In this document: positions 1 to 64,000 of the stretch, in pieces | How the letters are laid out: every line of letters starts with the position of its first letter | Numbering within the stretch: the first letter of the stretch is position 1 | Assembly: GCA_963677485.1 (NCBI GenBank) | Contig: OY781964.1 | Location: 2,656,001 to 2,720,000, forward strand | DNA from: Armatimonadota bacterium | Lineage (GTDB): Bacteria; Armatimonadota; HRBIN16 | Direction: 5' to 3' | Length of the DNA stretch: 64,000 nt | Notes under the pieces: model-generated | Databases searched by the model: none | What the model saw: the letters and a program-made list of their open reading frames with translations, nothing else | What the model was told of the DNA's origin: nothing | Translations under genes and position numbers: made by a program

Positions 1-548
1 AAGGAATCTTACCCACTTCGTGGGTGCCCGGACGGCCTTGCGGGCATATGCATATGGCTGCTCCGGAGGCTTCCCCCGCGCCCGCTTGCGGGCTGCTATA
101 TCAATTAGCGATGGGTGATGGAACCCCGTTTACGGGGTGATGGAACCCGTCGCAGCGGGGCTGGTGGTTTGTACCGAAGGTGACCGGCCACTATGCCGCG
201 GGTTTAGTCACCCCGCTCTTTTCCAGGGGTATCGCTGTGCTCACCCCTGGCTGTAAGAATCTTACCCACTTCGTGGGTGCCCGGATGGCCTTGCGGCACC
301 GCAGACTGCTTCAGCAGGCTTAGTGGTCAATAGCCGAGACATTTATGTCGCGGCGGGGGGGCGGTTGGTGTAGGCACTTCGCCAGACGGCTCCCAAACGC
401 CCTTCGTGTTCATTGGTGTGAATTCGTGGTTAACACCAGACCTGTAGGATGAGTTGGACGAGTAGGACAGCTATCATACCCTTTGCGCCATTGCCCCTTT
501 GCGCCTTTGCGTTGAATCCCCTCCGCGCCCTCCGCGTCTCCGCGTGAG
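1..548. repeat. Mosaic of intergenic repeat modules
   Basis: aatcttacccacttcgtgggtgcccgg occurs at ~5 and ~258 and again at ~31406; gtgatggaacccgtcgc module recurs at ~57198; ccgcttgcgggctgc recurs at ~59891; 8-9-bp periodic units at 402-548. Confidence 0.8.
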
Positions 549-596
549 ATAACAGCCCTTGCATTTTCTGAAAAAACATGCCAAACTTAAATTACT

Positions 597-689
597 ATGA
601 AACACATGGCGTCTCAGCAATATAGTTCGCCTGTCACATTGTGGCAGTGGTGGTGGTCTTCCGTAGGGGGAACCGCCGCCGGACGCTGA
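597..689 (+). CDS. trpL: trp operon leader peptide MKHMASQQYSSPVTLWQWWWSSVGGTAAGR
   Basis: 30-codon ORF with TGG-CAG-TGG-TGG-TGG at 642-656, directly upstream of a terminator and trpE. Confidence 0.85.
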   Translation: MKHMASQQYSSPVTLWQWWWSSVGGTAAGR

Positions 690-705
690 CGTAAAGACAG
701 TTTTC

Positions 706-745
706 AGGCCGCTAGCTGGTTCCACCCAGCAAGCGGCCTTTTTTT
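706..745 (+). terminator. trp attenuator terminator hairpin
   Basis: aggccgct(706-713)...agcggcct(732-739) running into a T7 tract, between the leader and trpE. Confidence 0.85.
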
Positions 746-820
746 GTGACCAAAATCTACCAAAAGAGGCCAAGGGAGTAAACCCTTAGGCCTCTTTAAG
801 CATTTCTGGAGAGTGAACAG

Positions 821-2257
821 ATGCAAAGCATTCATCCGACATACGATCAGTTCTGCCAAATGGCGGAACCCGGCTGCGTGATACCGGTCTACCGCGAGAT
901 CCTGGCCGATATGGAGACACCCGTTTCGGCTTACCGTAAGCTGATGGCACCGGGTGCTGGCTTCCTGCTGGAGTCCGTGGAGGGCGGAGAGCGCATCGGC
1001 CGATACTCCTTCTTGGGCACGGGCGTGACCGATGTGATGCGGATCGATATCGGCGAGGGAGTGAACCCCATGCCGGCCATCCGAGAGCGGCTGACTGCCC
1101 GTAAATACATCGCCAACCCGGAGCTGCCGCGCTTCTGCGGCGGATGCGTGGGCTACCTTGGTTATGACACCGTACGCGGCTTTGAGAGTCTGCCCGATAC
1201 CCCGCAGGATGACCTCAATATGCCCGACGGCCTGTTGATGTTCCCCGAAACGGTGCTGGTGTTCGACCAGGTGAAGCGCACCATCAAGATCGTCACCGAG
1301 GCAAGAGTGCAGGATGACCCTGGGGCAGCCTACGCGGCGGCGGTCGACCGCCTGGGTCTGACCCTCGCCCGTCTGCGATACCCGCAGAGCGCACCGAACC
1401 CTCAGCCATCGACCGTCAGCTCAGAGGTGTGCAGCAACCTCACCAAGCAGCAGTTCATGCGGTCGGTGGAACAGGCCAAGGAGTACATCGCGGCTGGCGA
1501 GATCATCCAGGTGGTGCTCTCCCAACGCTTCTCCATGGAGCTAAGTGCTCACCCATTCGACCTCTACCGCTCTCTGCGCTGCCTGAACCCCTCGCCCTAC
1601 AGCTTCTATCTCGACTACGGCGACTATCAACTGGTGGGCTCCAGCCCAGAGATACTGGTCACCTGCGAGGGCGGCGAGGTGCGTAACCGTCCGATAGCTG
1701 GCACCCGTCGCCGAGGTGCCACCGACGCCGAGGACCTGCTTCTCGAACGCGAGCTGCTGGCGGACGAAAAAGAGCGTGCGGAGCACATCATGCTGGTCGA
1801 CCTGGGCCGCAATGACATCGGCCGAGTAGCGGAATACGGCACGGTGCGGGTGAACGAGTTGATGGTGGTGGAGCGGTATTCGCACGTGATGCACATCGTC
1901 AGCGATGTGCGCGGCAAGCTTCGCTCCGACCTGGACATGCTGGACACCTTCGAGGCATGCTTCCCGGCCGGCACCGTCTCTGGTGCGCCGAAAGTGCGCG
2001 CGATGCAGATCATCGATGAGCTGGAGACTACCAAACGCGGTCCGTACGCCGGAGCCGTGGGCTATTTCAGCTACGCAGGTGACAGTGACACCTGCATCAC
2101 CATCCGCACCATTCTGGTGAAAGACGGCCGGGCGTATGTGCAGGCCGGCGCGGGGATCGTAGCCGACAGCGACCCTGAAACCGAATTCGTAGAGACCCAA
2201 ACCAAGGCGAAAGCGATGCTCCGATCAGTGGAGCTGGCTCAGCAGGGGCTGGAATAA
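821..2257 (+). CDS. trpE: Anthranilate synthase component I
   Basis: LLES, NPSPY, RPIAGTRRRG, EHIMLVDLGRND, PAGTVSGAPK motifs. Confidence 0.97.
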   Translation: MQSIHPTYDQFCQMAEPGCVIPVYREILADMETPVSAYRKLMAPGAGFLLESVEGGERIGRYSFLGTGVTDVMRIDIGEGVNPMPAIRERLTARKYIANPELPRFCGGCVGYLGYDTVRGFESLPDTPQDDLNMPDGLLMFPETVLVFDQVKRTIKIVTEARVQDDPGAAYAAAVDRLGLTLARLRYPQSAPNPQPSTVSSEVCSNLTKQQFMRSVEQAKEYIAAGEIIQVVLSQRFSMELSAHPFDLYRSLRCLNPSPYSFYLDYGDYQLVGSSPEILVTCEGGEVRNRPIAGTRRRGATDAEDLLLERELLADEKERAEHIMLVDLGRNDIGRVAEYGTVRVNELMVVERYSHVMHIVSDVRGKLRSDLDMLDTFEACFPAGTVSGAPKVRAMQIIDELETTKRGPYAGAVGYFSYAGDSDTCITIRTILVKDGRAYVQAGAGIVADSDPETEFVETQTKAKAMLRSVELAQQGLE

Positions 2258-2269
2258 GGAGAACAGATC

Positions 2270-2839
2270 ATGATACTCATGATAGACAACTTTGATAGCT
2301 TTACCTACAACATCGTGCAGATGCTGGGTGAGCTGGGCGCGGAGGTCGATACCTTCCGCAACAACGCGATCAGCATCGATGAGATTATCAAACTGGCGCC
2401 GCAGGCGGTTATCATCAGCCCTGGACCGGGAAATCCCGACAGCGCGGGTATCTCTCTGGAGATCATCCATCAGTTGGCGGGCGAGCTGCCCATCTACGGC
2501 ATCTGCCTGGGACATCAGACCATCGGTCAGGCGTTCGGCGGTAACATCGTAAGGGCCAAAAAGCTGATGCACGGCAAGAGCTCACCCATCAGCCACGATA
2601 ATCAGGGGCTGTTCAAGGGGCTCAGCCAGCCGTTCGATGCCATCCGCTACCACTCGCTGGTCATCGACAGGGCGACCCTGCCGGAGTGCCTCAGCATCAC
2701 CGCGGAGAGCGATGATGGCGAGATCATGGGCGTGCGCCATAAGAGCCTGCCCATCGAGGGGGTGCAGTTCCACCCCGAATCCGTGTTAACCATCGAAGGA
2801 CGACAAATGCTGAAAAACCTGCTGGAGGCGGTGTCATGA
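2270..2839 (+). CDS. trpG: Anthranilate synthase component II (glutamine amidotransferase)
   Basis: IDNFDSFT, SPGPG, GICLGHQ, RYHSL, QFHPES. Confidence 0.96.
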   Translation: MILMIDNFDSFTYNIVQMLGELGAEVDTFRNNAISIDEIIKLAPQAVIISPGPGNPDSAGISLEIIHQLAGELPIYGICLGHQTIGQAFGGNIVRAKKLMHGKSSPISHDNQGLFKGLSQPFDAIRYHSLVIDRATLPECLSITAESDDGEIMGVRHKSLPIEGVQFHPESVLTIEGRQMLKNLLEAVS

Positions 2840-3858
2840 TTAGGGAAGCCATCAAGGAAGTCGTTGCGGGACAGAGTCTTACTGAGGCCGAAGCCACCGC
2901 GGTGATGAATGAGATCATGGAAGGTGAGGCCACCTCGGCGCAGATCGCCTGCTTCGCCACGGCGGTGCGCATTAAAGGCGAGACGGTGGATGAGATCACC
3001 GGCTTCGTGCGGGCCATGCGCAAGCACTGCATCAAGGTGCGGCCGCAGTCGCAGAACCTGGTGGATACCTGCGGCACCGGCGGCGACAAGCTGCTGACCA
3101 TCAACATCTCCACCGCGGCTGCCTTCGTGGCGGCCGGAGCTGGTGCGCACATCGCCAAGCACGGCAACCGCTCAGCCACGAAAAAGAGCGGCAGTGCGGA
3201 TGTATTGCAGGCGCTGGGCGTGAACCTGAACATCACCCCCGAGGCGGTGGCACAGTGCATCGACCAAATCGGAATCGGCTTTATGTTCGCGCCTTCGCTG
3301 CACCCCGCCATGAAGCACGCGGTCGGGCCGCGAAAAGAGATTGGCATCACCACCGTATTCAATGTGCTCGGGCCGCTGACCAACCCCGCGGGAGCCAACC
3401 GGCAGTTGATGGGTGTGTTTGAAGCAAAAATCACAGAGCTGCTGGCCAACGTGCTGAAGAATCTGGGTGCTGACCGCGCGCTGGTGTTCCACGGCCTGGA
3501 CGGGCTGGATGAGCTGAGCACCATCGGCGAAAGCAAGGTCAGCGAGCTGAGGGACGGGGTGGTCAATACTTACACCGTCACCCCGGAGCAGTTTGGGCTG
3601 CGCAGGTCCGTCATCGACGAACTCGCACCGGATACCGACAGTCCGGAGGGCAACGCCAGTGCACTGCAGGCGATTCTGCGTGGTGAGCCGGGTGCCCGCA
3701 GGGATATCGTGCGGTTGAACGCAGCAGGCGCACTGGTCGTGGCTGGTTTGACCGACGACCTGCACACGGGCCTCGTGATGGCCACGGAGTCGATCGACAG
3801 CGGCGCGGCGCTGCACAGTCTGGAGCAGCTCATCGCGCTTTCGCAGCAGTTGGGCTAA
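2836..3858 (+). CDS. trpD: Anthranilate phosphoribosyltransferase
   Basis: DTCGTGGD, KHGNRS, GSADVL, GPLTNP, GLDE. Confidence 0.97.
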   Translation: MIREAIKEVVAGQSLTEAEATAVMNEIMEGEATSAQIACFATAVRIKGETVDEITGFVRAMRKHCIKVRPQSQNLVDTCGTGGDKLLTINISTAAAFVAAGAGAHIAKHGNRSATKKSGSADVLQALGVNLNITPEAVAQCIDQIGIGFMFAPSLHPAMKHAVGPRKEIGITTVFNVLGPLTNPAGANRQLMGVFEAKITELLANVLKNLGADRALVFHGLDGLDELSTIGESKVSELRDGVVNTYTVTPEQFGLRRSVIDELAPDTDSPEGNASALQAILRGEPGARRDIVRLNAAGALVVAGLTDDLHTGLVMATESIDSGAALHSLEQLIALSQQLG

Positions 3859-3869
3859 TTGGTATGAGC

Positions 3870-3950
3870 GTAGGGGCGTCCCTTGTGGGCGCCCGAACTA
3901 AGATATCGGCGATCAGCAACGTATAGGGCGCCCACAAGGGACGCCCCTAC
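3870..3950. repeat. GTAG-type REP inverted pair inside the trp operon
   Basis: Perfect 25-bp arms gtaggggcgtcccttgtgggcgccc / gggcgcccacaagggacgcccctac. Confidence 0.9.
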
Positions 3951-3988
3951 GGCCAGCAGATATCAGGTTACTTCGAGGAGGGTGAAAT

Positions 3989-4783
3989 ATGATTCTGGAC
4001 ACAATACTGGACCACAAACTGACGGAAGTCGCCAAGGCGAAAAGGTATGCCCCCGTGGAGGAGCTGATCCCCTTACTGCCCGAGGCACCGCCCGTGCGGC
4101 CGTTCGCCAAAGCTCTGAACGCCAAGGGTGGGTTGCCCGCGATCATCGCGGAGGTAAAGAAGGCCAGCCCCAGCGCGGGGGACATCGCCGCGGAGGCCGA
4201 TCCCAAGCAAGTGGCCATGGGTTATGAGCAGAACGGGGCCAGCGCGTTGTCTGTATTGACCGACGAAAAGTTCTTCAACGGCTCGCTGGACTACCTTCGA
4301 CAAATCCGCCAACAGGTGCAAATCCCTCTGCTGCGCAAGGACTTCATCGTCGACCCCTACCAGTTGTATGAAGCCCGTGAGGCAGGGGCCGACGCGGCAC
4401 TGCTGATAGTGGCCGCGTTGAGCTTCCCACTGCTGCAGCAGTTGCGGGAGCTTTGCCGCGAGCTGGGGATGGACGCGCTGGTGGAGGTTCACGATGAGCA
4501 TGAGCTGCAGCACGCGCTGAAGATACAGCCTGATCTTGTGGGCATCAATAACCGCAACCTTCAAAGCTTTGAGATCGACACTGACACCAGCTTCCGGCTG
4601 GCGCGCTTGTTCTTCGACGACCCGCGCAGCGAAGGGGTCAAGCTGGTCAGCGAGAGCGGGATCACCAAGAGCGACACCCTACGCAGCCTCGCGGCGGCTG
4701 GGTTCCACGCTGCGTTGATCGGCACCGCGTTTATGAGGTATCCCGACCCCGGCTCACAGCTTCGCGAGGTGCTGCAGGGATGA
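3989..4783 (+). CDS. trpC: Indole-3-glycerol-phosphate synthase
   Basis: IAEVKKASPS, LRKDFI, GINNRNL, SESGI. Confidence 0.97.
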   Translation: MILDTILDHKLTEVAKAKRYAPVEELIPLLPEAPPVRPFAKALNAKGGLPAIIAEVKKASPSAGDIAAEADPKQVAMGYEQNGASALSVLTDEKFFNGSLDYLRQIRQQVQIPLLRKDFIVDPYQLYEAREAGADAALLIVAALSFPLLQQLRELCRELGMDALVEVHDEHELQHALKIQPDLVGINNRNLQSFEIDTDTSFRLARLFFDDPRSEGVKLVSESGITKSDTLRSLAAAGFHAALIGTAFMRYPDPGSQLREVLQG

Positions 4784-5379
4784 TCATCAAGATATGCGGT
4801 ATCACCAGCCTGGAGGACGCGCTCTGTGTGCAGGGGGCGGGTGCGCAGATGATCGGGTTTGTGTTCGCCCCCTCGCCGCGGCAGGTGAGCGTTCAGCAGG
4901 CATTAGAGATCATCAGCGGGTTGTCCGGCTCGTTGAAGACTGTGGGCGTATTCACCCAGCCGCGGCAGCAGATTCTGGACATCCTGCAGCAGGTGCCGCT
5001 GGACTACGTGCAGTTGCACGGTGACCAGCCGGAGGAGCTGACCGATGAACTGGGGCCTAATCGGGTGATCCGCGCGGTGCGTGTGCGGGATGCTGCCACA
5101 CTGGAGAAAGCGATAACCCATCAGGGAACCTTGCTGCTGGATGCCTACAGCCCAATCGCCGCTGGTGGCACGGGCCAGAGCTTCGACTGGCGCCTGCTAA
5201 CAGGTTATCCACGCGACTACATGCTATCGGGCGGGCTGACACCCGCCAATGTGGGTGAGGCGGTGTCTACGCTCAAACCCTACGGACTGGACATCTCCAG
5301 CGGGGTAGAATCGGCCCCTGGAGTGAAGAACCACAAACTAATAGAGGAGTTTATACAAAATGCCAACAGAGCTAGATAA
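4780..5379 (+). CDS. trpF: Phosphoribosylanthranilate isomerase
   Basis: [28 protein letters not shown]. Confidence 0.96.
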
Positions 5380-6577
5380 TACAGCATCCGCCAAACCGGG
5401 CCGTTTTGGGCAGTTCGGCGGGGCGTATGTGCCTGAGACGCTGGTGCCGGCACTGGATGAGCTGGAGGCTGTCTATCGCACCGCGAAAGACGACCCAGCC
5501 TATCAGCAAGAGCTGGACCATTACTTGAAATATTACGTGGGACGCGAGACGCCAATCACCTTCGCCTCGCGGCTGACCGAGCAGCTTGGAGGCGCACGCA
5601 TCTACCTGAAGCGCGAGGACCTCTGCCACACGGGTGCTCACAAACTGAACAACGTGATGGGTCAGATCCTGCTGGCCAGGCGCATGGGCAAGAAGCGCAT
5701 CATCGCCGAAACCGGCGCGGGTCAGCACGGCGTGGCCACCGCCACCGTGTGTGCGCTGTTTGGGTTGACTTGCGTGGTGTATATGGGCGAGGAGGACACG
5801 CAGCGGCAGGAGCTGAACGTGTTCCGCATGAAGCTGCTGGGGGCCACGGTGATCCCTGTGACCAGCGGCACCAAGACGCTCAAGGATGCCACCAGCGAGG
5901 CGATCCGTGACTGGGTGGCCAATGTGCGCGACACCTTCTACGTGATCGGCTCCGTGATTGGACCGCACCCGTATCCCATGATGGTGCGCGACTTCCAGAG
6001 CGTGATCGGCACCGAAACCCGCCGACAGATGCTGGAGCTGACGGGAAAATTGCCCGACGCGCTCGTAGCCTGTGTAGGTGGAGGCAGCAACGCCATGGGC
6101 ATGTTCTACCCCTTCCGTAACGACCGCTCTGTGCAGAAGATCGGCGTGGAGGCGGCTGGTGAAGGTCTGGATACCCCGAAGCATTGCGCCACCCTCAGCC
6201 TGGGACGCCCCGGCGTGCTTCACGGCACCATGACCTACCTGCTGCAATCCGACGACGGCCAGGTGCAGCTCACGCATTCCATCTCTGCGGGGTTGGACTA
6301 CCCGGGTGTGGGTCCTGAGCACAGCCATTTCAAGGATGCCGGCATCGCACAGTATCGCTGTGCGACCGATGAGGAGGCGCTGCAGGCCTTCATCCGGCTG
6401 AGCCAGGCTGAGGGCATCATCCCGGCACTGGAGAGCTCGCACGCGGTGGCGGAAGTGTTGAAGATGGCACCGAGCATGAGCACCGATCAGAACATTGTGA
6501 TCTGCCTGTCGGGACGTGGCGATAAGGACGTTGACCAGGTGCAGCGGATGCTGATGCAGAGGGGGGATATCCAATGA
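5360..6577 (+). CDS. trpB: Tryptophan synthase beta subunit
   Basis: [35 protein letters not shown]. Confidence 0.98.
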
Positions 6578-7365
6578 ACCGCTTGATGAACCGTATGAAC
6601 GAGAACAAGCAGGCTGGCCGAAAATCACTGGTCTGCTTCCTGACCGCCGGTGATCCCAGCCAGGACGAGACTTTCCAGCTCGTGTTGGCTGCAGAGCGTG
6701 CTGGCTGCGACACCATCGAGCTGGGGATACCCTTTAGCGATCCCATGGCCGATGGTCCGGTCATCCAGGCCGCGAACAGCCGGGCACTGGCGAACCACGT
6801 CAGCCTGCACGATGTGCTGGCACTGGTAGCGCGCATCCGGCAGGAGAGCCAGTTTCCGATAGTGATCATGACCTACCTCAACCCAGTGATGAGCTACGGC
6901 ATCGAGAGCTTCGCTGTTGATGCCGAGAAGGCCGGGGTGGATGGCGTGATCCTGGTGGATGTGCCTCTGGGCGAGGCCGAAGAGGGGCTGGTATTATTGA
7001 ATGCGCACAATATCTGTCCGGTGATGCTGGCCGCACCCACGAGCACCGATGAACGGCTGGAAGATATCTGCCGACAGGCGAAAGGGTTCCTATACGCCGT
7101 GGCGCGCATGGGCGTGACCGGGGCCTACACCGATGCGCCGTCTGAGCTGCCGTTGCTGATGGAGCGCATCCGCAAGCACACCGATATGCCCGTGATGGCC
7201 GGTTTTGGCATCAGCAACCCCGAGCTGGCGAAGTCGGTGGCTGTGTATACCGATGGGGTGATCGTGGGCAGCGCGCTGGTGACCGTCATCGCGGAGGCGT
7301 CCGACCGCGTCGGTGCCGCCACGGCATTCATTACCGCCATGCGCTGCGCGTTGGACGAGGTGTAG
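6574..7365 (+). CDS. trpA: Tryptophan synthase alpha subunit
   Basis: [31 protein letters not shown]. Confidence 0.97.
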
Positions 7366-7387
7366 GGGGAATGTGGTCAGGGCCCAC

Positions 7388-7488
7388 GTAGGGGCGGGGT
7401 TACCCCGCCCTTGGGCACGGAAACCGCGCCTGGGTTGGATATGGTGTGGGCGGGTTGGATATGGTGGGCGGGGAGACCCCGCCCCTAC
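7388..7488. repeat. GTAG-type REP inverted pair between convergent trpA and prs
   Basis: gtaggggcggggttaccccgccc ... gggcggggagaccccgcccctac. Confidence 0.88.
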
Positions 7489-7492
7489 GGGA

Positions 7493-8671
7493 CTAAAACT
7501 CGCGCCACTTGGGGTGGCGGGGGTTCTTGCTGCTCATATCTACGCTGTAAAGCGGCGGCTCCAGGTGGCTGATGTCTTGACCCAGTGCTTCCAGCACGCT
7601 GCGGCTGACCCAACGCTCCAGCTTCAGCACCGTCAGCTTCCGGCGCAGCCGACCTTGCATGTCGCGGTTCAGTACGCTGGGGATGGTGTTGGTGGTCACA
7701 ATCTCATCGATCTCAGGACCAGCCAGGTTCTCACGACCCTCCGGTGAGGAGTAGAAGTGCGTCACGAAAAACACCACGCGCCGAGCTCCCAGCTCTTTCA
7801 GCAGACGGCAGCTTTCACGGATGGTGACGCCTGTGCGCACCATATCGTCAAAAACAATCACATCCTTGCCGGCCACTTCACTGGCGGGGGTGGGGCTTTG
7901 CGGGTCAATGGCGATTTCCACATTACGCTCGCCGCGCCGCTCTTTGCTGGCGAACACCAGATTGGTATTCAGCGTGTTCATTTGGTTGAACACCTGCACC
8001 GCAAATTCACGAGCGCCTTTATCGGGCGCGCACACCAGCAGACCGTCGCCGCTGTGCAGGTTGGGGGTCACATCGCTGTTGCGGATGTAGTCGGCGTATA
8101 CACGGGCGGGGTTCAGGTTACGCAGCCCGCCGGGCATCACCTGCTCAAACAGCCGCTGTACACTGTCGCTGTGGTTCTGCACCGTCACCACCGTGTCCAC
8201 GCCAGCCAGTGCCAGGCACTGCGCGTAGAGGCGGCTTGAGAACGGCTGACCATCGAATTTCTTGTAGTCGGCATCGGAACGAACGAAATCCACATTACCG
8301 TGATCTGGCCGAGGACCGCGGTCCTGCGCGCTATAGAACAGATCCGGCTCCACCAGGCAGATATTTTCCGCACCGTTGTCTTTGGCGGCACGAGCCACCA
8401 GCATGTTTCGCCAGGCAAGCTCATTTCGGCTAAGCTGGTTGGAGTGCGTGGTGACCAGCACCACATGCTTGCCTTTCAGCTTGTTGCCCACATCGCGCAT
8501 GTCGCCCTCGTCGCTAATAAATCGGGGACAGAACTCGCTATTGGCGTAGGATTTCAGCGCAATGATGTCATAGATATCCGTCGTTTGTCGGCACGCGGCA
8601 GCCACGTCCATAGCGAACGGATTATCCGAATCGCTCGAAATGATCAGCAGTGAAGACTCCTGGGGTATCAT
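7493..8671 (-). CDS. prs: Ribose-phosphate pyrophosphokinase (long, divergent form)
   Basis: FYSAQDR, CAPDKGA, KER, IVFDDMVRTG PRPP-binding motif, VTTNTIP. Confidence 0.85.
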   Translation of the reverse strand: MIPQESSLLIISSDSDNPFAMDVAAACRQTTDIYDIIALKSYANSEFCPRFISDEGDMRDVGNKLKGKHVVLVTTHSNQLSRNELAWRNMLVARAAKDNGAENICLVEPDLFYSAQDRGPRPDHGNVDFVRSDADYKKFDGQPFSSRLYAQCLALAGVDTVVTVQNHSDSVQRLFEQVMPGGLRNLNPARVYADYIRNSDVTPNLHSGDGLLVCAPDKGAREFAVQVFNQMNTLNTNLVFASKERRGERNVEIAIDPQSPTPASEVAGKDVIVFDDMVRTGVTIRESCRLLKELGARRVVFFVTHFYSSPEGRENLAGPEIDEIVTTNTIPSVLNRDMQGRLRRKLTVLKLERWVSRSVLEALGQDISHLEPPLYSVDMSSKNPRHPKWREF

Positions 8672-8779
8672 GCGAAAGTCCTTTCAGCCGATGCGGTGGA
8701 GTTCAGCATCGAGTGTTCACATTGGTTATTTTAACACAGCGCGCGGATTTGTTAAGATATAATAGTTATGGCGTGCTAT

Positions 8780-8866
8780 GGAGAGGTGTCCGAGCGGTTG
8801 AAGGAACCGGTCTTGAAAACCGGCAGGTGAATAGCCTCGCGGGTTCGAATCCCGCCCTCTCCGCCA
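8780..8866 (+). tRNA. tRNA-Ser(TGA)
   Basis: GGAGAGG/CCTCTCC acceptor stem, anticodon arm ccggt-ctTGAaa-accgg, long variable arm, GGTTCGAATCC, encoded CCA. Confidence 0.97.
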
Positions 8867-8878
8867 GATTTACGCCAT

Positions 8879-8917
8879 CGGCGGCTGCGATTGATACCAA
8901 TCGCAGCCGCCGGTTTT
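8879..8917. terminator. Intrinsic terminator after tRNA-Ser
   Basis: cggcggctgcgattg...caatcgcagccgccg followed by gtttt. Confidence 0.8.
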
Positions 8918-8939
8918 GTATATCGTGACGGGATCTTCG

Positions 8940-10427
8940 CTATTTCCCTATCAGCTTCAGTATCTCATCCGCCGCCTTTTCCGCTTCGGCATACTGCCCC
9001 GCCTTCATGTAATTCTCCAGCTTCTGGGCTAACGGCTGAATCTCTTTCGGCCCATACTTTTGAGCATATACCGGCATCTCTTTTTGAATCCTGTGCATCT
9101 TCGTGATGAAGGCGGTGGTGGGCATACCGCCCAGCGCCTGATCCTCTTGAAGCTTCTCGCCCCGCAGGAACTCCCGGTAGGCCTCAAGCGCCTTCGGGTT
9201 TTCCGCCACTTTACGGAACGGGTTATTGGCATCCCCCACGGCCCATCCAAACACATTCACCAGCTCCGCGCCGTGGTTGTATAGGTTCCCCAGATAGGCC
9301 TCCATCGACATGCTTTTGCCGCCCTTGTCCGCCTGACCGGGATCCATCGCCGTGCCTTCAGAGGAGGCCCAGGCGATATTGCCATGCTTCTTCACCTCAT
9401 CATAGATGGCGTCCAGGTGCCCGGGCATGGGATAGGTGCTGAAACCCGGTTTATGGTGAGGTCCGAATGCCACTCGTGGCGGTGTGAAGTGGATAGACGC
9501 TAGATAGCTTCGACCCTGTTTGGCCATGTCTGGGTTATGAGCAATTTCCGGCGAGAAGGCGATGTGCGAGTATATCTTCGCATCGGGCACACCGGCGTCT
9601 GTAAGCGACTTGGCCCAAAAGTCCACAAACTCTTGAACTATGGCAACCCGCTCTTCATCAGTATCTTTCGGAAGGTTGGTGGCACTGAACCCCTTCCTCT
9701 TCAGAGCGTTGTATCCCAGCGATTCATCGCTGACGAAGTCGCGCCCAATCTGCGTCTCCCATCCGTTGATCACACCGATGAAGAGGTGCTCCTTCTTCGC
9801 GGCCTTCAATGCGGCCAGACCCCTCTTCACTTCCGCTCCAACTAAAGCCGACCGCTTTTTCACTTCCTGCAGCACCGCGGGGCTGTTCAGGCATAGCTGC
9901 GGCATGATTTTGGTGGGGGTAGACGACCAGTCAAGCCGCCGACCGGTATTGGGTGTTCCCTTCCAGTCAGTCCATTCCACATTCTCGGGTTTATTGAGGT
10001 TGGACACCCGCTCCCAGAACATCGAGTCGTCCACATGGAATCCCACGGCGATGTTGTTCTTCAGGGCGATGTCGAACGAGCTGCGCATCAACTGTTGAAT
10101 CTGCGCATCGGTGTGGTTGAATGACAGTGGACCAGTGATGAACCCCAATTTGGTGGTTTTACTGCCCACTGTGCCGATTTGCCGTATGATGGCGTCTACT
10201 GTAGTAGCTACCCCGTTCAAAAGCGGGGGGAAGTTGACCCGCCCGGTCTTGTCGTCGGCCTGGGTGAAAATCTGAAACGCAAGGTACTTGGTCGGCATGG
10301 TCTCTGCTCCCTTTGCTGATGGAAGTTCCTGCGTGTTTAACGGTGGGTTGCTATGTCTTGGAGACAAGGCCCATCCAATGAACAGGAATATCAAAATCGA
10401 GTAGATGACGGCAGATTTGCGATTCAT
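8940..10427 (-). CDS. Secreted or membrane-anchored protein, possible glycoside hydrolase TIM barrel
   Basis: N-terminal hydrophobic segment after MNRK; GWE and SSEG acidic motifs at GH-like spacing (inference); start placed at the second Met. Confidence 0.55.
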   Translation of the reverse strand: MNRKSAVIYSILIFLFIGWALSPRHSNPPLNTQELPSAKGAETMPTKYLAFQIFTQADDKTGRVNFPPLLNGVATTVDAIIRQIGTVGSKTTKLGFITGPLSFNHTDAQIQQLMRSSFDIALKNNIAVGFHVDDSMFWERVSNLNKPENVEWTDWKGTPNTGRRLDWSSTPTKIMPQLCLNSPAVLQEVKKRSALVGAEVKRGLAALKAAKKEHLFIGVINGWETQIGRDFVSDESLGYNALKRKGFSATNLPKDTDEERVAIVQEFVDFWAKSLTDAGVPDAKIYSHIAFSPEIAHNPDMAKQGRSYLASIHFTPPRVAFGPHHKPGFSTYPMPGHLDAIYDEVKKHGNIAWASSEGTAMDPGQADKGGKSMSMEAYLGNLYNHGAELVNVFGWAVGDANNPFRKVAENPKALEAYREFLRGEKLQEDQALGGMPTTAFITKMHRIQKEMPVYAQKYGPKEIQPLAQKLENYMKAGQYAEAEKAADEILKLIGK

Positions 10428-10559
10428 AGCTTTATCAATCTCCCGCGGAAATGCAGCCTTTCCGTGAATGCTGTTTGTGAGGCTGTAGCTATACAATACA
10501 CTATTGCGACGACAAAAGTGATCCGGTGCAAATCAGCCGGGCAACCCAAGGAGACTGAC

Positions 10560-11000
10560 ATGAACTGGTATCTTCAAGCATTCAAAAAGTATGCCTATTT
10601 CGCAGGCCGCTCACGCCGGTCCGAGTTTTGGTTTTACGCCCTCTACAACATTCTGGTGCTGATTGGCTTCAAGCTGGCCTATGCGATCGCAGTGGGAGTG
10701 GGCTCATCTGCCATGAAGCATAAATCACCAGAGGGAATCCCGCCAATGCAGGGCGTCGGCGCCATCGCGCTGGCTGTGGTGATCTGTCTGGCGTTTGCAC
10801 TCTATGTGGTGGGCGTGATCATCCCGTCGCTGGCGGTGATCATCCGTCGGCTGCATGATTCTGGACGCCGTTCGTGGTGGCTGCTGCTGGCCGTGGTTCC
10901 GGTGTTCGGGTTGATCGTGCTGCTGATATTCATGCTGCTGGGAAGCAAGCCCGTGGAGAACCGCTACGGCCCCAGCCCGAAGGTATTGCCAACAGCGTAG
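10560..11000 (+). CDS. DUF805 family membrane protein
   Basis: MNWY..AFKKYA.F.GRSRRSEFW, IRRLHDSGR, NRYGP; RBS aaggag. Confidence 0.9.
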   Translation: MNWYLQAFKKYAYFAGRSRRSEFWFYALYNILVLIGFKLAYAIAVGVGSSAMKHKSPEGIPPMQGVGAIALAVVICLAFALYVVGVIIPSLAVIIRRLHDSGRRSWWLLLAVVPVFGLIVLLIFMLLGSKPVENRYGPSPKVLPTA

Positions 11001-11047
11001 CAACACTGCGGTTCTGGGTGAATCACTGCTTCACGAGATAGTATGGG

Positions 11048-11085
11048 GTAAGGTGCTTGCATGTATGGTAGGCACCTTACCTTTT
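11048..11085 (+). terminator. Intrinsic terminator
   Basis: ggtaaggtgc...gcaccttacc followed by tttt. Confidence 0.7.
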
Positions 11086-11144
11086 CTGTTACACTGGCAA
11101 GTGGATTAGCGTTGACGGTTACACAACCACACTAAGGGGCAGGC

Positions 11145-11597
11145 ATGAACTGGTATATCAAGGTGTTGAAAAAGTACGCTGACTTCAATGGCCGGGCAAG
11201 CCGTGTTGAGTTCTGGTATTTCACGCTCATCAACCTGGTGGTCTTTGCATTTAACGAAATAATTGCTCTGACCGCTGCACAGAGCTTTTTCACCTCGATT
11301 TTCAATGTGATGACGATGGAAGGTAACAAAAGCCTTGATTTCTCAGGTTTCGGTCTCGCCGTCGGAGCATTAGTGGGTCAAGCGATCTTGGGCATATACC
11401 TTCTGGCAATCCTAATTCCTTGGCTGGCTGTCACTATTCGTCGTCTTCAGGATACAGGACGTAGCGGCTTATACTGCCTGTTTCTGATGCTCCCAATTGT
11501 TGGTATTCTAGCGTTGATTGTGTTCCTTTGCGAAGACGGCCAGCCGATGGAAAACCAGTATGGCCCCAATCCGAAGGATTTGTTTGTGAGCGTGTAA
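11145..11597 (+). CDS. DUF805 family membrane protein (tandem paralog)
   Basis: MNWYIKVLKKYADFNGRASRVEFW, RRLQDTGRSG, NQYGPNP. Confidence 0.9.
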   Translation: MNWYIKVLKKYADFNGRASRVEFWYFTLINLVVFAFNEIIALTAAQSFFTSIFNVMTMEGNKSLDFSGFGLAVGALVGQAILGIYLLAILIPWLAVTIRRLQDTGRSGLYCLFLMLPIVGILALIVFLCEDGQPMENQYGPNPKDLFVSV

Positions 11598-11689
11598 GCG
11601 GGACGCTGCTAGCCGCACATAGGACAGATCGGGCCGAACCGCAGCCCAGTAGGGGCAGGCACAGGGGCCTGCCCCTTGTATGCTTATAG

Positions 11690-11891
11690 ATGGAGGTCCT
11701 CAGACCTTAACCCAAAACTTGAGGACCATCCTCACACCGGGACGCTGGGGTGAAAGAGAAGGGGTAGATGCCGTCGCGCCCCTTGTAGCTTTGACTACGC
11801 GACGTAGAATGGCACCCTTCTCTGCAATGACCTAACACGAACAGTATCATGGGCTAAAGCCCGCATTTACAAGGATGTCAAGGTTGATTGC
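11690..11891 (+). ncRNA. Predicted bridge RNA of IS110 element A (ends approximate)
   Basis: Two 5' hairpins, target-binding loop with guides cgcgcccct (11775-83) and gacgtag (11801-07), donor-binding loop with acagtatca (11841-49) and tacaag (11868-73); covaries with the element B RNA. Confidence 0.85.
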
Positions 11892-12443
11892 TTCACCTGT
11901 GTCCCTAACTAGGAGCATACCGGACTATGCAAATCAATGGCAACTCGTACAGCTACTACGCTGGGATCGACATATCTAAAGACACTTTCGACGTGTCGGT
12001 CGTTGATCAAGACGGCACCCATCTGATCCACAAGCAGTTTGTGAACAACCAGAAAGGCTTCAAAGAGCTGGTGTCACTCACCAGGAAGCAAGGCTGGATG
12101 CCTGTGTTATTCGCAATGGAAGGCACTGGCGGATGTGAGCAAAAGCTGCTTGACTACCTGTATAAGCATAAGCAGGCAGTCTCACGGCAAGAACCCTGTC
12201 GAATACACTATCATCGCCTCTCACAAGGATCTCGGCAAAAGACAGACTATGTAGACAGCCTGATCATTGCTGACTACGCACTAAAGAACCGCCTGCGGCT
12301 CTATGTCGCTAATCGGGTTACACTATACCAGCCCATTCGGCATGTGTGAGCCACCCATGTTCGGCATGACTATACCACTCTAGCCGTGTTTCGATGCCCC
12401 TGACCGCCTAAATGATAGACACAGTTTTATCAGGAGGGCATAC

Positions 12444-14003
12444 ATGGAAAGGCTAAGAATGCAGATCATAGAAGAGATCATATTCCGACTGCGGCGTGGG
12501 CAGTCCCAACGAGCGATTTCTCGTGACACGGGCTGCGCTCGTAACACCGTCAGCCAATACGCACAGTGGGCTTCTCGACTTGGATACCTGGCTCCAGATT
12601 CAGATATGCCGAGTATGGAGGCATTTCGTGACACCTTACCGCAGCGCAAACGACGCAGTAATGTGTCTAGTGCTGAACCATACCGCGAAATCATCGAGAC
12701 CTATCTCCAGACTCACATAGAGGCAGTGACCATCCACAACAACCTCAAACGACTATACGGGTTTACCGGTAGCTACTCTTCGGTTATTCGCTTCATTAAC
12801 GGACTGACCCCCAAAGAGCAGTTGGCCATTATACGTCTAGAGACAGACCCAGGAAAACAGGCCCAGGTTGACTTCGGATTTGTGGGGCAAATGAAGGACC
12901 CCGCAACAGGCAAGATGCGTTCAACGTATGCCTTCTTGATGACGCTATCACACTCTCGACATCAATATGTGGAGTTTGTATTCAATCAAAGGATACCCAC
13001 ATGGGTGAACTGCCATATCAACGCCTTTGAATTCTTCGGAGGCGTTCCAGAGGAACTTGTGATAGACAATCTAAAGTCAGCGGTTCTCAAAGCAGATATA
13101 TACGACCCTGTCATCTCGGAGCCGTATCGGCAACTGGCCTTGCACTACGACTTCCTCATTCATCCGTGTAGAGTGAGAACCCCGGAGCATAAAGGAAAAG
13201 TGGAAAACGGGGTTCATTACGTGCAGCGAAACTTCATTGCAGGCCGGGAGTTCATGGATATCGACGAAGCGAACCTGCTTGTGAAGACCTGGATCACCCA
13301 AGAGGCAGGTCTGCGTAACCATGGAACCACACATAAACAGCCATTGGCGCAGTTCAATCAGGTAGAGAAGAGCACGCTTAAGTCATTACCAGACACGGAA
13401 TTTGATCTCATTGAAGTTCGTAGTGCGAAAGTCCATCGGGACTGTCATGTTACAGTGTATGGTTCTTACTATTCCGTGCCCTACAGCTACATAGGCAGCC
13501 AAATGGACGTGCATCTGCACGAACGAGTGGTGCAGATATATGATAACGACCATAAACTAGTTGGAACACATCAAAGAGCGACACAACAAGGGCAGCGCAT
13601 TACCCGCATGACTGATTACCCAACACATAAAGTGGCCTATATGGTTCTTTCAATCGAGAATTGCCTGGAATTAGGGCATGACATCGGCCCCAGTTGTGTT
13701 ACGGTGCTTAATGCTTTGCTGGCTGACAGGCCTGTAGACCGAAGACAATCCGTGAAGAGGATCGTCCGGCTAGTTCAAACGTACAGCAGTAGTCGCCTGG
13801 AAGCGGCCTGCGCACGCTCTCTCTATTACCAAGATGGTAGTTACCAACGCATTGCTAAGATACTGAGGGCCGGTACAGATCACGAGCCAATGGGAATAAC
13901 ATCTTCTCTTCCCCCTAAAAAAGACTACCTCTTCGCTCGTAGTGCCGACGAATTCATTTTGGTCAGTAATGCTGACACCAATATGGAGGTAGAAGCGTGT
14001 TAA
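12444..14003 (+). CDS. istA: IS21 transposase
   Basis: N-terminal HTH, ETDPGKQAQVDFG, IDNLKS, KGKVEN (DDE), YSVP. Confidence 0.95.
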   Translation: MERLRMQIIEEIIFRLRRGQSQRAISRDTGCARNTVSQYAQWASRLGYLAPDSDMPSMEAFRDTLPQRKRRSNVSSAEPYREIIETYLQTHIEAVTIHNNLKRLYGFTGSYSSVIRFINGLTPKEQLAIIRLETDPGKQAQVDFGFVGQMKDPATGKMRSTYAFLMTLSHSRHQYVEFVFNQRIPTWVNCHINAFEFFGGVPEELVIDNLKSAVLKADIYDPVISEPYRQLALHYDFLIHPCRVRTPEHKGKVENGVHYVQRNFIAGREFMDIDEANLLVKTWITQEAGLRNHGTTHKQPLAQFNQVEKSTLKSLPDTEFDLIEVRSAKVHRDCHVTVYGSYYSVPYSYIGSQMDVHLHERVVQIYDNDHKLVGTHQRATQQGQRITRMTDYPTHKVAYMVLSIENCLELGHDIGPSCVTVLNALLADRPVDRRQSVKRIVRLVQTYSSSRLEAACARSLYYQDGSYQRIAKILRAGTDHEPMGITSSLPPKKDYLFARSADEFILVSNADTNMEVEAC

Positions 14004-14764
14004 CTCACACACTGCTACCCAAGCTCAGGCAACTCAGATGGTCTGGCATGGTTGATAGCCTCGAAGAGAGAGCGGAGCTAGCCCGTGAGCAAAAGCTCTC
14101 ACCAACGGAGTTCCTTGCGTTATTAGTAGATGATGAGCTTGAGCGACGCAGCCAAACTAAACAGGTAAAGATGGAGAAGGCGGCCTGTTTCGAGAACACG
14201 AAACTGCTGTCCCACTTCGACTTCAACGCTGTACCTACCCTTGATCGTTCGCTGGTAAGGGAGATGGCGACCTGCCAGTTAATCGCTCAACATGCCAACT
14301 GGCTGGTGTGTGGTCCCACTGGTGTGGGCAAGACACATCTAGCCACCGCCATAGGTTATGAGGCCATTAAGCGAAGCTACAGTGTTTATAACAGTTCTGT
14401 CCACAAGTTGCAACAGGAGATGTTTGCGGCCAGGGCAGACGATGCTTATACGCGGTTGATTAAGAAATTGGTCAACGTTGACCTCCTGATACTCGACGAC
14501 TTTGGTCTTCGCCCCATCACAATTCAGGGAGCGGAAGACCTCTACGAGATCATCCACCAGAGATACGAGAAGGGCAGTATTGTATTGACATCTAATCGGG
14601 CTCCCTCCGAATGGCCGGAGATGTTTGGCGACTCTCTTCTCGCTTCAGCTGCTATGGACAGATTGACTCACCATGCCCGGGTGACTGTTGTCACCGGTGA
14701 GAGCTATCGCCAAAGGCAGCGCAGAGGGGAGGTAAGCAAGCCGGATAATGCATCCGTAGAGTGA
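13997..14764 (+). CDS. istB: IS21 AAA+ helper ATPase
   Basis: GPTGVGKTHLA Walker A, LLILDDFG Walker B, TSN, DRLTHH; overlaps the istA stop. Confidence 0.95.
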   Translation: MLTHTLLPKLRQLRWSGMVDSLEERAELAREQKLSPTEFLALLVDDELERRSQTKQVKMEKAACFENTKLLSHFDFNAVPTLDRSLVREMATCQLIAQHANWLVCGPTGVGKTHLATAIGYEAIKRSYSVYNSSVHKLQQEMFAARADDAYTRLIKKLVNVDLLILDDFGLRPITIQGAEDLYEIIHQRYEKGSIVLTSNRAPSEWPEMFGDSLLASAAMDRLTHHARVTVVTGESYRQRQRRGEVSKPDNASVE

Positions 14765-16340
14765 GATACCGACGCATCCAACACTTACATTGGGCAATGA
14801 ACACGAACTAGTCAAGTGGTATACATATGCCGAACATGGGTGGTAGTAATAAGGTGACTATTGACAGCTCTACATTCCTAAAGGCGAAAGCTATCGGGCG
14901 CTGCAGGAGATCGGTCGCACACGGCGCATGCTGGTCAGACACCGGAACTCCCTGCAGCAGAGGCACTCTCACGCGCAGAACCTGCATGCCAAAGCGGTTC
15001 TTCAACGCAGCATAGATCACTGCACAGAGGATATCGATCTTTTGAACTCCGCGGCTGCTGAGATTATCGCCAGCAATGACAGGCTAGCGGAAGATTATCG
15101 CCTCCTGAACAGTATTCCGGGTGTAGGTGATATCACATCCAACTACTTTCTAGGGCTCATCGGTGATATATCTTGCTTTGCGACGTCTGCGAAGATAATC
15201 CGATTTGTGGGTATGAACCCATGCCCGCACCAGTCAGGAACCAGCATCGATTCCGAAAGCAGCATATCCAAAATGGGCGATCCCTACATGCGCTCCTTGT
15301 TATACACCAGTGCCATGGCTGTATTACATATGGTGGATCACAATTCGAAAGCACTCCATCCCAGCATGTATCGGTTCGTGGCCAAAATGCGGGAGAGATT
15401 CGGCCCGAGTTCTAGCAGGAAGGTCGTATGCGCGGTGATGCGCAAGCTGCTGATCTTGATGTGGGCTGTGTTGACCAGGCGTAAGGTTTACGATCCGTGC
15501 TACGGACTAGAGCCGCAGGATGCTCCGGCCAACCAGACACCGCAATCCGACGACACTGGCCTTGTCCAGTCTCGTGCCGAAGCGGCCTCAGATTTTGCCG
15601 GCGAAGGCAATGATGCTGGGCAGGACAGTGGCGTTCCAGGATTGGGATGTCTGGATGGATAGCCACCGTGTGGTTCATCCTTGGCCCCAAGTGGTTGAGC
15701 AGCATTCCAGAGCCGGCGAGTCAGCGGTAGAAAGATATGATCACCACTAGCTAGCTGCTCTTGATCTAGCCGCTAAAATTAACATCATTAGAACGTTATC
15801 TTTAAAGCCTCAAAGATGCGGGGTGGGCGTTCATCACTACGGATGACGGGCAACCCTTTGCATAACGGTGCATCTTCGCGTGGGACCGGCTTGTGCTATG
15901 AGCTTGGGTATACCTAAGGTCTATTTGCCACATTGCATAATATAAACGTTGTCCGCAGAACGTTATGGGCATAAATCTGGTATTTCGGACAAATACCAGA
16001 TTTCACCCTCGGAGGCCTTGACAAATAACACAGTATCTACGTCATGCGCCATGTCCTATCGCCCCCCCCAAATCTGCGCCATCTGCGTAATCTGTGGATT
16101 GAATCCCCCTCCAACAAGAATTGCATGGGGACCTGCCTGAGAAGCAATGGTGAAACTCCCGCCACAGAACGTAGCTCCGCTATAATAGAACTGACTAAAA
16201 GCCCAAACAAGCGCAAACAGCAAGCATAGCAACAACTTAGCCTTGAATAAGTCGCGGTGCGATGTGCCGCTGTATTATCAACTGCACCGCGACGGTAATG
16301 ACCAATGACCTTTACAGGAGCTGCGTAGCAACAGGAGATT

Positions 16341-17948
16341 ATGAAACACACATTACCAATTGTAGGAGCACTACTCATGGCGACTGCCGCGATGGCCCAA
16401 ACGCCTTTCAAAGTGGGCATCGAGCTGCCCACGATGCTGCCCGTTGACCCCGCGGTGGAGCTGATGCTGAAGGATGTGGGGGTGAACTACCTCAATTTCT
16501 TCGTGTACAACAACGGCGGTCCGACCGAGCAGGATGCCATGGCGGTGTATGATGCACAGGCGGCACTGGCGAAACGGCTGGGTGCGGAGTATCAACTGGC
16601 GTGCCATCATGTGGACATCCCCGAAGCGGTGGTGCGAAAGGCGGCTCAAGATCCGCTCTGTAATGGCGTGCTGATTGATGAGCTGGAGCACATCCGGCTG
16701 CTGTGGCGGCTGAACCCTCCGCCCGCAAAGCTTCTGGCTGATGTGAACAGCTTCAAAGACCTGTATGACGCTCACGACAAGGCGGCTGCCGGCTGGAAGC
16801 AGCTCGGTGACAAATACCGCAGTTGGGACATCAAGAACCTGAACAGCACGCATGTGTGGCCAGTGCTGCTATCGGTGGCGGCTGAGGGTGGATGGAACCC
16901 CACACCCAAGATATGCAAGGAATACTACTCGCCAGTGTCGCTGGCCATCGGTATGGGTGCGGCGCTGCAGTATGACAAGCAACTGATGGTGGATTGTGAC
17001 CTGTGGCTGTGGGACATGCTGCCGGGGCACTCCGCTGAGGAGTATCGCAGCAATCTGCTGCTGGCCTACTGGAGCGGGGCGGACGGCATCTACACCGAAG
17101 GCTCTGGATATAACCTGCTGCCGGCTGGCAGGCAGGGGTTGCCTCACAGCCTGATGCAGAAGATATCGGATACCGAGTATGCCTTGAGCCCTCACTGTGA
17201 GGTGCTGAGGTGGTTCATCAAGGACTATATCCCCACGCATCCGCGTCTGTGGAGCTTCCGCGATATCAAGCCGGATGTGGCGATCATCCGCTTTGACGAT
17301 AGCTGTTACGGTCAGCGCTACACCGGTATGCCTGACACGCTGTATGGCTCCGATAAGCTGCACAGCGATGCTGACACCGAGGCGGTTTTCCAGATGTGGA
17401 ATATGCTGACCGGAAGTCATTCCGGGCGTGACGGTATCGTGAGCGCTCAGCGTGTCACCCAGAATATGTATAACTACGAGCACAGCCCGCAGAATACCCG
17501 GCGCGACAGCTACCTGACCCGTCCGGTGATGGCGAACGCTCACAACTTCTTCGTGCCTCTGAACAATGTAGTGGTGTTCGACGACACGGTAGGTGCAGAG
17601 AAGCTGCGCGACATCCCCTGTCTGGTGTTATCAGGCAAGCGTATCAGCCCAAAAACCTGGCGGGCCGTTCAGGCGCGGGTGCGTCAGGGAGCGGTCTGTG
17701 TGATCTGGGCACCTCTGGCCGTCAAGCTGGGACTGAAGCCAACTGGTGACGTCACTGAGCTGCCGATGGGTAAGGGCAAGTTAGTCATCACCACCGACTT
17801 CGGCTTTCTGCCGGTCTTCAATGCCATGTGGCCTTATCTGGGCCATGGTGACCAAATTCGCTACCGCTTCACGCAAGGCGAAGTGGTGCTGAAGCAGGTC
17901 GACGCCAACAAGGTAGATGTGACCACCACGGTGTATCCTAAACCGTAG
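16341..17948 (+). CDS. Secreted putative glycoside hydrolase of unassigned family (paralog 1)
   Basis: Signal peptide, RBS aggag; GVLIDELEH, PKxxKE, DLW...PGHS motifs shared with 24987 and 22127. Confidence 0.6.
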   Translation: MKHTLPIVGALLMATAAMAQTPFKVGIELPTMLPVDPAVELMLKDVGVNYLNFFVYNNGGPTEQDAMAVYDAQAALAKRLGAEYQLACHHVDIPEAVVRKAAQDPLCNGVLIDELEHIRLLWRLNPPPAKLLADVNSFKDLYDAHDKAAAGWKQLGDKYRSWDIKNLNSTHVWPVLLSVAAEGGWNPTPKICKEYYSPVSLAIGMGAALQYDKQLMVDCDLWLWDMLPGHSAEEYRSNLLLAYWSGADGIYTEGSGYNLLPAGRQGLPHSLMQKISDTEYALSPHCEVLRWFIKDYIPTHPRLWSFRDIKPDVAIIRFDDSCYGQRYTGMPDTLYGSDKLHSDADTEAVFQMWNMLTGSHSGRDGIVSAQRVTQNMYNYEHSPQNTRRDSYLTRPVMANAHNFFVPLNNVVVFDDTVGAEKLRDIPCLVLSGKRISPKTWRAVQARVRQGAVCVIWAPLAVKLGLKPTGDVTELPMGKGKLVITTDFGFLPVFNAMWPYLGHGDQIRYRFTQGEVVLKQVDANKVDVTTTVYPKP

Positions 17949-17966
17949 GTCCAGGCCCTAGCAATC

Positions 17967-18103
17967 GTAGGGGCATCGCGTGCGGTGCCCAGGGAAGTCT
18001 GAACCACGGATTACACAGATTGGTCGGATTACACGGATGGGACCGTAGGGGAAGGCCCCTGTGCCTGCCCTGTGAATCGTAGGGTCATCGCGTGCGGTGC
18101 CCA
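17967..18103. repeat. Cluster of GTAG REP half-sites plus a 9-bp periodic module
   Basis: gtaggggcatcgcgtgcggtgccc, gtaggggaaggcccctgtgcctgccc, gtagggtcatcgcgtgcggtgccc; cacggattacacagat. Confidence 0.75.
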
Positions 18104-18140
18104 CGCATCCAACCATATCCGTTATTGTGATGGGGTGATC

Positions 18141-21100
18141 ATGAACAGGAACCCTCTGTATACCATCGTTGTTTTCTTGCTGCTGGCCGCATTATCACCA
18201 TCAGTTTGGGGTAGTGCCATGATCACCAAAACGGGTCATGATATTACGATCAAGGGCAGTCACTATCGTATGGTAGTTGACCTCGGCCACAAGGTCGCCA
18301 TCACATCGCTGATGACCGATGGCACCGAATGGCTGGCAGATGGTGCGTGCATTTACACGAGCATTAAAGTGGATGGGGTATGGGCTAACAGCCTGGTCTT
18401 AACCGACAACCCGAAGGTGAAGGTGTCGAAGCAGGGCGTGACCATCAGCTTCGAGACGCGGTATACGTCCGAGAGCTGGCAGATTGACTCCAACACCGAT
18501 CAGGTCAACATCGATTTTTCCCGTCGATTTAAAGGGGATGTGGTCGTCGACGAGCAAGGCTTCCCGATGATGAGCTTTGGGCAGGATGTGGTGGAGAACA
18601 TCCGCTGGCATAAATCGGGAAGCAACTTCTGGGTGGGCGGCAAGGCATCGGCGATGAAGAGCTTTCTGGCTGCAGGATCTGGTTATCTGGCAGGTAAGGA
18701 ACCCAACTCAAATATCCGACGGGCCATGGAGGACACCTCATTTACGCTGCTCACCGGCAGCACCGCTGGAGCAGCCCTGAAGGTCACCGGCAACACGAAC
18801 AGTGATTCACTCGATTTGGGTGCGGCTGTGGAAGCGGATCGTACGGTCGCAGTTAACAAGAAGAAGCTGTTAATGATGGCGTATGTCGTGTCAAGCCCTA
18901 AGGAACGGCTCCATTATGCGACCGGCACCGAGGATGGATCGCCGCTAGCAACCGTGAAAGAAGGACATGTCCGGCCCACAGGTAGCCCGATCTTCAAACC
19001 TGTTTCGGTCGCAGCCAACCAGACTGATACGGTCAGCCTTCGATTCGAACCCTCGGAATACAACAGATACTACGATCTTGGCACTCTTCGCGGAGTCGAC
19101 GAACGCCTACTCTCGGAGGCACTCAACAACTACGGCCGCATGATGGTGCTGGATTATAAATATGGCACCACGCAGGAAAATCCCAATCTGTTCTTCGAAG
19201 TGCCGGCATTTGAGCAGCACTGGAATACCGCGATGGGCTCGATCATGTGTGACGACGGCGTGATGGAGACGCTCAAGAACGGCCTGCGCAACATCAAGAA
19301 GGGGCCGCAAGCTGCTGACGGCCACATCATTAGTCCTTACATCTGGCAAACGGAAGGCGCGTCCTGGTATTCCGACTACGGCGACATGTGCCTGGGCTAC
19401 GTGCTGGGGATCGTGAATATCTTCAACCATACGAATGATTCCGCCTGGCCGAGAGAGATGCAGCAGTCTGCCCGTAAAGCCCTCGATTACGAATACAATG
19501 TGATGTTTGATCACCAAGCGAAGCTGATCAAGAACATGCACCCCCTCAATCCACGCCTACGAAAGTCTTATAACAACTACTGGGAAAAGTCAGAAGGGGC
19601 TTACGATGGTTATAACAGCGCACTCTATTATGAAACGCTCATGAAGTGGGCGGCAGTCGAACGGGTTGCGTTGAAGGACGCGGCACAAGCCGAGAAGTAT
19701 GAGACGATGGCGGCCGAGGTGAAAGACGCCCTTAATAAGCCAACCAGTGAGGGCGGAATGTGGAACGAAGAGCTGGGTGCGCTTATGTATGGATCAGGCA
19801 ATGTGCCTGCGGCCTACCTTCCACCTAATGCGACTGCGCTGCGGGCGGGTGCGTTGACCGATGAGCACGCGCGTCAAGTGGTCGACAAGATCGAGCGGGA
19901 CAACGCGAACCTGGGCATGAATTTCCACGTGATGAACGTGCGCGACCTTCGCGATGAGTCGGTGCCTGCCCCGCAGGATGATGACCCGTACAGCACGATG
20001 CTGGGCGAAAATGGCGGCTGGTATGGTGCTCCTGACGGGGACTTCTATGCTGGTTATCCGGCTTATGGCGATCGCAACAAGATACCCCATTTCATCGCTC
20101 ACTTTGGACAGTATTTTGACAAGACCGGCTTTATAGGTGCCACCACCTGGAAGCGCGACGGCGTCACCCCGCAGGATTACAACTGGCAGCAATGTATGCC
20201 TCATATGATTATGCCGATCTGGGGGCTTTATACCTACGCCTACGGCTTCCAACCTGAGGCTGGTCGGCTGGTGATCGCGCCATTCATCAGCGGAGGTATG
20301 GTGGGTTCTCAGGTGCTTTACCGCTGGGCGAAGCAAAACATGAAGTTGAAATACAACGGGCTGTATGCCTTCAAGTTGAGCACAGAGCATCTGCCAGGTG
20401 AGGTCGTCGTGCGCTTCATCAACCAGACCCCTTCGGCGGACTATCGGGTGCTAGTGGACAGCCGCACCGTCACATTGAAAGCGGATGCCAAGGGCTATGT
20501 GGATGTGACTGTCGACCAAGCAGGGACGCACCAGTATCGACTGATGAACCCAGAACCCGAAGTGCGTCCGACCAAAGGCAACATCGCGCTGCACAAACCC
20601 GTCACGGCCTCCTCAACCAAGGCGATGAACACTCAGACGATGCACTGGCCGGAGAAGATCACCGATGGTGACACGAGCACTGGGGCCTGGTTTGCCGCCG
20701 ATAACAAATTCCCCGCCTGGGTGATGATCGACCTCGGCCGGCGGGCAGCACCGGAGCAACTCAAGCTCTATTTCGGCCGGTCGGACAGATACAGTCTGAG
20801 AATAGAGGCCTCCAACAACCGAGACAGCAAGGCGTGGACGAAGATAGCGTCAGCGATCGATGCCTCGGCTGGCCCCGTTCACCCGCTCAGCTTGACACCA
20901 AAATCAGGCACATACCAATACTGGCGAGTGGTGTTCACAGCCACCGCTAGTCAGTTGAGGGCCAACCTCAGGGAGTGGGAAATCGGAGATGTGACCGCCG
21001 GTTCTCCGGCAGGCGCAAGCGAGGAGCTGGAGTATCAAGACACCTGCGGAGAAAATTATGCCCGCAAGGCTAAGGTTGAGGTATCATCCGAGGTCGATCC

Positions 21101-22043
21101 CAGCCCGGATGCTGGTTGGAACTCCAACAAGATTAACGACGGTGTCAGGGGCGCTGAGGGGAAATCGTCAGGCTGGTCCAGTGCGGGTGGAAGTGTACAG
21201 GACCGCGAAGAGTGGGTGAAGCTCGATCTGGGTGAGGTGAAACCGGTCGGCAGAATCGCATTGTATCCTCGCAACGACCCGTTTGATGCGGGCAACTACT
21301 TCCCACTGGACTACAAGCTGATGTTGTCTGCAGACGGGCTCAACTGGACCACTGTTGCCGACGTGGTGAACCAGCCGCTGATCGCTGATGGTGCAGTCAC
21401 CTTCGAGTTTGCTCCGTGCGACGCCCGTTATGTCAAACTGCTAGCCACAAAGCTGCGAGACAAGCGGAATACGGTGTATCATTGCCAGATATCGGAGTTT
21501 GAGGTGATGCCCCCGCTCAACCCTAAGACGGTCCGAAATGCGGCCCTGAACAGGCCTGTACAGCCGAGCTCCACCTCGGGCCAGACGTCAGGCTTACCTG
21601 GGTCAAAGGCTGTTGACGGCATACCATCGACATTCGAAAGCTCTCCGGGGTGGACATCCGGCCCGGGAGCGGAGCAGCGGGAAGAGCGGCTTGTGGTCGA
21701 CCTGCAGGGCGTATACGACATGACGGAGTTCCGGCTCTACCCTGCGGACAATGGTGATGACGCTGTCTATGCGCAGCACTTTCCGGTGGACTACAAGATA
21801 CAGACATCACTAGACGGCACCGACTGGACTGACGCGGTGGCTGTGACGGGCGCCGATAAGCCCAGCAAGCTGGTGAGGCACAAGCTGAGCAAAACAACCC
21901 CAGCTCGTTATGTGCGGCTGCTGATCACCTGTTTCCGGGCTGATAGCTTGGATTATCAGGCGCAGATAGCGGAGTTCGAGGCGTATGGACGTGTGCGCGT
22001 GAGTAGCGGTGCAAGTATTGGCTATGTCCGGGGCGGTCTGTAG
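18141..22043 (+). CDS. Secreted modular CAZyme: putative (alpha/alpha)6 glycosidase plus three F5/8-type C (discoidin/CBM32) domains
   Basis: Signal peptide; three repeats NIALHKPVTASS/NYARKAKVEVSS/NAALNRPVQPSS...DLG...ARYV...EFE; helical mid-region resembling six-hairpin glycosidases. Confidence 0.7.
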   Translation: MNRNPLYTIVVFLLLAALSPSVWGSAMITKTGHDITIKGSHYRMVVDLGHKVAITSLMTDGTEWLADGACIYTSIKVDGVWANSLVLTDNPKVKVSKQGVTISFETRYTSESWQIDSNTDQVNIDFSRRFKGDVVVDEQGFPMMSFGQDVVENIRWHKSGSNFWVGGKASAMKSFLAAGSGYLAGKEPNSNIRRAMEDTSFTLLTGSTAGAALKVTGNTNSDSLDLGAAVEADRTVAVNKKKLLMMAYVVSSPKERLHYATGTEDGSPLATVKEGHVRPTGSPIFKPVSVAANQTDTVSLRFEPSEYNRYYDLGTLRGVDERLLSEALNNYGRMMVLDYKYGTTQENPNLFFEVPAFEQHWNTAMGSIMCDDGVMETLKNGLRNIKKGPQAADGHIISPYIWQTEGASWYSDYGDMCLGYVLGIVNIFNHTNDSAWPREMQQSARKALDYEYNVMFDHQAKLIKNMHPLNPRLRKSYNNYWEKSEGAYDGYNSALYYETLMKWAAVERVALKDAAQAEKYETMAAEVKDALNKPTSEGGMWNEELGALMYGSGNVPAAYLPPNATALRAGALTDEHARQVVDKIERDNANLGMNFHVMNVRDLRDESVPAPQDDDPYSTMLGENGGWYGAPDGDFYAGYPAYGDRNKIPHFIAHFGQYFDKTGFIGATTWKRDGVTPQDYNWQQCMPHMIMPIWGLYTYAYGFQPEAGRLVIAPFISGGMVGSQVLYRWAKQNMKLKYNGLYAFKLSTEHLPGEVVVRFINQTPSADYRVLVDSRTVTLKADAKGYVDVTVDQAGTHQYRLMNPEPEVRPTKGNIALHKPVTASSTKAMNTQTMHWPEKITDGDTSTGAWFAADNKFPAWVMIDLGRRAAPEQLKLYFGRSDRYSLRIEASNNRDSKAWTKIASAIDASAGPVHPLSLTPKSGTYQYWRVVFTATASQLRANLREWEIGDVTAGSPAGASEELEYQDTCGENYARKAKVEVSSEVDPSPDAGWNSNKINDGVRGAEGKSSGWSSAGGSVQDREEWVKLDLGEVKPVGRIALYPRNDPFDAGNYFPLDYKLMLSADGLNWTTVADVVNQPLIADGAVTFEFAPCDARYVKLLATKLRDKRNTVYHCQISEFEVMPPLNPKTVRNAALNRPVQPSSTSGQTSGLPGSKAVDGIPSTFESSPGWTSGPGAEQREERLVVDLQGVYDMTEFRLYPADNGDDAVYAQHFPVDYKIQTSLDGTDWTDAVAVTGADKPSKLVRHKLSKTTPARYVRLLITCFRADSLDYQAQIAEFEAYGRVRVSSGASIGYVRGGL

Positions 22044-22091
22044 ACAGCAGGCATAACGAGCGTACTGCCAGACCGCCCCGCACTTAGGCAA
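22017..22091. repeat. Palindromic MITE-like element (short copy)
   Basis: ctatgtccggggcggtctg...cagaccgccccgcacttaggcaa; same family as 29109-29277. Confidence 0.75.
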
Positions 22092-22126
22092 CCAAGCATT
22101 CTTATACCCTCATATAGGAGCAACCG

Positions 22127-24880
22127 ATGCAGAACGAAAAACTGGCGCAGTGGGTCACCACCAAAGCCGAGAATTTGGATACCACCGCCATTCGATACCG
22201 TCTGACTGGACAACTGCCGTCGGGCTTTGATATTGCCATACTGCGAGTGATCGCCAGCGACCTGAACCGCGTCTGGTTGAACGGCGTGCCGGTGGGCATC
22301 AGCGAGGACTGGCAGGGCGATAACTGGCGTGTGAAGGGCATCGCCAGGCCTGGCACCAACGTGATTGAAGCCGAGGTCCGTACCCGAAAAGCCGAATTCG
22401 CCGGTTGCTGGCTGAATATGGACAAAACACTGCCGGCTCCGATGCCGGTGTCACAGTTCGAGTTCACGGTGGGCGATGCCAGACTGTCGGAGTGGGTGTA
22501 CGTGCAGTTCATCGACGATTGGAGCCGCTTCAGCGGCCTGTTCTGCGTGGAGGCTGGCCGTGAGGACCTGAAGTTTGACACCTCAGGCGCACCCAGGACG
22601 CTGAGAATTGATACCCGCACCGAAAAGCAGTTGGGTCCGAACGCCGCATTCGACTGGACGCGTGTGAACAAGATTCGGCTGCGCATCGATCAGAAAAGCA
22701 CACTTGTCCACCAAAAAGGGGAACTCACCTTTTCGGATATGCGAATCGACGGCACACCGGTAGCAATGTCAGGCTGGGTGGTGTCGCCGGGCCTTGGCCC
22801 CATACTCTCCCAACTCTCGACAGATAACCCAGATCGCATGCATCTGAACTACGACTTCAGCCCTTACCCAGAAGCAAGCCTGCTGTGTGAGCTCTCTGTG
22901 GCCGATCGTCACGGTGTGAAACTGGCGCAAATCATCAGCGATGATCAGACGACGGCCGATCAGGGTGCGCCGCTGGTCGCACCCTCCACCTTCGCGGTCG
23001 AATGGACGCCTTACCTGCCCACGCGTGTCTCTGACATGCTCGATGAGGGAAGGGCTCCCTGCCGTGAGATGCTGAGCATCATCACGACGGACCGTAAGGA
23101 GCTTTACGAACAAGATCAGCCGATTGGGTTGAATATCATAGTCCACGCGTTCGAGAGACCGTCTGATCTGAAGATCCAAATCCAGTTGGATGAGTGGAAC
23201 CAGACTAAGCCTGTGATCCTCTCAGCCGAGTGTCGGCCTAGTAAAAAGGGTCAGATGCAGGCCACGCTCTCCCTGCCAAAGCTTTCGGAGGGGTTGTACC
23301 GCGTGACCGCCCGGATGGCAACAGGCATGACGGCGACCGCCGCGTATGCCGTGGTGCCCAAGGGCCAAACCACCATATCCTCTCTGCTGCCGAAACTCAA
23401 GCCGTATCTCCACCGGCAGCACATGATCGGTGTGAATGACCAAGCGGTGCTGGTGCGGAATCCAGCCCATCTCTGGAGCCTTCGCGAGATGGGTGTAGGT
23501 TTATGGGTGGCGGACATCGTGCCCTCGGATACCGAGAGGGGGATCACCGACGATCTGTGCGCCTACTGTAAAGCCACGGGCACGCACTTTGCGTACAACC
23601 TGGTCATACCCAACTATGCGCCAGTGAGTGACAGCACGAACGGTAAGAACAGCTACGACACTCCTGACGGCTGCCATCGTTGGGTTGTCGACGCAGACAC
23701 GCTTCGTCATGCCGCCGCCACAGGCCTGTTTGAGGGTGTGATGTATGACGAAGTGGAGCATATGCAGCTCAACCGTAACGGCTACGCCCAACTGCCTGAG
23801 CCCAATCGCAAGCCGTTCTTCGTGGAGACCAACGGGCTGAACCTGCCTCAGGCATATGAGACTTTGAAGAAGGCGGTCAAAGAGCAAGTCAAGAACTACA
23901 TGCAGTCTGGCTCCAAAATGCTGGGTGAAAGCGTGTTTCCGGCACTGTTCCACCCCATGGCGGAGGGCGGAATGACGATCGCCCCGAAGCTGTTAAAGGA
24001 GGATATCCATCCTGTGGTTCTGGCGGAAGCATTGGGGGCGGCCATACAGCATAAGGCCCGCCTCTGGTTCAGCCCGGATCTGTGGTGGTATGCGGAGGCA
24101 CCCGGGCACAGTGCCCGCGAATACCGCATGGCGATGCAGTGCTGCCATCTGGCCGGTGTGGACGCCTGTTACGTGGAATGTACCATCAAGCTGTTCTCAC
24201 AGAACGGCAGCAGCTATCGTCTGACCCGTCACGGCCAGGAGCTTAAGGAGCACATCGCCAAGTGGGTTCCTGCCCACCCGCGTCACTACAGCTACCGCGA
24301 TTACCAGCCGGAGGTGGCCATCGTGCGCTTCCCAGACAGCGACTGGGGGCAGTCCAGCTGCACCTACTGGGACTATCTGTATGGTGCGATGAACCTGCAC
24401 TCCAGCCCGGAAACACGCGAACACATGCAGGTATGGTCACTGATTACCGATGGCGTGCTGACCGGCCGTGCTGTGAACTGCAACTCGCAGGCGCTGGGGA
24501 CACTGGTACCGCCGATCACCTGGCGGTTCACCGTGCCGAGTCCGGCGGTGGCGGTGTTCGACCACAATGTGGGATTGAAGCACTTAAAGGGCGTGGGGGT
24601 TATCTTCGTCTGTGGGATCGAGATATCGGCTCAGACCACGAGTGCTCTGCAGAGCTGCGTGAAGGCAGGTGCGGTCTGCTTCATCAGCCAGCATCTGGCA
24701 CCTTCATCGATACGCGGTTTGGGCAATGCCCCCTCTGCGCGCATATCGGAGGGCAAGGGCAGCTGGGTGGTCATGAGCAGCTTCACGCCCGAGGTGATGG
24801 CGCCCTACAAGCAGCTTCTGCCGAAGAATGATGGCTCCATGTGGCTGCGGTTCAAGAACCGGCGTGTGAAGGTAGGGTAA
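22127..24880 (+). CDS. Multidomain protein whose C-terminal half is homologous to the 535-aa putative hydrolases
   Basis: GVMYDEVEH, AEGG...PKLLKE, GAAIQH, PDLWW..APGHSAREYR, PEVAIVRFPDS align with 16341/24987. Confidence 0.65.
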   Translation: MQNEKLAQWVTTKAENLDTTAIRYRLTGQLPSGFDIAILRVIASDLNRVWLNGVPVGISEDWQGDNWRVKGIARPGTNVIEAEVRTRKAEFAGCWLNMDKTLPAPMPVSQFEFTVGDARLSEWVYVQFIDDWSRFSGLFCVEAGREDLKFDTSGAPRTLRIDTRTEKQLGPNAAFDWTRVNKIRLRIDQKSTLVHQKGELTFSDMRIDGTPVAMSGWVVSPGLGPILSQLSTDNPDRMHLNYDFSPYPEASLLCELSVADRHGVKLAQIISDDQTTADQGAPLVAPSTFAVEWTPYLPTRVSDMLDEGRAPCREMLSIITTDRKELYEQDQPIGLNIIVHAFERPSDLKIQIQLDEWNQTKPVILSAECRPSKKGQMQATLSLPKLSEGLYRVTARMATGMTATAAYAVVPKGQTTISSLLPKLKPYLHRQHMIGVNDQAVLVRNPAHLWSLREMGVGLWVADIVPSDTERGITDDLCAYCKATGTHFAYNLVIPNYAPVSDSTNGKNSYDTPDGCHRWVVDADTLRHAAATGLFEGVMYDEVEHMQLNRNGYAQLPEPNRKPFFVETNGLNLPQAYETLKKAVKEQVKNYMQSGSKMLGESVFPALFHPMAEGGMTIAPKLLKEDIHPVVLAEALGAAIQHKARLWFSPDLWWYAEAPGHSAREYRMAMQCCHLAGVDACYVECTIKLFSQNGSSYRLTRHGQELKEHIAKWVPAHPRHYSYRDYQPEVAIVRFPDSDWGQSSCTYWDYLYGAMNLHSSPETREHMQVWSLITDGVLTGRAVNCNSQALGTLVPPITWRFTVPSPAVAVFDHNVGLKHLKGVGVIFVCGIEISAQTTSALQSCVKAGAVCFISQHLAPSSIRGLGNAPSARISEGKGSWVVMSSFTPEVMAPYKQLLPKNDGSMWLRFKNRRVKVG

Positions 24881-24890
24881 ACGGTGGGAT

Positions 24891-24960
24891 GTAGGGACAT
24901 CGCGTGCGGTGCCCTCAACCTACCGAATGATAATAAGGGCACCGCACGCGATGCCCCTAC
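24891..24960. repeat. GTAG-type REP inverted pair
   Basis: gtagggacatcgcgtgcggtgccct / agggcaccgcacgcgatgcccctac. Confidence 0.88.
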
Positions 24961-24986
24961 ATCCCACATGACGAATAGAGGAAAAT

Positions 24987-26594
24987 ATGAAATCACTGCT
25001 GATCACTATTGGAGTTGCGCTCATGACAACAGTCGCATTGGCTCAAACGCCGAAACCCTTCAAGGTGGGCATCGAGCTGCCTACCAATCTGCCTGTGGAT
25101 CCCGCTGTGGAAGCCATGCTGAAGGATGTGGGGGTGAACTACCTCAACTTCTTTGTATACAACGACGCTGGGCCGACCGAACAGGATGCGATGGCGGTCT
25201 ACGATGCGCAGGCAGCGATGGCCAAACGCATCGGGGCGGAATACCAACTGGCGTGCCACCACCGGGACATCCCCGAGGCGGTGGTCCGTAAAGCTGCACA
25301 AGACCCACTGTGCGATGGTGTGCTGATCGATGAACTGGAGCACGTCCGCCTGCTGTGGCGTGGCAACAATGCAGGCTCCACGCTTCTAGCTGATACTGAG
25401 CATATGACCGACCTGTATGACGCGCATGACAAAGCGGTCGCTGGTTGGAAGGCTCTGGGTGACAAATACCGCGGCTGGGGCATCAAGAACCTGAACAGCA
25501 CGCATGTGTGGCCGGTGTTGCTGTCGGTGGCGGCAGAGGGCGGCTGGAACCCCACACCCAAGGTATGCAAGGAGTTCTATTCACCCGTGTCGCTGGCCAT
25601 CGGAATGGGTGCCGCGCTGCAGTATGATAAGCAGCTATTGGTCGATTGTGACCTCTGGTTCTGGGACCTGCTTCCAGGCCACACTCCGGAGGAATACCGC
25701 AGCAATCTGCTGCTGGCCTACTGGAGTGGCGCGGACGGTATCTATGCAGAGGGCTCAGGTTACAATCTGGTGCCCGCCGGTCGGCAGGGGATGCCCCATA
25801 GCCTCATGTCCAAGATATCGGACAGCATCTATTCCTTGAGCCCTCACGGTGAAGTGTTGAAGTGGTTTATCAAAGAGTATATTCCCACGCATCCCCGGCT
25901 TTGGAGTTTCCGCGACATCAAGCCGGACATCGCGATCATCCGCTTTGACGATAGCTGCTTCGGTCAACGCTACACGGGCATGCCGGATGCGCTTTACGGG
26001 GCGGCGAACCTGAACAGTGATGCCGATACCGAGGCGATTTTGCAGGTGTGGAACGTGCTGACCGGCGGCCAGACCGGCCGTGATGGCATCAGCAAATACC
26101 GCGCAACTCAAAACATGTACGGCCCGAATGCTCCTTCCATCAACCAGCGGGACAGCTACCTTACACGCCCGATGATGGCAAACTCGCATAACTTCTTCAC
26201 ACCTCTTAACAATGTGGTGGTGTTCGATGATAATGTGAGTGCTGAAAAGCTGAGGGATATCCCCTGCATAATTCTGACGGGTAAGCGGATCAGCCCCAAA
26301 ACCTGGAAGGCTGTTCAAGCGTGTGTGATGCAGGGCGCGACCTGCGTGATATGGGCTCCGCTGGCCACCACGCTGGGACTGAAGCCAGTAGGGCCTGTCA
26401 CGCAGCTGCCGATGGGCAAGGGTGTGATCTGGATGACTACTGACTTTGGCTGGACACAGTCTGACTCTGCGATCGCACCCTTCCGCGGTCGTGCCGACCA
26501 GATTCGCTACCGCTTCACGCAAGGCGAGGTGGTGCTGAACCAGGTGGATGCCAACAAGGTGGACGTGGTCACCACGGTGAATGCTAAACCGTAG
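24987..26594 (+). CDS. Secreted putative glycoside hydrolase of unassigned family (paralog 2)
   Basis: Same length (535 aa) and long identical stretches with the 16341 protein. Confidence 0.6.
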   Translation: MKSLLITIGVALMTTVALAQTPKPFKVGIELPTNLPVDPAVEAMLKDVGVNYLNFFVYNDAGPTEQDAMAVYDAQAAMAKRIGAEYQLACHHRDIPEAVVRKAAQDPLCDGVLIDELEHVRLLWRGNNAGSTLLADTEHMTDLYDAHDKAVAGWKALGDKYRGWGIKNLNSTHVWPVLLSVAAEGGWNPTPKVCKEFYSPVSLAIGMGAALQYDKQLLVDCDLWFWDLLPGHTPEEYRSNLLLAYWSGADGIYAEGSGYNLVPAGRQGMPHSLMSKISDSIYSLSPHGEVLKWFIKEYIPTHPRLWSFRDIKPDIAIIRFDDSCFGQRYTGMPDALYGAANLNSDADTEAILQVWNVLTGGQTGRDGISKYRATQNMYGPNAPSINQRDSYLTRPMMANSHNFFTPLNNVVVFDDNVSAEKLRDIPCIILTGKRISPKTWKAVQACVMQGATCVIWAPLATTLGLKPVGPVTQLPMGKGVIWMTTDFGWTQSDSAIAPFRGRADQIRYRFTQGEVVLNQVDANKVDVVTTVNAKP

Positions 26595-26754
26595 GGGCGA
26601 TCGACAAGATTGTTTTTAACCGCCGATGGACGCGAATGCACGCGGATGGGAAGCGAAATGCCGTCAAACTACCAAAGATTCAATACAGGCGGTAGACCTC
26701 GCCCGTCCTACTCGTCTGACTCATCAGACATGTCCTGCTGACAAGGAGAACGGA

Positions 26755-28899
26755 ATGAATTTTTGGTTACTGCGCGGAATAGTGATAATGAGCGCGATCG
26801 TGATGTGCAGCGGTGCTGTGTACGCCAAGACAGAGACCAATAAGGATAAGCAAATGGCAGAGATTCAGAAGCTCGATTTAATTCCGCAACCGCAGCAGGT
26901 GAAGGTCACCGGCAAGGGGTTCCAGCCCAAGCAAGCAAAAGCGATCTGTGTGGCGGATACGCCTGATAGCCGGTTTTCAGCCAGACTATTGCGGCAGGCA
27001 CTCCGCGAGAGCTTCGGTGTCGACTGCGAGATCGTGCTTCAGCCGGCATCCAACCCCCAGCCGAATGGGCTCACGCTCTCCGCCAGTGATGCAGCCGTCT
27101 CAGCACCTCTTTCGCCCTCAGAAGACAAGGCGGAGGGTTATGCGCTGCGGGTCAGTGAGAATGATGCGGTCATCGCAGGATCCGACAGTGCCGGTCTGTT
27201 CTACGGCGTGCAGACCTTGATCCAACTGATCGAACAGTCGGAGCGTGAAAAGCACGAAATCCCAGGGATGCTGCTGAACGATTGGCCCACATTTGGATTA
27301 CGCGCCAGCTACATCGACAGTGATCAGTTCAAAGGCTCGATCAGGGTGACGCGGGGCAACATCGAAAGCATGATCAAGCAAATGAGCAAGTTCAAATTAA
27401 ACTACATGGTCATCGAGATGTATAACCTGATGCCGTTTAAGTCCTTCCCGTATTGTGCCGACGAAGATACGCTAAGCATCGCTGACTGGAACTACCTGGT
27501 CGAGTTGGCTCACCGCTACCACGTGATCATCATGCCCAGCCTGCAGTCTTTCGCGCAAATGTACGATGTGCTCTGGCCGTGTGAGGAGGGCAAGCCCTAC
27601 CGCGAGGGTGATTCGGCCTGGCCAGGAATCATTTGCCCCAGCCGTCCGGAGAACATGGAGCTGCTCAAAGGTCTATACAAGGACCTGATGACGGTGTTCA
27701 AATACAGCCCCTACTTCGGCATCGGCTGCAGTGAGGTCGGCATGGGCTGGACGGAGTTCTGCCCTCGCTGCCAGAAGCGGCTGGACAACGGCGAAACGCT
27801 GAATGACCTCTTCGAAACCCATGTGCGTGACTGTGTGGCGGCCGTGAAGTCGGCAGCCAAAGAGCTCCACCGTGATGTCCGGCCGTGGATGTGGGCCGAT
27901 GAGTTCTATATGGCCTATTCCCATCGCGGCGGTAACAACTTCGAAGGTATGGATCTGATCGATAAGGATGTGGTGATGTGCCACTGGGCCTATTGGAGCA
28001 AGATATGGTCCAAGCCCTCCATTGGCAACTACGAGGGGATCAAGGGGCTGCTGGAGCGTGGCTACGACGTCTCCTTTGCCTCCGCAAGCTATATATACAA
28101 CAATTACCTGCTGGACCTGTCACCGGGTGAGCCTGGGGAGACCACCATGGACTTCAACGACACCAGCAAAAAGTTCTTTTTGACCGTGGACTCTGGGATA
28201 CAGAATATCGCCGAACAGTCCAAGTGGGCTGATACCTACCAGCAGCAGGTTCCGGCTAACAAGCTGATCGGCGGGGCGTGCGCCACGTTCTCTCAGCATG
28301 ACATCAAGTGCTGGGACACCACATGGTATGCGTATGCGCTTCATGCCGACTATACCTGGGGCGACCCCTCCCGCGCTGTGATGGATTACCGCGAGCGCTT
28401 TAGCTACAAATTCGCAGCCACGTTCTACGGGACTCGAGACAAGAAGACGGCCCAGACCATCGCGGACGCCTATTTAAAGCTGGATGCGGTCAAGACCGAG
28501 ATCGAGCAGAACAACTACCTGATCCGCGATGTCATGGGCGAATACGACATCCAGGACAATGCCTACATCGATAATACGCTGGACAAGTCGCTGGTGTTGA
28601 TCCGTGAGCTGATGTTGAACCCGAAGGGACGAGGCCAAACCATCGCCGATGTGCGTGCCAGGGCAGAGCACGTGAAGTCGGTCACCGCTTCCGTGAGGGG
28701 CGTTCTGGCGAAGCTAGCCCCGAAGCTGAGGAACAGCTATAGCTGGTCATACCTACTGACGGCGGCCCGTAAGATGGAAAACCACGCCACGCGCACCATC
28801 TACATGCTGGACCACGAGCAGACGCTTCAGATGTCGCCTACCACCTGGGATGCCGGTCGGATCGATAAACTGTCGGCACGGCTGACGGCCTTGAGGTAA
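26755..28899 (+). CDS. GH20-like beta-N-acetylhexosaminidase, possibly truncated by a frameshift
   Basis: LIPQPQ, EGYAL, GLFYGVQTLIQL, DWP.F..R; GCSE in place of GGDE; RBS aaggag. Confidence 0.75.
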   Translation: MNFWLLRGIVIMSAIVMCSGAVYAKTETNKDKQMAEIQKLDLIPQPQQVKVTGKGFQPKQAKAICVADTPDSRFSARLLRQALRESFGVDCEIVLQPASNPQPNGLTLSASDAAVSAPLSPSEDKAEGYALRVSENDAVIAGSDSAGLFYGVQTLIQLIEQSEREKHEIPGMLLNDWPTFGLRASYIDSDQFKGSIRVTRGNIESMIKQMSKFKLNYMVIEMYNLMPFKSFPYCADEDTLSIADWNYLVELAHRYHVIIMPSLQSFAQMYDVLWPCEEGKPYREGDSAWPGIICPSRPENMELLKGLYKDLMTVFKYSPYFGIGCSEVGMGWTEFCPRCQKRLDNGETLNDLFETHVRDCVAAVKSAAKELHRDVRPWMWADEFYMAYSHRGGNNFEGMDLIDKDVVMCHWAYWSKIWSKPSIGNYEGIKGLLERGYDVSFASASYIYNNYLLDLSPGEPGETTMDFNDTSKKFFLTVDSGIQNIAEQSKWADTYQQQVPANKLIGGACATFSQHDIKCWDTTWYAYALHADYTWGDPSRAVMDYRERFSYKFAATFYGTRDKKTAQTIADAYLKLDAVKTEIEQNNYLIRDVMGEYDIQDNAYIDNTLDKSLVLIRELMLNPKGRGQTIADVRARAEHVKSVTASVRGVLAKLAPKLRNSYSWSYLLTAARKMENHATRTIYMLDHEQTLQMSPTTWDAGRIDKLSARLTALR

Positions 28900-29108
28900 C
28901 GAAACACGCGTGATCGCCGATGAGATGAACGAGCTGACCTGGGGCAGGGGCGTCTCGGCAGCTCCCTGGAGCCCCAGCGGCGACACCACGGGCTACACGG
29001 CCACATTGGCCATGCTGGATCAGTTCGCCGTCAAGCTGGCTGAGGTCCGCCGTGAGGGGATTGGGCCAGAGTGAGGGTTTCTGTACGGTGGGTGGAAATC
29101 CGTAAAAT

Positions 29109-29277
29109 ATTGCCTATGTCCGGGGCGGTCTGGGCGATGGCTTGCGATGACCACTGGATTTGGACCGCGCCGGTCTTGTTCCCGACATCAAGCTTGCGGG
29201 CTATCCGCCAGACCGACGCGGTCTTGAGCTTCCTGTAACCGCAGGTGTTCTGCCAGACCGCCCCGGACATAGGCAAT
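29109..29277. repeat. MITE-like element with 25-bp terminal inverted repeats
   Basis: attgcctatgtccggggcggtctgg ... ccagaccgccccggacataggcaat. Confidence 0.8.
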
Positions 29278-29321
29278 CGTGGCTGATTAGTTATAAAACA
29301 AAACCATAGCAGGTGAGTGAC

Positions 29322-31091
29322 ATGAAAATCACACGCAGAGATGCCCTAAAAGGAATGGTTGCCGGAGCCAGTGTGCTGGCCTGCGGCATGGAAACTAAGG
29401 AGGTACAAGCACAAGTGCAGACGAAACAGAAAGCCATCGAGCGCGAGGGTGCGTTGTTCTGGCTCGAGACCACGCTGAAGCGGATTTACCCCAACTCGCA
29501 GCCGGGCAGTGCAGAGCCGCTCAAGCTGGCGGCTGCACGCGGCGAACGCATCTCCTTCCAGGCCTGTGTGCGCAACACGCGCATGATGCCCATCAGGGTG
29601 AAAGCGGCCGTGGGTGGGGCCGATGGCTTGGCTCCGCAGATCCGTCGCGTGGGTTATGTGCCGATGATGCACCTGAACTCCGATTCGCCCAGGGAGGAAA
29701 CAGACGGCATCGGGCACACCCCTGGTCTGGTGCCTGACCCGCTCTTCCCTACGGATGTCGCGGAAGTAGGCCCAGAGGAGAACATGGCCTTCTGGATCAA
29801 TCTCACCGTGCCGGCAGATGCAGCCACCGGTGTCAGGAAGCTGAGGGCCACCCTGACCATCAACGCGGAATACTACTTCCCCGGCTGGCAGGAGAAGCCC
29901 CCGGTCTCTGTGGATTTGGAGCTGGAGCTGGATGTCAAACCGCTGGTGCTGAAGCCCCGCAAGGCGTTCCCGGCCACGCAGTGGATTAACATCGAATCGA
30001 TCTGGGACTACTACAAGATCGAGCCCTTCTGCGAGCGGTTCTGGGAGCTGGCTGAGGCTTACATAGCCGATATGACCAGGCACGGCTTCAACGTGATCTA
30101 CAGCCCGATTTTCAACAATCGTCATGAGATCATGCCCCGCCCCGGCCAGTTGCTGAAGGTGCGCAGGACGGCACCCGATGTGTATGAGTTTGATTTCAGC
30201 GACATCCGCCGATGGATACGCATCGCGCTCAAGCATGGCGCGGAGCATCTGGAGTGGACGCACCTCTTCACCCCGGCACCCACCAGCGGGAGACACCCTC
30301 AGCGCGTTTTCGAGCGTTGGGAGAAGACCGGCGCCATGCTCTGGCCGTCCGAAACGCTCGCCACATCGGATACCTACCGCCGTTTTTTGATGCAATTGCT
30401 GCCGGCGTTCAAGAAGGTGCTGGAGGAGGAGAATGCACTGGCGGCCTCCCTGTTCCACTGCGCGGATGAGCCGGATGGCCCCGAACAGATCGCCGATTAC
30501 CGCACCGCCCGGGCGATGCTGACCGAGATTGCCCCGTGGATGAAGGTGCTGGACGCCATGAGCGACACCCTCTTCGCCAAAGAGGGGCTGTGCGACATGC
30601 CGGTGCCCAGCATCGCCACGGCGCACATATTCGATCAGGCGGGATGCCCGCACTGGGTGTATTTCTGCTGTGGCCCGCGCGGCGAATGGCTGCAGAGGCT
30701 GTTCGACACCCCGCTGCCCAAAATCCGCATGGCTGGGTGGCTGTTCTACAAGCTCAAGGCGAAGGGTTTCCTACACTGGGGTCACAACTACTGGTATAAA
30801 TTCTGCACGGGTGAAATTCTGGACCCGTTCCAGGATGGATCCACCGGCTTCTGGCCAGGTATGCCATACGGTGATGCGTTTGTGGTCTACCCGGGGCCCG
30901 ATGGGCCGATCGACTCCATCCGCTGGGAGGTGCTGGCCGAATCGATGCAGGACTACGCGCTGCTGCAGTCGGCGGGGATCAACCCGGATGCGATGCTTCT
31001 GGAAGAGCTGAAGAGCTACGCGGTATTCCCCAAGAGCGAGCAGTGGCTGAAGCACGCCCGTGAACTGGTTTTCTCGCAAGGTGCCGGGTAG
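29322..31091 (+). CDS. Tat-exported DUF4091/GH123-like glycoside hydrolase
   Basis: TRRDALK twin-arginine signal; ADEP; WVYFCC, GFLHWG.NYW, GDAFVVYPG, SIRWE motifs. Confidence 0.75.
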   Translation: MKITRRDALKGMVAGASVLACGMETKEVQAQVQTKQKAIEREGALFWLETTLKRIYPNSQPGSAEPLKLAAARGERISFQACVRNTRMMPIRVKAAVGGADGLAPQIRRVGYVPMMHLNSDSPREETDGIGHTPGLVPDPLFPTDVAEVGPEENMAFWINLTVPADAATGVRKLRATLTINAEYYFPGWQEKPPVSVDLELELDVKPLVLKPRKAFPATQWINIESIWDYYKIEPFCERFWELAEAYIADMTRHGFNVIYSPIFNNRHEIMPRPGQLLKVRRTAPDVYEFDFSDIRRWIRIALKHGAEHLEWTHLFTPAPTSGRHPQRVFERWEKTGAMLWPSETLATSDTYRRFLMQLLPAFKKVLEEENALAASLFHCADEPDGPEQIADYRTARAMLTEIAPWMKVLDAMSDTLFAKEGLCDMPVPSIATAHIFDQAGCPHWVYFCCGPRGEWLQRLFDTPLPKIRMAGWLFYKLKAKGFLHWGHNYWYKFCTGEILDPFQDGSTGFWPGMPYGDAFVVYPGPDGPIDSIRWEVLAESMQDYALLQSAGINPDAMLLEELKSYAVFPKSEQWLKHARELVFSQGAG

Positions 31092-31197
31092 CCTGCCTTC
31101 AGCCAACACCCTAAAAGCTGTACACTACTATCAGATGTAACTACTCAGCCATGGGTGAATTATGTCGGAGATAATGATTCGTAATGCCGCTGACCAC

Positions 31198-31432
31198 TTC
31201 CGGACACCCACAAAGTGGGTAAGACTCTTTACAGCCACGGGTGAGCGAAGCGATACCCGTGGTAGGCAGACAGATACCATTTACCCCGAAGGGGTCTACT
31301 GTGGCGACTTGCGAGAGCGATTACAGCAAAAAAGGCGACCCACTTCGGGGTAGGAAAAGTGCAACCTTTACCAGGGGTATCGCTTCGCTCACCCCTGGCT
31401 ATAAGAATCTTACCCACTTCGTGGGTGCCCGG
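31198..31432. repeat. Inverted pair of the repeat family seen at 1-300
   Basis: cacccacaaagtgggtaagactct...cgaagcgataccc is the reverse complement of ggggtatcgcttcgctcacccctggctataagaatcttacccacttcgtgggtgcccgg. Confidence 0.8.
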
Positions 31433-31611
31433 AGGGAAACTCACGGAGTTCGCCAACCATATTTCGGTGGATGGTATGACAATATTGCCCGCTTCGCGTG
31501 TACCCGTAGGGATGCCTTCTGCCAATAGTCTATATGCAAAATGATACTGGCAGTATTATCTGATGGCTGAGTTGTGACAAACAGATTACGACACTCGGGA
31601 AGTAACGATTA

Positions 31612-34107
31612 GTGGATAAACTCAACGGCCTTCACCTTGCGCAGGTCTTGCATGCGCAGGTTGAGGGGAACCCCTCATTTTCAATCGATAGTATCAGTAT
31701 CGATTCTCGCCGCATCGGATCGGATGCGCTGTTTTTTGCTCTGAAGGGACACCATGTCGACGGGTCGCAGTTCGTCGGTTCGGCGTTCCGCAACGGAGCG
31801 GTGGCTTGCGTCGTAAGCCAAGACTACCGGGGCACAGAGGCAGGCGTGCTGCTGCGTGTGGATGACCCCTTGCTGGCGCTGCAGAGGCTGGCGGCCTGGT
31901 GGCGCGACCAGTTTACCGGCAAGGTGATCGCGGTGACCGGCAGCAACGGCAAGACCATCGCCAAAGATGCGCTGGTCAAGATATTGCTCAGTCAGCGATA
32001 TGCTGCGGGAAGCATCGGCAGTTTCAACAGCCAGTTAGGCGTGCCGCTGGCCCTCTGCCGCATCCCGAAAGAGGTGGAGATCGCAGTGATCGAAGCCGGG
32101 ATCAGCGCGCCAGATGAGATGGAGCGGCTCCAGGCGATCATCCGACCGGATTTTGGCATCTTGACCAACATCGGGTTGGCGCACGTGGCGGCGTTTGGAC
32201 GTTCGGAGCAAATCGCCCAGGAGAAGATGAAGCTCTTCTACGATCTTCCGGCGGATGGATGGCTGCTCGCTCCAGCGGTCTGCCCTGAGGTCGAGCCGTT
32301 GTTAGCGGCCGTGCCATGCCCCGTATACCGGTTCGGCGCGCCGAATGGCCAACTGCCCTACGTCGAAAGCCGCATGCGTCAGCATGACGGCACCACCATA
32401 AACATCCGCTTCCCCGATGCCGGAAACAGGCTGGTTCTGTTGCGGAGCTTCTCCATCGAATCCATCGCCAACATAGAAGCGGCTATCTGTGCCGCCTGGC
32501 TTTGCGGATTATCTGCCGACCAGATATGCTCTGCGCTGAACCTTCACGAGCCGGCTCAGACCCGTATGGAGATATGGCGGTCGCCTAACGGCCTCACGCT
32601 CATCAATGATAGCTGTTCCTCTGACCCTATCTCCGTTCAAGCGGCTTTGCGCACACTCCAACAGATGAAGCAGCCGGGCCGTCGGGCGGTATTCGCGTTT
32701 GGCGGAATGCGGGAGTTGGGCGATTATCAGCAGAAGGAGCACGAGCACATCGGTGCTCTGGCCGCGGAGGCGGGTGTGGATACCCTCGCGTTGTTCGGCG
32801 GCGAGGAGCTGGAAGACACCGCGATCGGCTTCCACAAGCTGCGTCCTAACGGCAAGGCGATGCGGTTTGAAGGCGTGCTGGAGATGGCGGAGGCGATCAA
32901 GCAGCAGTTGTGCTCAGGCGATACCGTGCTGTTCAAGGGGCCACGCGGCGGCGGAATTGGGCGCGCTGCCAGGATCATCACCGATGCCATGGCCTACAAC
33001 CGTATGATGGTGGATATGGGCGCGATTGCCGAAAATGTGGCCGCCATACGACGGCTGGTCGGGCCGAAGTGCAAGATACTGGGCATGGTCAAAGCCCTGG
33101 CTTACGGTAGCCATCTTGACCGGTTGAGCACGGAGCTGCAGTCGATCGGACTGGATATGCTGGGCGTCAGCACCGCCGATGAGGGCGTGCAGATACGTCA
33201 AGCGGGAGTCAACCTGCCGATTTTGGTGATGCTCTGCACGCCAGATGAGGTGGATAAGGCGGTTCAAGCACGGATGATCCCGGTGGTCTACAGCTTCGAT
33301 CTGGTGCAGCCGCTCGCTCAAGCGTGCGCTAAGGCGGGGACGGTGCTGCCGGTGCATCTGAAGGTGGATACAGGCATGGGCCGAACGGGCGTCCGACCAG
33401 AGCAGGTGCTGCAACTGGCTGAGCAGGTGCAGGCGACCGGCTGGCTGAAGGTGGCGGGGCTGTTATCGCACTTCGCCTGCGCCGATGACCCGTCAGAAGA
33501 TGAGTTCACCCTGCAGCAGATCGCACGGTTCGAGCAAGCGAAGACCGCTCTGGAGCAAAATGGGTATACCGAGCTGTGCTGCCACACCGCCGCGACCGCT
33601 GGTGCAGTGCGCTTCCCGCAGGCCCATTACGACATGGTACGGATCGGTCTGGGGCTATACGGGTGTTATCCTTCTGAGGCCGTGCAGCCGCTGATCCAGC
33701 TTACCCCAGCGGTGACACTGGTCAGCCGCATCACGGAAGTGCGCGAGTATCGCAAGGGTGACCGCATCGGCTACGCGGGCAGTTTCACGGTGCCTCGTGA
33801 CGGTTACCGCGCGGGCATTCTACCCATCGGATACAACGATGGTCTGCCGCTGATGCTCAGCAATGTGGGCGTGATGATGGTGGATGGCAAGCCCACGCCG
33901 ATTGTAGGGCGTATCAGTATGGACTCCTGCGCGATAGACCTAACCGCGGTGCCTCAGGCGGGTGTGGACACCGAGGTGCTCATCTACGGTCGGCACAACG
34001 GCGGCGAGATACGGCCTGAGCATGTGGCTGAACTGGCCGGCACCCACGTGTGGGAGCTTCTGGTGCGCACCGGCAACCGCGTGCAGCGCGTTTTCGTGGG
34101 GGAATAG
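31612..34107 (+). CDS. murF-alr: Bifunctional MurF ligase / alanine racemase fusion
   Basis: IDSR, VTGSNGKT, SFNSQLGVP, LIND in the N-half; MVKALAYG (PLP Lys), HLKVDTGMGR, GY, GRISMD in the C-half. Confidence 0.92.
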   Translation: MDKLNGLHLAQVLHAQVEGNPSFSIDSISIDSRRIGSDALFFALKGHHVDGSQFVGSAFRNGAVACVVSQDYRGTEAGVLLRVDDPLLALQRLAAWWRDQFTGKVIAVTGSNGKTIAKDALVKILLSQRYAAGSIGSFNSQLGVPLALCRIPKEVEIAVIEAGISAPDEMERLQAIIRPDFGILTNIGLAHVAAFGRSEQIAQEKMKLFYDLPADGWLLAPAVCPEVEPLLAAVPCPVYRFGAPNGQLPYVESRMRQHDGTTINIRFPDAGNRLVLLRSFSIESIANIEAAICAAWLCGLSADQICSALNLHEPAQTRMEIWRSPNGLTLINDSCSSDPISVQAALRTLQQMKQPGRRAVFAFGGMRELGDYQQKEHEHIGALAAEAGVDTLALFGGEELEDTAIGFHKLRPNGKAMRFEGVLEMAEAIKQQLCSGDTVLFKGPRGGGIGRAARIITDAMAYNRMMVDMGAIAENVAAIRRLVGPKCKILGMVKALAYGSHLDRLSTELQSIGLDMLGVSTADEGVQIRQAGVNLPILVMLCTPDEVDKAVQARMIPVVYSFDLVQPLAQACAKAGTVLPVHLKVDTGMGRTGVRPEQVLQLAEQVQATGWLKVAGLLSHFACADDPSEDEFTLQQIARFEQAKTALEQNGYTELCCHTAATAGAVRFPQAHYDMVRIGLGLYGCYPSEAVQPLIQLTPAVTLVSRITEVREYRKGDRIGYAGSFTVPRDGYRAGILPIGYNDGLPLMLSNVGVMMVDGKPTPIVGRISMDSCAIDLTAVPQAGVDTEVLIYGRHNGGEIRPEHVAELAGTHVWELLVRTGNRVQRVFVGE

Positions 34108-34229
34108 GGGCTGGGGAACAGGAAGGGTGGGTCGCCAACAAAACCGCGATCACACCACGAATATTTGTGGATGGCGATTGATAGGTAATGCCAATCGGGA
34201 GATTGGCGTGCCCAGGGCACCACGCCTGC

Positions 34230-35420
34230 CTACGCCTTCCTGGCCACGACCAGCCGGTTGGTATTGGTTCCCGCGGTGTTGTTGGAGGTGCCCCAGATGT
34301 TGGCCGTCTTGGTGAACTGCTGCTGGTTGATCATCACGCACTCCACCGTAAACCCTGCCTGGATCGCCACTGGGATCACTAGCTCCTCCAGACGCACGGT
34401 GGCCTTGCGAACCTCACCCACCTCGAAAGCCACCCATCCGCCGGGCTTGGTGACTCGGTACAGCTCCACAAACACCTCGCCGATGAACCGCTGCCACTCA
34501 TCTACGCTGGCCAGGCACTTGATCTGTTTGCCGATGGCCTCACTGTCCAGTTTGTTGAACCAGCAGCGCAGCCAGTTGTCCTGGGTGTATTGCACGATAT
34601 CCAGAAATGGCGGGGAGGTCACTGTGAGCTGCACGGTGTTGGCAGCGATGGGCATCGAGCGGGCATCGCAGCAGCTCCACATGGCCTCCGACCGCACAGA
34701 GGCTAGATTCTGAATCTGCTGCGGACTGAGTCCCTTCATAAGCTGTCGGTTCTTTTTCAGGATCAAGGCATGCACATCGCGGTATTCGGGCACCTGGTTT
34801 CGCTTGGCATTGATCTTGATCTGGCTGTCTTGACTCACCGCCTGGTTGGGCGGCAGGGTGTAGACGCTGAAAAAGCCGGGGGAGTGGCCCGTCAGCCGGT
34901 TGGTCGCGACCATCCGAATCCAACGGTCTTCCGGACTGTCAGTCAGCCTGTCACGCAGTGTGCATAACTCCTCCAGCGTTTGGGGGTGGTAGAACATGCT
35001 CAGATCGATGTCCGGGCTGGAGCCTTCCTTCGGAATCTGCTGGAGGCGATGGGTGATCGCATCGTAGGATGGCAGCTCCACACGCGGCCGGGCGAATATC
35101 TCTGACAGTGGGTTGACGTCGTTGTTATACGGCACACGTCCCAGCAGTGCTGCCTCCACCGCAGTGGTGCCACGCCCGCCGAAGGGGTCCAGCACCACAT
35201 CACCGGGGGTGGTGACCCGTTCAATAAAAAACCGGGGGAGCTGAGGTTTATAACACGCTCGGTAACTCACCTCGTGGAGGTTACTGGCCTGCCTCTGCTG
35301 GCTGGTCCAGTATTCTTTCACCCAGCAGGGGATGGTCCCACCGCCATCTGTGCTGATGGTGAGCATGGTATCTGACATCATGTCGGCTAGGGGATTTGGA
35401 AGCGTGGAGGTATCTATCAC
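34230..35420 (-). CDS. DNA amino-methyltransferase (N4-C/N6-A type), orphan
   Basis: DPFGGRGT SAM-binding motif and TSPPF catalytic motif. Confidence 0.8.
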   Translation of the reverse strand: MIDTSTLPNPLADMMSDTMLTISTDGGGTIPCWVKEYWTSQQRQASNLHEVSYRACYKPQLPRFFIERVTTPGDVVLDPFGGRGTTAVEAALLGRVPYNNDVNPLSEIFARPRVELPSYDAITHRLQQIPKEGSSPDIDLSMFYHPQTLEELCTLRDRLTDSPEDRWIRMVATNRLTGHSPGFFSVYTLPPNQAVSQDSQIKINAKRNQVPEYRDVHALILKKNRQLMKGLSPQQIQNLASVRSEAMWSCCDARSMPIAANTVQLTVTSPPFLDIVQYTQDNWLRCWFNKLDSEAIGKQIKCLASVDEWQRFIGEVFVELYRVTKPGGWVAFEVGEVRKATVRLEELVIPVAIQAGFTVECVMINQQQFTKTANIWGTSNNTAGTNTNRLVVARKA

Positions 35421-35442
35421 AGGGGTATAAGCTCCTTGGTGT

Positions 35443-35471
35443 TTGCATTGACGCTCAGGTTTCGGTAAAAT
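35443..35471 (+). promoter_or_regulatory. sigma70-type promoter for tRNA-Val
   Basis: TTGCAT-17 bp-TAAAAT just upstream of the tRNA. Confidence 0.6.
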
Positions 35472-35483
35472 AACACACGCTCA

Positions 35484-35560
35484 GGGCGATTAGCTCAGCT
35501 GGTTAGAGCGCTACATTGACATTGTAGAGGTCGCTGGTTCAAGTCCAGTATTGCCCACCA
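35484..35560 (+). tRNA. tRNA-Val(GAC)
   Basis: GGGCGAT/ATTGCCC stem, ctaca-ttGACat-tgtag anticodon arm, GGTTCAAGTCC, encoded CCA. Confidence 0.97.
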
Positions 35561-35732
35561 TTTCTTTTTTTGCCAAGGTCCCTTTTGGGGGTCTTGGCGA
35601 TTTCGGTTTTATGGGATGCATCCTTCCGATCGGTCCAATCCGTCCAATCCGTCGGATCGGGTGAATAGCCCAAAACACCCACTTGGCAAGTAGCGTACAA
35701 TATATATTGTGATAACTCCGGAGGAAACCACC

Positions 35733-35978
35733 ATGACGTATAAAGTAAGAGTGATCGTGACCCTTAAGCCTACCCTGCTGGATGCACAAGGCCGAACTGT
35801 GCAGGAAGCACTGAACTCCCTGGGTTGGGACAATGTGCATAGCGCACGTGTTGGCAAGGTGATCGAGCTTGAAATAGAAGACAACGGAACCGCAGTCGAG
35901 CAGCAAGTGGCTGAGATGTGTAACAAACTTCTGGCCAATCCCGTAGTTGAGAATTACAACATTGAGGTTCTTAAATGA
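35733..35978 (+). CDS. purS: FGAM synthase subunit PurS
   Basis: LK..LLDAQG, RVGK.IEL, LLANPVVENY. Confidence 0.93.
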   Translation: MTYKVRVIVTLKPTLLDAQGRTVQEALNSLGWDNVHSARVGKVIELEIEDNGTAVEQQVAEMCNKLLANPVVENYNIEVLK

Positions 35979-36679
35979 AGTTCGGTGTTCTTGTCTTTCC
36001 CGGCTCTAACTGCGATCAGGACGCCTTCTACGCCATTCAAGAGGACCTGAAGCAGCCTGTAGAATACATCTGGCACCAGCAGACCAGTGTGGGCGACGTC
36101 GATGCAATCATCGTGCCCGGCGGGTTCAGCTATGGAGACTATCTGCGCTGCGGTGCAGTCGCCCGGTTCAGCCCGGTGATGCAGGCCGTAGAGGCCTTTG
36201 CACAGCAGGGCGGACTGGTCATCGGAGTGTGCAACGGCTTCCAGATTCTCTGCGAAGCACACCTTCTACCCGGCGCACTGATTCGCAATGACTGTCTGCG
36301 TTTCGTCTGCAAGCATGTCAAGCTAAAAGTTGAAAATGCCAGCACTCAGTTTACCCAGGATTGTCAGCCAAACGAGATTCTAAACATCCCTATCGCTCAT
36401 GGTGAAGGCAAGTACGTTGCTGATGAAGATACTCTTCAACGGCTTAACGCTAACGGGCAAGTGATGTTCCGCTATGTAGATGCCAGTGGCAACCCCACAG
36501 AGCAAGCTAACCCCAACGGTTCGGCACAGAATATTGCCGGCATATGCAACGAAAAGTTCAATGTATTGGGCATGATGCCACACCCTGAGCGGGCCTGCAA
36601 CATCCGCTTGGGCAGTAAAGATGGTATCAAGCTGTTCACCAGTATGGTGCGCAGCGGCATTTCTGCCCTCGGTAAATAG
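35975..36679 (+). CDS. purQ: FGAM synthase glutaminase subunit PurQ
   Basis: [35 protein letters not shown]. Confidence 0.96.
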
Positions 36680-36698
36680 CTGCAAGGAGGCATCGACC

Positions 36699-37136
36699 AT
36701 GGCTAATATCCTGAAAGAGGGAGAGCGCATCGAAATACTCGTGCGTGACCAATCTCCTGAAGATCTCAAAAACCGAAACTACTACACCTTCTGGGGTGGG
36801 CTCACAGGCGTCATCTATCGCATCTATGCTGACGGTAAAGCAGCAGTGCAGGTAGACAATGACGCGTTGCCGGATGTTGTCATCAAACGGCATATCCAGG
36901 CACAGGAGCGTATGAAGAAGCGATGGGTGGACAGCCTTTCCGATGAAGCACGAAACCGCCTGACCCCGGAAGAGAAGCAGTTCAAACTGAAGTACATGAT
37001 CCTGGTTGACCTGGGTGATCTGGTGGCTTCCAGCCGAATGCCATTGCCCAAGGAACAGCAGAAGCGTAAGTCGTCTGCCGATCTGGACCGTGCTGAGGCT
37101 CAATACCTCAACACCCCGCCGGAGCCCACGTTCTAA
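36699..37136 (+). CDS. Hypothetical protein
   Basis: RBS aaggagg; stop overlaps the hisF start (taatg). Confidence 0.75.
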
Positions 37137-37918
37137 TGCTGGCTAAACGAGTTATCCCCTGCCTGGATGTAAAAAACGGCCGTGTGGTGAAGGGTGTCAA
37201 CTTCGTGAACCTGCGAGATGCAGGCGACCCGGTTGAGCTTGGGGCTGAATACGACCGTCAAGGCGCGGATGAGTTGGTTTTCCTGGATATCACCGCCAGC
37301 CACGAGCAACGCGACATCGTGGCGGCGATGGCCGCCCGTGTGGCGGAGCAAGTCTTTATCCCCTTCACCGTGGGCGGCGGCATCCGTACCGTAGAGGACT
37401 TCCGGCAGGTGTTGAAGGCGGGTGCCGATAAAATCAGCATCAACACCGCAGCGGTGACCACTCCCCACTTAATCAGCGAGGCGGCGGAGCGGTTTGGCAG
37501 CCAGTGCGTGGTGGTGGCGATAGACCCCAAACGGGTGGGCACCAAACCAGACGGCACCCCAAAATGGGAAGTTTTTACCCACGGAGGGCGCACCCCGACT
37601 GGGCTGGATGCTATTGAGTGGGCATTGGAAGTCGAACGGCTGGGAGCGGGCGAAATTCTTCTGACTAGCATGGACCGTGACGGCACGCAGGATGGGTTCA
37701 ACATCCCTCTGACCAGGGCTGTGGCAGAGGCGGTCGGTATTCCGGTGATCGCATCGGGTGGAGCCGGCACCCCGGAGCACCTGGTGAAAGCGGTGACCGA
37801 AGGAAAGGCCGACGCGGCACTTATCGCCAGCATGGTTCACGACGGAAACTACACCATCGCGCTAATCAAGCAGGTAATGGCTGAACAGGGTATCCCAGTT
37901 CGGCAGATTACCGTTTAG
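37136..37918 (+). CDS. hisF: Imidazole glycerol phosphate synthase cyclase subunit
   Basis: [44 protein letters not shown]. Confidence 0.97.
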
Positions 37919-37964
37919 TCGGCGAAGAATCCCGACCCCGCATCGTGCTTGTAAGTAACTGCTC

Positions 37965-38071
37965 GTAGGGGCGTCCCTTGTGGGCGCCTAAGGGCAAGCA
38001 CGGGGGCTTGCCCCTACGTGCGCCCGTATATACGACCCGTTTCGGTAGGGGCAACCCCCCGTGGTTGCCCG
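37965..38071. repeat. GTAG REP cluster
   Basis: gtaggggcgtcccttgtgggcgcc...gcccctac; gtaggggcaacccccgtggttgccc. Confidence 0.8.
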
Positions 38072-38174
38072 TTTCCCAAAAACCGTCCGCCGGACGCACC
38101 TGTATCCGTTACAGTATCGGTTGCCGTGCCAGCACGGGCGGTTGCTTGTTGCTCATACTGAGGAGGCCTATAAA

Positions 38175-38774
38175 ATGCTGCGCCGTTATCCATCTCTTCG
38201 TGTGGTCATCCCACTTGCGCTGCTTCTCATCGCGATCAGCTTAGGCCGGTATCTCATCGAGGGTGCCGCAGGCGGCACCGCCCCCTTTGTGAAGTTGAGC
38301 CCGTCAAAGGTGAATTTCGTTCTTGTGGGTGATGATCTCCGTGCTGTGATATCCAACCACACCGTGTTTATCTATAATGCCGCGGATGTGCAGGGCAAGT
38401 CATTCGCTGCCGGACAAGAGCCCGCCATCAAGCCGGGAGCCCGTCCATTGACCGTAGAGCAGGCGATGGCCAAAGGTGGCCTTGTGATGACCGAGAAGCA
38501 GTTGAAGTCCGCGGAGATGCATACAGTAGATGCACCGAAACCGATGGTTGGGAAATACGCGGTTGTGCAAGTGCAATTAACGCCTGAGGGAAGGCAGCGT
38601 CTGGCGCGCTTCACCCGTGAGAATCCAGGCAAGCAGGTTGCGATCAGTGTGAATGGAACCTGGACGGCAACTTTTGATATCGAAGGCACACTAGCCGTCA
38701 GCGGGTTCACGATTGAACCCGTTTGGGCCATCCCTCTGGCCACTGACATGGCTGTAGCCATAAACGGTCAGTAA
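38175..38774 (+). CDS. Membrane-anchored protein with a SecDF P1 head-like domain
   Basis: N-terminal TM; V.V.LT.EG...LARFTREN.GKQVAISVNG pattern. Confidence 0.55.
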   Translation: MLRRYPSLRVVIPLALLLIAISLGRYLIEGAAGGTAPFVKLSPSKVNFVLVGDDLRAVISNHTVFIYNAADVQGKSFAAGQEPAIKPGARPLTVEQAMAKGGLVMTEKQLKSAEMHTVDAPKPMVGKYAVVQVQLTPEGRQRLARFTRENPGKQVAISVNGTWTATFDIEGTLAVSGFTIEPVWAIPLATDMAVAINGQ

Positions 38775-39387
38775 CTTTTTCCCCCGGTTGCGAGGCCACC
38801 GCGCAAAGGTAGCCTTCTGCCGGTTCGCTCCACGTCAACTGGTGGTCTTGATGTACCGGCTGCCAGTGATCATCAAGAACCGCGTGCTCCAACCCATGGC
38901 CTATTCCGCATCCGCTGGCCTTTACTAGTGCCTCTTTGCCAGTCCATATGCGGGTAAAGGTAGATGCAAATTCATCAGCGGGTACCGACTGCAGCCTGGT
39001 GCATTCCTCGACACTAAAGAACCGTCTGGCGATATCCATGCCGCAGTGCTGGCCGCGGATGGCTTCGACATCCACACCCACCGGTCCTTCGGAGCTGAGC
39101 GCAATGGCCACCAGTTCACCGCTATGGCTGGCGTTGAACCAGACCCTGTGTTGCGGAAGATATGGCTTACCGTAGATATTACGCAGTATCTCAAGATCAG
39201 CCGGATGAACTCCAGTGCGTTCCGATAGAAGCCACCTGACAGCCGCGCGTGAGATGGAACTCCGAAGCTGGTCATCCTCGCGCCGAAACCGTTCGATCTC
39301 ACTGCGTTCCAGATCACTGAGAATCTGCTGCATGGCGTTGACATGCACACGCCACTCCGCAGTGTGAAGCAGGTAGAGATCAGCCAT
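38707..39387 (-). CDS. Sfp-type 4'-phosphopantetheinyl transferase
   Basis: YGKP, FNASHS, VGVDVE, WTGKEALVKA; overlaps the NRPS stop. Confidence 0.92.
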   Translation of the reverse strand: MADLYLLHTAEWRVHVNAMQQILSDLERSEIERFRREDDQLRSSISRAAVRWLLSERTGVHPADLEILRNIYGKPYLPQHRVWFNASHSGELVAIALSSEGPVGVDVEAIRGQHCGMDIARRFFSVEECTRLQSVPADEFASTFTRIWTGKEALVKASGCGIGHGLEHAVLDDHWQPVHQDHQLTWSEPAEGYLCAVASQPGEKVTDRLWLQPCQWPEGWPKRVQS

Positions 39388-42300
39388 TGCTCTCAGCCTT
39401 GTTTGGCAGGTAATTCAACATGACCTCTGCTAGTTTCGACACATTGGGCTGCTTTAGTATGGTCTCGTGTGTGCCCGGAATCACATCGTTTGTGATTTTG
39501 AACTCCTTGGACTTCCAGCCCCAGTCGGCATCGGGTATGGCACCATCTGCCAGAGTGTCGCCGTAGATGAGGTGCAGGTTTCCAGGATGTCGGCTCTGAC
39601 GATACTTGCGTTCGGCTTCCAGGTTCAGCTTGCTGACTAGAGCCCGGTTCTTCAGAATTCCGCTATCTATATCGAGCCGAAAACCTCGCTCAAACTCACC
39701 TGACTTGACCTGTTGCTGCCATCGGATCTTGCCCATATACCAGTTACATATGCCCTTGGGGCCAAGTTTCAGCAGGGCACATAATCGAAGTAGTTTCAAG
39801 CCGATACCTGAGCTACAGGATTCAAGTGTGGGTGTTTCAATCAGTATCAACGAACCGACCTGTTCACCTGCGTCCTGCAGTTGGATGGTCATTTCCACTG
39901 CCACCATACCGCCATAACACCAGCCAGAAATGTGATATGGCCCATGCGGCTGCACAAGTTTCATTTTTTCTATATATACAGCAGCCATCTGCTCTACGGT
40001 ATTATGTGCCTGATCGGGGTGCGTCAGTCCTAGACTCTCAAGGCCATACACGGGATGTGATCCACCTATGATACTTGCCAAGTGAGCATATCCCATCACA
40101 TCACCTGGCGTGGAGTGAACTATGAACAACGGTGTGCCTGTGCCGTCAGCTAACTTAACCAAAATCTCTTCACGATGAATATCTGACAACGCATCCGCCA
40201 GCCTGCGGATGGTGCCACTCCGGATGACCTGGGCAGGTGTGATGGCCACACCGTAATGTGACGCCCGCACGATCATATCCATGATCATCAGCGAAAACCC
40301 GCCCAGTTCGAAGAAGTCGTCATCGATGCCAACAACCGTATTGAACAGTTGCTTCCATACTTCACAAAGCACTTCTTCCAGATGGTTGTTGGGCGGCACT
40401 ATTTGGTGCTCTTTAGTCAGTTTTACATCAGGCAGAGCATTAGAATCGAGCTTGCCTCCGGGGGTCATCGGCAGCTCCGGCATCAGTATGATGGCTGCCG
40501 GAACCATGTATCTTGGTAACTTGAGATCCAGATATTCACGCACAATCATTTCCGATACATCAGGTTCCGCTGCCAGATAAGCCACCAGTTGTTTGTTCGC
40601 GGCATCACCTTGCGCTATCACGACTGCCTGCTTCACGCCTTGCACCTGGCAGCAAGCCTCTTCTATCTCCGCCGGCTCCACACGGTAGCCGTGCAGTTTG
40701 ACCTGCCGGTCTGCCCGCCCGATATATTCCAGGTTGCCATCGTTGCGCCATCTTACCAGGTCGCCGGTGCGGTAACACCGCTGCCCATCGGCACTGGTCA
40801 CGAACCGCTGCTCAGTCATTTCGGGACGGTTGCGGTATCCGATCGCCACACCCTCGCCGCCAATCCAAAGCTCGCCCACAGTACCAAACGGCGCAAGCCG
40901 CCCTGAGGGTTCCACCACTATGGCGGTCGCCCCGAAACACGGCCGGCCTATAGGCGCCTCACCGTCGTGCTCCTCAAGAAGGGCGTGGTCAATGACGGCC
41001 ATGGAACATACCACGGTACACTCCGTCGGACCGTATGTATTGAAAAGTGTGACATTGGGGTATCTGTCGATAAAGCTCACCACATGGCTGGATAGTGCTT
41101 TTTCGCCTCCGATGATCACCATTCGTACAGACTCTGGCAGTGCTGGGGCAGCCGATGAGGCCACCGCCACACTGAAGTAGGCGGTCGGAAGGTCTAGCAC
41201 GGTCACTTGCCACTCGGAGAGCAGCCTTTGAAGCTCGTTAGCGTCATTTGCTGTCTCTGGGGTACGCAACACGAGCACTCCACCCGCTAACAGGCAGGGG
41301 TATATCTCTTCCATGCTGGCATCGAAGTTGGGGCTAGAAAACTGCAGCACCACATCGCTCTCCATGATGCCGTAACCGGCCATGGCCCGCTGCACAAAAT
41401 GGCTAAGGGAGCGATGACTGAGTTCCACGCCGCGAGGTGTTCCTGTACTGCCAGAGGTGTAAATCATGACGGCCGGAGCTTCCCAATCAATGGAGTAAGA
41501 TGCTGCTTCGGCATCAATGAGCTCTGTGTCGATATCCAGCAATCTCAATCCTTCACCCAGGCGACGTGATAACTCGGCCGTAGGCTGATTGTATAATATA
41601 CACCCCATCCCGCTATCGGTGACGATGTGCTGCAAGCGATCGTCCGGATAGGTGGCATCAAGTGCCACAACGGGGCATCCTGCCAGCATCACACCCAGCA
41701 GGCAGCCCACCAGCTCAGGGCTTCTGTTCACACAGACACCGACCGGCAGGGTCTTGCCTTTAAGTGTTGCGGCTACACTGTATGCATACCGGCTGAGCTC
41801 TGCTCTGCTCCACTCGCAACTGCGGTGGTCAATCTCATCCCACCAGCGAATCGCGGCTTTTTCAGGCTCGGACGATAGACGCTCAAGTATGAGCTGCGGC
41901 ACCGCCTTTAGCTCAACCGGCAGATCGGCATCAGTCGGCTTGCCAAACTCCTGTAAAGTGGTGGCTTCATCAACTGAGTGGCAGGGCAGGGCATCCAGAA
42001 GCTCATCGGGCTGATCAGCGATCTGCTCAAGGGCATGTATCCACATCCGCGCCCAGCGTTCCGCAGTGGACTGATCAAAGATATCTTTCCGGTAGTCCAG
42101 CACCAAATCGATGCTATCCGGCCTCGGGGACACCCACCAGGTCAGATCGAACAGGCTTCGTTCAGTGCCGACATAGTGCCAACTACTGCGAATACCTGGA
42201 AGATCGAGCACTCCTTGATTAACGTTTTGGTACACGAACATAACTTGGAAGATCGGAGAGTATGACAAACTGCGTTCTACTTTGGCCCCATTCAATACAT

Positions 42301-45055
42301 GCTCAAATGGCACCCCTCCATTTTCAAGGGCCTCATTACCGGTCTTTGCCACTCGCTCAAGCAATGAGCTGAAGCTATCGTCTTCTAAAACACTCGCTCG
42401 CATCACCAACGTGTTGATAAAGAAGCCGATGGTCTTCTCTATCTCGGCGCACTCCCTGTTGGCACAGAATGTGCCCACGGAGATATCTCTCTCACCGCTG
42501 AGCCGGTGCAGCATGTAGAAAAGAGTGGACAGTAGTAATGAGAATACGGAGCTGTTGCGTGCGGCCGCCAGTTCTCTCAGGCGACTGTAGAGTGCGCTGG
42601 GTATCGTCAAATGTATGTTGCCGGCAGTCTCACTGGCAAGGGCAGGACGGGCGTAATCCGTTGGCAAAGGCAGCAAAGATGGCACACCCTCGAGCTGTCG
42701 GTTCCAGTATTGCCGTTGGGTCTGCCAAACTTCCTGTGCTTCAGGAAGCTGCTGCCACAGACTGTAGTCGATATAACTTCTCATCGGTGTGGTAGCTTCC
42801 GCCAGTTCATCACTGTAGAGCTTGTTTAGGTCATGTATCAACAACCCCATGCTCCATCCGTCAGAGATGATATGGTGCATGATGATCATAAACAGACATT
42901 CGTTTGGTGCGACATTGATGACGAATGTGCGGAGAAGATGGGCGACACCAAGGTAGAACGGCTCTAGAACAAGCGAATGTGCGATTTCATGAGCATGCTC
43001 CCAGTTGTCCGCTTGATATTGCTGCATCGACACCTCAGCATCAGGCACAACCTCTTGCACGACGGTGTCGTTCTGCATGACGAACTGGGTGCGTAGCGAG
43101 GGCTGCGCCTTTACCACGGCGTTTACTGCACGCTGCATCTTTGCTGGATCAAATGGACCAGTGATATCCCATGCGAACACGATGTGGAACGCTGGGTTTT
43201 CTGGGCTCAATTGGCATAGGAACCATTCGCGTTGCTGGGAGTGGCTCAAAGGTGCCACAGTCTGGTTCTTGGCCACGGGTATGGCAGGCAAGCTGCTCAG
43301 CATATGCCGGTTTCGTAAGTCATCTGCCAATCCACGCACCGTGGGGTGGCTCAGTATCTGCATCAGTTTGACATCGATGTCAAGGATCACAGATAGTCTG
43401 TGCGCCAAAGTGGCCGCTAGAAGGGAGTTCCCACCCATGGCAAAGAAGTTATGGTCTATACCAATCGGAACCCCACCTAACAACTCTGTGTAGACATCAA
43501 GGATACCGGCTTCCCATGGGTCCCTCGCGGCAACGATCGTCTGCGATACCATATCGCTTGCTTCAGGAAGAGGCAGTGCGGGGTGATCGACTTTGCCATT
43601 TTGGGTCATGGGCATGCGTTCAAGCACCACATAATACAAGGGCTGCATGACCGGCGGTAAGGCTTTAGCACACAAGTTGCGGCACTCCTGCCTTATAAGT
43701 TCGGCATCGGCACCTGCGATCAAACATATGTATGATGCCAGGCGCTTAAATCCGTTCACCTCTACTGGTTTGACCACCACTTCGCGCACACAAGGCTGTT
43801 CTGCGATCACGGATCCGATCTCTCCGGATTCCATCCGTACGCCCATCAACTTGAACTGCCCGTCTGCGCGACCAACAAACTCGTAGTTTCCGTCAGGGAG
43901 CTGCTTTACAAGGTCACCAGAATGGTAGACCTTTGCATCAGGGTCAGTGCTGAAGGGATCTTTAATAAATCTTTCTGCCGTGAGCTCAGGACGCTTAAGA
44001 TACCCGTGTGACAGGCATATCCCCCCGATCAACAACTCGCCCGTCTCACCTTGACTGACCAGTGCGAGGTCATCATTCACGATGTAATGCGTGGTGTTTC
44101 GAATAGGTATTCCAATGGGGGCACGCCGGCCCGGATAGTCTTCGCTGTCATCTTCGCACACGGTGTAAAGCGTGCTGACCACTGTTGTTTCGGCCGGTCC
44201 GTAACCGTTGATGATTCTTAAGTGTGGTGAGAGACTCTCAATTTCGCGAAGGAAAGCCAGGGGGATGGGCTCCACTGCAACGAACAACTGCTTGAGTCTG
44301 CACTGCCCAGGATGGGCACGGCACCACTCCAGCAAATCTCCCACCATCATGGGTGGAATGTAACCAGCAGCGATACGGTGGTCGAACATCCATTGCACAA
44401 GAGCAGGGCCGTCGGCATGAATATCTGCAGGTACGAATTCCAGATGACCGGTACATTCAACAGCCTGGTAGATATCGTATATGCTGACATCCCAACTTAG
44501 GTTGCACCAGGACATGCACCGATCGCCCTGCTCTAGCGGGGCCCGGGCCTGGTATTCCTCCAGCATATTGACTACTGATGTCCAACGGCAGATAACGCCT
44601 TTGGGTTTACCTGTGGAACCAGATGTATATATGATATAGGTGCTGTCCTCTGGCACAACCACGGGGTCATCGCGTAACGTGCCCGTCCAGCTATCTGCAT
44701 TATCAAACTGCCAAACCGGGCCGCCTGAAAACTCCAGGTAGCATGCCACCTTGCTATGGGTGACTAGAAGGGCCGATTCGCTATCATCCAGCATAAACTG
44801 CAGACGAGAATCCTGGTGTTTTGGATCGAGCGGAAGGTAGGTAGCCCCAGCCCGCCTGACTGCGAGCATGGTGATGACCGCCTCGGCTGACCTTTCAATA
44901 CAGATCGCCACGCAGACACCGGGACGCACGCCAGCGGCCTGCATCGCATTGCTGAGTGCGATGACCAATGCCGCCGTTTCGTGGGCTTCGTATCTCTTAC
45001 TGTCCTGTACTAAAACACATTCTAAGTTGCGCTCTTGCCCATCGGTAAGCTTCAT
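39380..45055 (-). CDS. Non-ribosomal peptide synthetase A-T-C-A-T-TE
   Basis: Two YTSGSTG A domains, T motifs FFAMGGNSL and FFELGGFSL, C motif HHIISDG, TE motif GWCYGG; start placed at MKLTDG (RBS ggagg). Confidence 0.93.
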   Translation of the reverse strand: MKLTDGQERNLECVLVQDSKRYEAHETAALVIALSNAMQAAGVRPGVCVAICIERSAEAVITMLAVRRAGATYLPLDPKHQDSRLQFMLDDSESALLVTHSKVACYLEFSGGPVWQFDNADSWTGTLRDDPVVVPEDSTYIIYTSGSTGKPKGVICRWTSVVNMLEEYQARAPLEQGDRCMSWCNLSWDVSIYDIYQAVECTGHLEFVPADIHADGPALVQWMFDHRIAAGYIPPMMVGDLLEWCRAHPGQCRLKQLFVAVEPIPLAFLREIESLSPHLRIINGYGPAETTVVSTLYTVCEDDSEDYPGRRAPIGIPIRNTTHYIVNDDLALVSQGETGELLIGGICLSHGYLKRPELTAERFIKDPFSTDPDAKVYHSGDLVKQLPDGNYEFVGRADGQFKLMGVRMESGEIGSVIAEQPCVREVVVKPVEVNGFKRLASYICLIAGADAELIRQECRNLCAKALPPVMQPLYYVVLERMPMTQNGKVDHPALPLPEASDMVSQTIVAARDPWEAGILDVYTELLGGVPIGIDHNFFAMGGNSLLAATLAHRLSVILDIDVKLMQILSHPTVRGLADDLRNRHMLSSLPAIPVAKNQTVAPLSHSQQREWFLCQLSPENPAFHIVFAWDITGPFDPAKMQRAVNAVVKAQPSLRTQFVMQNDTVVQEVVPDAEVSMQQYQADNWEHAHEIAHSLVLEPFYLGVAHLLRTFVINVAPNECLFMIIMHHIISDGWSMGLLIHDLNKLYSDELAEATTPMRSYIDYSLWQQLPEAQEVWQTQRQYWNRQLEGVPSLLPLPTDYARPALASETAGNIHLTIPSALYSRLRELAAARNSSVFSLLLSTLFYMLHRLSGERDISVGTFCANRECAEIEKTIGFFINTLVMRASVLEDDSFSSLLERVAKTGNEALENGGVPFEHVLNGAKVERSLSYSPIFQVMFVYQNVNQGVLDLPGIRSSWHYVGTERSLFDLTWWVSPRPDSIDLVLDYRKDIFDQSTAERWARMWIHALEQIADQPDELLDALPCHSVDEATTLQEFGKPTDADLPVELKAVPQLILERLSSEPEKAAIRWWDEIDHRSCEWSRAELSRYAYSVAATLKGKTLPVGVCVNRSPELVGCLLGVMLAGCPVVALDATYPDDRLQHIVTDSGMGCILYNQPTAELSRRLGEGLRLLDIDTELIDAEAASYSIDWEAPAVMIYTSGSTGTPRGVELSHRSLSHFVQRAMAGYGIMESDVVLQFSSPNFDASMEEIYPCLLAGGVLVLRTPETANDANELQRLLSEWQVTVLDLPTAYFSVAVASSAAPALPESVRMVIIGGEKALSSHVVSFIDRYPNVTLFNTYGPTECTVVCSMAVIDHALLEEHDGEAPIGRPCFGATAIVVEPSGRLAPFGTVGELWIGGEGVAIGYRNRPEMTEQRFVTSADGQRCYRTGDLVRWRNDGNLEYIGRADRQVKLHGYRVEPAEIEEACCQVQGVKQAVVIAQGDAANKQLVAYLAAEPDVSEMIVREYLDLKLPRYMVPAAIILMPELPMTPGGKLDSNALPDVKLTKEHQIVPPNNHLEEVLCEVWKQLFNTVVGIDDDFFELGGFSLMIMDMIVRASHYGVAITPAQVIRSGTIRRLADALSDIHREEILVKLADGTGTPLFIVHSTPGDVMGYAHLASIIGGSHPVYGLESLGLTHPDQAHNTVEQMAAVYIEKMKLVQPHGPYHISGWCYGGMVAVEMTIQLQDAGEQVGSLILIETPTLESCSSGIGLKLLRLCALLKLGPKGICNWYMGKIRWQQQVKSGEFERGFRLDIDSGILKNRALVSKLNLEAERKYRQSRHPGNLHLIYGDTLADGAIPDADWGWKSKEFKITNDVIPGTHETILKQPNVSKLAEVMLNYLPNKAESNG

Positions 45056-45173
45056 GGCGAAACCTCCAAGAATTGAAAGCTGTATATAATGACTATGATA
45101 CCATCGATTCTGGTCAGGCTGTAGTGGGCTGAATCGACATGTAGGTATCAATCTGTTTTATAAGGGAGCCATC

Positions 45174-45632
45174 ATGCGGAAATCGCCGATTCCGAACGCC
45201 AAATCACTGATGCTGACTGCCGTAGCTCTGGGTTTTTCGAACATAACATATGCTCTATTGGGCACATTCATACGCCTATCATCTGAGAAAAGGCAGGTCA
45301 AACCCTTACCTGTATGGACACCTGAAGCCATATATCTGATCTGTGGGATTATGTTAGTTGCGGCGGTGATGTTGTTTGGTAAACTGGCCGAGAAAAGCCG
45401 TCAAGCGCTTGCTGAAGGTGATACCACGCACCAGGGGATGATGCAGGCTCTTACGTTTTCCAATGTGATGATTGAGGTTCCTGGCATTCTGTCACTTGTG
45501 TACATGCTAATGGGTCACTCCATCACTCCTCTTTATGTCACCACTGTGTTGTGTGCTCTCACCTCGTTTGGTGCCATTGTGCCCAAAGTGGCTGCATATG
45601 TTAAAGAATCGGACATGAATTCGGGTAACTAA
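45174..45632 (+). CDS. Four-TM membrane protein
   Basis: Four hydrophobic segments; RBS gggag; resembles the next gene. Confidence 0.65.
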   Translation: MRKSPIPNAKSLMLTAVALGFSNITYALLGTFIRLSSEKRQVKPLPVWTPEAIYLICGIMLVAAVMLFGKLAEKSRQALAEGDTTHQGMMQALTFSNVMIEVPGILSLVYMLMGHSITPLYVTTVLCALTSFGAIVPKVAAYVKESDMNSGN

Positions 45633-45664
45633 TACGTCAGGGCCAATCGATAGGAGATTACCGT

Positions 45665-46114
45665 ATGCCTTTAGTCAGAGTGAAGAGGAACCTGTTGCTG
45701 ATCGCGCTGGTGCTGGGTCTTGCCCATGCGATATACCTCGGGGCTGGGTTGGTCATTGGGAGATACAACCTGGAAGAGACCCTTATGCCAAGTGGGGTAG
45801 ATATTGCGCTTTATATCATGATCGTGCTTTTTATACCAATTACGATCTCAATTCTGAAAATTAAAACTGCTTCAGCGTTGGATTACGTAAAAAACGGTGG
45901 AGAAGGCCATGATAATATGGCACGAGCGGTCATCTATTCCGGTGTAGTAGGTCAGTTTCCTACCCTGGTATGCCTTCTGTCGGTGATGGCAGGGCACACT
46001 CCAGACCCACTGTATGTATCAGTGACCATCGGTTCGGTTGTGACACTGTTAGAAATTGTGCCTGAGATTGAACACTATGTTAAAGACGTATACGGTTTAT
46101 TGCCGCCCGCGTGA
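45665..46114 (+). CDS. Four-TM membrane protein, probable paralog of 45174
   Basis: Shared C-terminal pattern GH...PLYV......IVP....YVK. Confidence 0.65.
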   Translation: MPLVRVKRNLLLIALVLGLAHAIYLGAGLVIGRYNLEETLMPSGVDIALYIMIVLFIPITISILKIKTASALDYVKNGGEGHDNMARAVIYSGVVGQFPTLVCLLSVMAGHTPDPLYVSVTIGSVVTLLEIVPEIEHYVKDVYGLLPPA

Positions 46115-46629
46115 TTGGTTCTCATCATGCGCTTCAGCTCTTCATCCGCTGCATGATCAATCACACGTCTTCCATCGCTGAGAGTACGCATCGGGTTGGC
46201 TCCACACATCAGTAGCATCTGAACCATCCTGGGTTGTCCTGTCTGTGCTGCGAATACCAGCGCAGTATCCCCCTGTTTTGTGGGTAAATCGACAGGGCAT
46301 CCATTGGCCACAAGTAGCTCTACCGTATTGATATGCCCCTGCATCACAGCTAGATGGATCGGGCATCGGCCCTTATGTGATAGTCCAGTAATTTCAGCAC
46401 CCAAACTTATCATCAGTTTGGCAGTCTCTATATCACCGTTATTACATGCGGCGTGTAGAGCGGTCCATCCATTTTCGTCAGATGAATTCAATAGCCAACG
46501 ATCTGCCTTGATCATTGTTGACAGCATAACGATATTTCGTTGAGCAACAGCCTGTTGGAAATTACGAAGGCGTTTGCGTCGAAAAAAAAGAAACAACTCT
46601 ATTTCCTTCCTTGCACTCATTAAGGACAT
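46075..46629 (-). CDS. Ankyrin repeat protein
   Basis: GWTALHAA, GRCPIHLA, GDTALVFAA repeats. Confidence 0.85.
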   Translation of the reverse strand: MSLMSARKEIELFLFFRRKRLRNFQQAVAQRNIVMLSTMIKADRWLLNSSDENGWTALHAACNNGDIETAKLMISLGAEITGLSHKGRCPIHLAVMQGHINTVELLVANGCPVDLPTKQGDTALVFAAQTGQPRMVQMLLMCGANPMRTLSDGRRVIDHAADEELKRMMRTNHAGGNKPYTSLT

Positions 46630-46940
46630 TCCAAAAATAAGAGGTATACCGACATATTAGTACCCTCTATTATATAGACGTGTCAAGTAGCCATTGCGCA
46701 CCCTTTTTCTTGATTATTTAGTAAAATGCACTGTGACATATTTAACAGGGTGGGACAAGGCGAGTTGATACAGGATACTTTAAGCGCAGGTAGCTGTGTA
46801 TCTACAATAGTGAAAGAGCACTACGGACTGGGCATTATGATGACTATGGCTGTAGACCACCTGACCAACGGCCAGAGGACCGAGAACCCGAGCAACTATG
46901 TCGTTTCCAACAGCTGCAGCGATTTAGAGGACCAAGCGGA

Positions 46941-48065
46941 ATGAGTGAAGCACCACCCCTGCGAATTTTGCTGCAGTGCCATGCCTTTCTGGCTTGCAAC
47001 CTTGGGTTAGCTAACCATCTCAGTGTCAATCACACGGTTAAGCTTCGCACGGTCAAACATGAGCTTGTTCCATTTGGTGATGATTGGGGATGGCAGCTTA
47101 GCGACCGCGTGAACTGCCGAGTTTTACCCAATATCCGGCTGAGAAGTGCGGATTATTATGTTCAACGGATGAAGCTGCTGAGCGAGGCGAAGAGCTGCGA
47201 TATTATCCACAACCAGTACCTCACTGACCCAGTGATGAATCTGATGATGATGTGGTGGATGAGGCGAACCGACAGGCCGAGTATACTGACGGTCCATGAT
47301 CCAAAACCGCACAGCGGAGATGATTATCTTTTCAAAGGTAAGCCTATCAGGCGGGCGATTGTCAATAAGCTGATAAGTAGCCATCCAAACATCCTGAGCT
47401 ATAGCGAATATACGGCGCAGCTCATGAAAGAGACCTACCCTAACGCCGGTCGGGGTTACTCGGCCGCAGTGTGGCATGGCCCGATGGACTACCTTACCCG
47501 TTACCCGGATCTACCCACACCTGACGGCACTCCGACCGTGTTGTTGGCCGGACGGTTATCAAGATATAAAGGTACCGATGTGATGCTACAAGCATGGAAG
47601 CAGGTTTCTGTAAAGCACCCAAACGCCAGATTGGTAATAGTAGGCACAGGCCTCGAATCCGCGTCTATTCATACACAGCAGGAGACACTGTCCAACGTGC
47701 AGTTTGTGAACAGATATGTGACTAACCGTGAACTGGCGGAATACTTCGCCCAGAGTCATCTGGTGGTGATGCCGTATCTGGATGCCACACAATCAGGGAT
47801 CCAAGCCACAGCCATCGCTTTTGAAAAACCGGTGGTCGCCAGCCGCGTGGGGGCTATACCCGAAATGCTTGACGAGGGTGAGTCCGGGCTGCTGGTACCC
47901 CCAGGTGACGCCGATGCTCTGGCGGCAGTAATATCTGCCTGCCTGGTGGATGGTGATCTATTGAATCATCTGCAGCAAGGTGCAGCCCGGCTGCATCGCG
48001 GTCGACTGGCATGGCCGCTGCTGTGCAGTCAGATCGAGGGGCACTACAGGGCGTTATTGAAGTAG
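46941..48065 (+). CDS. Glycosyltransferase family 4
   Basis: TVHD, GRLSRYKG, MPY..ATQSG, PVVASRVG.IPE. Confidence 0.9.
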   Translation: MSEAPPLRILLQCHAFLACNLGLANHLSVNHTVKLRTVKHELVPFGDDWGWQLSDRVNCRVLPNIRLRSADYYVQRMKLLSEAKSCDIIHNQYLTDPVMNLMMMWWMRRTDRPSILTVHDPKPHSGDDYLFKGKPIRRAIVNKLISSHPNILSYSEYTAQLMKETYPNAGRGYSAAVWHGPMDYLTRYPDLPTPDGTPTVLLAGRLSRYKGTDVMLQAWKQVSVKHPNARLVIVGTGLESASIHTQQETLSNVQFVNRYVTNRELAEYFAQSHLVVMPYLDATQSGIQATAIAFEKPVVASRVGAIPEMLDEGESGLLVPPGDADALAAVISACLVDGDLLNHLQQGAARLHRGRLAWPLLCSQIEGHYRALLK

Positions 48066-48119
48066 CAGGGTGCATTGCAGAACTTTGTTATTGTTAACCG
48101 TATGAATTGGCTGTTTCTG

Positions 48120-48150
48120 AGCCCGGCGCGGAAGAAAACCGCGCCGGGCT
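48120..48150. terminator. Hairpin between convergent genes
   Basis: agcccggcgcgg...ccgcgccgggct. Confidence 0.7.
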
Positions 48151-48166
48151 TGTGTTATATTCGCCG

Positions 48167-49285
48167 CTATTCGCCCAGGAACACGCTCTTGATCGCCTCC
48201 AGGTAGCCGTAGCCGTAGAGGTCGTCCGGCTCCAGATAGCTGGTCTCTGTCCACTCGTTCCAACTGTTGATGGTGATCAGTGGTGCCTGGTCGGGATGGG
48301 CATCGACATACACTTTAGCCTGCGCCATCGCCTTGCGGATGTTCTCCGGGGTGTTGTTTTTCACGATCCCGCCGCGGAACTCCTTGAACCTGGGGTTGTT
48401 GTCCCAGCCTACGGAGATATGCGGGAAGTAGGGGATCTTGTAGCTCGCTTCGATACGGGCCCATTCTTTGAGCACATCGACCATGATCTCGTTGTAGTCG
48501 CGGTCGATGTTTGCGAAGTGGCAGAACTGGTAGTGGGACATGCTGTCGAACTCCAGCTTCTCCACCATCTCGCCGGTGGTGGCTGTGATGCCGCCATCGA
48601 CGCCGCTCAGGTTGAAGTTCAGCTCACTCCACATCGTAAGCTGCAGGTGCAGGCCGGGCAGACCCGCCTTCACAGCCTGTTCGCGGAACCAATCGAAGGC
48701 GTCCTTCGTGGCGTCTGCTCCGCCCAGACCGCGCATCAGGTTCGCCAGGTCGTAGATCATGAACACCGGCTTGCCGTCGATGGTGTAGTAGTTGGGCAGC
48801 TTGAAGTATTTGTCGATCAAGCGCAGCGCGATGGTCTCGAAATCATCGCGGGTGACCGCGCCATCCCACACCCATGAGTCCTGAATGTGCGCCTGGCGGA
48901 TGTCCCAGGTGTAGTTCACGCTGTGGTTGGCCCACATCAAGTAAAACTTCACCTTGTCGTTGTTGCGCGCCTTCAGGTAGCCGTCGTTCAGGCAGTTCTC
49001 CAGGAAAGGACGGCGGTCATACCAGTACCAGTCGTAGATGAACACATTTACGCCGTGCGTGGCGGCGGCTTCGATTTCCATCTCCATCACGTAGGGGTCG
49101 GCCTCGTTCACGTATCCCCAGAGCGGTTTTCGGGGCCAGTTGTGGCCTGGGAACTTGGAGACGGAGTTCTTCACGGACTGCCACTCGCCCATACCCTCCG
49201 GCCAGAACATGCGGGTGCGCATCTCATCGCCGGTATAGGATGGCCATATGTAAGCGGCCACGTCATATTTCTGTTGGTTTGCCAT
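48167..49285 (-). CDS. GH99-like / WbsX-family protein
   Basis: PLWGY, FIYDWYWY, MWANH, GWDNNPR, INSWNEWTE.SYLEPD. Confidence 0.8.
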   Translation of the reverse strand: MANQQKYDVAAYIWPSYTGDEMRTRMFWPEGMGEWQSVKNSVSKFPGHNWPRKPLWGYVNEADPYVMEMEIEAAATHGVNVFIYDWYWYDRRPFLENCLNDGYLKARNNDKVKFYLMWANHSVNYTWDIRQAHIQDSWVWDGAVTRDDFETIALRLIDKYFKLPNYYTIDGKPVFMIYDLANLMRGLGGADATKDAFDWFREQAVKAGLPGLHLQLTMWSELNFNLSGVDGGITATTGEMVEKLEFDSMSHYQFCHFANIDRDYNEIMVDVLKEWARIEASYKIPYFPHISVGWDNNPRFKEFRGGIVKNNTPENIRKAMAQAKVYVDAHPDQAPLITINSWNEWTETSYLEPDDLYGYGYLEAIKSVFLGE

Positions 49286-49551
49286 ATTGCTCCTCGATGT
49301 CTGTTAGTTTGGATATCTCTGGGTGATTTTACCACAGATGGGGGGATGGTGGAGGGAGCAAAGGAGTCAGAAGCCAGGAGACAGAATGGGAACGATACTG
49401 CTCACTTGTCTTACTCATCCTACCTGTCCCGTTTGGATACAAATCCACCACGAATGCACACAAATGAACACGAAGAGGCAGCCTTGACATCGAGATCGTT
49501 TCCTCGTAACCTGAAGACTAGCCATCAAGGTTTACCGAGACGTGCCAGGAG

Positions 49552-49917
49552 ATGAAAATGAGCTATCGACCGTCGATGCGTCCCTACTATTACATATATA
49601 AAGTGCTGCAGATTTTAGCGTACTTGGTGCTCACAGTCGTCTACTCGATGTGGGGTGCTGATACACAATTTGTGTGGGTTGTGCTGCTGCTGTTACCAAC
49701 CATTGTGACCACCATCGTCTCGATCTGGCTGCCACGTCCCACCCGGCTGCTGGTCAGTGCCGTGTATGCGTTCGTGCTGCTCTATATGTTGGCGGCATAC
49801 CAGTTTGTCCCATCAATCACATTCATGTCAGAACTGACAGTCGTCGGCGTGCCTGTGCTGATTGAGGGTGCTCTGGCTGTGAAGTGCCTACGCGAGATGC
49901 GCAGATCTGCGCAATGA
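49552..49917 (+). CDS. Small membrane protein
   Basis: Four hydrophobic segments, RBS ggag. Confidence 0.55.
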   Translation: MKMSYRPSMRPYYYIYKVLQILAYLVLTVVYSMWGADTQFVWVVLLLLPTIVTTIVSIWLPRPTRLLVSAVYAFVLLYMLAAYQFVPSITFMSELTVVGVPVLIEGALAVKCLREMRRSAQ

Positions 49918-50022
49918 GCCCTTCACGCCGCCAACACCAGGCCAAATCGTCGTAATATGATCACTGCAGCAGAATGACCCAGGTGAGTGGGTCATTCTGT
50001 CCATGCGTGCTAATTCGAAGAC

Positions 50023-51672
50023 CTACTTCTGCCCACCTGCCTGCGTAGAATCATAGGCCATGAACTCAGTGATCGAGGGGACGCCGCTTTCGGTGGAGTT
50101 GATGTAGAGGCGCACTTTAGAGGTAGTGATTCGCCATGTGGGCATGTAGCGCTTGCTTCCCATGGGGCTCCAACTGGTGAATATGTCCTTCCAGCTTGAG
50201 CCGGTCCAATACTGCAGAACGAAGTTATTGATGGATGAGCCGCTGACCTGTTCCACAACAAAGGTGTCCAGGCTGACGGGTTTGGCAAAACTCAGCTGCA
50301 CCCACTCCTTAGAGGTCGATGCACCGGACCAGGCTGTGGTCCCATCGCTGTCGTTCAGCTGCTTTGCGTCACCGCTTTTCGAAGAAGCTGAGGCTTTCGC
50401 CAGCAGAGCTTCGTTCTTGCCGAGTGGCTCGTTCTCTAAGATAGCTTCGACATTCCCGGTTCGAATCAAACCAGGGCTGCGGCTGCCGGCGATGGCTGGC
50501 AGGCCCGGGCGGTAGTAAATCCTGTTGTTCGCCAATGTTCCGGTGTGTTTGTCACCGCTCACCAGAAGGACCTGGTTGTAGTTGCCCATATCCGTTTGCA
50601 AAGCATTGTTGTAGAAGACATTATCGTGCATAGACAGGTTGGTGTTCGGTGCATTCCCGCCCGCACCGCTGTATATCATGGAAGCGGGTCCCGCAGTGTC
50701 GTGGAACAGATTGTAACGCATGGTCACGTTGTGACAGCCGGCCTCAAAGTCGAAATCTTCGCCATCTACCGTGTTGGGCTGGCGCTGGGTTTCCCCGAAC
50801 TCGTTGTATTCCACCACCCAGTCGCTGCCGCTCGATCCTATCGCGGAAACGCCACACCAGACGTGCTGGTCGCAGTTATGCATGAACTTGTTGCCGCGGA
50901 TCAAACCGCCGCCTGTGGCCACATACCACATTCCCGTCCATTCCATATGCATGAACATATTATCAGTGACATTACATGGGGTGCTGACGGTTGCCCCGAC
51001 GAAGTTGTCCTCGAATGTGCATTTGGTGATGGTCGCCATACCGGTAAGGGGACCCGTCAAAAGTACGCCTGCCTGCTGACTATTCTGATCGCCAGCGGTT
51101 CTAGGAAAGGGGCCACCATGCTTGCAGCCATGCATATACAGGTTTTCCAACCATAGGTAGGAGTGGCCAGGATCGGCAATACGGGCAAAAACCCCATACC
51201 GAGCATTGGTCAATTCCAGGTTCGTGATCTTCCAGCCATATGCATTGCCATCAAGGTTGACACAACGCCGGTCCGCTGAGAGTGTTGAATCCTGCCGGTC
51301 AATGATGGGACGAGCTCCGGTTCCATAGGAGCTGACCCGAGCTGGTGATTTTGCGCTCCCGTGACCTTTCAGATACAGACCATCATGCCAGATATCGCCG
51401 CACTTCAGCAGCAACTGGTCCCCGGCTTGGTATGTGAGCATCGAGGCCTTTGTCAGGCTCTTCCAGGGCCCATGTTTACCGTCCCACTTCGCGGCACGGC
51501 CGTCGTGGTTGTCGTTCCCTGAGGACTGACTGACATAGTAGATAGTTTTCGCGGCAGCGATCCGACCAGCCGGCTTCGGCGTGACCGCGGATTTAGTTTC
51601 ACCGGCCCGCAGGCACGATGATATCAGCACGCACATGGCCACGGCAAGCATCCTGAAGTAAATAGACTCCAT
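50023..51672 (-). CDS. Secreted right-handed beta-helix protein with a C-terminal F5/8-type C domain
   Basis: YYVS..GND, PWKSL, GD.LLLKCG, DG..FDFE, Asn ladders; C-terminal discoidin-like domain. Confidence 0.75.
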   Translation of the reverse strand: MESIYFRMLAVAMCVLISSCLRAGETKSAVTPKPAGRIAAAKTIYYVSQSSGNDNHDGRAAKWDGKHGPWKSLTKASMLTYQAGDQLLLKCGDIWHDGLYLKGHGSAKSPARVSSYGTGARPIIDRQDSTLSADRRCVNLDGNAYGWKITNLELTNARYGVFARIADPGHSYLWLENLYMHGCKHGGPFPRTAGDQNSQQAGVLLTGPLTGMATITKCTFEDNFVGATVSTPCNVTDNMFMHMEWTGMWYVATGGGLIRGNKFMHNCDQHVWCGVSAIGSSGSDWVVEYNEFGETQRQPNTVDGEDFDFEAGCHNVTMRYNLFHDTAGPASMIYSGAGGNAPNTNLSMHDNVFYNNALQTDMGNYNQVLLVSGDKHTGTLANNRIYYRPGLPAIAGSRSPGLIRTGNVEAILENEPLGKNEALLAKASASSKSGDAKQLNDSDGTTAWSGASTSKEWVQLSFAKPVSLDTFVVEQVSGSSINNFVLQYWTGSSWKDIFTSWSPMGSKRYMPTWRITTSKVRLYINSTESGVPSITEFMAYDSTQAGGQK

Positions 51673-52172
51673 TATCAATTCCGACCTTTCAGTTGGTTCC
51701 GTCTGGAAAGTGGTGTAACTGCCATCTTCCCTGGTATGGATGGTTGTTGGATTGTTGTTTAGCGAACATCACTGTTCCTGTTCTGCTATCAATTGTTTGT
51801 ACCATTTTATCCTCGGGTTGCGTGCTTTTGTGTGGAGTGAACCGCAACATGCCTATATCAACACGACTTCTACGATGGTACTCTGACATAATAGACGTAA
51901 AAATCGCATCGACCGATTACCAGCAACCGCAAAACACAAACTCCACCGTTCCTTCAGGCTCTCCGGCGATGATCTATTACGATGCTGCAGCACCGCTGCG
52001 TCGGTGAAAGTGCTATTCGCGTCTGGTGATATGGACGGCGTTGTGTGGAGTGGTGTTTCCGAAATAGTGATTTGGCTGATAACCTGACAACTGCGAGGGG
52101 GATGAAACTGGGGCACGGCCTCCGTGCCCCTCGCATCCGCTCCGGCTGGGAGGTGCCGGAGCGTGTCGGTCA

Positions 52173-54347
52173 TTAGTAACCCTTCAGCAGGGGCTTGATT
52201 TCGTCAGCGATCAACTGTTTGTAGTGCTGAGCCTCGTTCTGCTCGAACTGGCCCCCAAGCTTCTGAACACCATCGGCTGCCCCAAGATAACCCAGCCACA
52301 GCGTGTCACGCTGCAGCCATACGGCCTCGCGTGCCATCATAGTGGGCGTGACCAGCAGACTGAGTATCAGCACGCTGCCCGCCCATAGGCTGGCCAGCCG
52401 CCGGTTGAGGGCACCGAAATACCGGCTGTAAAGTGACATGGCGTACAGCCCAATGATCACGCTGCCTGCCAGCATCACCCATCCCGCGATGAACTGAGCC
52501 ATCGACACGATGTTTGCCATCATGTCGGTGTTTGGGTCATTCGAGAAGATGAGCCAGAAGCCAATCAACACGCAGCCATACCCGATGATTGCGTATTTCA
52601 GCTCAAGGCGTGCATCTGGCGTGCCGATGCCCAGATCCCGGCAGCGTTTGCGTGTTTGCTGCCACTCCAACACCATTGGGGTCAGCAACAGCAGGGCACC
52701 AGGTATGACCCACCAGAAGGAAGCAGACTTAAGCAGGCTGGTCTCTGTGAGCACCACAACAAGAAGGGCGGGAGCCAGCACGAAAGTGAGCAGCCGGATA
52801 CGCATCATCTTCCAGTCCGGCAGCAGGAATAACACCCGTTCACAACGGTAGGCCCCTACCACCATCCAGATGAAGGCCAGTATACTGCTCAAAATTAACA
52901 ACAAGGCGAAGACGGATGTCCACACCATCACGAGGGTTTCACCAGCCAGCTGGCTCTGTACCCGCTTGAGCGGGGTAAGCTGCGCGACACTGACTCCGGG
53001 GTAATATACATCGAGATCCTTGAACTCGAAGGGCAGAATGTCGATGCGCTTAGCATCTGCCTCGGCTTGTTTTTCTGTCGGCTCGAGTTTGACAGATAAC
53101 ACGGTGCGGCCATGCGCACTACTCGCTTGCTGCTTCGCCACTTGTTTTTGAAAGCGGCTGGGATACGCTGGCCTAATAAGCCGATCACTGTCGTTGAGAA
53201 AGCTGTTGCAGGCGTAGTATGATAACGTTTGTCTAGGTCTATAGTTGGAGTTCTCCGATTTCATTACATTTAGCTTCAAGGATTGTTGCACTACCCGCTC
53301 GGCAGTGGCATACTGGCCTTGTTCAGCCAGGTAGCGCACTAAGGTGCCGATGTTTTGATCGTTCATTGACCAAGAACTGTCAATCTGGCGAGCAAAAAAC
53401 CAGCGTGACAGATATTGCTCGTAGTAACGAGGTTGAGGCAGACGCTGCAGCATCCTTAGGTTAAACTCATCGGTGTAGTCGTCAAAGCGAGGCTTCTTTG
53501 AGGCTTCTTCCAGCAGTATCAAACAGCGTTCCAGTCCAGCCAGGCTGCTTATTTTGGTGCCAGGTTCAATTCGAGCAACCAAAGGTAGAAACGCCTTACT
53601 AAATTGCACCTTTAGCATGAGCATAGGGTAGAGTGCGTTGTCTGGGTCCTTCTGCATACCGATCGCAATGAATTTCAGGTAGTCTGCCGGGGTGATGGAG
53701 CCTTGTGCATAATAAGTCGAGTTGCCCCCTGGGGTGTTGGATATTATATTCCGTTTTGGGTTGAATACCACTTCGGAACCCACCAGGAAGTAAGCCAGCA
53801 TTTTGAGGGCTTCAGGCTCATGACTGTGCTTCTGCCAGTACTCTTTGAATCGCTCGGTGCGGAATGCATTCTTGTGGTTCTCTGGTATATCGATCTTACC
53901 GACGGCGTAGAAGTCGGCATGAGGAGGCGCAAACACCGAATAGGCAGGGAGGCGGAACTCGTCGGTCGTGACGGTCTGCGGATCGATCTGTACCTCGCGC
54001 TGGGCCTCTTGAATACCACCCAACCGCAGAAAACCTAAAGCCAGGCCTGCCAGCAGCATCACCGGCACCAGCACCCAACTGATCATGATGCGGGCCAGGC
54101 TGCGCAGAGTCATCCTGCGGCTGTTGGCGGTCAGTAGTTGGTCAGCCAGCTCTGCGGGTGGTCCAAACTGCGCCACGGTCTGCTCTTGGGCTTCCTCCGG
54201 GGACAGCTTCAGTTCAGAGCTTAGCTCCGCGGCACTCTCCTCCAGGTGGCTCATCAGCTCCTGACGCACATCCAAAAGCAGCTCATGGTCAGCTTTCAAG
54301 CCTTCGGTGGCTTGGTCAACCAGCTTCTGGAAGGGGCTTGTATCCAT
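52173..54347 (-). CDS. Membrane protein with N-terminal HAAS/permease-prefix helical domain (copy 1)
   Basis: RQELMSHLEE...FGPPAELA, TM, large loop, multi-TM C-terminus; coupled to padR. Confidence 0.75.
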   Translation of the reverse strand: MDTSPFQKLVDQATEGLKADHELLLDVRQELMSHLEESAAELSSELKLSPEEAQEQTVAQFGPPAELADQLLTANSRRMTLRSLARIMISWVLVPVMLLAGLALGFLRLGGIQEAQREVQIDPQTVTTDEFRLPAYSVFAPPHADFYAVGKIDIPENHKNAFRTERFKEYWQKHSHEPEALKMLAYFLVGSEVVFNPKRNIISNTPGGNSTYYAQGSITPADYLKFIAIGMQKDPDNALYPMLMLKVQFSKAFLPLVARIEPGTKISSLAGLERCLILLEEASKKPRFDDYTDEFNLRMLQRLPQPRYYEQYLSRWFFARQIDSSWSMNDQNIGTLVRYLAEQGQYATAERVVQQSLKLNVMKSENSNYRPRQTLSYYACNSFLNDSDRLIRPAYPSRFQKQVAKQQASSAHGRTVLSVKLEPTEKQAEADAKRIDILPFEFKDLDVYYPGVSVAQLTPLKRVQSQLAGETLVMVWTSVFALLLILSSILAFIWMVVGAYRCERVLFLLPDWKMMRIRLLTFVLAPALLVVVLTETSLLKSASFWWVIPGALLLLTPMVLEWQQTRKRCRDLGIGTPDARLELKYAIIGYGCVLIGFWLIFSNDPNTDMMANIVSMAQFIAGWVMLAGSVIIGLYAMSLYSRYFGALNRRLASLWAGSVLILSLLVTPTMMAREAVWLQRDTLWLGYLGAADGVQKLGGQFEQNEAQHYKQLIADEIKPLLKGY

Positions 54348-54348
54348 C

Positions 54349-54687
54349 TTAGGCCTCCTGCAGCAGTAACACTGAGTTCACGTTTGTGGTATAGTTCTTC
54401 CAATCCTTCAAGCGTGTCTGCAGGCTCTCCAGGCCCGCCGGCGTGATGCTGTAGTACCGACGCGGCCTGTTGTAACCGTGCACCTCCACCCATTCGCACT
54501 GCAGTTGCCCGCACGACGCCAGCTTGTGCAGCACAGGGTATAGACTCCCCTCCTTCCACTTAAACTCGCCTTCGGTGCGTTCATTCACGAGTTTGATGAT
54601 CTGGTAGCCGTACATCTTTTCTTCTGATAGCATCTTGAGCACCATCATCTCGATGGCACTCGCCAGATAGTCAGCATGGTTTGCCAT
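54349..54687 (-). CDS. PadR family regulator (copy 1)
   Basis: MYGYQI, EGSLYPVLHKL, RRYYSIT..G. Confidence 0.93.
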   Translation of the reverse strand: MANHADYLASAIEMMVLKMLSEEKMYGYQIIKLVNERTEGEFKWKEGSLYPVLHKLASCGQLQCEWVEVHGYNRPRRYYSITPAGLESLQTRLKDWKNYTTNVNSVLLLQEA

Positions 54688-54702
54688 TTGGTCGCCTCCG
54701 AA

Positions 54703-54721
54703 TACTTTGATGTTCTAAGTA
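54703..54721. promoter_or_regulatory. Putative PadR operator
   Basis: Imperfect palindrome tactttga-tgt-tctaagta just upstream of the RBS; conserved at 59714-59732. Confidence 0.55.
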
Positions 54722-54812
54722 TACTATGCATAGATATAGAAAGTATAGTGGCGAATGAAAATCTGGTATATTTGCTGGCTGGGTGGAGCGACATAGGGCG
54801 AACGGCGGTCAC

Positions 54813-55209
54813 CCTTCCCCTCACCATCCGCGTCATCCGTGGTTCAGACAAATAACCGCGGATGAACGCCGATGAACGCAGATGGGAACCGGAACTGCCT
54901 CACGCGAAGACGCGAAGGCGTGAAGTGAACACCGTTGCCTGAACGGCCCCTACCGGGGCGGAGATGGCCTGCACCATCGATCCGACGGATGGTCTGGCGT
55001 AGGGGCGGGGTCACCCCGCCCCAGGGTGCGGAAATCGTGCCCCTACACATCGTCCGGCGGTAGGGGAGAACGGCGTTTCCTTCCCCTCACCATCCGCGTC
55101 ATCCGTGGTTCAGACAAATAACCGCGGATGAACGCCGATGAACGCAGATGGGAACCGGAACTGCCTCACGCGAAGACGCGAAGGCGTGAAGTGAACACCG
55201 TTGCCTGAA
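54813..55209. repeat. 131-bp perfect direct repeat (54813-54943 and 55079-55209)
   Basis: ccttcccctcaccatccgcg...ccgttgcctgaa repeated at a 266-bp period, with imperfect continuation. Confidence 0.9.
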
Positions 55210-55557
55210 TGGCCATGACCGGATCGGTGATGGCCAGCACCATCGATCCGACGGATGGGACGAATCGGACAGATGGTCTGGCGTAGATACTGTGGCTTTT
55301 GTCAAGTCCCCAGGGGCAAATCTGGGGATTTGGACCTGAATATCAGACACTGGCTCTAGACCACGTAGAATAACGTTAATGTGATGTTTGTGGCATATAG
55401 ACCAAACCTGGATCCGCGACAGAAACAGGCTCAGATGGCATCAGTTGGTCCGTAGCACCTCACATGACGCTCGGAGTCGCGAACGGACGTGCGACATCTT
55501 CGTGGCTTCGAAAGATATCGTTATGCTTCGATGCGTGCTATCGGCAGACTGCCGCAG

Positions 55558-56850
55558 CTAGGATACTGGTGTCAGAACCCTCGGTTTGTTGCCCACCCGA
55601 CTGCGCGATGGCCGGTTTCGGGATGCGGGCCGACCACCGCCGGCAGGAGTGGGCTCATTGGTGGGATTTCCATCCACGCATCCCCGTCTTGGAACGCTCA
55701 CGTCCAGCCCAGGATCATTGCCTACACCGGCTATATCATGGGCCGCTCCGGCACGATCCTGGACATGTCCGTTCGCGTCGGTCAGCGGTTGCTGGTTGGC
55801 CGCATTTGAAGCTTGTTCGATGCCGAAGTTTGGATCATATGGCTGACGGCTGATTAATACCGACCACATGAGCACCAGCTGCTTGCGCATGATTGCGCAC
55901 CGGACAACTCGCTTGGACTTCGGTTTCTTATTGGGATTCTTTACCAAATTCGGATGCTGCAGTTCCTTCACGAAGTCGTGCATGCTCTGGCCAAGCTTTT
56001 TCGACTTACCGTTGACCATCTTCACCACAGTGCTCGATCCACAGTAGAGTAATGTCCGCATATATCGGTCACCCATCTTGGATATGGAGCCGTCGTATGT
56101 CTTGCAGCTTCCTGACCGTTGCGGGCAGGGGTTCATTCCGAAATAGCGCGCGACCGCTTTCGATGTTTCAAATCGTTTAGCATCACCGATTTTCGCAAGG
56201 AAATAGCTTGCTGTGACGTCGCCGATACCCGGAATGCTCTTCAGCAGAGCCATATCTTCGGTCATCTGCGGTGAACTCATCACAAGCTCTTTGATCTGAA
56301 CATCAAGCTTTTTGATGCCCATGTCATGAAAAGCGATCATCTCGTCCAGCACTGTGCTCCGCGTAAGCCGACAGCTTTGGCGCTGGGCGATCGCCTGTCT
56401 GTGTTGCACCAGCATACGGCGGTCATTGGTGTAACCAATAAGCGCATCATAGCATGCTAGACGAGGGACATAGAGTGAGACATTGTGACTTTTCACATAG
56501 TCAGCGATTAGCACGCTGTCAGAGCAGTCCGTCTTTTGTTCCCAGCCTTTGGCTTTGCGGTGATAGAGAACCCGTTTTGGCTCCAGTTGGACAGCATCGT
56601 GCTGGTGCTCGTAGAGGTAATCAAGCAGCGGTCGGCTGTAAGGCCCGGTGGCTTCAGCCGCATACAAGGCGGGAGTTCGGGTAAGCTTCTTCACCCATGA
56701 CAACAACTCCTTGTATCCGGCCTTGTTGTTCTTGAACTCCTTATGGTCTATCGGCTTGTGCGATGAACCTAATACAGACGCGTCAAACGTCAATTTCGAG
56801 ATGTCGATCCCGACATAATGGATGTAGATTTTGTCTTCAACTTCGTGCAT
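55558..56850 (-). CDS. IS110 DEDD bridge recombinase
   Basis: GIDISK, AEATG, KTDCSD, SIPGIG, PQRSGS (catalytic Ser); start MHEVED after RBS ggag. Confidence 0.93.
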   Translation of the reverse strand: MHEVEDKIYIHYVGIDISKLTFDASVLGSSHKPIDHKEFKNNKAGYKELLSWVKKLTRTPALYAAEATGPYSRPLLDYLYEHQHDAVQLEPKRVLYHRKAKGWEQKTDCSDSVLIADYVKSHNVSLYVPRLACYDALIGYTNDRRMLVQHRQAIAQRQSCRLTRSTVLDEMIAFHDMGIKKLDVQIKELVMSSPQMTEDMALLKSIPGIGDVTASYFLAKIGDAKRFETSKAVARYFGMNPCPQRSGSCKTYDGSISKMGDRYMRTLLYCGSSTVVKMVNGKSKKLGQSMHDFVKELQHPNLVKNPNKKPKSKRVVRCAIMRKQLVLMWSVLISRQPYDPNFGIEQASNAANQQPLTDANGHVQDRAGAAHDIAGVGNDPGLDVSVPRRGCVDGNPTNEPTPAGGGRPASRNRPSRSRVGNKPRVLTPVS

Positions 56851-56882
56851 GTGGTAATCTCCAGTTGGTAGTGATTGATGGT

Positions 56883-57082
56883 GCAATCAACCAAATCAGC
56901 CTAGCGAACACGGGGTTTTCTCCCAAGATACTGTTCGATATGGGTTGATTGGGAGAAGGATGCCTATCTACGTCACGGTGTTTTCCACCAGGGGCGGTTC
57001 CGGCATCCAATCCTTCTCCTTCACCCCCAGCTAAGGGGTGAGATTAGCTCCCCGACTGCTTTTGGTGTCCGGGGAGCTCACC
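56883..57082 (-). ncRNA. Predicted bridge RNA of IS110 element B (ends approximate)
   Basis: Target guides accgcccct (56998-90) and gacgtag (56974-68); donor guides acagtatct (56934-26) and cgctag (56906-01); same fold as the element A RNA. Confidence 0.87.
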
Positions 57083-57189
57083 ATATATAGCGTACTAGGG
57101 GCGGGGTCACCCCGAATCAGGGCGCGGAGACCGCGCCCCACACATCGTCCTGCGGGGCGCGGTCTCCGCGCCCTGGGTGATGAAGCCCT

Positions 57190-59358
57190 TTACGGGTTGA
57201 TGGAACCCGTCGCCGATGGGTCGCCTGTCAGCTTACCCATGCTGTCATGGATAAGTTGATTGGTGTGCTGGGTAAGGTTCTGCTGGAACCGCCCCTCCAA
57301 CTGTTTCACTCCACCCGGTGCGCCAAGATGCCCCAGCATGAGGGTGTCGCGTTGAAGCCATGTGGCCTCACGTGAAAGCATCCAGGGAGTAATCAGCAGG
57401 CTGAGTATCAACACACTGCCTGCCCATAGACTGGCCAGACGGCGGTTGAGCGCGCTGTAGTACCGGACGTAAAGCGACATGCCGTACAGCCCGCCCATCA
57501 CTCCGCCAATCATCAAACTCCATCCGATCACGAACCTCACCAGCGCCATGCTAGAACCGATGGCCTCATAATCCTGGTTGATGGAGCGGTACAGCACGTA
57601 GCCTATCACAATACTGCCAACACAGATGATCTTTGCGATCAGCTCACGAACGGCCTTTGGAGTCGCGATACCCAACTCATGGCACCGTCTGCGGGTTAGC
57701 GTCCACTCGTAAAGGGCGGGGATTCCGATCAGCAGCACGGCCGGGATGGCCCACATGACAGAGGCCTGTTTGATCCAGCCAAACTCCGCCATCACGGCGA
57801 CAAGGGCTCCCGGTATGAATACGCCGAATATCAGCGTGTTCCGAAGCCGGATCCAGTCTGGCAGCAGGATCAACACCCGTTGACCACGGAAGAGACCGAC
57901 GATGCTCCATATGATCGCCAGCAGTGTGCTCAGCACGAGCAGCAGCGCAAAGGCGGTCTGCCAGATCATGATCAGTGTCTCCGAAGCCAGCACACTCTGA
58001 AGCTTTTGCAGTGGTTTCAATTGGTCGAGGTTCAGTCCCCGGAAGTAGGCTGGATTGCGAATAATGGAAGCCGGAATGATATCCACTTTTTTGGCAGTTT
58101 CCTGCACAAGCCGTTCCGTTGGGTTCAACCCATCAGCGCGGTCGGTGGAGGCACCCGCTTTCGATTTCAAGATCTGGTCTATCTGCTGCGAGTAGCTGGT
58201 TGGTTTGATCTTGTTGACATAGTTGGTGTAGCCTTTCAGCAGTCCGATGCTGGTCGAATAGATCACGCTCTTGCGTTTTTCGATATTGGAACTGTCGGCC
58301 AGCAGCAGGTTGATTTTCATCGCTTGCTGAGTCAGCCGCTCGCAACCAGCCGCATCTCCTTTAGTTTGGAGATATTGCAGCACGCGCCAGGTGTAGCTGT
58401 CGAGACTTGATGCTGTCGTATTGATCTGGTCCACAACGGCCTCACGTGAGAGATACTGCTCGTAATATCTGGGTTTCGGCAGACGTTGGAGCATCTTGAT
58501 CCGAAATTCGTCGGTGTAGTCGCTGTAGCGAGGTTTGGACGCCGCAAGAGCCATCATTTTGAGGCCTGCATCCAGATCGGGCTGGCTGGAAAACTCGTAA
58601 CTTTGGATCAAACCAGCCTTTGGCTTAAACGCCTTCTGCAGGTAGACCTGCGCCATCAAGACTGGGTAGAGCGCGTTATCGGGATCTTTCTCCATGCCGA
58701 TGTTGACGAACTTGAGGTAGTCTGCCGGTGCGAGGCTCTCGTTGTCTTGAGGCGCCGCGGGGCCAGGTGTCGGCTCAAACGCCACGTGTGAGCCGACCAG
58801 GAAATAAGCCAGCATATGCAATGCGTCCGGATCATTCTGATGCTGCTGCCAGTATGTCTTGAACCGGTCTGTCTGATATCTAAATCGCTGGTTCTCCGGT
58901 GCGTCGATATTCAGCACCGTTTGCAAGTCTTTTGCTGGAGGAGCAAATACGGAGTAAGCAGGTAGAATCAAACCAGGTTCGATCGGCGCGGAGCGTATCT
59001 TGGCATCATTTTGCATCACGCGGATCGCGCCAAGCCGCGACACCCCCAAAGCCAGCCCAGCCAATAACATGACGGGTATCAGCAGCCAGCAGATCAGTAT
59101 TCGTGCGACGTGACGCCTGGACATCCGGTGCCTGTTGGCCTCAAATAACTGATCGGCCACCTCTACGGGTGAGCCGAAATGTGCTTCGGCCTGTGTCACG
59201 ACCTCGTCGGGAGTGACCGCCGGGTCAGCAGCCAACTCTCCAGCGCTCTCTTCGAGGTGACCGAGTAGCTCTTGCTGCACATCAAGCAGCAACTCATGGT
59301 CGCCTTTAAGTCCTTCAGTGGCCTGGTCCACCAGCTTCTGGAAGGGGTTGTTGCTCAT
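57190..59358 (-). CDS. Membrane protein with N-terminal HAAS/permease-prefix domain (copy 2)
   Basis: Homologous to 52173-54347 (PFQKLVDQATEGLK, KDPDNALYP, ALNRRLASLWAGS). Confidence 0.75.
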   Translation of the reverse strand: MSNNPFQKLVDQATEGLKGDHELLLDVQQELLGHLEESAGELAADPAVTPDEVVTQAEAHFGSPVEVADQLFEANRHRMSRRHVARILICWLLIPVMLLAGLALGVSRLGAIRVMQNDAKIRSAPIEPGLILPAYSVFAPPAKDLQTVLNIDAPENQRFRYQTDRFKTYWQQHQNDPDALHMLAYFLVGSHVAFEPTPGPAAPQDNESLAPADYLKFVNIGMEKDPDNALYPVLMAQVYLQKAFKPKAGLIQSYEFSSQPDLDAGLKMMALAASKPRYSDYTDEFRIKMLQRLPKPRYYEQYLSREAVVDQINTTASSLDSYTWRVLQYLQTKGDAAGCERLTQQAMKINLLLADSSNIEKRKSVIYSTSIGLLKGYTNYVNKIKPTSYSQQIDQILKSKAGASTDRADGLNPTERLVQETAKKVDIIPASIIRNPAYFRGLNLDQLKPLQKLQSVLASETLIMIWQTAFALLLVLSTLLAIIWSIVGLFRGQRVLILLPDWIRLRNTLIFGVFIPGALVAVMAEFGWIKQASVMWAIPAVLLIGIPALYEWTLTRRRCHELGIATPKAVRELIAKIICVGSIVIGYVLYRSINQDYEAIGSSMALVRFVIGWSLMIGGVMGGLYGMSLYVRYYSALNRRLASLWAGSVLILSLLITPWMLSREATWLQRDTLMLGHLGAPGGVKQLEGRFQQNLTQHTNQLIHDSMGKLTGDPSATGSINP

Positions 59359-59359
59359 T

Positions 59360-59698
59360 CTATGCCCCCTGTAACAGCATGACTGCATTCACGTTGGCGG
59401 AGTAGCTCTTCCAATCCTTCAGGCGGGTTTGAAGGCTCTCAAGTCCTGCTGTCGTGATACTGTAGTATCGTCGCGGTCTGTTATATCCGGGCACTTCCAC
59501 CCATTCACATTGGAGTTGACCGCAGGACGCCAGCTTGTGTAAAACCGGATAGAGGCTTCCCTCTTTCCACTTGAACTCACCATCGGTCCGTTCATTCACG
59601 AGCTTGATGATTTGATAGCCATACATCTTTTCTTCCGATAGCATCTTGAGCACCATCATCTCGATGGCACTCGCGAGATAGTCAGCATGGTTAGCCAT
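59360..59698 (-). CDS. PadR family regulator (copy 2)
   Basis: 103/112 residues identical to copy 1. Confidence 0.93.
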   Translation of the reverse strand: MANHADYLASAIEMMVLKMLSEEKMYGYQIIKLVNERTDGEFKWKEGSLYPVLHKLASCGQLQCEWVEVPGYNRPRRYYSITTAGLESLQTRLKDWKSYSANVNAVMLLQGA

Positions 59699-60105
59699 GG
59701 GGTCGCCTCCGCATACGTTGATGTTATAAGTATATTATGCCTAGATACATGAGCAGATAGGCACATTGAATCACCGACACTGCTCAGCCAGCGGTGACGG
59801 GTTCCATCAACCTGCTAAAGCAGGCCTCGTCACCCGTCGCTAGTCAGCTGGCTGTCCGCTGAAGCGGACGCATTCCGGACTCCTCTGCGTCCGCTTGCGG
59901 GCTGCGACCCATCAGACGCGCGGTAAGGGAACCCCGTTAAGGGACGCCAGTCCCTTGTGGTGACTAAACCCGCGTCAATGGTGACTAAGTAGTTACGAAT
60001 CATCTGGTATATTTACTGGCTTCTCCGGCGTTCATGTCAGATCGGCTTGAGCTTATGTAATATGTGGATAGACCAACACTATTCGTCACCCAACAGGAGG
60101 CCGTC

Positions 60106-61050
60106 ATGGCTCAGCCGTATCTCACCACCGTTCTGGGCGATCGCCCCGCCAGCAGCATGAAGCTGATCCTGCCGCATGAGCACATTCTGGTCGATTTCGC
60201 CGGGGCAGACACCGCCAGCCCCAGCCGTTACGACGCGGAGGCGGTCTACCAGAAGGCACTGCCGCAGTTGAAGCAGGCGAAAGCACTGGGGGTGGAATGC
60301 GTGGTGGAGTGTACCCCTGAATACCTGGGCCGCGATGTGCGCCTCATGAGACGTCTGAGCCAGGCGAGTGGGATGCAGATCATCGTGCCCACGGGAATGT
60401 ATGCCGCCTCTAACTACAAGTTCATCCCGAAATGGGCTTATGATGCCAGCACTGAGCAGCTCGCTTCTCGCTGGATCATGGAGCATTGGGAAGGAATCGA
60501 GGGCAGCGGCATCAGGCCCGGATTCATCAAGATCGGTGTGAACCCGCAGATGGCCGATATGGAGCGCAAGCTGGTGCGGGCGGCCGCTCAAGCGCACCGG
60601 CAGACCGGTTTGAGCATCGCCAGCCACACCGGTGGAGGCCCGGCGATCGAGCAGCAACTAGCCATCCTGCGTGAAGAGGGCGTTCACCCATCGGCGCTGG
60701 TGTGGGTTCATGCCAATGGAGAGCCGGATTTCGAGCGGCTGGTCCGGGTGGCGAGAACGGGTTGTTGGGTGGAGTTTGACGGTCTGAGCGAGGGCAGTCT
60801 TGAGCAGCATCTGCAACTGGTGCTGCAGATGAAGAGGGCTGGTCTGCTGCATCGCGTGCTGATCAGTCACGACGCGGGCTGGTATGCGGTGGGTGAGCCC
60901 GACGGCGGCACCTGGCGGCCTTTCACGCTGCTGTCTGAGAAGCTCCTGCCCGCATTAGCCGGAGCTGGCTTGAGTGCGAGCGAAATCCGCTGGCTCACTT
61001 CAACCAACCCCGTCCGGGCGTTTGCGGTAGGTGTGAGGAAGGGATCGTAG
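60106..61050 (+). CDS. Phosphotriesterase-like amidohydrolase
   Basis: HEH, GRD, GFIKIG, SHT, VH, ISHDAG metal-ligand motifs; RBS aggagg. Confidence 0.88.
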   Translation: MAQPYLTTVLGDRPASSMKLILPHEHILVDFAGADTASPSRYDAEAVYQKALPQLKQAKALGVECVVECTPEYLGRDVRLMRRLSQASGMQIIVPTGMYAASNYKFIPKWAYDASTEQLASRWIMEHWEGIEGSGIRPGFIKIGVNPQMADMERKLVRAAAQAHRQTGLSIASHTGGGPAIEQQLAILREEGVHPSALVWVHANGEPDFERLVRVARTGCWVEFDGLSEGSLEQHLQLVLQMKRAGLLHRVLISHDAGWYAVGEPDGGTWRPFTLLSEKLLPALAGAGLSASEIRWLTSTNPVRAFAVGVRKGS

Positions 61051-61167
61051 GCAAGTACGACTGGGGATATCACACGCGACACCACGATGTAGGGACATGA
61101 CGTGCCGTGTCCATGGTAGGGACGTCTCACGCGACACCACAGGTGACGACGCGAAGACGCGAAAGAT

Positions 61168-61214
61168 GCACATGACTTGGCAGTCGGGCCTATGCTGCCT
61201 GCCAAGTCATGTGC
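61168..61214. terminator. 16-bp perfect inverted repeat
   Basis: gcacatgacttggcag / ctgccaagtcatgtgc; no clear T tract. Confidence 0.55.
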
Positions 61215-61335
61215 TCAGATCGCCTCATGTATGGCCTCGGTACATTTATTCGCCGTAAAAAGTGTACTGACACCACACTTATTCGTCGTAAAAAGTGTCG
61301 AGGGAGGGTATAGTAGGGATGTGAGGTGATGATTT

Positions 61336-62649
61336 ATGTATCGCAAAGCCATCGAACAGCTCCACCACTGGAAGCATAAAAGCAATCGAAAACCGCTCAT
61401 CATCAGGGGAGCTCGTCAGGTTGGCAAAACATGGTTGATGAAGGAGTTCGGAAAGACTGCCTACAAGGCATCAATCTATATCAACTTCGACAACAACCCG
61501 CAGATGGCGACACTGTTCGCGTCCGATATGAATACCGATCGCCTCATCACAGGCATTGAGCTTTATGCAGGGCAGAAGATCGATGCCGATCATTCCCTGC
61601 TCATTTTCGATGAGGTGCAGGAAGTCCCCCTGGCGTTGACCGCATTGAAATACTTCAACGAAAATGCACCACAGTATCACATTGTGTGTGCAGGTTCGAT
61701 GCTGGGAGTCGCGTTACACCAAGGAACATCATTTCCTGTCGGTAAAGTGGAGTTTCTCGACCTTTCACCGTTGTCATTTTCCGAGTTCATGCTGGCTATG
61801 AATAAGGCTCCGTTCGTGGAGTTGCTGGACAATGGCGACTTCGAGATGGCGACAACATTTCGCCAGGAGTATGTGGAGCTGCTCAAGCAATATTACTTCA
61901 TCGGTGGAATGCCTGAAGCGGTGCAGGCCTATACCGACAATTCCGATTTTAATGAAGTTCGTGACATTCAACAACGTCTCTTGACCGCGTATGAGCAGGA
62001 CTTTTCCAAACATGCGCCGAACGACGTGGTACCTCGTATCCGTATGCTTTGGAACAGCATCCCGTCGCAGCTTACAAAAGAGAACAAAAAGTTCATCTAT
62101 GGCCTGATCAAGGAAGGTGCCCGGGCGAAAGAGTTCGAAATGGCACTCATGTGGCTGGTAGATTGTGGCCTGGTGCATATGGTGCAGCGTGTCACGGTGC
62201 CAAATCTGCCTTTGAAGGCGTATGTGGACCTGAAGGCATTCAAACTGTTCGTGGTTGATGTAGGACTACTGTGCTGCATGACGCGGTTAAGCCAATCTGT
62301 GTTGCTTGACTGCGACCTATTATTCAAGGAGTTCAAAGGCGCACTCACCGAACAGTATGTCTTGCAGCAACTGGACACTTTGAAGGGCTTGGAAGTGTAT
62401 TACTGGACCAATGACCGCGGCAGTGCTGAAGTCGACTTTCTGGTCGACACAGGTGATATGGTCATACCGATCGAAGTGAAAGCAGAGACGAACCTAAAGG
62501 CAAAAAGCCTAAGAAGCTACTATGACCAGTTCCACCCTAGAATCGCCATCCGGTCGTCAATGACTGACTTCAAGCGAGAAGACTGGCTGTTGAATCTTCC
62601 GCTATGGGCGATCGAGACGGTGCCGAAGGCGATACAGGGGCCGGGGTGA
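61336..62649 (+). CDS. AAA+ ATPase with DUF4143 and a C-terminal PD-(D/E)xK-like motif
   Basis: GARQVGKT, IFDEVQ, GGMPE, DVGLL, EVDF...IPIEVK. Confidence 0.9.
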   Translation: MYRKAIEQLHHWKHKSNRKPLIIRGARQVGKTWLMKEFGKTAYKASIYINFDNNPQMATLFASDMNTDRLITGIELYAGQKIDADHSLLIFDEVQEVPLALTALKYFNENAPQYHIVCAGSMLGVALHQGTSFPVGKVEFLDLSPLSFSEFMLAMNKAPFVELLDNGDFEMATTFRQEYVELLKQYYFIGGMPEAVQAYTDNSDFNEVRDIQQRLLTAYEQDFSKHAPNDVVPRIRMLWNSIPSQLTKENKKFIYGLIKEGARAKEFEMALMWLVDCGLVHMVQRVTVPNLPLKAYVDLKAFKLFVVDVGLLCCMTRLSQSVLLDCDLLFKEFKGALTEQYVLQQLDTLKGLEVYYWTNDRGSAEVDFLVDTGDMVIPIEVKAETNLKAKSLRSYYDQFHPRIAIRSSMTDFKREDWLLNLPLWAIETVPKAIQGPG

Positions 62650-62652
62650 GGA

Positions 62653-63570
62653 CTATACTTCCTGTATATCTTCAGCTTGTTCCAGTATGTAGCGAGTATG
62701 CCCTTGCCCGATTTTATAGGTATGGAATGTAACTTTTACCATTTTGAGCAGATATCTCTCGTTGATCACTCTGGAATCGGCAACCCCCCTGCCTATCTTT
62801 CCTTTTAGTACCTGCCCCTCATAATCGAATTCAAAGGCACGGCTGTCCGGCAGCGAACCTTGGAATGAGCCTGCTAGAGTCACGGTTTCCTCGATCACAT
62901 TATCATCTCGAAGCCGGTCTGCCGCCATTTTTACGTCATGAACAGATCGATAACGGTAGGTGGCGGTTTTGTATGAGATGCTGAATGTGGCGTCCTTGTC
63001 AGCGAGATAATCGAGGTAGGCACTCACTTTCTTCAAAACACGAGGGTGACGGTATTCCAGTACATCCGCTATCTGGTCGTCTGAGCCTTCTGCAGCCAAC
63101 CTCAGTATCTCACCCACTCTGTCGACCGCGGTTTTCGTGTGGCTTGGAACATCGGATACGTTGTTGTCTTCATTGGGCAGTTCGATGACAAATCCAAACG
63201 ACCCTAAAGCCACCCCAGTGATATACATACCGTCAGTATCCTGCCCCGGCAGGCGTCCCCGTTCTTGGAGGTTGTCCGCATCATCGGCAGAGACAGACCG
63301 AACCATTTCGTCAAACAAGCTGATGGCCTTAGCCGCGAAGTTCGTGTTGATGCCATGAGTTCCTTGAACAGGTCGTCCTTGAAAAGTAATGGTGATCTTT
63401 TCGGCTGCAAACCCAGGTTCCGTACCGTCAGCCTGTTTTTCTAATACATGGAGCCGTGATGTCAGGCTGCGTTTTTCGAACACGTTCTGGGCAGGTGCCA
63501 TGGCGATAAGGCTCTTCACGAGTTCGATCTCCGACACTAAGCTGTTATACTCAGTACTGTTCATGCCCAT
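62653..63570 (-). CDS. Hypothetical protein
   Basis: ~305-aa ORF with RBS ggag; visibly lower GC; no family recognised. Confidence 0.7.
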   Translation of the reverse strand: MGMNSTEYNSLVSEIELVKSLIAMAPAQNVFEKRSLTSRLHVLEKQADGTEPGFAAEKITITFQGRPVQGTHGINTNFAAKAISLFDEMVRSVSADDADNLQERGRLPGQDTDGMYITGVALGSFGFVIELPNEDNNVSDVPSHTKTAVDRVGEILRLAAEGSDDQIADVLEYRHPRVLKKVSAYLDYLADKDATFSISYKTATYRYRSVHDVKMAADRLRDDNVIEETVTLAGSFQGSLPDSRAFEFDYEGQVLKGKIGRGVADSRVINERYLLKMVKVTFHTYKIGQGHTRYILEQAEDIQEV

Positions 63571-63665
63571 ACTCCTCCCTGTGGTCAGCTTGTAAACGGC
63601 TAAGTATCTCACTGTCCATGGCAGCCCCAGCCTGGGGGCGGGGTTGCCCGCCCCCGAAGCTCCCG

Positions 63666-64000
63666 CTAGTTCTCCGCCAGGCTGAAGGGGTTGAAGTCCG
63701 TATAACGGTCGTAGTGGTCTTCGCTCTCCGCGTTCTTCAGGTGGTTGATCACCAGGTAGGTCAGCGGGGTGGCCAGTGCTTCAATCGCAACCTTTACCAC
63801 GTAGTTCCACATGATCACGCTCAGAATAGTGCTCCAGGGCCACAGACCGCCAAACGCCAGCACAGTAAACAGCATGGAGTCAAACGCTTGGCCGACCACT
63901 GTGCTGCCGATGGTGCGCATCCATAGCCGTTTGCCGTTCATCCGCACTTTCATTTTCGCCATGATGTAGCTGTTGACAAATTCACCCACGAAAAAGGCTG
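63666..64000 (-). CDS. Queuosine precursor transporter (YhhQ/Vut_1), partial at the window edge
   Basis: GEFVNS..MAKMK, LWMRTIGST.VGQ..DS, D..TDFNPF. Confidence 0.85.
   Translation of the reverse strand, partial: AFFVGEFVNSYIMAKMKVRMNGKRLWMRTIGSTVVGQAFDSMLFTVLAFGGLWPWSTILSVIMWNYVVKVAIEALATPLTYLVINHLKNAESEDHYDRYTDFNPFSLAEN

What the first reader, a model, noticed from the sequence alone, without database searches (positions are those of the whole stretch)
11675..16038. Second, diverged bridge-RNA IS110 element inserted at the CT of a REP
Seen: removing 11677-16038 restores the REP gtaggggcaggcacaggggcctgccc-CT-acgtc. The right target guide gacgtag is the exact reverse complement of CTacgtc; the left guide cgcgcccct matches 7/9 of cctgcccCT; donor guides acagtatca and tacaag match acagtat-CT-tgta. 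This is an independent instance of guide-flank matching.
Basis: partly seen in the sequence, partly recalled or inferred. Interest (0 to 1): 0.8.

Follow-up and report, generated by a model that had tools for sequence, protein, structure and literature searches.

The report
Bridge-RNA IS110 element split by IS21
This is an ordinary though well-preserved RNA-guided jumping gene of the IS110/IS621 kind, sitting in a short palindromic repeat that its own guide RNA matches, and later broken by a second, unrelated jumping gene.

Summary
Window 11677-16038 (+) is an IS110-family, IS621-like element flanked on both sides by the core CT. Removing it restores a perfect 12-bp-stem REP hairpin.

Its 5' non-coding end holds a two-loop bridge RNA. 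The guides match the target flanks and the element's own ends in the strand sense described for IS621.

- A 2563-bp IS21-family element (12304-14866, 6-bp duplication) splits the recombinase gene in this copy.
- An intact 1790-bp twin lies elsewhere in the genome, in another REP whose left flank matches the left target guide 9/9.

Three further variants have different left guides, each matching its own hairpin target: nine copies in a sister-species genome and two metagenome contigs. So does the 12-copy second family in this genome.

A covariance model of the RNA finds the same fold just upstream of 33 of 77 distant IS110 genes, with 29 of 31 pairs covarying.

Verdict: a new member of a known kind. 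Activity, transcription and the empty site were not shown.

The parts
11649..11676 (.). Left part of the target REP hairpin (GTAGGGGCAGGC-ACAGGG-GCCTGCCC) plus core CT at 11675-11676. The left target (LT) is the 3' arm of the hairpin.
   Evidence: DNA fold of the restored site -15.4 kcal/mol.
11677..16038 (+). IS110-family (IS621-like) element, copy A, 4362 bp including the nested IS21. Without the IS21 and one duplication copy it is 1793 bp.
   Evidence: It differs from the intact 1790-bp twin (genome 1296596-1298385) by 4 substitutions and one 3-nt in-frame indel.
11679..11684 (+). -10-like hexamer TATGCT. [quoted passage not shown]
   Evidence: Read. The arrangement in IS621 is described. 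Not shown to be active.
11692..11731 (+). 5' stem-loop of the predicted bridge RNA.
11755..11823 (+). Target-binding stem-loop: outer stems, internal loop with the guides, inner hairpin.
   Evidence: (helices 1-3, 100% of cells paired, 4 pairs with compensatory change).
11775..11783 (+). Left target guide cgcgccc plus core-binding ct, same sense as the top strand of the left target.
   Evidence: 9/9 to the flank of copy B and 7/9 to the flank of copy A.
11801..11807 (+). Right target guide gacgtag, reverse complement of CT-ACGTC. The following aa (11808-11809) sits where IS621 has its handshake guide.
   Evidence: 7/7 to copy A and 5/7 to copy B. Handshake position taken.
11829..11885 (+). Donor-binding stem-loop.
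   Evidence: (helices 4-5).
11841..11849 (+). Left donor guide acagtatc(a), same sense as the right end ACAGTAT-C(T).
   Evidence: IS621's left donor guide also pairs through the first core base only.
11863..11873 (+). Right donor guide gcat-tt-acaag. It pairs with CT-TGT and ATGC of the left end, with a 2-nt bulge (tt).
   Evidence: columns 1-7 pair with 189-197, two compensatory changes in the 12-copy family. IS621 flips out U159 and U160 at the same place.
11927..12303 (+). 5' part of the recombinase gene (codons 1-125 plus 2 nt): RuvC-like DEDD domain with D15, E65, D107, D110.
   Evidence: PF01548 E 1.8e-21.
12298..12303 (.). Target-site duplication GCTCTA of the IS21 insertion, left copy. 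The right copy is at 14867-14872.
   Evidence: (comparison with the uninterrupted twin).
12304..14866 (+). Nested IS21-family element, 2563 bp, ends TGTC...GACA, with istA at 12444-14003 and istB at 13997-14764. It is one of 9 full copies in the genome.
   Evidence: (NF033546 269.6 bits, NF038214 251.2 bits).
14873..15662 (+). 3' part of the recombinase gene: Tnp domain with the serine equivalent to IS621 S241 (S247), and a 58-residue C-terminal tail shared with the 12-copy family.
   Evidence: PF02371 E 2.4e-21.
15663..16038 (+). 376-nt non-coding right end. It holds a perfect 13-bp hairpin at 15973-16003, the -35 TTGACA at 16018-16023, the left donor ACAGTAT at 16030-16036 and core CT at 16037-16038.
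   Evidence: (I5).
16039..16043 (.). Right target ACGTC. Its AC completes the REP stem.

Best explanation
Window 11677-16038 is a copy of an IS110-family insertion sequence of the IS621 type. Such elements move through a circular intermediate and are inserted by a DEDD/serine recombinase directed by a bridge RNA encoded in the element's 5' end.

Shown here: the bridge RNA has two internal loops. One carries guides that match the insertion site: the 3' arm of a REP hairpin, then CT, then ACG. The other carries guides that match the element's joined ends, ACAGTAT-CT-TGTATGC.

Inferred: recombination at the CT core put the element into the REP without any duplication beyond CT.

Shown here: a 2563-bp IS21-family element later inserted into codon 126 of the recombinase gene and made a 6-bp duplication. 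This separates the RuvC-like domain from the serine-bearing Tnp domain. Copy A therefore keeps intact ends and an intact bridge-RNA gene but cannot make its own enzyme.

Inferred: copy A could move only with recombinase from the intact, nearly identical twin at genome 1296596-1298385.

Inferred by homology with IS621: transcription of the RNA from a junction promoter, the circular form, and activity today.
For: Protein:
- PF01548 and PF02371 lie on the two gene halves.
- The intact twin scores 189.6 bits against NF033542, 'IS110 family RNA-guided transposase' (cutoff 140).
- The best solved relative is IS621 transposase, E 1.1e-24. All five catalytic residues align: D15, E65, D107, D110, S247.

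Ends:
- CT flanks both sides and there are no terminal inverted repeats.
- The restored site is a perfect REP hairpin.

Guides:
- Copy A matches LTG 7/9 and RTG 7/7. Copy B matches LTG 9/9 and RTG 5/7.
- The strand sense is as defined for IS621.
- The right donor guide has a 2-nt bulge like IS621 U159/U160.

Covariation of left guide and target over 7 non-core positions:
- Sister-species variant, guide GTCATCC: 6 of 9 sites match 7/7 and 3 of 9 match 6/7.
- Metagenome variants: CGTGCCC against CATGCCC, and GTGGCCC against GTTGCCC, 6/7 each.
- 12-copy family, guide ACCGCCC: 6 sites at 7/7, 5 at 6/7, 1 at 4/7.
- Mean match of the sister-species sites is 6.67 to their own guide, against 3.22 and 3.33 to the other two guides.

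RNA fold:
- 97.4% of cells pair and 7 pairs show compensatory change in 5 sequences.
- Model R1 hits 33 of 77 distant IS110 loci. All hits are on the gene strand and end 0-131 nt upstream of the protein match.
- In those hits 91.4% of cells pair and 29 of 31 pairs covary. Slid controls give 34-49%.
- R1 finds only the two IS110 elements in the 64-kb window.

IS21 nest.

Depth in contigs runs about 9: 20: 86 for flank, IS110 and IS21, which fits 1, 2 and 9 copies.
Against: - No empty site was found. The sister genome is not syntenic here. The laid contigs show no joint that skips 11677-16038 and no circle junction. Contigs cannot show rare forms.
- No RNA data were examined, so transcription of the bridge RNA is unproven.
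- The junction promoter was read by eye. Its -10 matches only 4 of 6 positions.
- Copy A's left target matches its own guide at only 5 of 7 non-core positions, the same as its match to the other family's guide. Its right flank fits that family's extended RTG one base further, 6 against 5 consecutive.
- There are only two copies in this genome, so a within-genome target logo is not possible.
- Rfam has no matching family and no E. coli DNA match was found. The RNA was therefore never aligned directly with the IS621 bridge RNA.
- Alignment A4 was fitted to the model, which inflates pairing counts. The structure tested on A3 was derived from those same sequences.
Confidence: 0.93

Rival explanations
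1. The element targets REPs through protein recognition of the hairpin alone, which was the older view of REP-specific IS110 elements. The guide-flank complementarity would then be incidental, for instance REP-like sequence captured in the left end.
For: All targets are hairpins. 21 of 25 restored sites fold at or below the 5th percentile of random CT-centred 42-mers. GCCC-CT-AC is common to many REPs of this genome (GCCCCTACG occurs 232 times). So part of the match is shared by every REP. A preprint on ISPpu10 reports, in its abstract, that a target stem-loop adds specificity.
Against: The variable positions of the left guide change with the target in five lineages whose scaffold is otherwise 84-100% conserved. 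The guides lie in the internal loops of a fold conserved across distant IS110 elements. The hairpin may add to RNA guidance, but it cannot explain the covariation.
Confidence: 0.03
2. Copy A is an inert fossil. With the recombinase gene split it can no longer move, and it is kept only as a passive remnant.
For: The IS21 element separates the DEDD domain from the serine domain. No circle junction or empty site appears in the contigs. Copy A has accumulated 4 substitutions and a 3-nt indel relative to the twin.
Against: Both ends, all four guides and the -35/-10 halves are intact, and none of the differences falls in a guide. An intact twin encodes the enzyme. Bridge RNA supplied in trans works for IS621. 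A section heading of the ISPpu10 preprint calls that enzyme trans-acting; I saw only the outline. A preprint abstract reports natural IS110 elements that carry cargo.
Confidence: 0.45
3. The matches and the restored palindrome arise by chance, or the junctions are assembly artefacts at repeats.
For: Short GC-rich motifs are frequent in a 54% GC genome rich in REPs.
Against: The 9-mer and 7-mer guides are expected 0.75 and 4.25 times per 128 kb. The twin copy and 12 related insertions show the same ends. All junctions are carried by contigs of runs from two studies.
Confidence: 0.01

Closest known systems
IS621 of Escherichia coli (IS110 group; bridge recombinase; PDB 8wt6)
   Same: - Two-domain DEDD plus serine recombinase with all five catalytic residues.
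- A 5' bridge RNA with a 5' stem-loop, a target-binding loop and a donor-binding loop.
- The same strand logic of the four guides, the same CT core, and a REP target ending ...C-CT-AC (IS621 wild-type target ATCAGGC-CT-AC).
- Donor positions 6-14 (AT-CT-TGTAT) are the same as given in the text of the structure paper.
- The right donor guide has a 2-nt bulge.
- A and G sit at the two first handshake positions.
- The -35 lies in the right end and the -10 in the left end.
   Different: - The protein is only distantly related (90.7 bits over residues 10-325).
- There is no DNA-level match to any E. coli genome searched.
- The protein is 387 aa against a 328-residue solved chain, with a 58-residue C-terminal tail conserved in both families of this genome.
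- The right end is 376 nt.
- The right target guide can pair over 7 bases at copy A, whereas wild-type IS621 pairs over 4.
- The target REP family differs.
ISPpu10 / ISPpu9 of Pseudomonas putida (IS110 family, REP-targeting)
   Same: Insertions go into one conserved intergenic palindrome, with the target lying next to or within a GC-rich stem-loop (abstracts). Here the left target is the 3' arm of a hairpin in 21 of 25 sites.
   Different: No sequence comparison was made. The functional role of the hairpin is untested here. No sRNA like Ssr9 was identified in the right end (one search gave only weak consensus structure).
Expanded, cargo-carrying IS110 elements (preprint 10.64898/2026.08.14.744561; abstract only)
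   Same: An IS110 element whose boundaries enclose extra DNA.
   Different: Here the extra DNA is another insertion sequence that landed inside the recombinase gene and inactivated it. It is not cargo added beside an intact gene. Mobility of the composite is not shown.
IS21 family (IstA/IstB)
   Same: The nested element has IstA (rve and Mu-transposase C-terminal domains) and the IstB ATPase in overlapping genes, TG...CA ends, and 5-8 bp duplications in 7 of 9 copies.
   Different: Nothing unusual was noted.

Membership tests
IS110 family, IS110 group (IS621-like bridge recombinase element) | Recombinase with an N-terminal RuvC-like DEDD domain and a C-terminal Tnp domain carrying the catalytic serine | tested here: met
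   PF01548 and PF02371. NF033542 scores 189.6 bits against a cutoff of 140. D15, E65, D107, D110 and S247 align with IS621 D11, E60, D102, D105 and S241. In copy A the gene is split by IS21. In the twin it is intact at 387 aa.
IS110 family, IS110 group (IS621-like bridge recombinase element) | No terminal inverted repeats; the same core dinucleotide (CT) at both junctions and no longer duplication | tested here: met
   The same ends and CT occur in the twin, in 9 sister-species copies and in 2 metagenome copies.
IS110 family, IS110 group (IS621-like bridge recombinase element) | Structured non-coding RNA in the left end with two internal-loop stem-loops | tested here: met
   (97.4% of cells paired, 7 compensatory pairs). 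Model R1 hits 33 of 77 distant IS110 loci upstream of the gene. 29 of 31 pairs covary.
IS110 family, IS110 group (IS621-like bridge recombinase element) | Left and right target guides match the target; left and right donor guides match the joined ends; left guides have top-strand sense and right guides are reverse complements, each including the core | tested here: met
.
IS110 family, IS110 group (IS621-like bridge recombinase element) | [quoted passage not shown] | tested here: inconclusive
   TTGACA (16018-16023), 17 nt, TATGCT (11679-11684), read. The -35 and the spacing are conserved in all lineages. There is no transcript evidence.
IS110 family, IS110 group (IS621-like bridge recombinase element) | Circular intermediate and precise excision | tested here: inconclusive
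   No circle junction or empty site appears in contigs of 4 runs. Contigs drop rare forms.
IS110 family, IS110 group (IS621-like bridge recombinase element) | RNA matches a curated bridge-RNA family | not testable with these tools
   Rfam 15 gave no relevant hit at the gathering threshold or at E up to 5.
IS21 family (nested element 12304-14866) | IstA DDE transposase plus IstB AAA+ helper, TG...CA ends, short target duplication, several copies | tested here: met
   NF033546 scores 269.6 bits (cutoff 160) and NF038214 scores 251.2 bits (cutoff 200). PF01695 has E 7e-67. There are 9 copies at 99.4-100% identity, and 7 of 9 have 5-8 bp duplications.

The most novel reading that the evidence does not exclude
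The IS21-interrupted copy may still be a working donor. With intact ends, guides and promoter halves, and an intact twin supplying enzyme, it could move as a 4.36-kb bridge-RNA element that carries an IS21 as a passenger.

This clade may also form a distinct IS110 subgroup that reads a DNA hairpin as well as the sequence. Its marks are a conserved 58-residue C-terminal tail, a 376-nt right end, and a target that is always the 3' arm of a hairpin.

A REP at genome 3495654 is followed by 7 nt of the element's left end. It could be a scar of imperfect or half-matched excision.
Probability: 0.2. Interest if true: 0.45.

Novelty: new member of a known kind. Interest (0 to 1): 0.3.

Why it matters
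For annotation:
- It resolves a 4.4-kb stretch into two nested insertion sequences.
- It fixes their exact ends.
- It shows the order of events: IS110 first, IS21 later.

For the bridge-recombinase field it adds a small natural series. Four left target guides sit on a scaffold that is 84-100% conserved, and each is matched to a different hairpin repeat. A fifth occurs in a 46%-identical family in the same genome. These are natural examples of retargeting by a few guide substitutions, and possible new orthologues with a long right target guide.

None of this changes the known mechanism.

Tried and rejected
- Rfam at the gathering threshold on the window and at E up to 5 on the intact copy gave no bridge-RNA family. 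The only hit was a spurious lncRNA match at E 3.4.
- blastn of the intact element against all complete E. coli genomes found no match. A direct alignment with IS621 DNA or RNA was therefore not possible.
- The search for an empty site failed. The left and right flanks map to different places in the sister genome G001, and only weakly in G002.
- Laid contigs of runs X1, X2, X4 and X5 show no joint across 11677-16038 and no circle junction. This says nothing about rare forms. The joint 12297 to 14867 is simply the twin copy.
- In 61 relatives by DNA and 301 genomes of the phylum by protein at E <= 1e-40, the element was found only in G000 and G001. It was not found in the other genomes searched.
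- The genome-contig scan returned only G001.
- The right end was folded on an alignment of three lineages, on both strands. The consensus energies were equal and weak (-30.3 and -30.2), so I claim no second RNA.
- The promoter and terminator scan of the integrated copy found 3 promoter-like sites where 4.8 were expected, and none is relevant.
- I considered reading copy A's site as a target of the other family's guide. Its match is equal or slightly better, but the donor ends are those of this family.
Supplementary files of the papers were not opened. Supplementary tables of the two 2024 Nature papers may list this or closely related orthologues.
- I did not run the search for homologous proteins, the search of protein representatives, the protein-atlas search, structure prediction or complex prediction.

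Full report
**What is at the coordinates**

The window is genome G000, positions 2656001-2720000. CT lies at 11675-11676 and again at 16037-16038. Between them the sequence starts TGTATGC and ends ACAGTAT-CT. Joining 11676 to 16039 gives GTAGGGGCAGGC-ACAGGG-GCCTGCCCCTAC, a hairpin with a perfect 12-bp stem. As DNA it folds at -15.4 kcal/mol, below the 1st percentile (-9.8) of 2000 random CT-centred 42-mers of the same genome. The guides are LTG 11775-11783, RTG 11801-11807, LDG 11841-11849 and the right donor guide ending at 11873.

**The span is a nest of two elements**

ORFs and domain searches show the following:
- a DEDD_Tnp_IS110 fragment at 11927-12349;
- an IS21 transposase IstA at 12444-14003;
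- the IstB helper at 13997-14764;
- a Transposase_20 fragment at 14928-15662.

A second copy of the IS110 element lies at genome 1296596-1298385. It is 1790 bp and uninterrupted, with an intact 387-aa gene. Comparing the two copies fixes the intruder at 12304-14866. It is 2563 bp, has ends TGTC...GACA, and made a 6-bp duplication GCTCTA.

This IS21-family element has 9 full copies in the genome at 99.4-100% identity, and 7 of the 9 have 5-8 bp duplications. It entered codon 126 of the recombinase gene. That places D15, E65, D107 and D110 on one side and S247 on the other.

Apart from the nest, copy A differs from the twin by 4 substitutions and one in-frame 3-nt indel. None of these lies in a guide.

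Contigs of four public runs from two studies carry both outer junctions and the IS21 junctions. Depths in X1 are about 9 for the flank, 20 for the IS110 and 86 for the IS21, as expected for 1, 2 and 9 copies. These runs may include the source sample, so they confirm the assembly but are not independent biology.

**Family of the outer element**

The intact protein passes the NCBIfam model 'IS110 family RNA-guided transposase' at 189.6 bits, above the cutoff of 140. Its best solved relative is the IS621 transposase (E 1.1e-24), followed by ISCro4. All five catalytic residues named in the IS621 structure paper are conserved. The element has no terminal inverted repeats and only the CT core is repeated at the junctions.

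**The RNA**

The 250-nt left end folds into four parts:
- a 5' stem-loop;
- a small hairpin;
- a stem-loop whose internal loop holds cgcgcccct on the 5' side and gacgtag on the 3' side;
- a stem-loop whose internal loop holds acagtatca and gcatttacaag.

This is the architecture described for the IS621 bridge RNA: a 5' stem-loop, a target-binding loop and a donor-binding loop. Left guides have the sense of the top strand. Right guides are complementary to it. Each includes the core (passages read).

Finer details also agree:
- The left donor guide pairs through the first core base only and is followed by A.
- The right donor guide pairs with CT-TGT and then ATGC, with two unpaired U between. 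IS621 flips out U159 and U160 at this point. RNAalifold found this pairing unprompted, with two compensatory changes in the other family.
- The bases just 3' of the two right guides are A and G. They are complementary to donor position 7 (T) and target position 7 (C), as for the IS621 handshake guides.
- The donor sequence at positions 6-14 (AT-CT-TGTAT) is the same as in the text of the structure paper.

Across a circular junction the right end would supply TTGACA (16018-16023). After 17 nt, the left end would supply TATGCT (11679-11684). I read this from the sequence only.

**Is the fold real?**

I aligned five distinct sequences: this element, the sister-species variant, two metagenome variants and the 12-copy family. 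On this alignment 97.4% of cells pair and 7 of 31 pairs carry compensatory changes. Slid controls give 35-49%. The structure was derived from these same sequences, which is a caveat.

A covariance model built from the alignment was run on 77 metagenome loci. These encode IS110 proteins only 24-34% identical to this one.
- It matched 33 of the 77 at E <= 1, and 25 at E < 0.01.
- Every match was on the gene strand and ended 0-131 nt upstream of the protein match.
- In those matches 91.4% of cells pair and 29 of 31 pairs show compensatory change. Slid controls give 34-49%. This alignment is fitted to the model, so the counts lean toward the structure.
- Some of the 44 loci without a match have too little upstream sequence.
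- In the 64-kb window the model hits only the two IS110 elements.

**Do guides and targets go together?**

| Lineage | Left guide (7 non-core) | Left targets | Right flank |
|---|---|---|---|
| This element, 2 copies in the genome | CGCGCCC | twin CGCGCCC (7/7; 9/9 with core); copy A CCTGCCC (5/7) | twin ACGGTCA; copy A ACGTC |
| Sister species G001, 9 copies of an 85%-identical element | GTCATCC | 6 of 9 sites 7/7, 3 of 9 sites 6/7 | ACG in 8 of 9 |
| Metagenome locus L095 | CGTGCCC | CATGCCC (6/7) | ACG |
| Metagenome locus L096 | GTGGCCC | GTTGCCC (6/7) | ACG |
| Metagenome locus L097 | as G001 | as G001 | contig ends before the right end |
| 12-copy family of this genome (46% protein identity) | ACCGCCC | 6 sites 7/7, 5 sites 6/7, 1 site 4/7 | AC in 11 of 12 |

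- The G001 copies have the same ends as this element, and all lie after a different hairpin, GGATGACC-ACAAG-GGTCATCC-CT.
- Mean match of G001 sites is 6.67 to their own guide, against 3.22 and 3.33 to the other two guides.
- The first base after the core in the left end differs between the two families of this genome (T against A). The right donor guide differs to match.
- After the core, AC follows in 23 of 25 sites and ACG in 16 of 25.
- The predicted logo GCCC-CT-ACG holds for this genome and the two metagenome variants. In the sister species it is ATCC-CT-ACG, with the guide changed accordingly.

**Results against my reading**

- Copy A taken alone is weak on the left. Its 5/7 match equals its match to the other family's guide. 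Its right flank fits that family's longer right guide one base further. What identifies the element is its donor ends, the twin and the relatives.
- GCCC-CT-AC is common to many REPs of this genome (GCCCCTACG occurs 232 times). Part of every match is therefore shared REP consensus. The informative positions are the four furthest from the core.
- No empty site was found. The sister genome is not syntenic here, and contigs show neither an empty site nor a circle.
- No transcript data were examined.
- The element was never aligned with the IS621 RNA itself. Rfam has no such family, and E. coli genomes gave no DNA match.

**Target structure**

In 21 of 25 restored sites the DNA folds into a hairpin at or below the 5th percentile of random controls. 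The left target forms the 3' arm, and the core follows the stem directly or lies within it. The abstract of a 2026 preprint on ISPpu10 reports that such a target stem-loop adds specificity beyond base pairing. That may apply here but was not tested.

**Mechanism proposed**

Shown:
- the anatomy of the element;
- the guide-target and guide-donor complementarity;
- covariation of guide and target between lineages;
- the conserved fold;
- the conserved catalytic residues;
- the nested IS21 with its duplication.

Inferred from IS621:
- excision to a circle;
- a junction promoter driving the bridge RNA and the recombinase;
- synapsis of donor and target on one RNA;
- strand exchange at CT.

Also inferred: copy A inserted first, IS21 then broke its gene, and copy A can now move only with enzyme from the twin. 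Support for trans action comes from other systems. The IS621 bridge RNA works in trans. A section heading of the ISPpu10 preprint calls its enzyme trans-acting (outline only). A preprint abstract reports natural IS110 elements with cargo.

**Comparison and novelty**

The element meets every defining feature of the IS110 group of bridge-recombinase elements that could be tested by sequence.

It differs from IS621 in four ways:
- distant protein similarity;
- a 58-residue C-terminal tail shared by both families of this genome;
- a long right end of 376 nt;
- a right target guide able to pair over 7 bases.

Close relatives were found only in this genus among 301 genomes of the phylum searched, and in three metagenome contigs. 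This is a new member of a known kind. The nested IS21 and the natural series of retargeted guides are useful detail, not new biology.

**Papers**

- PMC11208160 and PMC11208158: passages returned by 'find'.
- 10.64898/2026.03.19.712850 and 10.64898/2026.08.14.744561: abstract and outline only.
- PMC12288879 and the other titles: search listing only.
- No supplements were seen.

Noticed in passing
window 55285-57096 (-): A full 1812-bp copy of the other IS110 family, one of 12 copies in the genome. Its protein is 46% identical to this element's. It lies after the hairpin-derived flank ...GACCCCGCCC-CT, and its own bridge RNA is at 56886-57024. Of the 12 copies, 10 have an intact 430-aa gene. 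The other 2 (near genome 1369265 and 1872741) carry a 16-bp deletion that shifts the frame.
   Followed up: partly
genome G000 3495654-3495674 (outside the window): A REP ending CCGCGCCC-CT, a perfect left-guide match, is followed by TGTATGC, the first 7 nt of this element, and then by unrelated sequence. With 14 such REP ends in the genome, a 7-nt match is expected about 0.001 times. It may be a remnant or excision scar. I spotted it post hoc.
   Followed up: partly
genome G000 5197367-5199929 and 5206290-5208852 (outside the window): These two IS21 copies are the only 2 of the 9 without a target duplication. They are inverted relative to each other and about 6 kb apart. This suggests an inversion between them or a composite arrangement.
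   Followed up: no
window 16071-16100: A roughly 30-nt interspersed repeat (AAATCTGCGCCATCTGCGTAATCTGTGGAT) lies just beside the insertion. It gives 57 short-blast hits in the genome and about 25 in the sister genome. Several hits lie near other IS110 insertions.
   Followed up: partly
window 15486-15659 and 15663-16038: A 58-residue C-terminal tail of the recombinase (YDPCYG...GCLDG) is conserved between the two IS110 families but lies outside the Pfam and NCBIfam models. The 376-nt right end has conserved small hairpins (ATCTTT...AAAGAT, and 15973-16003 just upstream of the -35). Their function is unknown.
   Followed up: partly
window 11775-11787: The left target guide is followed in the RNA by TGTA, the start of the inner stem. 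This equals the first 4 nt of the element. RNA nt 99-111 is therefore identical to the left junction of the twin copy over 13 nt. The same holds in the sister-species and metagenome variants. In the other family only 2 of 4 bases match. It may be coincidence or a product-stabilising extension.
   Followed up: no
window 8780-8863 and 35484-35557: Two tRNA genes. These are the only Rfam matches in the window at the gathering threshold.
   Followed up: no
window 11145-11597 (+): The gene upstream of the insertion encodes a DUF805 membrane protein. The REP and the element lie in its 3' intergenic region.
   Followed up: no

What the first reader, a model, noticed from the sequence alone, without database searches (positions are those of the whole stretch)
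11690..11891. The two bridge RNAs covary: same fold, changed stems, donor guide tracks the donor
Seen: hairpin 1 ggtcctca/tgaggacc (A) vs agctcccc/ggggagct (B); target-loop inner stem gtag/ctac vs ggtg/cacc; donor-loop inner stem gggct/agccc vs ggg/ccc. Outer stems gagaagg..tgcc/ggca.ccttctc and caat..acc/ggttgattgc are shared. The right donor guide changes (tacaag vs cgctag) in step with the right donor DNA (CT-tgta vs CT-agta). Inference: a natural pair showing guide reprogramming, possibly with orthogonal donors and a shared target pool.
Basis: partly seen in the sequence, partly recalled or inferred. Interest (0 to 1): 0.75.

Follow-up and report, generated by a model that had tools for sequence, protein, structure and literature searches.

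The report
Two co-resident IS110 bridge RNAs
The window holds two related but distinct IS110-family jumping genes, each carrying its own roughly 200-base guide ("bridge") RNA whose stems and DNA-reading loops have changed in step with each other and with the DNA they recognise, which makes them a clean natural example of an already known mechanism.

Summary
Confirmed. Window 11691-11894 (+) and 57083-56881 (-) are the bridge RNAs of two IS110-family elements, A and B. Their recombinases are 46% identical, and B's recombinase matches the solved IS621 recombinase.

- **Copies:** the genome holds 2 copies of A. The window copy's recombinase gene is split by an IS21-family insertion. B has 12 copies.
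- **Fold:** both RNAs have the same layout of two 5' hairpins, a target-binding loop and a donor-binding loop.
- **Covariation:** A versus B shows 7 clean compensatory pair changes. In a family alignment of 79 distinct sequences, 90.5% of cells pair against 56.8% after shuffling.
- **Guides:** real element ends come from 14 insertions. LTG matches the left target, RTG matches CT-AC(G), and LDG matches ACAGTAT-CT.
- **Donor guide:** read in the IS621 structural register, each RDG pairs with all 9 bases of its own CT+RD. Both RD differences between A and B (d10, d14) are compensated in the RNA.

"Shared target pool" is not supported: the LTGs differ, and A and B sit in different hairpin repeats. 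"Orthogonal donors" is untested and at best partial, since LD is identical and the RDs differ at 2 of 7 positions.

Verdict: new members of a known kind.

Side observation, unexplained: hairpin-CT sites without an IS that carry exactly the first 6-7 bases of the element's left end.

The parts
11652..11676 (+). Element A: target hairpin (GGGGCAGGC / GCCTGCCCC). Its 3' arm is the left target and ends in the core CT at 11675-11676.
   Evidence: Sequence. The junction was set by comparing the two A copies.
11677..11683 (+). Element A: right donor (RD) TGTATGC, the first bases of the element. Bases 11679-11684 (TATGCT) would be the -10 of a promoter completed only in the circular form.
   Evidence: The promoter reading is inferred from TTGACA-17 nt-TATGCT across the joined ends.
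11691..11894 (+). Bridge RNA A.
- Hairpin 1: 11695-11727.
- Hairpin 2: 11732-11753.
- Target-binding loop: 11755-11823, with LTG 11775-11783, RTG 11801-11807 and handshake AA 11808-11809.
- Donor-binding loop: 11824-11893, with LDG 11841-11848, RDG 11863-11873 and handshake GA 11874-11875.
   Evidence: Covariance-model hits of 91.7 bits (R1) and 165.7 bits (R2). Fold. Coordinates.
11927..12303 (+). Element A recombinase, N-terminal part (DEDD/RuvC-like domain), cut off by the IS21-family insertion.
   Evidence: Pfam PF01548, E 1.8e-21. Breakpoint from BLAST against the intact copy.
12304..14866 (+). IS21-family element (istA 12444-14003, istB 13997-14764) inserted in A's recombinase gene. It is flanked by the 6-bp duplication GCTCTA (12298-12303 and 14867-14872).
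   Evidence: Pfam rve + Mu-transpos_C_2 and IstB_IS21. Ends.
14867..15662 (+). Element A recombinase, C-terminal part (Transposase_20 domain).
   Evidence: Pfam PF02371, E 2.4e-21. Colinear with the intact copy L002:1738-2901.
16018..16038 (+). Element A right end: -35 box TTGACA (16018-16023), left donor ACAGTAT (16030-16036) and core CT (16037-16038). The right target ACGTCA follows.
57097..57105 (-). Element B (window copy): left target plus core, CCCGCCC-CT. It matches 8 of the 9 LTG bases.
57090..57096 (-). Element B: right donor (RD) AGTACGC, the first bases of the element.
   Evidence: Invariant in 12 of 12 copies, while the flanks differ.
56881..57083 (-). Bridge RNA B.
- Hairpin 1: 57078-57046.
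- Hairpin 2: 57041-57021.
- Target-binding loop: 57019-56952, with LTG 57000-56990, RTG 56974-56968 and handshake AU 56967-56966.
- Donor-binding loop: 56951-56884, with LDG 56934-56926, RDG 56911-56901 and handshake GC 56900-56899.
   Evidence: Fold. Models. All 12 genome copies score the same 266.8 bits. Coordinates.
55558..56850 (-). Element B recombinase, 430 aa, intact.
   Evidence: Pfam PF01548 + PF02371. IS621 transposase 8wt6, E 2.5e-28.
55285..55305 (-). Element B right end: -35 box TTGACA (55305-55300), left donor ACAGTAT (55293-55287) and core CT (55286-55285). The right target ACGCCAG follows.
   Evidence: A single 1820-base unitig spans 55284-57103 at about 11-13 times flank depth in runs X1 and X3.

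Best explanation
The two RNAs are the bridge RNAs of two distinct IS621-like members of the IS110 group. Each is encoded in the left end of its element, just upstream of a DEDD/serine recombinase.

**How it works (by analogy with IS621)**
- The element circularises.
- Joining the right and left ends puts a -35 box (TTGACA, in the right end) 17 nt from a -10 box (TATGCT in A, TACGCT in B, in the left end). This would drive the RNA.
- The first internal loop of the RNA reads the chromosomal target. [quoted passage not shown] - The second internal loop reads the joined element ends. LDG reads ACAGTAT-CT. RDG reads CT plus 7 bases of the left end, with two RNA bases flipped out.
- The recombinase exchanges strands at CT.

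**How A and B differ**
- Helix sequences differ through compensatory changes.
- The target guide differs, so each element sits in its own family of GC-rich hairpin repeats.
- Two RDG bases differ, matching the two differences in their left ends.

**Shown here:** the anatomy, the element ends, the guide-DNA matches and the covariation.

**Inferred:** transcription, circle formation and catalysis.

The window copy of A cannot make its own recombinase. It could only be served by the intact copy elsewhere in the genome.
For: **Protein**
- Both Pfam domains of IS110 transposases are present.
- B matches the IS621 and ISCro4 transposase structures (E 2.5e-28 and 5e-26).
- The residues aligned with IS621's D/E/D/D and Ser (B: D16, E66, D108, D111, S246) are invariant between A and B.

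**Element ends**
- Ends come from 12 B copies and 2 A copies.
- Left junction: hairpin-GCCC-CT-RD. Right junction: ACAGTAT-CT-AC.

**Guides**
- B's LTG GAACCGCCCCU equals the left flank in 6 of 12 copies, and 4 more differ by one base.
- A's LTG CGCGCCCCU equals the flank of the intact copy.
- The RTG of both is the reverse complement of CT-ACGTC.
- LDG equals ACAGTATC(T).
- RDG in the IS621 register: A has 9 of 9 Watson-Crick pairs. B has 7 Watson-Crick pairs plus G.T at d12 and U.G at d15. IS621 itself has the same G.T at d12.
- The first handshake base fits the IS621 rule in both loops: A opposite donor T7, and G opposite target C7.

**Target choice**
- 6 of 7 perfect-match B sites are occupied, against 4 of 23 sites with one mismatch. 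Fisher p = 0.002.

**Relatives**
- A third element in a same-genus genome has LTG GGGUCAUCCCU. Of its 9 copies, 7 were examined, and 6 of those 7 lie after GTCATCC-CT.

**Structure**
- A versus B shows 7 compensatory pair changes: 3 in hairpin 1, 2 in the target-loop outer stem and 2 in its inner stem.
- In the alignment of 79 distinct RNAs, 90.5% of cells are paired, against 56.8% after shuffling and 37-46% after sliding the partner.
- The covariation score is 0.653 against 0.189, with 0 of 500 shuffles reaching it.
- 81 of 82 hits lie on the recombinase strand, those with a full flank just upstream of the gene.
- A sequence-only MAFFT + RNAalifold run on 69 of these RNAs recovered both target-loop stems and the donor-loop inner stem.
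Against: - There is no direct evidence of the RNA or of circles. Only assembled contigs were available, and they showed no right-end/left-end junction. The assembly holds no such junction either.
- The large alignment was fitted to the model's structure, which favours pairing. The sequence-only control did not recover hairpins 1 and 2 or the donor-loop outer stem.
- Nearly all A-versus-B changes represent one divergence event. The other six rows of the 8-row alignment (7 distinct) are close to A.
- B's RDG has two wobbles.
- The window copy of B and one other B copy sit at imperfect targets.
- No Rfam family matches either RNA.
Confidence: 0.9

Rival explanations
1. The conserved structure is only a cis-acting leader of the recombinase mRNA, or a DNA-level protein-binding left end. 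Under this reading it is not a guide, and the complementarity to the flanks is a by-product of inserting into palindromic repeats.
For: - The RNA sits directly upstream of the start codon.
- The targets are palindromic hairpins, so some self-similarity is expected.
- No transcript was seen.
Against: - Four separate guide segments match four separate DNA segments in the strand sense known for IS621.
- Three related elements with different LTGs sit at three matching left targets.
- Perfect-match B sites are preferentially occupied, p = 0.002.
- RD and LD are element DNA, not palindrome DNA.
Confidence: 0.03
2. A and B are not insulated from each other. With an identical LD and near-identical RD and scaffold, each recombinase-RNA complex also acts on the other element's ends. 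They would then be a cross-mobilising pair rather than an orthogonal one.
For: - LD is identical over at least 8 bases, and the -35 box is also shared.
- B's RDG on A's donor has one mismatch (d10) and only one wobble more than on its own donor.
- The outer stems and the loop-flanking bases of both binding loops are shared.
Against: - Mismatches between RD and RDG next to the core were poorly tolerated in the IS621 donor screen (PMC11208160, passage seen).
- A's RDG on B's donor has 2 mismatches in 7.
- The recombinases are only 46% identical, and hairpin 1 differs.
- No hybrid element (A end with B end) was found in the genome.
Confidence: 0.35
3. The window copy of A is a dead relic. Its RNA is unchanged only because the IS21 insertion is recent, and the A lineage is no longer mobile in this genome.
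For: - Its recombinase gene is split by an IS21-family element with an intact 6-bp duplication.
- There are only 2 A copies against 12 B copies.
- The window copy sits at a target with 2 LTG mismatches.
Against: - An intact A copy with a 387-aa frame exists at genome 1296590-1298392, 99.5-99.7% identical.
- Six empty sites match A's LTG plus AC.
- Action of the recombinase in trans is stated for ISPpu10 in a section heading of preprint 10.64898/2026.03.19.712850 (outline seen).
Confidence: 0.3

Closest known systems
IS621 (E. coli) bridge RNA and recombinase (Durrant 2024, PMC11208160; Hiraizumi 2024, PMC11208158)
   Same: - Recombinase domains and aligned catalytic residues.
- The RNA lies in the left end, with a target-binding loop followed by a donor-binding loop.
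- CT core.
- LTG and LDG read the bottom strand; RTG and RDG read the top strand.
- RDG is discontiguous, with two flipped bases.
- G.T wobble at d12 (in B).
- Handshake G opposite target C7, with donor T7.
- -35 box in the right end.
- The donor bases d6-d14 named in the text of PMC11208158 (A, T, C, T, T, G, T, A, T) equal those of element A.
   Different: - The recombinase match to IS621 is distant (phmmer E 2.5e-28; about 30% identity by my reading of the alignment). The recombinases here are also about 60-100 aa longer at the C-terminus.
- There are two 5' hairpins instead of one.
- RDG pairing appears to run on to d16.
- The right ends are about 270-380 bases long.
- The targets are this genus's own hairpin repeats.
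- B's donor differs at d10 and d14.
ISPpu10 (Pseudomonas putida), an IS110 element that targets a repeat with a GC-rich stem-loop 5' of the site (preprint 10.64898/2026.03.19.712850; abstract and outline seen)
   Same: All insertions lie just 3' of a GC-rich hairpin in a multicopy intergenic repeat. The left target is the 3' arm of the hairpin.
   Different: A different host and different repeat. Whether the hairpin itself is a specificity determinant here was not tested.
IS1111 group / seekRNA elements
   Same: The same recombinase superfamily and the same two-loop guide logic.
   Different: In those elements the RNA lies in the right end, downstream of the gene (PMC11208160, Extended Data Fig. 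10 legend). Here it lies upstream, so these are IS110-group elements.

Membership tests
IS110 family (IS110 group) bridge-RNA element | Recombinase with an N-terminal DEDD (RuvC-like) domain and a C-terminal Tnp (Transposase_20) domain carrying the catalytic Ser | tested here: met
   - PF01548 and PF02371 in B and in the two halves of A.
- IS621 structure hit, E 2.5e-28.
- D16, E66, D108, D111 and S246 of B are aligned to the IS621 positions and are invariant in A. The 2-residue offset between chain numbering and paper numbering is my inference.
IS110 family (IS110 group) bridge-RNA element | Structured non-coding RNA encoded in the left end, upstream of the recombinase gene | tested here: met
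   - 81 of 82 model hits lie on the gene's strand. Those with a full 1200-base flank lie about 40-250 bases before the gene start.
- Folds with z -3.4 and -4.5.
IS110 family (IS110 group) bridge-RNA element | Two internal loops whose 5' sides equal the left target or left donor plus core, and whose 3' sides are complementary to the core plus right target or right donor | tested here: met
   Guide strings compared with junctions from 14 insertions and with the related element C. The pairing rule is taken from passages seen.
IS110 family (IS110 group) bridge-RNA element | Core dinucleotide (CT) present at both junctions, with no longer target duplication | tested here: met
   CT at the left and right junction in 12 of 12 B copies and 2 of 2 A copies. 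Twenty empty sites read ...CGCCC-CT-AC.
IS110 family (IS110 group) bridge-RNA element | Conserved secondary structure supported by covariation | tested here: met
   79 distinct sequences, 48 of 49 pairs with changes on both sides, score 0.653 against 0.189. Partly confirmed without the model.
IS110 family (IS110 group) bridge-RNA element | Promoter completed by joining the right and left ends in a circular intermediate | tested here: inconclusive
   TTGACA-17 nt-TATGCT (A) and TTGACA-17 nt-TACGCT (B) would form across the joined ends. This is read from the sequence only. No circle junction appears in the assembly or in the contigs.
IS110 family (IS110 group) bridge-RNA element | The RNA is transcribed, and RNA-guided recombination occurs | not testable with these tools
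   Only assembled contigs were served. Twelve near-identical B copies (99.1-100%) argue for recent mobility.
Rfam RNA family | A match at the gathering score to a curated model | tested here: not met
   No family at the gathering score in the window apart from two tRNAs. Only chance-level hits, E 1.3-7.7, over both RNAs.

The most novel reading that the evidence does not exclude
In this genus, bridge recombinases may leave a recurrent product that the canonical cycle does not predict. These are cognate hairpin-CT sites without an element that carry exactly the first 6-7 bases of the element's left end, followed by unrelated DNA.

- The sequences are AGTACGC for B and TGTATGC for A and C.
- That length equals the stretch that RDG pairs with (d10-d16).
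- The inserted bases copy the donor DNA, not the RNA.

They would then be scars of aborted or half-match strand exchange, and a natural record of off-pathway bridge recombination.
Probability: 0.2. Interest if true: 0.65.

Novelty: new member of a known kind. Interest (0 to 1): 0.3.

Why it matters
The pair adds no new mechanism.

What it does offer is a compact natural data set. Three sister elements (A, B and C in the sister genome) share the same scaffold and have different target guides. Two donor-guide bases are compensated. There are 23 mapped insertions, and the list of empty sites is known.

This is useful for calibrating how strict natural bridge RNAs are. It could also serve as a starting pair for testing whether two bridge systems can work side by side without cross-talk.

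Tried and rejected
**Searches that found nothing or little**
- Rfam found nothing for either RNA.
- The single-sequence model R1, run over 151 genomes (G000 and 150 relatives), found the RNA only in G000 and one same-genus genome.
- R1 was too insensitive for distant loci: 6 hits in 80 metagenome loci. I therefore built R2 from 13 hits.

**Alignment problem**
- RNAalifold on the two-sequence MAFFT alignment mis-registered hairpins 1 and 2. I read those helices from the single folds instead.

**Sequencing runs**
- Only contigs were served. There was no right-end/left-end joint and no information on RNA ends.
- Two metatranscriptome runs hold a 90-95% relative covering the RNA region and stopping at the same hairpin. 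This does not show transcription.

**Family-wide test of RDG against RD**
- Subfamilies use different registers. Only 26 of 79 rows could be parsed.
- Self versus non-self pairing was 4.39 versus 2.77 of 7. I use only the near subfamily.
- One search stopped with a script error and was redone.

**IS-less left-junction sites**
- A miniature-element explanation found no left-donor-like end within 6 kb.
- There is no IS sequence beyond the 7 bases.
- Comparison with the sister genome failed because the flanks are not syntenic or are repeats.
- A Thiomicrorhabdus relative showed none: 9 of 9 matches are IS copies.

**Tools and files not available**
- Supplementary files of the papers were closed. 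The ortholog lists and models of PMC11208160 may already contain these elements.
- Complex prediction, structure prediction and the large protein searches were not used, because the family assignment did not need them.

Full report
**What is there**

The finding's coordinates (11690-11891, + strand) lie just upstream of an IS110-type recombinase gene. That gene is split by an IS21-family element.
- Its N-terminal part (11927-12303) carries Pfam DEDD_Tnp_IS110.
- Its C-terminal part (14867-15662) carries Transposase_20.
- istA and istB lie between them.

The second RNA lies on the minus strand at 57083-56881, upstream of an intact 430-aa recombinase gene (56850-55558) that has both domains.
- B's protein matches the solved IS621 and ISCro4 transposases (E 2.5e-28 and 5e-26).
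- The intact A protein and B are 46% identical.
- The residues aligned with IS621's catalytic D/E/D/D and Ser are invariant between A and B.

**Copies and true ends**

The window's genome is one 5.22-Mb contig. It holds 2 copies of A and 12 of B.
- The second A copy (genome 1296590-1298392) is uninterrupted, so the IS21-family insertion can be placed at 12304-14866. It is flanked by a 6-bp duplication, GCTCTA.
- Comparing flanks fixes the ends.
  - Left junction: hairpin...GCCC-CT followed by TGTATGC (A) or AGTACGC (B).
  - Right junction: ...TTGACA-N6-ACAGTAT-CT followed by AC(G) and then unrelated DNA.
- In isolate-like runs, the B element is a single 1820-base unitig at about 11-13 times flank depth, which fits 12 copies.

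**Fold and covariation**

Each RNA folds alone into two 5' hairpins and two long stem-loops with large internal loops.

A versus B, helix by helix:
- Hairpin 1 has three substitutions on the 5' strand, each matched on the 3' strand: G-C to C-G, U-A to C-G, A-U to G-C.
- The target-loop outer stem has two such changes: A-U to G-C and G-C to A-U.
- The target-loop inner stem has two such changes: U-A to G-C and A-U to U-A.
- The UGCC/GGCA stem and the donor-loop stems are unchanged.
- One search counts 17 pairs changed on both sides. That figure includes 5 in the donor-loop outer stem that come from a one-column register shift, and it counts hairpin 1 in a different register. All of these changes reflect essentially one divergence, B versus the A clade.

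For a larger test I fetched 79 loci from genomes and 80 from metagenomes with the two proteins. I built a model from B alone and rebuilt it from 13 hits. I then searched 100 sources.
- There were 82 hits. 81 of 82 lie on the gene's strand, those with a full flank just upstream of the gene.
- On the 79 distinct rows, 90.5% of cells pair. The figure is 56.8% after shuffling and 37-46% with the partner slid.
- 48 of 49 pairs change on both sides.
- The covariation score is 0.653 against 0.189, and 0 of 500 shuffles reach it.
- This alignment is fitted to the model. As a check, a sequence-only MAFFT alignment of the 69 distinct RNAs of at least 160 nt, folded with RNAalifold, recovered the target-loop outer, middle and inner stems and the donor-loop inner stem. 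It did not recover the 5' hairpins or the donor-loop outer stem.

**Guides**

The pairing rules come from passages of PMC11208160 and PMC11208158.

| Guide | A | B | DNA it matches |
|---|---|---|---|
| LTG | CGCGCCCCU | GAACCGCCCCU | A: the flank of the intact copy. B: the flank in 6 of 12 copies, with 3 GAAT, 1 GAAA and 2 less similar |
| RTG | GACGUAG | GACGUAG | Complement of CT-ACGTC. Flanks keep AC in 11 of 12 B copies |
| LDG | ACAGUAUC | ACAGUAUCU | ACAGTAT-CT |
| RDG | GCAU[UU]ACAAG | GUGU[UC]GCUAG | A: CT-TGTATGC, 9 of 9 Watson-Crick. B: CT-AGTACGC, 7 Watson-Crick plus G.T (d12) and U.G (d15) |

- The RDG is read as in the IS621 structure, with two bases flipped out after the base opposite d12. 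IS621 itself has the G.T at d12.
- The two RD differences, d10 T/A and d14 T/C, face A to U and A to G in the RNA.
- A more distant relative (Thiomicrorhabdus type) has A at d11 opposite U.
- The first handshake base after RTG is A, opposite donor T7. The first after RDG is G, opposite target C7. Both follow the IS621 rule.
- A sister element C, in a same-genus genome (9 copies), has an A-like scaffold but LTG GGGUCAUCCCU. Of the 7 copies examined, 6 lie after GTCATCC-CT.
- Two metagenome variants have further LTGs of their own.

**Target use**

B's target is the 3' arm of a palindromic repeat, GTAGGGGCGATTCGCGAATCGCCCCTAC.
- Twenty empty sites read GAA[C/T/A]CGCCCCTAC, and only one of them has the perfect C.
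- So 6 of 7 perfect sites are occupied, against 4 of 23 one-mismatch sites. The odds ratio is 28.5 and Fisher p = 0.002.
- A's cognate sites are a different repeat, GGGCGCGGAGACCGCGCCCCTAC, with 6 empty sites.
- The two elements therefore share only the proximal GCCC-CT-AC(G). They do not share a target pool.

**Comparison with what is known**

This is the IS621 scheme in all tested respects. Element A's donor bases d6-d14 equal those named in the text of PMC11208158 for IS621.

Differences from IS621:
- a second 5' hairpin;
- RDG pairing that seems to reach d16;
- longer recombinase C-termini and longer right ends.

Hairpin-adjacent targeting is described for ISPpu10 (preprint abstract).

Searches for 'orthogonal' and 'footprint' together with IS110 and bridge RNA listed 19 and 4 papers. 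I read none of them in full for natural co-resident pairs, so I make no claim that such pairs are not already in print.

**Not shown**

Transcription, circles and activity are not shown. Contigs gave no joint, and the assembly holds no right-end/left-end junction.

**Side observation**

Sites without an element nevertheless read hairpin-GCCC-CT plus exactly 6-7 bases of RD.
- In this genome, GCCCCT-N-GTACG occurs 11 times outside elements at spacer 1, against 0-2 times at other spacers. A-type TGTATGC occurs twice.
- The sister genome has 6 such sites beside its 9 elements. The reversed-pattern control gives 0 and 1.
- Three of the four B-type sites first found have a perfect 9-base LTG match.
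- The bases equal the donor DNA, not the complement of B's RDG with its wobbles.
- Part of this may be repeats by descent.
- A distant relative shows none.
- Two 2026 preprints describe one-sided 'half-match' events, but neither passage I saw describes this product.

I leave this observation unexplained.

Noticed in passing
Genome (outside the window) 1990835, 2010704, 2382966(-), 2851076(-), 3495658, 1083741(-) and others; loci L205, L207-L210, L216 in the sister genome: These sites have no element but read hairpin-GCCC-CT plus exactly the first 6-7 bases of an element's left end (AGTACGC or TGTATGC), followed by unrelated DNA.

- They are enriched at that exact spacing.
- The length equals the RDG-paired stretch.
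- The origin is unknown. Candidates are a scar of aborted or half-match recombination, or repeats by descent.
   Followed up: partly
window 12304-14866: An IS21-family element (istA, istB) sits inside the recombinase gene of element A, with the 6-bp duplication GCTCTA. The element starts TGTC... and ends ...GACA.
   Followed up: yes
Genome-wide; in the window e.g. 57105-57160 (-) and 11652-11676 (+): The genome is rich in GC-rich palindromic repeats.
- 76 matches to GGGCG[AGT]TTC[GT]CGAA[CTA]CGCCC.
- 6 matches to GGGCGCGGAGACCGCGCCC.
- About 79 sites reading GCCCCT-ACGAC[CA/CG/AG/TA], whose nature is unknown.

B has nearly exhausted its perfect-match sites.
   Followed up: partly
window 55558-55850 (-) and 15480-15662 (+); right ends 55285-55557 (-) and 15663-16038 (+): Both recombinases carry a C-terminal tail that is conserved between A and B (ANQ.P..D..G.VQ.RA.AA.D.AG.GND...GC.DG) and lies beyond the part that aligns with IS621.

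Both right ends are long (about 270-380 bases) and contain conserved blocks, e.g. GGTCTAT.TGCCACA...AACGTT. No function is assigned.
   Followed up: no
window 56731-57104, coded runs X15 and X16: Two biofilm metatranscriptome runs hold contigs 90-95% like B's RNA region and gene start. The contigs end at 57104 and continue into the same TTCGCGAACCGCCC hairpin.

The relative differs from B in LTG-distal, RTG (C to U) and loop positions. This shows presence, not transcription.
   Followed up: partly
window 52173-54687 (-) and 57190-59388 (-): Element B lies between two paralogous genes for large membrane proteins of about 730 aa with the same N-terminal motif. The downstream one is preceded by a small gene that looks PadR-like. 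The PadR name is recalled, not tested.
   Followed up: no
L194 (genome 2010104-2011304) against G001: The two flanks of one IS-less site map to places 1.9 Mb apart in the sister genome, so this repeat-rich spacer is a synteny break point.
   Followed up: partly

Follow-up and report, generated by a model that had tools for sequence, protein, structure and literature searches.

The closest described system to the element analysed here is IS621 of E. coli, the founding bridge-RNA recombinase, for which the use of such an RNA has been demonstrated experimentally (PMC11208160; PMC11208158). In the accessible text of these accounts, IS621 combines a DEDD and serine recombinase with an RNA from the left end of the element carrying a target loop and a donor loop. 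The published scheme further comprises a CT core, a 9-nt left target guide (LTG), a GUAG right target guide (RTG) with an AU handshake, an 8+1-nt left donor guide (LDG) for ACAGTAT-C, a 9-on-7 right donor guide (RDG) with a G.T pair, GU linkers preceding the RTG and RDG, handshake dinucleotides pairing with non-cognate DNA, a junction promoter, and the foot (CTAC) of a REP hairpin as target. Transcription from the junction promoter and by read-through is reported for IS621 in the accessible part of PMC13626964. ISPpu10 and ISPpu9 of Pseudomonas putida are likewise described, in the available portions of the sources, as REP-targeting IS110 elements that insert beside a GC-rich REP stem-loop (10.64898/2026.03.19.712850; PMC12288879).

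All the listed characters of IS621 recur, at the level of sequence and predicted fold, in an IS110-family element on the minus strand of the window, the whole 64,000-nt stretch of DNA that was analysed. The element spans 1,814 bp with the CT of both ends counted and is, with high probability, an autonomous IS110-group insertion sequence working like IS621. Its layout, CT core and guide positions match the published scheme, in line with the IS621 bridge-RNA architecture assigned by a first-pass annotation of the DNA. It differs from IS621 in protein sequence (28-30% identity over the core), in having two 5' hairpins where IS621 has one, in its right donor (RD; AGTAC versus TGTAT), in its 1.8-kb length, which includes a predicted disordered tail of ~86 aa with a conserved hairpin embedded in its coding DNA and a right end of 273 nt, and in its host (Armatimonadota versus E. 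coli). The recombinase had been called new; this probably holds for it as an orthologue and does not hold for the kind of system, which has been well described since 2024. The element thus represents one more natural bridge-recombinase orthologue, with a fully readable guide code and from a little-studied phylum, which is useful for tool mining and not surprising.

Element boundaries, copies and recombinase

The genome contains 12 near-identical copies of the element, 10 with an intact open reading frame and two frameshifted, with at most two single-base differences per copy and an RNA region identical in all 12. In public assemblies the element corresponds to a collapsed unitig (55284-57103) at about ten times the depth of its flanks. 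The features of the window copy and its surroundings, all on the minus strand, are as follows.

55285-57098, minus: whole IS110-family element; the 12 genomic copies end at exactly these points
57097-57098, minus: left CT core, common to 12/12 left junctions
57090-57096, minus: right donor AGTACGC, at the start of the left end; matches the RDG in the 9-on-7 manner of IS621
55285-55557, minus: non-coding right end, 273 nt, containing TTGACA, the left donor and the right CT core
55293-55287, minus: left donor ACAGTAT, in the right end
55286-55285, minus: right CT core, in the right end
57099-57120, minus: REP2-like hairpin ggggtgaCCCCGCCC in the left flank, its 3' arm being the left target (from sequence)
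54996-55012, minus: paralogous target without an insertion, gaCCCCGCCC-CT-ACGCC, in the neighbouring tandem repeat (from alignment)
55558-56850, minus: recombinase gene, 430 aa (Pfam, IS621 structure match, invariant residues, AlphaFold)
56862-56859, minus: GGAG, likely ribosome-binding site (from sequence)
55561-55818, minus: clade-specific C-terminal tail, residues 345-430, predicted disordered (pLDDT < 50)
55687-55781, minus: conserved hairpin of ~95 nt within the tail-coding DNA, 32 predicted pairs

CT is the sole flanking duplication in all 12 copies, and the element ends, as read from sequence, share no terminal inverted repeats. In the window copy the left flank reads CCCGCCC-CT (57105-57097) and the right flank CT-ACGCC (55286-55280), again with only CT duplicated; when these flanks were joined in silico at one CT, the resulting empty site aligned straight through the paralogous unit at 55012-54996. 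The first-pass annotation had described an intact IS110 bridge-recombinase element encoding a DEDD and serine enzyme, with a shared CT core in place of a target-site duplication, an uninterrupted target copy ~290 bp away and a longer right end than that of IS621, and each of these parts was recovered where it had been placed. Beyond the REP hairpin the flanks differ for each of the 12 copies, which are therefore not segmental duplicates. The element is absent from a sister genome whose flanking DNA is ~85-90% identical. Two loci have the same derivative with a 16-bp deletion, suggesting that it was mobilised in trans.

An Rfam scan of 54500-57600 (E <= 1) gave no match within the element, a result of little weight, as Rfam 15 may hold no bridge-RNA family. 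The flanking repeat units resembled radC at 26.5 and 24.2 bits, below the cut-off of 40, and this was treated as chance.

The recombinase comprises an N-terminal RuvC-like DEDD domain (PF01548, E 1.8e-21) and a C-terminal Tnp domain (PF02371, E 4.4e-22), and among solved structures it is closest to the IS621 transposase (8wt6, E 2.5e-28). Residues D16, E66, D108, D111 and S246 are invariant in 40/40 aligned homologues. The four acidic residues align with those of IS621, and S246 (in QRSGS) aligns with the serine of the IS621 ESGS motif, S241 in our reading of the 8wt6 chain numbering. AlphaFold models residues 6-344 with confidence.

The remaining C-terminal tail is confined to seven protein clusters, and a search of 1.84 billion representatives returned no relatives outside its own cluster save one marginal low-complexity match; together with the low pLDDT, this led us to reject a folded domain. 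The embedded hairpin shows compensatory changes at 5 of its 32 predicted pairs among five sequences, and no third-codon-position bias is seen there, with 17, 25 and 18 variable sites by codon phase (not significant). An antisense open reading frame (55464-55853) was rejected as the cause of the tail's conservation on the same counts, and the conservation of this DNA in all frames is attributed to the hairpin. The hairpin has no visible matches to the target or to the element ends, and its presence in the coding region of a disordered tail is left unexplained by the published bridge-RNA model. ISPpu9 is also described as carrying extra 3' sequence, the ssr9 module. No separate module corresponding to the 3' part of the element was seen elsewhere in the genome.

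Predicted bridge RNA, guides and mechanism

The 235 nt upstream of the open reading frame fold at -88 kcal/mol (z = -3.95), and none of 200 shuffled sequences folded as well. The predicted left-end RNA is ~200 nt long and consists of a pair of 5' hairpins followed by two stem-loops containing internal loops; a consensus structure over five relatives contains 62 pairs, nine of them compensatory. Its parts, all on the minus strand, are listed below.

57046-57078, minus: 5' hairpin 1 (fold and consensus; kept in relatives B-E)
57021-57041, minus: 5' hairpin 2, the extra one (fold and consensus)
56951-57019, minus: target-binding stem-loop (fold, consensus, covariance model R1)
56885-56950, minus: donor-binding stem-loop (fold, consensus, covariance model R1)
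56990-56998, minus: LTG ACCGCCCCU (DNA ACCGCCCCT), equal to the left flank plus core in 6/12 copies
56966-56974, minus: RTG GAC-GUAG followed by the handshake dinucleotide AU; GUAG is complementary to CT plus AC
56971-56968, minus: GTAG core of the RTG; 11/12 right flanks carry its complement
56926-56934, minus: LDG ACAGUAUCU (DNA ACAGTATCT), identical to the right-end terminus ACAGTAT-CT
56899-56909, minus: RDG GUUCGCUAG (DNA GTTCGCTAG, 56909-56901) plus the handshake dinucleotide GC; pairs with CTAGTAC

The RTG handshake AU could pair with the T and A at donor positions 7 and 6, the arrangement known from IS621. The RDG is placed on CTAGTAC with two bases looped out and one G.T pair, as described for IS621, and compared with relative C the changes at RD positions 10 and 14 are mirrored in the RDG. 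Shuffling the left end 200,000 times produced the two 9-mer guides 205 and 161 times, and never both at once. Both guide loops lie upstream of the recombinase gene, an arrangement distinct from that of the IS1111 group, where a seekRNA lies downstream in the right end. The annotation had recognised the ~200 nt before the gene as two 5' hairpins and two bulged stem-loops, as well as the extra 5' hairpin relative to IS621, and our folds agree, the IS621-like contigs L054 and L057 folding with one 5' hairpin only. Its guides were correctly placed for the target and the left donor; its right donor guide, cgctag, is better replaced by the discontiguous 9-nt GUUCGCUAG.

When 100 loci were searched with a covariance model of the two loops (R1), five distant IS110 genes (22-27% identity) proved to have a full-length match immediately upstream (E 1.2e-6 to 1e-3). 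The sixth match, L055 (E 7.8e-35), corresponds to a copy of relative B. On L054 and L057, whose RNAs were read by eye, R1 had no match at E <= 1, so the link to the IS621 RNA is drawn from a position-by-position comparison with the published text and from the by-eye reading.

RNA expression, RNA-protein binding, a circular intermediate and the chemistry are carried over here by analogy with IS621. The enzyme would act as a DEDD/Ser recombinase, and the ~200-nt bridge RNA from the left end would hold two DNAs together. In the target loop, ACCGCCCCU and GUAG would pair with the two strands of genomic ACCGCCC-CT-AC, the 3' arm plus GTAG/CTAC foot of a REP hairpin, while in the donor loop ACAGUAUC(U) and GUUCGCUAG would pair with the joined ends ACAGTAT-CT-AGTAC of the excised circle. 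Strand exchange would occur at the shared CT, so that the element becomes flanked by CT alone.

A TTGACA box (55305-55300), a 17-nt spacer and TACGCT (57094-57089) come together only across the joint of right end, CT and left end. Joining of the ends would thereby reconstitute a promoter in front of the RNA, with TACGCT as the -10 box; the relatives have the same layout (TTGACA-17-TATGCT). No sigma-70-like promoter was found on the sense strand of the element, which is consistent with the combination known from IS621, a junction promoter together with read-through, and in a chromosomal copy the RNA would rely on read-through transcription. The right end-left end joint was absent from the contigs of four public runs; all public runs with the element exist as contigs only, which say nothing about expression or circles.

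Target specificity and related elements

All 12 insertions lie directly 3' of a REP-type hairpin, mismatched sites included. The left flank is identical to the LTG in six copies, has one mismatch in five and three mismatches in one, and the right flank begins with AC in 11 copies and with AT in one. Across the 12 copies only CT plus AC is conserved in the right target; the extended RTG (GAC) is not mirrored in the flanks, position 12 being G in only 5/12. The copy with three left-target mismatches and the copy with AT for AC indicate that pairing is not the sole determinant. The guide-predicted target, AACCGCCC-CT-AC of a REP1 hairpin, is also the consensus shared by the other copies, and the window copy is a one-mismatch insertion in a different REP class. 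The guides had initially been taken to aim at this genome's GTAG REPs; REP targeting was borne out, and the target itself was redrawn as AACCGCCC-CT-AC, with CT plus AC alone on its right side.

Occupied sites comprised 6/9 perfect 11-mers, 4/20 REP1 sites mismatched at position 2 (P = 0.03), 1/45 REP2 sites (P = 2e-5) and 0/7 otherwise perfect sites with a TT core (P = 0.005), these P values treating REP copies as independent although they are not. Occupancy thus tracks guide complementarity and falls with mismatches. The 12 insertions, the count of unoccupied sites and the five related elements form an in-genome specificity profile, a natural experiment that shows near-saturation of perfect sites, a requirement for the CT core and a hairpin beside every insertion, the role of the hairpin being read from occupancy. 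The profile agrees with measurements on IS621 and ISPpu10.

Relatives B-E share 41-45% protein identity with the element (A) and were found as nine copies in the sister genome (G001) and on metagenome contigs L125 and L126; this genome has two C-type copies, one inside the window (~11675-15719). Like element A they have both 5' hairpins, a tail and a 3' hairpin, and their right end finishes in CACAGTAT-CT; they differ from it in having their own left-target guides, their own REP targets and the RD TGTAT as in IS621. Guides and flanks compare as follows.

Element A: guide ACCGCCC, flank ACCGCCC
Element B: guide GTCATCC, flank GTCATCC
Element C: guide CGCGCCC, flank CGCGCCC
Element D: guide GTGGCCC, flank GTTGCCC
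Element E: guide CGTGCCC, flank CATGCCC

The left-target guide covaries with its own flank in the four relatives. Relatives P0001-P0005 (61-95% identical) were not returned by the metagenome scan, and the covariation is therefore drawn entirely from the B-E group.

Element-free stub sites and alternative readings

REP-CT-(A/T)GTA(C/T)GC sites that lack the element, here termed stubs, occur in both genomes, with REP-CT-AGTACGC found seven times in this genome and eight times in the sister genome. Four of the eight in the sister genome lie at loci orthologous to occupied sites. At two orthologous loci the stub equals the empty site plus 3 nt, and at the remaining stub loci the orthologous REP arrays are too diverged to read. 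Such 3-nt-longer sites at REP hairpins are left unexplained by the published model.

These sites, including those orthologous to occupied loci, could be taken to mean that the element boundaries are shifted by 3 nt, the target being the stub-form REP flank CTAGTACGC, the crossover falling in TAC and the left-end AGT being host DNA; TAC is indeed common to both junctions (left AG-TAC-GC, right TC-TAC). We consider this highly improbable, since the LTG reads ...CCCCU then GG rather than CCCCUAG, ACGC follows in just 3/12 right flanks (those of the window copy and of the copies at genome positions 1066324 and 2165500) versus 14/15 stubs, one right flank begins with AT, the adjacent tandem unit has CT-ACGCC without AGT, and the relatives and IS621-like elements start with a homologous (T/A)GTA(T/C) that is read by their own RDG.

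Before 2024, IS110 ends were usually read as carrying DNA-level subterminal repeats. The guide-like matches could accordingly be protein-binding sites or leftovers of target capture with no involvement of RNA, and no transcript is seen in the public runs, which are contigs only. Against this, the matches occupy the 5' side and the 3' side of the internal loops in two conserved stem-loops with compensatory stem changes, their orientation follows the RNA scheme in the accessible published text (LTG and LDG sense, RTG and RDG antisense), and IS621 uses exactly such an RNA in experiments (PMC11208160; PMC11208158), so that we give this reading very little credence. Equally slight is the probability that the family is extinct here and its copies are immobile relics spread by segmental duplication or gene conversion. 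The two frameshifted copies and the lack of a circle junction in contigs would suit relics, whereas the ten intact reading frames, the identical RNA regions, the separate flanks of each copy and the sister genome lacking the element speak for mobility. Recent activity and spread are supported at the sequence level by the near-identity of the 12 copies, the deletion derivative at two loci and the occupancy pattern, in keeping with the annotation's "probably active".

With the boundaries at CT retained, the stubs may be scars of excision by bridge recombinases along a second, offset pathway, a tentative reading that we regard as unlikely. The RTG, or simple microhomology, would align T-ACGC of the left end (bases 5-9, pseudo-core GT) with the core T and right-target ACGC; the element would be lost, 3 nt (AGT or TGT) would remain, and the scarred site would be a poor target, with CT-AG in place of CT-AC. 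Other origins were considered and not adopted. Non-autonomous mini-elements would need a right-end partner, and none lies within 20 kb except in other IS copies. Copying of REP plus 9 nt by a REP-associated Y1 transposase is not favoured, as none of the three Y1_Tnp genes has REP1 or REP2 within 1.2 kb and free REP1 flanks lose conservation at CTAC. Only one of the 12 stubs of this genome would be explained by crossover at the second CT (bases 9-10 of the left end), and RDG-templated synthesis would give CTAGCGAAC, which is not seen. No description of such scars was found in the literature consulted, including passages of 10.64898/2026.08.14.744561 and PMC13626964. If the stubs are excision scars, they would bear on element loss and on the fidelity of bridge editing, and past insertions could be read from REP sites even after a genome had lost the element; with its specific 3' hairpin and tail, the clade would then be a variant worth bench work.

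Element A and its predicted bridge RNA

The analysis confirms the first-pass observation and supports its interpretation of element A, the IS621-like insertion sequence in the window, as a bridge-RNA element of the IS621 type that targets GTAG REP hairpins; the element has been active recently. Its function is read from the anatomy, from covariation seen in nature and from IS621 as the model. The element starts with CT-AGTACGC, ends with ACAGTAT-CT, and has a single long ORF with a GGAG 9 nt upstream. The product, previously described as a DEDD-plus-serine IS110 recombinase, matched both IS110 transposase domains (PF01548, E 1.8e-21; PF02371, E 4.4e-22), and D16, E66, D108, D111 and S246, aligned counterparts of the IS621 DEDD residues and serine, were invariant in an alignment of 40 homologues. 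The nearest solved structures were the IS621 transposase (8wt6, E 2.5e-28) and ISCro4 (9t56, E 5e-26), and the AlphaFold model was confident for residues 6-344. For the 235 nt 5′ of the ORF, the predicted fold (-88 kcal/mol, z = -3.95, a stability reached by none of 200 shuffles) comprises the two 5′ hairpins and two bulged stem-loops noted from the sequence at first pass; Rfam gave no match within element A.

Features of element A (all minus strand)
57098..55285: whole unit, 1,814 bp, read from sequence
57078-57046: 5′ hairpin 1, predicted fold
57041-57021: 5′ hairpin 2, predicted fold
57019-56951: long stem-loop 1 with large internal loop, predicted fold
56998-56990: left target guide (LTG) ACCGCCCCU, pairs with left target and core
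56974-56968: right target guide (RTG) GAC-GUAG, preceded by a GU linker, pairs with core and right target
56967-56966: handshake AU, 3′ of RTG, pairs with donor T7 and A6
56950-56885: long stem-loop 2 with large internal loop, predicted fold
56934-56926: left donor guide (LDG) ACAGUAUC(U), pairs with left donor and core
56909-56901: right donor guide (RDG) GUUCGCUAG, preceded by a GU linker, pairs with CTAGTAC
56900-56899: handshake GC, 3′ of RDG, G pairs with target C7
56850..55558: recombinase ORF, 430 aa
55687-55781: hairpin of ~95 nt in tail-coding DNA, predicted

In the published IS621 descriptions (PMC11208160, PMC11208158), LTG and LDG have the same sense as the left target and the left donor, core included, the LDG spanning the left donor and the first core base; RTG and RDG are complementary to the core together with the right target or the right donor. 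The RDG there sets nine bases on seven, with two looped out and one G.T pair, and RTG and RDG are each followed on the 3′ side by two 'handshake' bases, whose partners are positions 7 and 6 of the other DNA. Element A follows every one of these rules as published there, its RDG pairing as G:C14, U:A13, U and C looped out, G.T12, C:G11, U:A10, A:T9 and G:C8. When the left end was shuffled 200,000 times, the 9-mer of the LTG came up 205 times and that of the LDG 161 times, but the two never together; the two matches are more than chance.

No sigma-70-like promoter was found on the sense strand of element A. Across the joint of right end, CT and left end, TTGACA (55305-55300) and TACGCT (57094-57089) fall in line 17 nt apart, a match in sequence only, and the relatives' counterpart reads TTGACA-17-TATGCT. 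For IS621, a junction promoter and a chromosomal copy relying on read-through have been described (PMC11208160, PMC11208158, PMC13626964); the ORF ending at 57190 runs in the same direction as the window copy of element A. In public-run contigs element A is a collapsed unitig (55284-57103) of about ten times flank depth, and none of the assembled contigs containing it held a circle joint.

Copies and insertion sites

Twelve full copies of element A were found in the genome (5.22 Mb, one contig), with the RNA region identical throughout. Ten are 1,814 bp long, with six variable single-base columns, and the other two (1369194-1370991 and 1871159-1872956) share a 16-bp deletion within the ORF. 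The same frameshifting deletion at two loci, with RNA and ends intact, suggests that a defective copy was mobilised in trans. The ends are shared by all 12, each copy is bounded by CT on either side, and the DNA further out is unrelated, which confirms the CT-only flanks without target-site duplication. For ten copies the site is the foot of REP1, the palindrome GGGCGnTTCGCGAAnCGCCC with GTAG/CTAC on one of its sides; the window copy adjoins a REP2-type hairpin (ggggtgaCCCCGCCC), and the remaining one adjoins another GC hairpin. Immediately left of CT, six copies have the 7-mer ACCGCCC; five depart from it at one position (ATCGCCC in three, AACGCCC, CCCGCCC) and one at three positions. The right flank begins AC in 11 copies and AT in one; with G as its third base in 5 of 12, the possible RTG extension is weakly reflected in the flanks at best. 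Three Y1_Tnp genes (PF01797; 376078, 2992049, 4121913), candidate REP-associated or IS200-type transposases, also occur in this genome, none with a REP1 or REP2 hairpin within 1.2 kb.

Joined in silico at one CT, the window-copy flanks align without gaps across the insertion point with an intact site in the next tandem repeat unit (55012-54996, minus), the uninterrupted target already recognised nearby. The insertion lies within an array of ~270-bp intergenic units (54820-55284 and 57099-57190, minus), each of which contains a CTAC, a pair of GC hairpins and a tail rich in CATCCGTG; radC-RNA-like matches in these units (26.5 and 24.2 bits, below the cut-off of 40) are probably chance. Paralogous large membrane-protein ORFs with similar N- and C-terminal sequences flank the array (52173-54347 and 57190-59388, minus; 724 and 732 aa), and a 112-aa ORF (54349-54687, minus), by its look a putative PadR-type regulator, precedes the former.

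Occupancy of candidate sites by element A
Perfect 11-mer ACCGCCCCTAC: 6 occupied, 3 free
REP1 with T or A at position 2: 4 occupied, 16 free (Fisher P = 0.03 vs perfect sites)
REP2 CCCGCCC-CTAC: 1 occupied, 44 free (P = 2e-5 vs perfect sites)
Strict REP1 AACCGCCC, core CT: 5 occupied, 1 free
Strict REP1 AACCGCCC, core TT: 0 occupied, 7 free (P = 0.005 vs core CT)

Occupancy drops as the site diverges from the guide, with statistics that are overstated as REP repeats were counted as independent sites; on these counts the direction of the trend is that predicted by RNA guidance. The 'second key' role of a stem-loop reported for ISPpu10 (10.64898/2026.03.19.712850, PMC12288879) agrees with even mismatched insertions of element A adjoining hairpins.

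Relatives and departures from IS621

Protein searches found only seven clusters spanning the whole 430 aa (95-41% identity), beyond which came ~320-aa proteins of ~30% identity. The terminus CACAGTAT-CT, the pair of 5′ hairpins and both loops of A recur in four relatives, B to E, whose LTGs vary and track each element's own flank.

Relatives of element A
B: sister genome G001, nine copies, 42% identical to A; LTG GTCATCC, flank consensus GTCATCC (nine copies)
C: this genome, two copies, 45% identical to A; LTG CGCGCCC, flank identical
D: metagenome contig; LTG GTGGCCC, flank GTTGCCC
E: metagenome contig; LTG CGTGCCC, flank CATGCCC

B-E have TGTATGC at the start of the left end and RDGs of the form ...A(U/A)(U/A)UACAAG; at right-donor positions 10 and 14, where A differs, both changes are matched in its RDG. 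The consensus RNA fold of A-E has 62 pairs, nine with compensatory changes. R1, a covariance model built from the two loops and applied to 100 other loci, gave full-length matches directly 5′ of five distant IS110 genes (L134, L147, L058, L061, L135; E 1.2e-6 to 1e-3), matched a copy of B (L055, E 7.8e-35) and was weak on L088 (E 0.28) and L149 (E 0.5). It gave no match on the IS621-like contigs L054 and L057, which by eye have a single 5′ hairpin and follow the same logic of guides. The window copy of C (~11675-15719, plus; LTG CGCGCCC) is inserted at ggggcctgCCC-CT, its recombinase gene split by an element named IS21-type from the look of its proteins only (IstA-like 12444-14003, IstB-like 13997-14764). 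Ribosomal protein L2 places this genome coarsely, with Armatimonadota/Chthonomonadales MAGs as best named relatives (70-72% identity).

Compared with IS621, element A has a second 5′ hairpin, a C-terminal tail of ~86 aa (345-430), and a conserved hairpin and long right end (273 nt past the stop codon), in line with the extra hairpin and longer end first reported. As IS110 elements vary widely in size, with extended non-coding parts, according to a 2026 preprint (10.64898/2026.08.14.744561), its size alone is unremarkable. The tail is confined to A's clade and predicted disordered, and in-frame indels in a 61%-identical relative leave its reading frame open. Between A and B-E, few stretches are as well conserved as the DNA for the tail's middle part, which lacks third-position bias (variable sites by codon phase 17/25/18 vs 42/36/62 in the core). 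The ~95-nt hairpin predicted in the tail-coding DNA (32 pairs, 5 compensatory, 5 sequences) matched no known RNA family.

Stubs at REP hairpins

In this genome CT-AGTACG(C/T) follows seven REP hairpins (264922, 1990840, 2010709, 2382961, 2851066, 2869711, 3436709) and CT-TGTATGC five (1083737, 1378729, 1658459, 2307947, 3495662); each such stub consists of the core and first 7 nt of an A-type or C-type left end, with unrelated DNA beyond. Outside elements, (A/T)GTA(C/T)GC follows GCCCCT at 7 of 2,736 sites against about 0.5 expected (P = 1e-6). The sister genome G001, itself without element A, has six B-type and eight A-type stubs (loci L160, L162-L165, L171, L179-L186); three other relatives showed no enrichment over a reversed-pattern control. 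Four of the A-type stubs in G001 lie at loci orthologous to element A copies, and at two of these, where the right flank is ACGC in both cases, G001 has the in-silico empty site with 3 nt added.

The alternative that the stubs are true targets fits neither the right flanks of the copies nor the LTG. They are possibly excision scars, of which the literature searched gave no description, and the simplest reading is that the element was lost between T-ACGC of the left end and the core T followed by ACGC, with AGT staying behind. Candidate agents of such loss are plain microhomology and the recombinase, with GT as pseudo-core and an RTG that is complementary to TACG at either place.
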